Virus record (IMG/VR): IMGVR_UViG_2526164667_000023
DNA: 16,133 bases
DNA from: a virus
Taxonomy: Duplodnaviria; Heunggongvirae; Uroviricota; Caudoviricetes
Direction: 5' to 3' (one strand)
Positions 1 to 16,133 of this stretch are shown here, piece by piece. Made by a program: the position numbers and the translations under genes. The notes under the pieces are model-generated. The model was given only the letters and a program-made list of their open reading frames with translations, ran no database searches and was not told the DNA's origin. The stretch's first letter is position 1; every line of letters begins with the position of its first letter.

Positions 1-1284
1 TTACTTCTTCGCCTCTGCAACCACTTTACTACCCACGCCGCGGTTATTGTATTCCCACATGCGGTTGTAGTTAGTGTCATTCAGATTGCGCTGTATTTCG
101 TCGTTATCATCTACGCTGCCGGTATTACCCGCAAACGGACGATTAGAGATCACCGCATCGGCCCACGGTTTAGCCGTGTTAAAACCTTCGTTGATGGCGC
201 TATCACGGATCACCACCTGACCGTTGGTATTGGCATCAACATCCAGCGAGCGGCCCAGTTGCGCCACACCATCACCGAAAGCATTGAAACGGCTGTTTAC
301 GGCGAGGAAACCGTAGTAAATGTTGGACAGCGTAGCCGGTGCAAACACATACGCTTCTTGCTGAGTACGTGAGTTCACCACGCGGAATTCGGTGTTATCG
401 AACACCACTGCGCCGCGACCAGAAACGATATCCACATCCCCTTCAATGTAGCTGTTGGTCACCAGCGTACGCGGCTGACGATTCGTTTCCAGACGGTTCT
501 GCACACCGCTGTTGGTGACAAAGAAGGTGTTCTGACGACCGAGAATGTTAACGTTGTTAATCTGTACCTGGTCACCATCAGTACGCAGTGCCACCGCCGG
601 ATGGTTACCTGCATCTACGCTATCGCCCAGCGTGTTTTCGATGGTCAGATTTTGCAGTTGCAGGCCATTGTTTTGTGACCAGAAGACCGCAGAGCAGAGA
701 ACACCGATACTGTCGCTGCGTTTGCTCTGGCAGCTATCGTACATATACCACGCTGGTTTACCTGGCATATATTTGCCGCGCGGGTTGACGTCGTGACGCC
801 AGTCGGCAGGGCTCATGCCACCATCAAGGGAAAGCCCAATCTTCACATCAATCGGTTTTTCACCTGTACCGTACAGAGTAATTCCACCCGGAGCGGCAGG
901 GACATATACCGTTCCCTGATACTCACCAGGCATCACGGCAATATACTGGCGCTTGTTGGTACGCTTGATAATTGCCGCATCTACCGCCGCCTGAATCGTG
1001 GTATGCGTTACACCTTGAGTGCCCGCCGGGCCGACAACAAAGTCAGGTTGCGCAGGCAGGGTAATCGGGGAAGGATTCCACGCTGCTGCACCTGGTGTCA
1101 GGGATGCAAAATAGTGTTGAGCATCGAAATTCTGCGCTTCTTTTGCCGACAGAATCGGGCGAGAAGAGGTACCAGGCGCGGTTTGATCAGAAGGACGTTG
1201 ATCGGGCGGGGTTGAGCTACAGGCGGTCAGCGTCACGCCAAAAGCCAATGCCAGCGCCAGACGGGAAACTGAAAATGTGTTCAC
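1..1284 (-). CDS. ybhC: Host outer-membrane lipoprotein YbhC (pectinesterase-like / acyl-CoA thioesterase family), complete 427 aa
   Basis: Full-length ORF with lipoprotein signal (…LTAC SS), length and sequence recalled as E. coli YbhC; this gene flanks lambda attB in E. coli. TAA stop at 1-3. Confidence 0.88.
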   Translation of the reverse strand: MNTFSVSRLALALAFGVTLTACSSTPPDQRPSDQTAPGTSSRPILSAKEAQNFDAQHYFASLTPGAAAWNPSPITLPAQPDFVVGPAGTQGVTHTTIQAAVDAAIIKRTNKRQYIAVMPGEYQGTVYVPAAPGGITLYGTGEKPIDVKIGLSLDGGMSPADWRHDVNPRGKYMPGKPAWYMYDSCQSKRSDSIGVLCSAVFWSQNNGLQLQNLTIENTLGDSVDAGNHPAVALRTDGDQVQINNVNILGRQNTFFVTNSGVQNRLETNRQPRTLVTNSYIEGDVDIVSGRGAVVFDNTEFRVVNSRTQQEAYVFAPATLSNIYYGFLAVNSRFNAFGDGVAQLGRSLDVDANTNGQVVIRDSAINEGFNTAKPWADAVISNRPFAGNTGSVDDNDEIQRNLNDTNYNRMWEYNNRGVGSKVVAEAKK

Positions 1285-1330
1285 AGGTTGCTCCGGGCTA
1301 TGAAATAGAAAAATGAATCCGTTGAAGCCT

Positions 1331-1418
1331 GCTTTTTTATACTAAGTTGGCATTATAAAAAAGCATTGCTTATCAATTTGTTGCAACGAACAGGTCACTA
1401 TCAGTCAAAATAAAATCA
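1331..1418. other. Prophage attL: lambda 15-bp core GCTTTTTTATACTAA (1331-1345) followed by lambda attP P' arm
   Basis: Core and downstream sequence GTTGGCATTATAAAAAAGCATTGCTTATCAATTTGTTGCAACGAACAGGTCACTATCAGTCAAAATAAAATCATTATTTG match my recollection of lambda attP P' arm; immediately abuts the int 3' end; upstream flank ...GAAGCCT is the bacterial B arm. Confidence 0.85.
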
Positions 1419-2489
1419 TTATTTGATTTCAATTTTGTCCCACTCCCTGCCTCTGTCATCACGATACTGTGATGCCATGGTGTCCGACTTATGCCCGAGA
1501 AGATGTTGAGCAAACTTATCGCTTATCTGCTTCTCATAGAGTCTTGCAGACAAACTGCGCAACTCGTGAAAGGTCGGCGGATCCCCTTCGAAGGAAAGAC
1601 CTGATGCTTTTCGTGCGCGCATAAAATACCTTGATACTGTGCCGGATGAAAGCGGTTCACGATGAGTAGATGCAATTATGGTTTCTCCGCCAAGAATCTC
1701 TTTGCATTTATCAAGTGTTTCCTTCATTGATATCCCGAGAGCATCAACATGCAATGTTGTAGGGATGGCAATTTTTACGCCTGTTTTGCTTTGCTCGACA
1801 TAAAGATATCCATCTACGATATCAGACCACTTCATTTCGCATAAATCACCAACTCGCTGCCCGGTAACAACAGCCAGCTCCATTGCAAGTCTTAGCCAAC
1901 ATGGTGATGATTCTGCTGCTTGATAAATTTTCAGGTATTCGTCAGCCGTAAGTCTTGATCTCCTTACCTCTGATTTTGCTGCGCGAGTGGCAGCGACCGG
2001 GTTTGTTGTTATATGGCCTTCAGCTATTGCCTCTCGGAATGCATCGCTCAGTGTTGATCTGATTAACTTGGCTGACGCCGCCTTGCCCTCGTCTATGTAT
2101 CCACTGAGCATTGCCGCAATTTCTTTTGTGGTGATGTCTTCAAGTGGAGCATCAGGCAGCCCCCTCCTTATTGCTTTAATTTTGCTCATGTAATTTATGA
2201 GAGTCTTCTGCTTGATTCCTCTGCTGGCGAGGATTTTTTCGTAGCGATCAAGCCATGAATGTAACGTAACAGAATTATCACTGTTGATTCTCGCTGTCAG
2301 AGGCTTGTGTTTGTGTCCTGAAAATAACTCAATGTTGGCCTGTATTGCTTCAGTGATTGCTATCCTCCTGTCTCGGCCTAATCCAAACTCTTTACCCGTC
2401 CTTGGGTCCCTGTAGCAGTAATATCCATTGTTTCTTATATAAAGATTAGGGGGTAAATCCCGGCGCTCATGACTTCGCCTTCTTCCCAT
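1419..2489 (-). CDS. int: Tyrosine integrase, lambda Int type (356 aa)
   Basis: Protein begins MGRRRSHERRDLPPNLYIRNNGYYCYRDPRTGKEFGLGRDRR and ends ...REWDKIEIK, recalled as lambda Int; adjacent to attL; overlaps xis by 23 bp as in lambda. Confidence 0.95.
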   Translation of the reverse strand: MGRRRSHERRDLPPNLYIRNNGYYCYRDPRTGKEFGLGRDRRIAITEAIQANIELFSGHKHKPLTARINSDNSVTLHSWLDRYEKILASRGIKQKTLINYMSKIKAIRRGLPDAPLEDITTKEIAAMLSGYIDEGKAASAKLIRSTLSDAFREAIAEGHITTNPVAATRAAKSEVRRSRLTADEYLKIYQAAESSPCWLRLAMELAVVTGQRVGDLCEMKWSDIVDGYLYVEQSKTGVKIAIPTTLHVDALGISMKETLDKCKEILGGETIIASTHREPLSSGTVSRYFMRARKASGLSFEGDPPTFHELRSLSARLYEKQISDKFAQHLLGHKSDTMASQYRDDRGREWDKIEIK

Positions 2490-2685
2490 TTCTGATCCTC
2501 TTCAAAAGGCTACCTGTTACTGGTCGATTTAAGTCAACCTTTACCGCTGATTCGTGGAACAGATACTCTCTTCCATCCTTAACCGGAGGAGGGAATATCC
2601 TGCATTCGCGCACCCATCGACGAACTGTTTCAAGGCTTCTTGGGCGTCGCTGGCGTGCATTCCACTCCTGAAGTGTCAAGTACAT
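2467..2685 (-). CDS. xis: Excisionase, lambda Xis type (72 aa)
   Basis: MYLTLQEWNARQRRPRSLETVRRWVRECRIFPPPVKDGREYLFHESAVKVDLNRP... recalled as lambda Xis; position upstream of and overlapping int. Confidence 0.95.
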   Translation of the reverse strand: MYLTLQEWNARQRRPRSLETVRRWVRECRIFPPPVKDGREYLFHESAVKVDLNRPVTGSLLKRIRNGKKAKS

Positions 2686-2791
2686 CGCAAAGTCTCCGCA
2701 ATTACACGCAAGAAAAGCCGCATTGATGCGGCGATGGTAGGTCTGGATATCATTGAGCCATGAACAGGCCTCATCGAGTGTGAGGCTGTGG

Positions 2792-3136
2792 TTAGTCCTT
2801 TCGTAACTCGCTGATTCTCCTGTAAGTCTCTGGTGCTTTGTTTCCGTGTATCTTCATTTCAGACTTCAACAGAGCAACGAGGGAATCCCATTCGTTGAGG
2901 ATGCCTTTGAATGCCGGAACGCGCTTTGCAACCTTGTCGAATGAATCTCTGATTTCTGGAATCTTCTCAACAAGTGCAACGCATCGTCGGAAGTCTGCTG
3001 CGTCATGGGGAGCGCCGAAGTGATGACCATAGATATTCTTTTTCAGGCCACATGCGATTGAGGCAAGAGTTGCGCTACTGATGCCAACATCGCCAGTCGA
3101 TTGCCATTTCAAAACCTTCATAGACAAATCTGACAT
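2792..3136 (-). CDS. Hypothetical early-left protein (114 aa)
   Basis: Track ORF; GGAG about 7 nt upstream of ATG at 3136; same orientation as the operon. No family recognised with confidence. Confidence 0.7.
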   Translation of the reverse strand: MSDLSMKVLKWQSTGDVGISSATLASIACGLKKNIYGHHFGAPHDAADFRRCVALVEKIPEIRDSFDKVAKRVPAFKGILNEWDSLVALLKSEMKIHGNKAPETYRRISELRKD

Positions 3137-3164
3137 TTCTTGTCTCCAATAAAAAAAACCTCCA

Positions 3165-3332
3165 TCAGGCGGCTTGGTGTTCTTTCAGTTCTTCAATTCG
3201 AATATTGGTTACGTCTGCATGTGCTATCTGCGCCCATATCATCCAGTGGTCATAGCAGTCATTGATGTTCTCTGCTTCGATAACTCTGTTGAATGGTTCT
3301 CCATTCCATTCACCTGTGACTCGGAAGTGCAT
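3165..3332 (-). CDS. Small hypothetical protein (55 aa, MHFRVTGEWNGEPFNRVIEAENINDCYDHWMIWAQIAHADVTNIRIEELKEHQAA)
   Basis: Below track cutoff; found by manual translation; GGAG 7-8 nt upstream of ATG; fills the gap between the 114-aa gene and the ASCH-like gene. Confidence 0.4.
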   Translation of the reverse strand: MHFRVTGEWNGEPFNRVIEAENINDCYDHWMIWAQIAHADVTNIRIEELKEHQAA

Positions 3333-3404
3333 TTATCATCTCCATAAAACAAAATCCGCCGTAGCGAGTTCAGATAAAAGAAATCCCCGCGAGTGCGAGG
3401 ATTG

Positions 3405-3689
3405 TTATTCATTGCCGATATTCACCTTTATCGCGAACACCTTTACCGGTTTATCACCGAAGTGCGGATGTGTGATTGTCTTGATTTCATATCCGTCATA
3501 CGGAACATCAATTCTGCGGCTGGAATCGTCGCGCTTCGGATATCCCTTTGTGATAATCAGGCGGTCATACTCCCGGAACATAATTCGCTTATTCCAATAG
3601 TCATTACACAGGCGATACTCTTCCGTTTTCTCTCCTCGAATCATGGCATCGAAGTATTCACCTTTGACGGCAAGTTGTAGGTTAGCCAC
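3405..3689 (-). CDS. Small beta-barrel protein, ASCH/PUA-like (DUF3850-like), 94 aa
   Basis: Track ORF; N-terminal MANLQLAVKGEYFDAMIRGEKTEEYR resembles ASCH-type phage proteins as I recall them; family assignment tentative. Confidence 0.7.
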   Translation of the reverse strand: MANLQLAVKGEYFDAMIRGEKTEEYRLCNDYWNKRIMFREYDRLIITKGYPKRDDSSRRIDVPYDGYEIKTITHPHFGDKPVKVFAIKVNIGNE

Positions 3690-3984
3690 GGTTAACCTCC
3701 TGCGGAGTAGCCTTTACAAGCACTGGTGCAAATCCATCTTCATTAAGGTTATGAATATAGACTTCTGTTCTCCTGCGCTCTTCAACGTTTAATATTGTTT
3801 CTGGATCATAAACCCATACTTTCATTCGACTATTCCATGAAGAAATCGCTTCAGATCTAGTTCGTTTTTCTGGTCCTTGGGCACCACATTTGCATGACAC
3901 ATAGCGCATTTTCCCTCTGATACTGAATGAGTATCCGATGTTAAGCACAGTGGAACCACAGAATGGGCAGCGATATAGATTCAT
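3682..3984 (-). CDS. Lar-family restriction-alleviation protein with C-terminal extension (100 aa)
   Basis: Motifs CPFCGS ... CKCGAQGP ... EAISSWNSR match the Lar (Rac prophage RalR/Lar) zinc-ribbon signature; ATGA start/stop overlap with upstream gene. Confidence 0.8.
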   Translation of the reverse strand: MNLYRCPFCGSTVLNIGYSFSIRGKMRYVSCKCGAQGPEKRTRSEAISSWNSRMKVWVYDPETILNVEERRRTEVYIHNLNEDGFAPVLVKATPQEVNRG

Positions 3985-4598
3985 AAATCATCCACCTTAG
4001 GCGCAGCTGAGACAGCAACATTCCAGAACTCAGAAAACATATTGTATGCACCAGATAGATTGGAAGTAGCATACCCTCCAAGCTCACTTCTAATCTGAAC
4101 GGCTCTCATCATTTCCGGGGTTAACTCCTTCGGCACCATAACCCAACCATCCGGAGTTACCGGAGAGTTGCCACCGGGAATATTTTCCGGAATATTTTGT
4201 TGTGCGTTTTGTGGTTGTTCTGATTTACCCTGAAGCATGGCGGCGCGGCAGGCGTTCCAGCCAGCTGTTCGCCCAAGCGCGTAAACTTCAGATGGATCAA
4301 GATAATCAATGTCATGCCCGTCCTCATCGTCGTTCTCAGGTAATGCAGCAGGTACTACCGGTACTGGCGGAGCGGCGTAGACCTCAATAATTCCATTATC
4401 AATAGGCCATTCTCCATCCTTGAGGTAGTCACTTGTGCCGTCAACTTGCTGTTCTGCAATGTGGAATGCACCTATTGGTTTTGCTTCCAGCGATGCCAGA
4501 GCAATCCGTGCCAGTTCCATTTGTTCGCCACTAGTAAGTCCGTTATCAAGCGGGGATTTAATGAACAATTCGATACGTTCTTTAGTGATAGTGCTCAT
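3981..4598 (-). CDS. Hypothetical protein (205 aa from MSTITKERIELF...)
   Basis: Track ORF 3981-4697 overlaps the upstream gene; internal ATG at 4598 lies 1 nt after the upstream TGA with GGAG 8 nt upstream (AAAGGAGAGTGATATG), so 4598 is the likely start. Confidence 0.7.
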   Translation of the reverse strand: MSTITKERIELFIKSPLDNGLTSGEQMELARIALASLEAKPIGAFHIAEQQVDGTSDYLKDGEWPIDNGIIEVYAAPPVPVVPAALPENDDEDGHDIDYLDPSEVYALGRTAGWNACRAAMLQGKSEQPQNAQQNIPENIPGGNSPVTPDGWVMVPKELTPEMMRAVQIRSELGGYATSNLSGAYNMFSEFWNVAVSAAPKVDDL

Positions 4599-4599
4599 A

Positions 4600-5157
4600 T
4601 CACTCTCCTTTGATGCGAATGCCAGCTGCGCTTGCTGATTCTTCATATGCGCGTTTAGCAGCGTTAAGGATTGCTGCCAGTGGCGTATAGCCGCCATCCA
4701 TTCGGATTGTGTTGTGGATGCCAGCCATTGTGTCGCGCAATTTGCTGTGGCTAGCAGACAGTTCTGCTATGCACTTCTCTGCGGCATCGGCTCGATCTTT
4801 TTCACGCTGGAACATTTTGTGAGTGCGGTCTATAGCTTCGATTCGTGCCGCTGATGTCTTCTGCACGGCTTCAAGCTCAACACGCAGCTTCCCAACCGTA
4901 AGAGCAATATCCTCGTTCTTCTGGTCGCGGCGTTTGATGTATTGCTGGTTTCTTTCCCGTTCATCCAGTAGTGCCAGCACGGTTTCTGGCCCGGTCAGAA
5001 ATTTGAAGGCGTTGAGCGCATCAATATCCACACCGTAATCCTTAAGTTCCTGTTCAGTTAACAAATCATCATCAACTGGCAACATTAACAGGCGTTCCAT
5101 TGCCGGAATTGCACGCTCTGCCGCCTCACGCAGTGCCTGATAGTCAATCTTGCTCAT
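4600..5157 (-). CDS. Ea22-like protein (185 aa)
   Basis: N-terminus [14 protein letters not shown]..., internal LLDERERNQQYIKRRDQKNEDIALTVGKLRVELE and C-terminus AGIRIKGE match my recollection of lambda Ea22 / Ead-Ea22-like family. Confidence 0.8.
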   Translation of the reverse strand: MSKIDYQALREAAERAIPAMERLLMLPVDDDLLTEQELKDYGVDIDALNAFKFLTGPETVLALLDERERNQQYIKRRDQKNEDIALTVGKLRVELEAVQKTSAARIEAIDRTHKMFQREKDRADAAEKCIAELSASHSKLRDTMAGIHNTIRMDGGYTPLAAILNAAKRAYEESASAAGIRIKGE

Positions 5158-5711
5158 TGGATGACTCCTTTACGAAGCTGTTCGGCGATATCTTCGAGAA
5201 CGCCATCAGAGAATGAACGGTCAAAATCGCCTTCCGGCGCATTGGCCATAAACTCAGTAGAGGTAAGAATCATCCGGGCAATATCAGCGGCGTTCTTCGC
5301 AGTATCATCAATAAAACCAGCTTCCCAGGCAGCCAGCATTCTGTTCGCCACAAAGTAAGCGCCCTCCTTGCGTGCTTCAGTCTTCACTTCAGCCAGAAAA
5401 GCATCGGTGGCTGGGGTTTCAGTAATATCATCTTCCCATTCGCTAAACTCCTCACGACAAAAGTCATTAAATTCCTTCTCAGATTGCTTAAGCGAGGAAT
5501 TTTCAGCAGCCATCTTCGCGCATTTAGCCTCAAGGTTATCAATCGTGATTCCAGCAGAACGACACTCCCGCAACGCCGTTTCTAGTTTTGATTCAAGTTC
5601 ACCGAACTTACGGACAAGATATTCATCGTTTGTTTCGTCAACCTTTAAATCACTTGGGATGCATTTACCTTTCAGAAAACCATCCATCTCAATTAGTGTC
5701 ATTTGTTTCAT
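5154..5711 (-). CDS. Hypothetical acidic coiled-coil protein (about 185 aa)
   Basis: Track ORF starts at GTG 5729; ATG at 5711 overlaps the upstream stop as ATGA and is preferred. Start uncertain. Confidence 0.65.
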
Positions 5712-5872
5712 TTCTTCCCACTCCGCCACATCGCATTCAGATATTTGTTGTCATTAACAGAACCGAAACTCTTTCTCTTAAGCAATTCCTCTCTCGATGG
5801 CATTGGCTTTGCGCGTTGGCGAATAATCATTTCTGCCGGAAGAATGCCGGGATTGTATGCAAGTCCTCTCAT
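5708..5872 (-). CDS. Small hypothetical protein (54 aa, [15 protein letters not shown]...)
   Basis: Track ORF 5708-6022 overlaps the upstream gene; the internal ATG is preceded by TGAGGAATTTACC, i.e. upstream stop, GAGGAA Shine-Dalgarno, 6-nt spacer, ATG. Exact start uncertain. Confidence 0.4.
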
Positions 5873-5882
5873 GGTAAATTCC

Positions 5883-6176
5883 TCAGTCATTACTGATAGC
5901 GCCATAGCGTGAGCGGTAATTACGCAGGCGCGGGTCAATTTCAGGGAAGTGGGTATATGTGGCTTTGCGGAATGGTCGGATTGATGTCTGGTAAATTCGC
6001 TCGCGTTCTTCTTTCTCTGCAAGCCATATACAATGGCGAAATTCCTTTTCCTCTTTCGTTTCCTGCGGTAGCGACATTATCCGATCGTAGTTTTTTCTGA
6101 ATTTATCCAGCACCTCCGATACGGAATTGCCGGAACAGCGGCGCGCGTCATCCGCACCATACAGAGGCGCTGGCAT
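5883..6176 (-). CDS. Hypothetical protein (97 aa)
   Basis: Track ORF in operon orientation; no family recognised. Confidence 0.65.
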
Positions 6177-6199
6177 AATTAAATCCTTATTTTTCTAAA

Positions 6200-6583
6200 T
6201 CAGAATGGGATGGAATCGTCGTATACAGGAGTGTTCTGCTGGTTACTACTTTGCTGCTGCGGGCCATTTCCTGAAGCTGCAAATCCAATCTTTGCATTCA
6301 GTAATTCAAGAGTGATTGATTGACCATTTTGCCCCTGATAAACATCAACCCTGATGTTTTCTCCGGTAATTTCCACAATGCCACCTTCAACAAGAACACT
6401 ACGGTAGTAATCCGCTTGCGCTCCCGGCTTGGCAAATACAACGGCGCTGTAGTTTGTCCATTCTTTCTTTTTTGTCTGGCGATCGTAATACTGAACGCCA
6501 GCACGGATGTTGAATCCGATATTTTCCCCGGTCTGAAACTCTCTTGCGGGCTTGTTTAGTCTTACAGTAATCGAATGTGCCAT
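6200..6583 (-). CDS. ssb: Short phage single-stranded DNA-binding protein (127 aa) with acidic C-terminal tail ...PVYDDSIPF
   Basis: C-terminal D-D-x-I-P-F tail typical of bacterial/phage SSBs; start MAHSITV at ATG 6583 overlaps the erf stop as TAATG; the track's longer 157-aa form would overlap erf. Confidence 0.8.
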   Translation of the reverse strand: MAHSITVRLNKPAREFQTGENIGFNIRAGVQYYDRQTKKKEWTNYSAVVFAKPGAQADYYRSVLVEGGIVEITGENIRVDVYQGQNGQSITLELLNAKIGFAASGNGPQQQSSNQQNTPVYDDSIPF

Positions 6584-7188
6584 TAAGCAGCAGCTCCTTC
6601 TAATTCGTCTCGTCTGATGTTGTAAACGTCCTGCGCTTTGTGCTGCTCCGGTGTACCTTCGAGCATCTTCCACGCTTTGGCGAACGCCTGTTTAAGCTCT
6701 TCTACGGTGTTTTTCTGCATTGCTGCGTCAGTGAATGCTTTTAGAACCTGTTCAGGTGTAGGTGATGGTTTTGATTGCTTTGCTGCTGCGTTCTGCTGAT
6801 GTTTATGCTCGTCGGTATCTGCATCTTTCGCATCATCAATGCCGAATAAACCATTGAGGCAATACTTGCGTGCATAAGAGCTTGTAGCTCCCGTAACTTG
6901 TGCAGAATCCATTCCTTTCTTGCTTTCTTCCTCTCGTGCAAGAGCGGTTGCCGTATGACTGTTTTCGCCATCGGTAATAGTTGCCGTGGCTTTCACATAA
7001 TACCGATCACCAATCAACACAACTTCATCGCTGATTGATAAAAACAGGCCATTCAGTAACGGCTTAACGCCTTCAAGAATATCTTCGCAGCTTCTGTATT
7101 TATATTTGCCGAATGAGTTGTACTGATTCTTTGGCGCGTTCAGATTCTCCTGAATAGCTGCCAGTCTTGCGTAAAATTCTTTGCTCAT
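6583..7188 (-). CDS. erf: Erf-family single-strand annealing recombinase (P22 Erf-like, 201 aa)
   Basis: MSKEFYARLAAIQENLNAPKNQYNSFGKYKYRSCEDILEGVKPLL... matches my recollection of P22 Erf; track start 7218 is a TTG, and ATG 7188 gives the canonical N-terminus. Confidence 0.85.
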   Translation of the reverse strand: MSKEFYARLAAIQENLNAPKNQYNSFGKYKYRSCEDILEGVKPLLNGLFLSISDEVVLIGDRYYVKATATITDGENSHTATALAREEESKKGMDSAQVTGATSSYARKYCLNGLFGIDDAKDADTDEHKHQQNAAAKQSKPSPTPEQVLKAFTDAAMQKNTVEELKQAFAKAWKMLEGTPEQHKAQDVYNIRRDELEGAAA

Positions 7189-7198
7189 ATGATTGTTC

Positions 7199-7369
7199 TC
7201 AGAATGGACACGGCCCAAGGAAATAACGCTGATTTAATACTTCGACTCGGGACAAATTAAGGCATACCCGCATTCCTTCGCGGTCACCATTATGGCGATA
7301 CCAGAGAGCTTTCTGCGTGTACATGCGCCTCTGTAACTTGCTCTCCTTCACTGTGGTTGCAAGTGACAT
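7199..7369 (-). CDS. Possible small basic protein (56 aa, MSLATTVKESKLQRRMYTQKALWYRHNGDREGMRVCLNLSRVEVLNQRYFLGPCPF)
   Basis: GAAGGAG 7 nt upstream of ATG; stop lies 8 nt before erf ATG; but overlaps the 7290-7448 ORF by about 80 nt in another frame, so one of the two may be spurious. Confidence 0.3.
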   Translation of the reverse strand: MSLATTVKESKLQRRMYTQKALWYRHNGDREGMRVCLNLSRVEVLNQRYFLGPCPF

Positions 7370-7448
7370 GAATATCTCCTTCGTTACCGATTAATTCTTT
7401 CATCTGACGAATGAATTCTTCGTCTGACCAGTTATCTGTAAAACTCAT
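7290..7448 (-). CDS. Small acidic protein (52 aa, MSFTDNWSDEEFIRQMKELIGNEGDIHVTCNHSEGEQVTEAHVHAESSLVSP)
   Basis: ATG overlaps stop of the Kil-like gene as ATGA; occupies the position of P22 arf between kil and erf. Confidence 0.4.
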   Translation of the reverse strand: MSFTDNWSDEEFIRQMKELIGNEGDIHVTCNHSEGEQVTEAHVHAESSLVSP

Positions 7449-7597
7449 TTCCTGCGATAACACGGAAGGTTGATAGCTGATTTCATCGCTTTATTTGCTT
7501 CAAGCCACATTTTTGAATCACCAATAAATCGGGCTATTACTGCCTTGTTCTGTGCAGCACGAAGCATCTGGTGATTGATGGCTATTTCATTGCGCAT
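7445..7597 (-). CDS. kil: Kil-like peptide (50 aa, MRNEIAINHQMLRAAQNKAVIARFIGDSKMWLEANKAMKSAINLPCYRRK)
   Basis: IARFIGDSKMWLEA resembles the lambda Kil core as I recall it; GAGG 8 nt upstream; positioned between cIII-like and recombination genes as in lambda and P22. Confidence 0.5.
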   Translation of the reverse strand: MRNEIAINHQMLRAAQNKAVIARFIGDSKMWLEANKAMKSAINLPCYRRK

Positions 7598-7713
7598 AAT
7601 AAGACCTCAACTCTTTTCCATCCGTCACGTAATTTACGGGTGATTCGTTCAAGTAAAGATTCATTTAATTGGAAGGCACCCATGCGAGCGCCTCCCGCGA
7701 TTGCGTAAATCAT
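7582..7713 (-). CDS. cIII: CIII-like FtsH-inhibitor peptide (43 aa, MIYAIAGGARMGAFQLNESLLERITRKLRDGWKRVEVLLCAMK)
   Basis: ESLLERITRKLRDGWKR is the conserved amphipathic core of lambda CIII; AAGGAA 7 nt upstream of ATG. Not on ORF track (under 60 aa). Confidence 0.75.
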   Translation of the reverse strand: MIYAIAGGARMGAFQLNESLLERITRKLRDGWKRVEVLLCAMK

Positions 7714-7737
7714 GGGGGGTTCCTTATGTTGGTTTTA

Positions 7738-16133: not shown

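Follow-up and report, generated by a model that had tools for sequence, protein, structure and literature searches.

Nine consecutive minus-strand ORFs occupy positions 2792-6176 of the window, by which we mean the whole 16,133-nucleotide stretch of viral DNA analyzed (IMG/VR record IMGVR_UViG_2526164667_000023), at a coding density of 96.7%. They make up an ordinary block of small, nonessential early genes, already sequenced and annotated, between recombination genes and xis. Along the minus strand, the features are as follows.

6200-7188, minus strand: context; 127-aa SSB-like gene (6200-6583; phrog_44, "single strand DNA binding protein") and erf (6583-7188; RefSeq "ERF family protein")
5883-6176, minus strand: abc2, anti-RecBCD protein 2, 97 aa
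5708-5872, minus strand: DUF2737 gene, 54 aa, homologue of HK97 gp38 and Sf6 gp23
5708-5711, minus strand: ATGA overlap of DUF2737 stop and EaE-like start
5154-5711, minus strand: EaE-like acidic protein, 185 aa
5154-5157, minus strand: ATGA overlap of EaE-like stop and Ea22-like start
5116-5157, minus strand: boundary sequence and mosaic joint, the first 42 nt of the Ea22-like gene
4600-5157, minus strand: Ead/Ea22-like protein, 185 aa, with Ea22 N-terminal segment and coiled coil
4596-4602, minus strand: TGA-T-ATG junction of Ea22-like stop and EaA-like start, inside the conserved boundary sequence 4590-4626
3981-4598, minus strand: EaA-like mosaic acidic protein, 205 aa (p205)
3981-3984, minus strand: ATGA overlap of EaA-like stop and Lar-like start
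3682-3984, minus strand: Lar-family protein, 100 aa, orthologue of Sf6 gp20
3682-3689, minus strand: GTGGCTAA, 8-nt overlap of Lar-like TAA stop and ASCH-like GTG start
3405-3689, minus strand: ASCH-like protein (PUA-like beta-barrel), 94 aa, with AGGAGG at -12 from its GTG start
3382-3403, minus strand: terminator-like hairpin with UUUCUUUUAU directly after it, in the gap separating orf55 from the ASCH-like gene
3165-3332, minus strand: orf55, 55 aa
2717-3152, minus strand: p114 cassette, 436 bp
2792-3136, minus strand: p114, 114 aa, the coding sequence within that cassette
2717-2732, minus strand: terminator-like GC-rich hairpin GCCGCATCAATGCGGC next to a T-run; 3' end of the p114 cassette, upstream of xis
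2467-2685, minus strand: context; xis (RefSeq "excisionase"), at the downstream end of the operon segment

A first-pass annotation had described an accessory operon of small genes joined by overlapping stops and starts, in a region that varies among lambdoid phages, and this description stands: the genes are tightly packed on one strand, in the variable early-left part of a lambdoid prophage. Direct reading of the sequence places its three ATGA overlaps exactly on the minus strand, moves its TGA-N-ATG junction from 4598-4602 to 4596-4602, and adds the 8-nt overlap at 3682-3689, which it had missed. An SD-like motif lies 10 to 14 nt upstream of all nine starts. ORF coverage on the single strand reaches 0.99; 300 dinucleotide shuffles averaged 0.61 and never exceeded 0.86. 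Where it is measurable, the genes are under purifying selection, with pN/pS values of 0.08 to 0.58, mostly at or below 0.3, for shared genes against phage orthologues, on small counts. Exact proteins of the cluster recur on about 1,000 contigs. A promoter scan gave just one candidate site, which is on the opposite strand; shuffles give 7.0 ± 2.8.

The element that carries the block is a Shiga-toxin (Stx1a) lambda-like prophage of E. coli. The locus differs from E. coli O26:H11 chromosomes by at most one mismatch in 4,301 bases (~4.3 kb), four published Stx1a-converting phages share 99.9% DNA identity with it, and at least 80% of it is carried by 116 of 5,426 complete genomes. One flank holds ybhC and then lambda-type int and xis, with int-xis-att DNA 97.9% identical to that of lambda, and the other holds Erf, kil, cIII, N, cI, cro, and cII. 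Two insertion sequences, an IS3-family element (8969-10242) and an IS100-like element (10401-12202), lie between N and the cluster, and this pair could reduce read-through.

The block is the P22/HK022/Sf6-type equivalent of the lambda exo-xis region and forms, within the pL operon, an accessory segment of mosaic makeup. The outer stretches, 2400-3705 and 5598-7300, are common to HK022, 720R6, HF4s, or HK106, at 94 to 98% identity to HK022, 720R6, or HK106, and the middle between them has only 31- to 113-bp matches, mostly at gene junctions. One such match, of 31 to 37 bp at the 4590-4626 junction, occurs in HK022, 720R6, and lambda with different flanking genes; another, 5116-5157, is a 97.6% match to positions 3431-3472 of the Sf6 locus, annotated "bsq3; boundary sequence." Closest overall is the early-left "ea" region of P22-like and HK022/HK97-like phages (Sf6 genes 19 to 25; HK022; HK106 gp28 to gp35; HF4s EaA/EaD/EaE), which has the same order of erf, ssb-like gene, abc2, DUF2737, EaE/Ea22/EaA-type mosaic genes, small genes, xis, and int, and shares the Sf6 gp20 orthologue and bsq3. 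It differs in that the middle combination of Lar-like, EaA-like, Ea22-like, and EaE-like genes occurs complete only in Stx1a prophages and phages of the O26 type (116 genomes and 4 phage records). The lambda exo-xis region (orf60a, orf63, orf61, orf73, ea22, ea8.5, and orf55) shares position and orientation in the pL operon, an identical orf55, the Ea22 N terminus and coiled coil, and the int-xis-att DNA. However, orf60a, orf63, orf61, orf73, and ea8.5 are absent here, erf and abc2 replace lambda exo, bet, and gam, the C-terminal domain of Ea22 differs, and the p114 cassette is extra. Searches of the cluster found no matches to DUF1317, DUF1382, or TraR, nor any DNA that matches lambda 30,400-31,350.

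Profile and structure searches bore out the Lar and Ea22 calls of the first-pass annotation but gave families or named relatives to proteins it had considered unrecognizable. The 97-aa protein is Abc2: it matches PF11043 over its full length (209.6 bits), the PDB structures 8b1t/8b1u ("Anti-RecBCD protein 2") over residues 1 to 97 (194 bits), and phrog_656, and RefSeq names it "phage anti-RecBCD protein." Abc2 is a known RecBCD inhibitor and a bona fide counterdefense gene product. The P22 protein is ~90% identical over all 97 aa, with nothing notable to separate the two, and in both phages the gene adjoins erf, although P22 abc1 is replaced here by the SSB-like gene. Functionally, abc2 belongs with the Erf/SSB-like/Abc2 recombination module, from which it had been left out. 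The 54-aa peptide is a DUF2737 protein (PF10930, 98.3 bits), 98% identical to HK106 gp34, with the exact protein on ~1,000 contigs, and the 55-aa protein is lambda orf55 (lambdap35, NP_597778; phrog_676), with 100% identity over 55 aa.

The larger genes of the middle encode EaE-, Ea22-, and EaA-like mosaic proteins. The EaE-like protein (pI 4.4, net charge -17.5) matches phrog_614 (2.9e-79), is 79% identical to HK106 gp33 over residues 1 to 143, and is 42 to 43% identical to proteins annotated "EaE" in 720R6 and HF4s, so that it, too, has recognizable relatives. Because phrog_14548 (378 aa) spans both the EaE-like and the Ea22-like proteins, the two are fused in some phages. The Ea22-like protein matches PF13935 over residues 2 to 131 (104.5 bits); its residues 56 to 96 are nearly identical to lambda Ea22 and its last 8 aa (AGIRIKGE) are identical, but its C-terminal domain cannot be aligned to that of lambda. 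On ~1,000 contigs, precisely this 185-aa sequence carries the annotation "ead/Ea22-like family protein." p205 (pI 4.2, net charge -18; phrog_60 and others), likewise chimeric relative to its homologues, joins an EaA-type N terminus (29% identity to HF4s EaA over residues 1 to 159) to a C-terminal part like Sf6 gp21 (64% identity between residues 71 to 205 and gp21 residues 99 to 226), and its exact sequence is on 998 contigs under the public name "Eaa protein" (Eaa/EaA), contrary to the earlier view that it lacks a family.

The Lar-family call rests on TIGR03655 (58.7 bits; cutoff, 39.6) and PF14354 (35.7 bits; cutoff, 28.6). An N-terminal four-Cys zinc-ribbon Lar domain (residues 2 to 53), with CPFCG and WN.R motifs, is followed by a 47-aa C-terminal extension, and the protein has the same length as Sf6 gp20, to which it is 97% identical. 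"Lar family" entries of the full 100 aa occur on 999 contigs. Rac Lar (RalR), the founding member of the family, shares the domain at 34% identity and, similarly, lies in a lambdoid early-left operon near recombination genes, but it is 64 aa long. The activity of Rac Lar is disputed between restriction alleviation and a RalR DNase toxin said not to inhibit restriction-modification (R-M) (PMC4041452). The gene here is a plausible candidate for anti-restriction, its activity being predicted from these similarities.

Toward xis, the ASCH-like assignment of the first-pass annotation is weakly supported. The Pfam ASCH score of 14.3 bits is below the cutoff of 21.2, and the protein matches phrog_625. 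A Foldseek search of PDB with the AF2 model (pLDDT 84) lends weak support: 12 of 13 top matches have the ASCH fold, being either entries annotated ASCH/YqfB or small proteins from archaeal structural genomics (best E value, 9.6e-3; TM, 0.42 to 0.57). The hairpin at 3382-3403 (dG, -13.4 kcal/mol; z, -3.9) is within a portable intergenic segment common to lambda, Sf6, and HK106, conserved over 3153-3408, 3335-3411, and 3371-3409, respectively. Homology to lambda ends at 2716 and restarts at 3153, with the same breakpoints in HK106. The p114 cassette between them is present in HK022 and 720R6 and absent from lambda and HK106, and is therefore a moron-like insertion between orf55 and xis. As in phage accessory regions, the block is a hypervariable gene set between conserved genes. 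The cassette is a discrete insertion that has an SD of its own and, at the 3' side, a hairpin with T-run (dG, -10.5 kcal/mol; z, -1.8, which is weak). It differs from the classical promoter-gene-terminator moron in that a scan found no promoter-like site on the cassette strand. p114, whose gene adjoins xis, belongs to a large phage protein family that has no Pfam or NCBIfam model, with invariant residues G18, S20, P43, D45, D48, R51, C52, and W83; its seven-helix fold is confidently predicted and has no match among solved structures.

What such a block does for the phage can be read in several ways. One is that it mainly modulates lysis-lysogeny and host physiology, as lambda exo-xis does, rather than countering defense. 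Its position equals that of exo-xis, and it holds an Ea22 homologue and orf55; exo-xis genes of lambda and Stx phages alter lysogenization and induction, and Ea22 is pro-lysogenic (PMC3824215, PMC7093339), not described as anti-defense (PMC7093339, PMC10834534). Yet the conserved cassette orf60a-orf63-orf61-orf73 is absent, the C-terminal domain of Ea22 is unlike that of lambda, and Abc2 and Lar indicate interference with host nucleases and R-M, so we regard this reading as rather doubtful.

The first-pass annotation had proposed a candidate anti-restriction and host-takeover cluster. In its stronger form, this would be a dedicated anti-defense island whose unknown proteins would, for the most part, each inactivate one host defense system; for example, p205 and the EaE-like protein would mimic DNA, and the Lar-like protein would inhibit type I R-M. 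Ocr and ArdA, two known DNA mimics, are acidic, with pI and charge comparable to those of p205 and the EaE-like protein. Abc2 and a Lar-family gene are present, and the locus is hypervariable among related phages, as counterdefense hotspots are. That the variable lambdoid region collects anti-defense genes, as had been stated, is documented, abc2 included (bioRxiv 10.1101/2023.04.06.535777). Against an island, PADLOC, Pfam, and NCBIfam gave no defense or anti-defense link for proteins other than the Lar-like protein and Abc2, the anti-restriction role of Rac Lar is contested, and Ea22, the only experimentally studied relative among the other genes, has a lysogeny phenotype. Acidity by itself is weak evidence, and the C-terminal domains of Ea22 are also described as having acidic surfaces, with no defense role demonstrated (PMC10834534). 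Host-takeover genes in the strict sense, kil and cIII, lie outside the block, at 7445-7713. We consider such an island unlikely; the description as an anti-defense cluster holds for Abc2 and plausibly for the Lar-like gene.

It is highly improbable that the Lar-like gene, instead of alleviating restriction, encodes a DNase toxin like RalR that is paired with a type I antitoxin. Rac Lar is described as "endodeoxyribonuclease toxin RalR," whose antitoxin is the sRNA RalA (K-12 annotation; PMC4041452), and the identity of the Lar domains fits this, but the window has only chance-level 10- to 16-nt matches to RalA and no Rfam family match, the gene is in line in the operon with overlapping neighbors and no adjoining antisense RNA gene, and RalR lacks the 47-aa extension. 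Equally hard to sustain is decay of the prophage, with several ORFs as recombination-made pseudogene fragments silenced by the upstream IS: RefSeq PGAP flags three ORFs as partial or pseudogene (Lar-like, p205, and Ea22-like regions marked incomplete, with only a pseudogene fragment at p205), two IS elements break the operon upstream, and p205 and the Ea22-like protein are chimeric, but the ORFs have no frameshifts or internal stops, the Lar-like ORF is as long as Sf6 gp20, the Ea22-like ORF keeps the exact C-terminal end of lambda's, the same sequence is in Stx1a-converting phage records, and selection is purifying where measurable. N antitermination is also reported to suppress IS polarity (Adhya et al., 1974).

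We therefore favor, with considerable confidence, the view that these genes are the int-proximal accessory part of the leftward early (pL) operon in an Stx1a prophage that is a mosaic of lambda, HK022, P22, and Sf6 and is integrated next to ybhC, at the attachment site of lambda. The segment would be the P22/HK022-type counterpart of the lambda "ea" region. The two IS between N and the cluster, the two internal terminator-like hairpins, the three PGAP-flagged ORFs, and the disputed Rac Lar activity count against this account. We infer pL and N dependence and translational coupling from lambda biology. Upon infection or induction, transcription would start from pL, upstream of N, and N would make polymerase termination resistant, so that it passes through kil/cIII, erf, the SSB-like gene, and abc2 and then through eight small genes and past the internal hairpins into xis-int. 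Ribosomes would be handed from gene to gene at the ATGA, GTGGCTAA, and TGAnATG junctions, all of which have SD motifs of their own.

Of the products, Abc2 would bind RecBCD and redirect it to Erf-dependent recombination, as shown for its P22 counterpart. From homology only, type I R-M is the most likely target that the Lar-like zinc-ribbon protein modulates, and the Ea22-like protein most likely tilts the decision toward lysogeny, judging from homology of its N-terminal and coiled-coil part only. DUF2737, the EaE-like, EaA-like, and ASCH-like proteins, orf55, and p114 are putative dispensable modulators. The gene set would have been built by recombination at short conserved gene-boundary sequences, so that gene content varies from phage to phage.

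The segment studied here, 2792-6176, belongs to the leftward early operon, where it fills the interval from the recombination genes to xis. Gene order (erf, ssb-like gene, abc2 and onward to xis and int) and strand, which is minus for every one of these genes, were observed directly. One flank carries ybhC, int and xis, and the opposite flank carries an SSB-like gene, erf, kil, cIII, a TolA-like gene, two insertion sequences, sieB, N, cI, cro and cII, with positions 1331-2716 (att core, int and xis) being 97.9% identical to lambda 27,724-29,109. Together with the att match, these flanks show that the window comes from a lambdoid prophage integrated at the lambda attachment site and covers its left arm. 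Rfam and tRNA scans of the entire window gave no matches.

Genes of the segment and of the adjoining int-xis flank
1419-2489, lambda-type integrase, with ybhC on the same flank
2467-2685, minus strand, xis, on the same flank as the integrase
2792-3136, minus strand, 114-aa protein (p114)
3165-3332, minus strand, 55-aa protein (orf55)
3405-3689, minus strand, ASCH-like protein
3682-3984, minus strand, Lar-like protein
3981-4598, minus strand, 205-aa EaA-like protein (p205)
4600-5157, minus strand, 185-aa Ea22-like protein
5154-5711, minus strand, 185-aa EaE-like protein
5708-5872, minus strand, DUF2737 protein
5883-6176, minus strand, 97-aa protein, Abc2

The locus has already been sequenced and annotated and is of a textbook kind. 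Across 4301 bases, positions 2400-6700 show no more than one mismatch to the chromosomes of E. coli O26:H11 and of related STEC strains of bovine and human origin (7943 bits for the three top matches, which are exact, and 7938 bits for strain 11368), share 99.9% identity with four deposited Stx1a-converting phages (LC744181-4), and are present to at least 80% in a single piece in 116 of 5426 complete E. coli genomes. The locus adds little, since more than 100 complete genomes and published Stx1a phages already contain its sequence; the exo-xis, or "ea," type of accessory region is well described, and annotation already exists for abc2 and the Lar-like gene, the two genes that can be interpreted.

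Elsewhere in the pL operon, two tandem insertion sequences lie between sieB/N and the TolA-like gene:

8969-10242, minus strand, IS3-family element (IS2-like orfA/orfB)
10401-12202, minus strand, IS21-family element (IS100-like istA/istB)

None of the complete E. coli genomes in the collection has both elements at that site (the best matches reach 68% coverage, with one IS each), and strain 11368 has IS600 instead, at another site. The TolA-like ORF (7738-8598, minus strand, 286 aa), annotated as "cell envelope biogenesis protein TolA," has an extreme E/A/K/R repeat content and is intact in the window, the strain 11368 copy being a pseudogene with an internal stop. At the corresponding position, 3' of kil/cIII, phage HF4s has a gene annotated as a phi80 Agt-like "Gam antitoxin," a correspondence of position. 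The superinfection exclusion gene sieB (12326-12796, plus strand) adjoins N on the opposite strand, and a 120-aa ORF (13699-14061, minus strand) downstream of cI occupies the position of lambda rex; both are likely to be defense or exclusion genes expressed in the lysogen.

The open reading frames of the segment are real genes and their packing is real. All nine minus-strand ORFs implied by the first-pass annotation are present, and the ATGA stop/start overlaps that it listed at 5708-5711, 5154-5157 and 3981-3984 were recovered exactly. Its TGA-N-ATG junction also exists, as TGA-T-ATG, but spans 4596-4602 and not 4598-4602, and it had overlooked an 8-nt overlap, GTGGCTAA (3682-3689), that links the Lar-like gene with the GTG start of the ASCH-like gene. 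A Shine-Dalgarno (SD)-like motif lies 10-14 nt 5' of all nine starts. Coding sequence makes up 96.7% of 2792-6176, and one-strand ORF coverage is 0.99 versus a maximum of 0.86 in 300 dinucleotide shuffles. The pN/pS ratios, obtained from equal-length orthologues only and from small counts of consistent direction, are 0.08-0.58 and mostly at or below 0.3, and the exact protein sequences each recur on about 1000 public contigs. It is the packing, SD motifs, excess over shuffles, pN/pS and recurrence that argue for real genes. RefSeq/PGAP (NC_013361) labels the uninterrupted ORFs 3682-3984, 3981-4598 and 4600-5157 as partial pseudogenes. The 185-aa Ea22-like and 205-aa ORFs are annotated full length on about 1000 other contigs, and the automatic labels are probably mistaken for all three ORFs (Lar-like, EaA-like and Ea22-like).

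Two terminator-like structures lie in the segment and at its edge, one at 3382-3403 on the minus strand (dG -13.4 kcal/mol, z -3.9, with a downstream U-rich tail) and a weaker one at 2732-2717 on the minus strand, at the 3' end of the sequence that carries p114. By analogy with lambda, transcription would come from pL, between N (12820-13164) and the immunity genes, and N would render the polymerase resistant to termination, permitting read-through of the 3403-3382 and 2732-2717 hairpins into xis-int; the overlapping stops and starts may likewise couple translation, as they do in lambda. A simple consensus match, which weak promoters could escape, found no sigma-70-like site on the minus strand of 2400-7400. 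Promoter-like sites of this type are depleted there overall, with one, on the noncoding strand, versus 7.0 +/- 2.8 in shuffles, a depletion that fits a long unit of read-through transcription. Identification of the 3403-3382 hairpin as lambda tL3 was considered and dropped, as tL3 reportedly lies just downstream of lambda exo (Datsenko and Wanner, pKD46), which is elsewhere.

Comparison by BLASTN with HK022, 720R6, HF4s, HK106, Sf6 and lambda reveals joints that are directly visible, between a common left block (2400-3705), a common right block (about 5598-7300) and a variable middle, in which matches to other phages are short and mostly at gene junctions.

Short matches in the variable middle
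4143-4173
4590-4626, at the junction of the Ea22-like and EaA-like genes
4869-4983
5116-5157, first 42 nt of the Ea22-like gene, equivalent to the annotated Sf6 "boundary sequence" bsq3

Gene 3' ends, in which the following gene has its SD and start, are conserved together with the neighboring block, as in the block reaching to 3705. The intergenic stretch 3335-3411, which contains the strong hairpin of 3382-3403, is conserved in lambda (about 29,290-29,361), Sf6 and HK106 with a different upstream gene in each, and behaves as a portable boundary element. From these alignments, the segment looks to be a case of classic lambdoid mosaicism, with recombination at gene boundaries. All-against-all BLASTP of the window proteins found no paralogy among the ea-type genes.

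The first-pass annotation saw in this segment a variable accessory region where anti-defense and host-modulating genes collect, a general claim in agreement with the literature on such regions (10.1101/2023.04.06.535777). Its more specific proposal, an anti-restriction and host takeover cluster, is established only for Abc2, which it did not recognize, and is plausible for the Lar-like protein. The 97-aa protein, described as having no family, is Abc2, the P22 anti-RecBCD protein (PF11043, 209.6 bits), and aligns with PDB 8b1t along its full length (residues 1-97; 194 bits). Given about 90% identity to the P22 protein solved in complex (8b1t/8b1u), we infer that it binds RecC and modifies RecBCD. 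The gene groups with erf and the SSB-like gene in a recombination module.

Assignment of the product of 3682-3984 to the Lar family was correct, with TIGR03655 at 58.7 bits (cutoff, 39.6) and PF14354 at 35.7 bits (cutoff, 28.6), the latter alignment spanning profile positions 2-57 of 58. Zinc ribbon cysteines C6, C9, C31 and C33 (CxxC ... CxC) and W50-N-S-R align to CPFCG ... WNKR of Rac Lar, to which overall identity is 34%. At 100 aa versus 64 aa for Rac Lar, the protein is not a small single-domain member, having a 47-aa C-terminal extension after the Lar domain. RefSeq splits the ORF into a "partial Lar" and a 47-aa ORF. As Sf6 gp20 is 97% identical, of equal length and of the same architecture, this split is probably an annotation artifact. 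The defining activity of the Lar family is alleviation of EcoKI-type restriction with enhancement of modification, and in 1995 King and Murray reportedly found restriction alleviation for Rac Lar. The activity of this founding member is disputed: Rac Lar has since been described as RalR, a nonspecific DNase toxin paired with the sRNA RalA, with no inhibition of restriction-modification (PMC4041452). Unlike the RalR/RalA type I toxin-antitoxin pair, the Lar-like gene has no adjacent trans-encoded sRNA antitoxin of RalA type; a homology-based search of the window, which a non-homologous sRNA could escape, gave a best match of only 14-16 nt (E of at least 0.02), away from the gene, and Rfam was empty. 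Modulation of type I restriction-modification by the Lar-like protein is plausible, on the basis of 34% identity to a protein of contested activity.

An equally well-supported view is that the segment modulates the lysis-lysogeny decision in the manner of the lambda exo-xis region, with which it shares its position between the recombination genes and xis and its location on the pL strand. Homologues of Ea22 in lambda and Stx phages favor lysogeny (PMC7093339, PMC10834534), and the call of an Ead/Ea22 protein at 4600-5157 held up (PF13935, 104.5 bits). The protein shares an N-terminal segment and a central coiled coil with lambda Ea22, its residues 56-96 matching residues 33-73 there almost exactly. 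After about residue 100 only the last 8 residues can be aligned, and the C-terminal domain is not of the mixed alpha/beta lambda type. Published work likewise describes Ea22 as a mosaic, in which the C-terminal domain typically varies among Stx phage variants (PMC10834534). Against a lambda-like role, the conserved orf60a-orf63-orf61-orf73 cassette is absent, with DUF1317, DUF1382 and TraR/DksA all giving no matches and lambda 30,400-31,350 having no counterpart at the DNA level. The anti-defense and lysis-lysogeny views are compatible and not exclusive.

Several other proteins that had been left without a family also have relatives. The 54-aa peptide of 5708-5872 is DUF2737, and orf55 is 100% identical to lambda lambdap35. 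The 185-aa protein of 5154-5711 matches phrog_614 and EaE-annotated proteins (42-43% identity), with 79% identity to HK106 gp33. The 378-aa profile phrog_14548 covers the N-terminal sequences of the EaE-like and Ea22-like proteins alike, suggesting that an in-frame fusion of the two replaces the ATGA junction at 5154-5157 in some phages. The 205-aa protein of 3981-4598, named "Eaa protein" in public records, is chimeric, with an EaA-type N terminus and residues 71-205 at 64% identity to Sf6 gp21. With pI values of 4.2 and 4.4 and a net charge of about -18, the EaA-like and EaE-like proteins are unusually acidic and recall the anti-restriction proteins that mimic DNA, which gives a lead toward DNA mimicry but no evidence of it. 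A PADLOC scan of ten proteins gave two chance matches of coiled-coil type (E 3.5e-3 and 8.8e-3) and no link to a defense system, and PDB sequence searches with p114 and the ASCH-like, Lar-like, p205, Ea22-like and EaE-like proteins returned nothing under E 0.07.

The ASCH assignment of 3405-3689 is tentative: NCBI names close homologues "ASCH domain-containing protein," but the Pfam score (14.3 bits) is below gathering (21.2), with the PF04266 alignment limited to residues 6-28, and NCBIfam gave no match. The AF2 model has a pLDDT of 84, two of five models being confident. Of the 13 best Foldseek matches in PDB, 12 have the ASCH fold (3iuw, 5gus, YqfB 9kyh and small archaeal structural genomics proteins), all weak (best E 9.6e-3, TM 0.42-0.57). 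The evidence for a predicted ASCH-like product with a PUA-like beta-barrel is therefore thin.

The least familiar gene is p114. Positions 2717-3152, absent from lambda and HK106, form a clean, sharp-edged insertion of 436 bp that carries p114, its SD and a 3' hairpin set against a preexisting T-run. It is moron-like in being an insertion with a terminator, and it differs from a moron in that the minus-strand consensus scan of 2400-7400 shows no promoter of its own. The protein matches phrog_1229 only. An exhaustive HMMER search (E<=1e-3) places it in a family of at least 1877 representative clusters at 50% identity, and tblastn finds homologues in 277 phage records, all annotated "hypothetical," from phages of Vibrio, Salmonella, Escherichia, Klebsiella, Mannheimia, Gordonia, Arthrobacter and other hosts; family members also occur in Clavibacter phages. 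Pfam matches none of 69 aligned members, NCBIfam has no meaningful match among them, and a PDB profile search with the alignment gave no matches. The AF2 model has seven helices (pLDDT 96.1), with no solved relative of the predicted fold.

Distant homologues sit in arrays of small unannotated early genes, from which no consistent functional partner emerged; an RdgC-type recombination gene is immediately upstream in two cases, and in a Mannheimia phage the integrase is two genes downstream. Fusions in 35 longer homologues offer no informative partner; those to ERF and to dATP/dGTP-pyrophosphohydrolase are single E. coli chimeras and were set aside as functional clues.

Eight residues are invariant in the 69-sequence alignment (G18, S20, P43, D45, D48, R51, C52 and W83), a strict conservation that suggests either enzymatic activity or a specific site for binding a ligand or partner. 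The gene is part of a mobile cassette in the early operon, and a host defense or DNA metabolism factor could therefore be its target. We regard it as a long shot that p114 offers the first view of a phage family so far undescribed and directed at such a target; DNA mimicry by the EaA-like and EaE-like proteins would be a secondary possibility. The p114 family itself is a substantial omission from present domain libraries, with a member in a phage relevant to EHEC.
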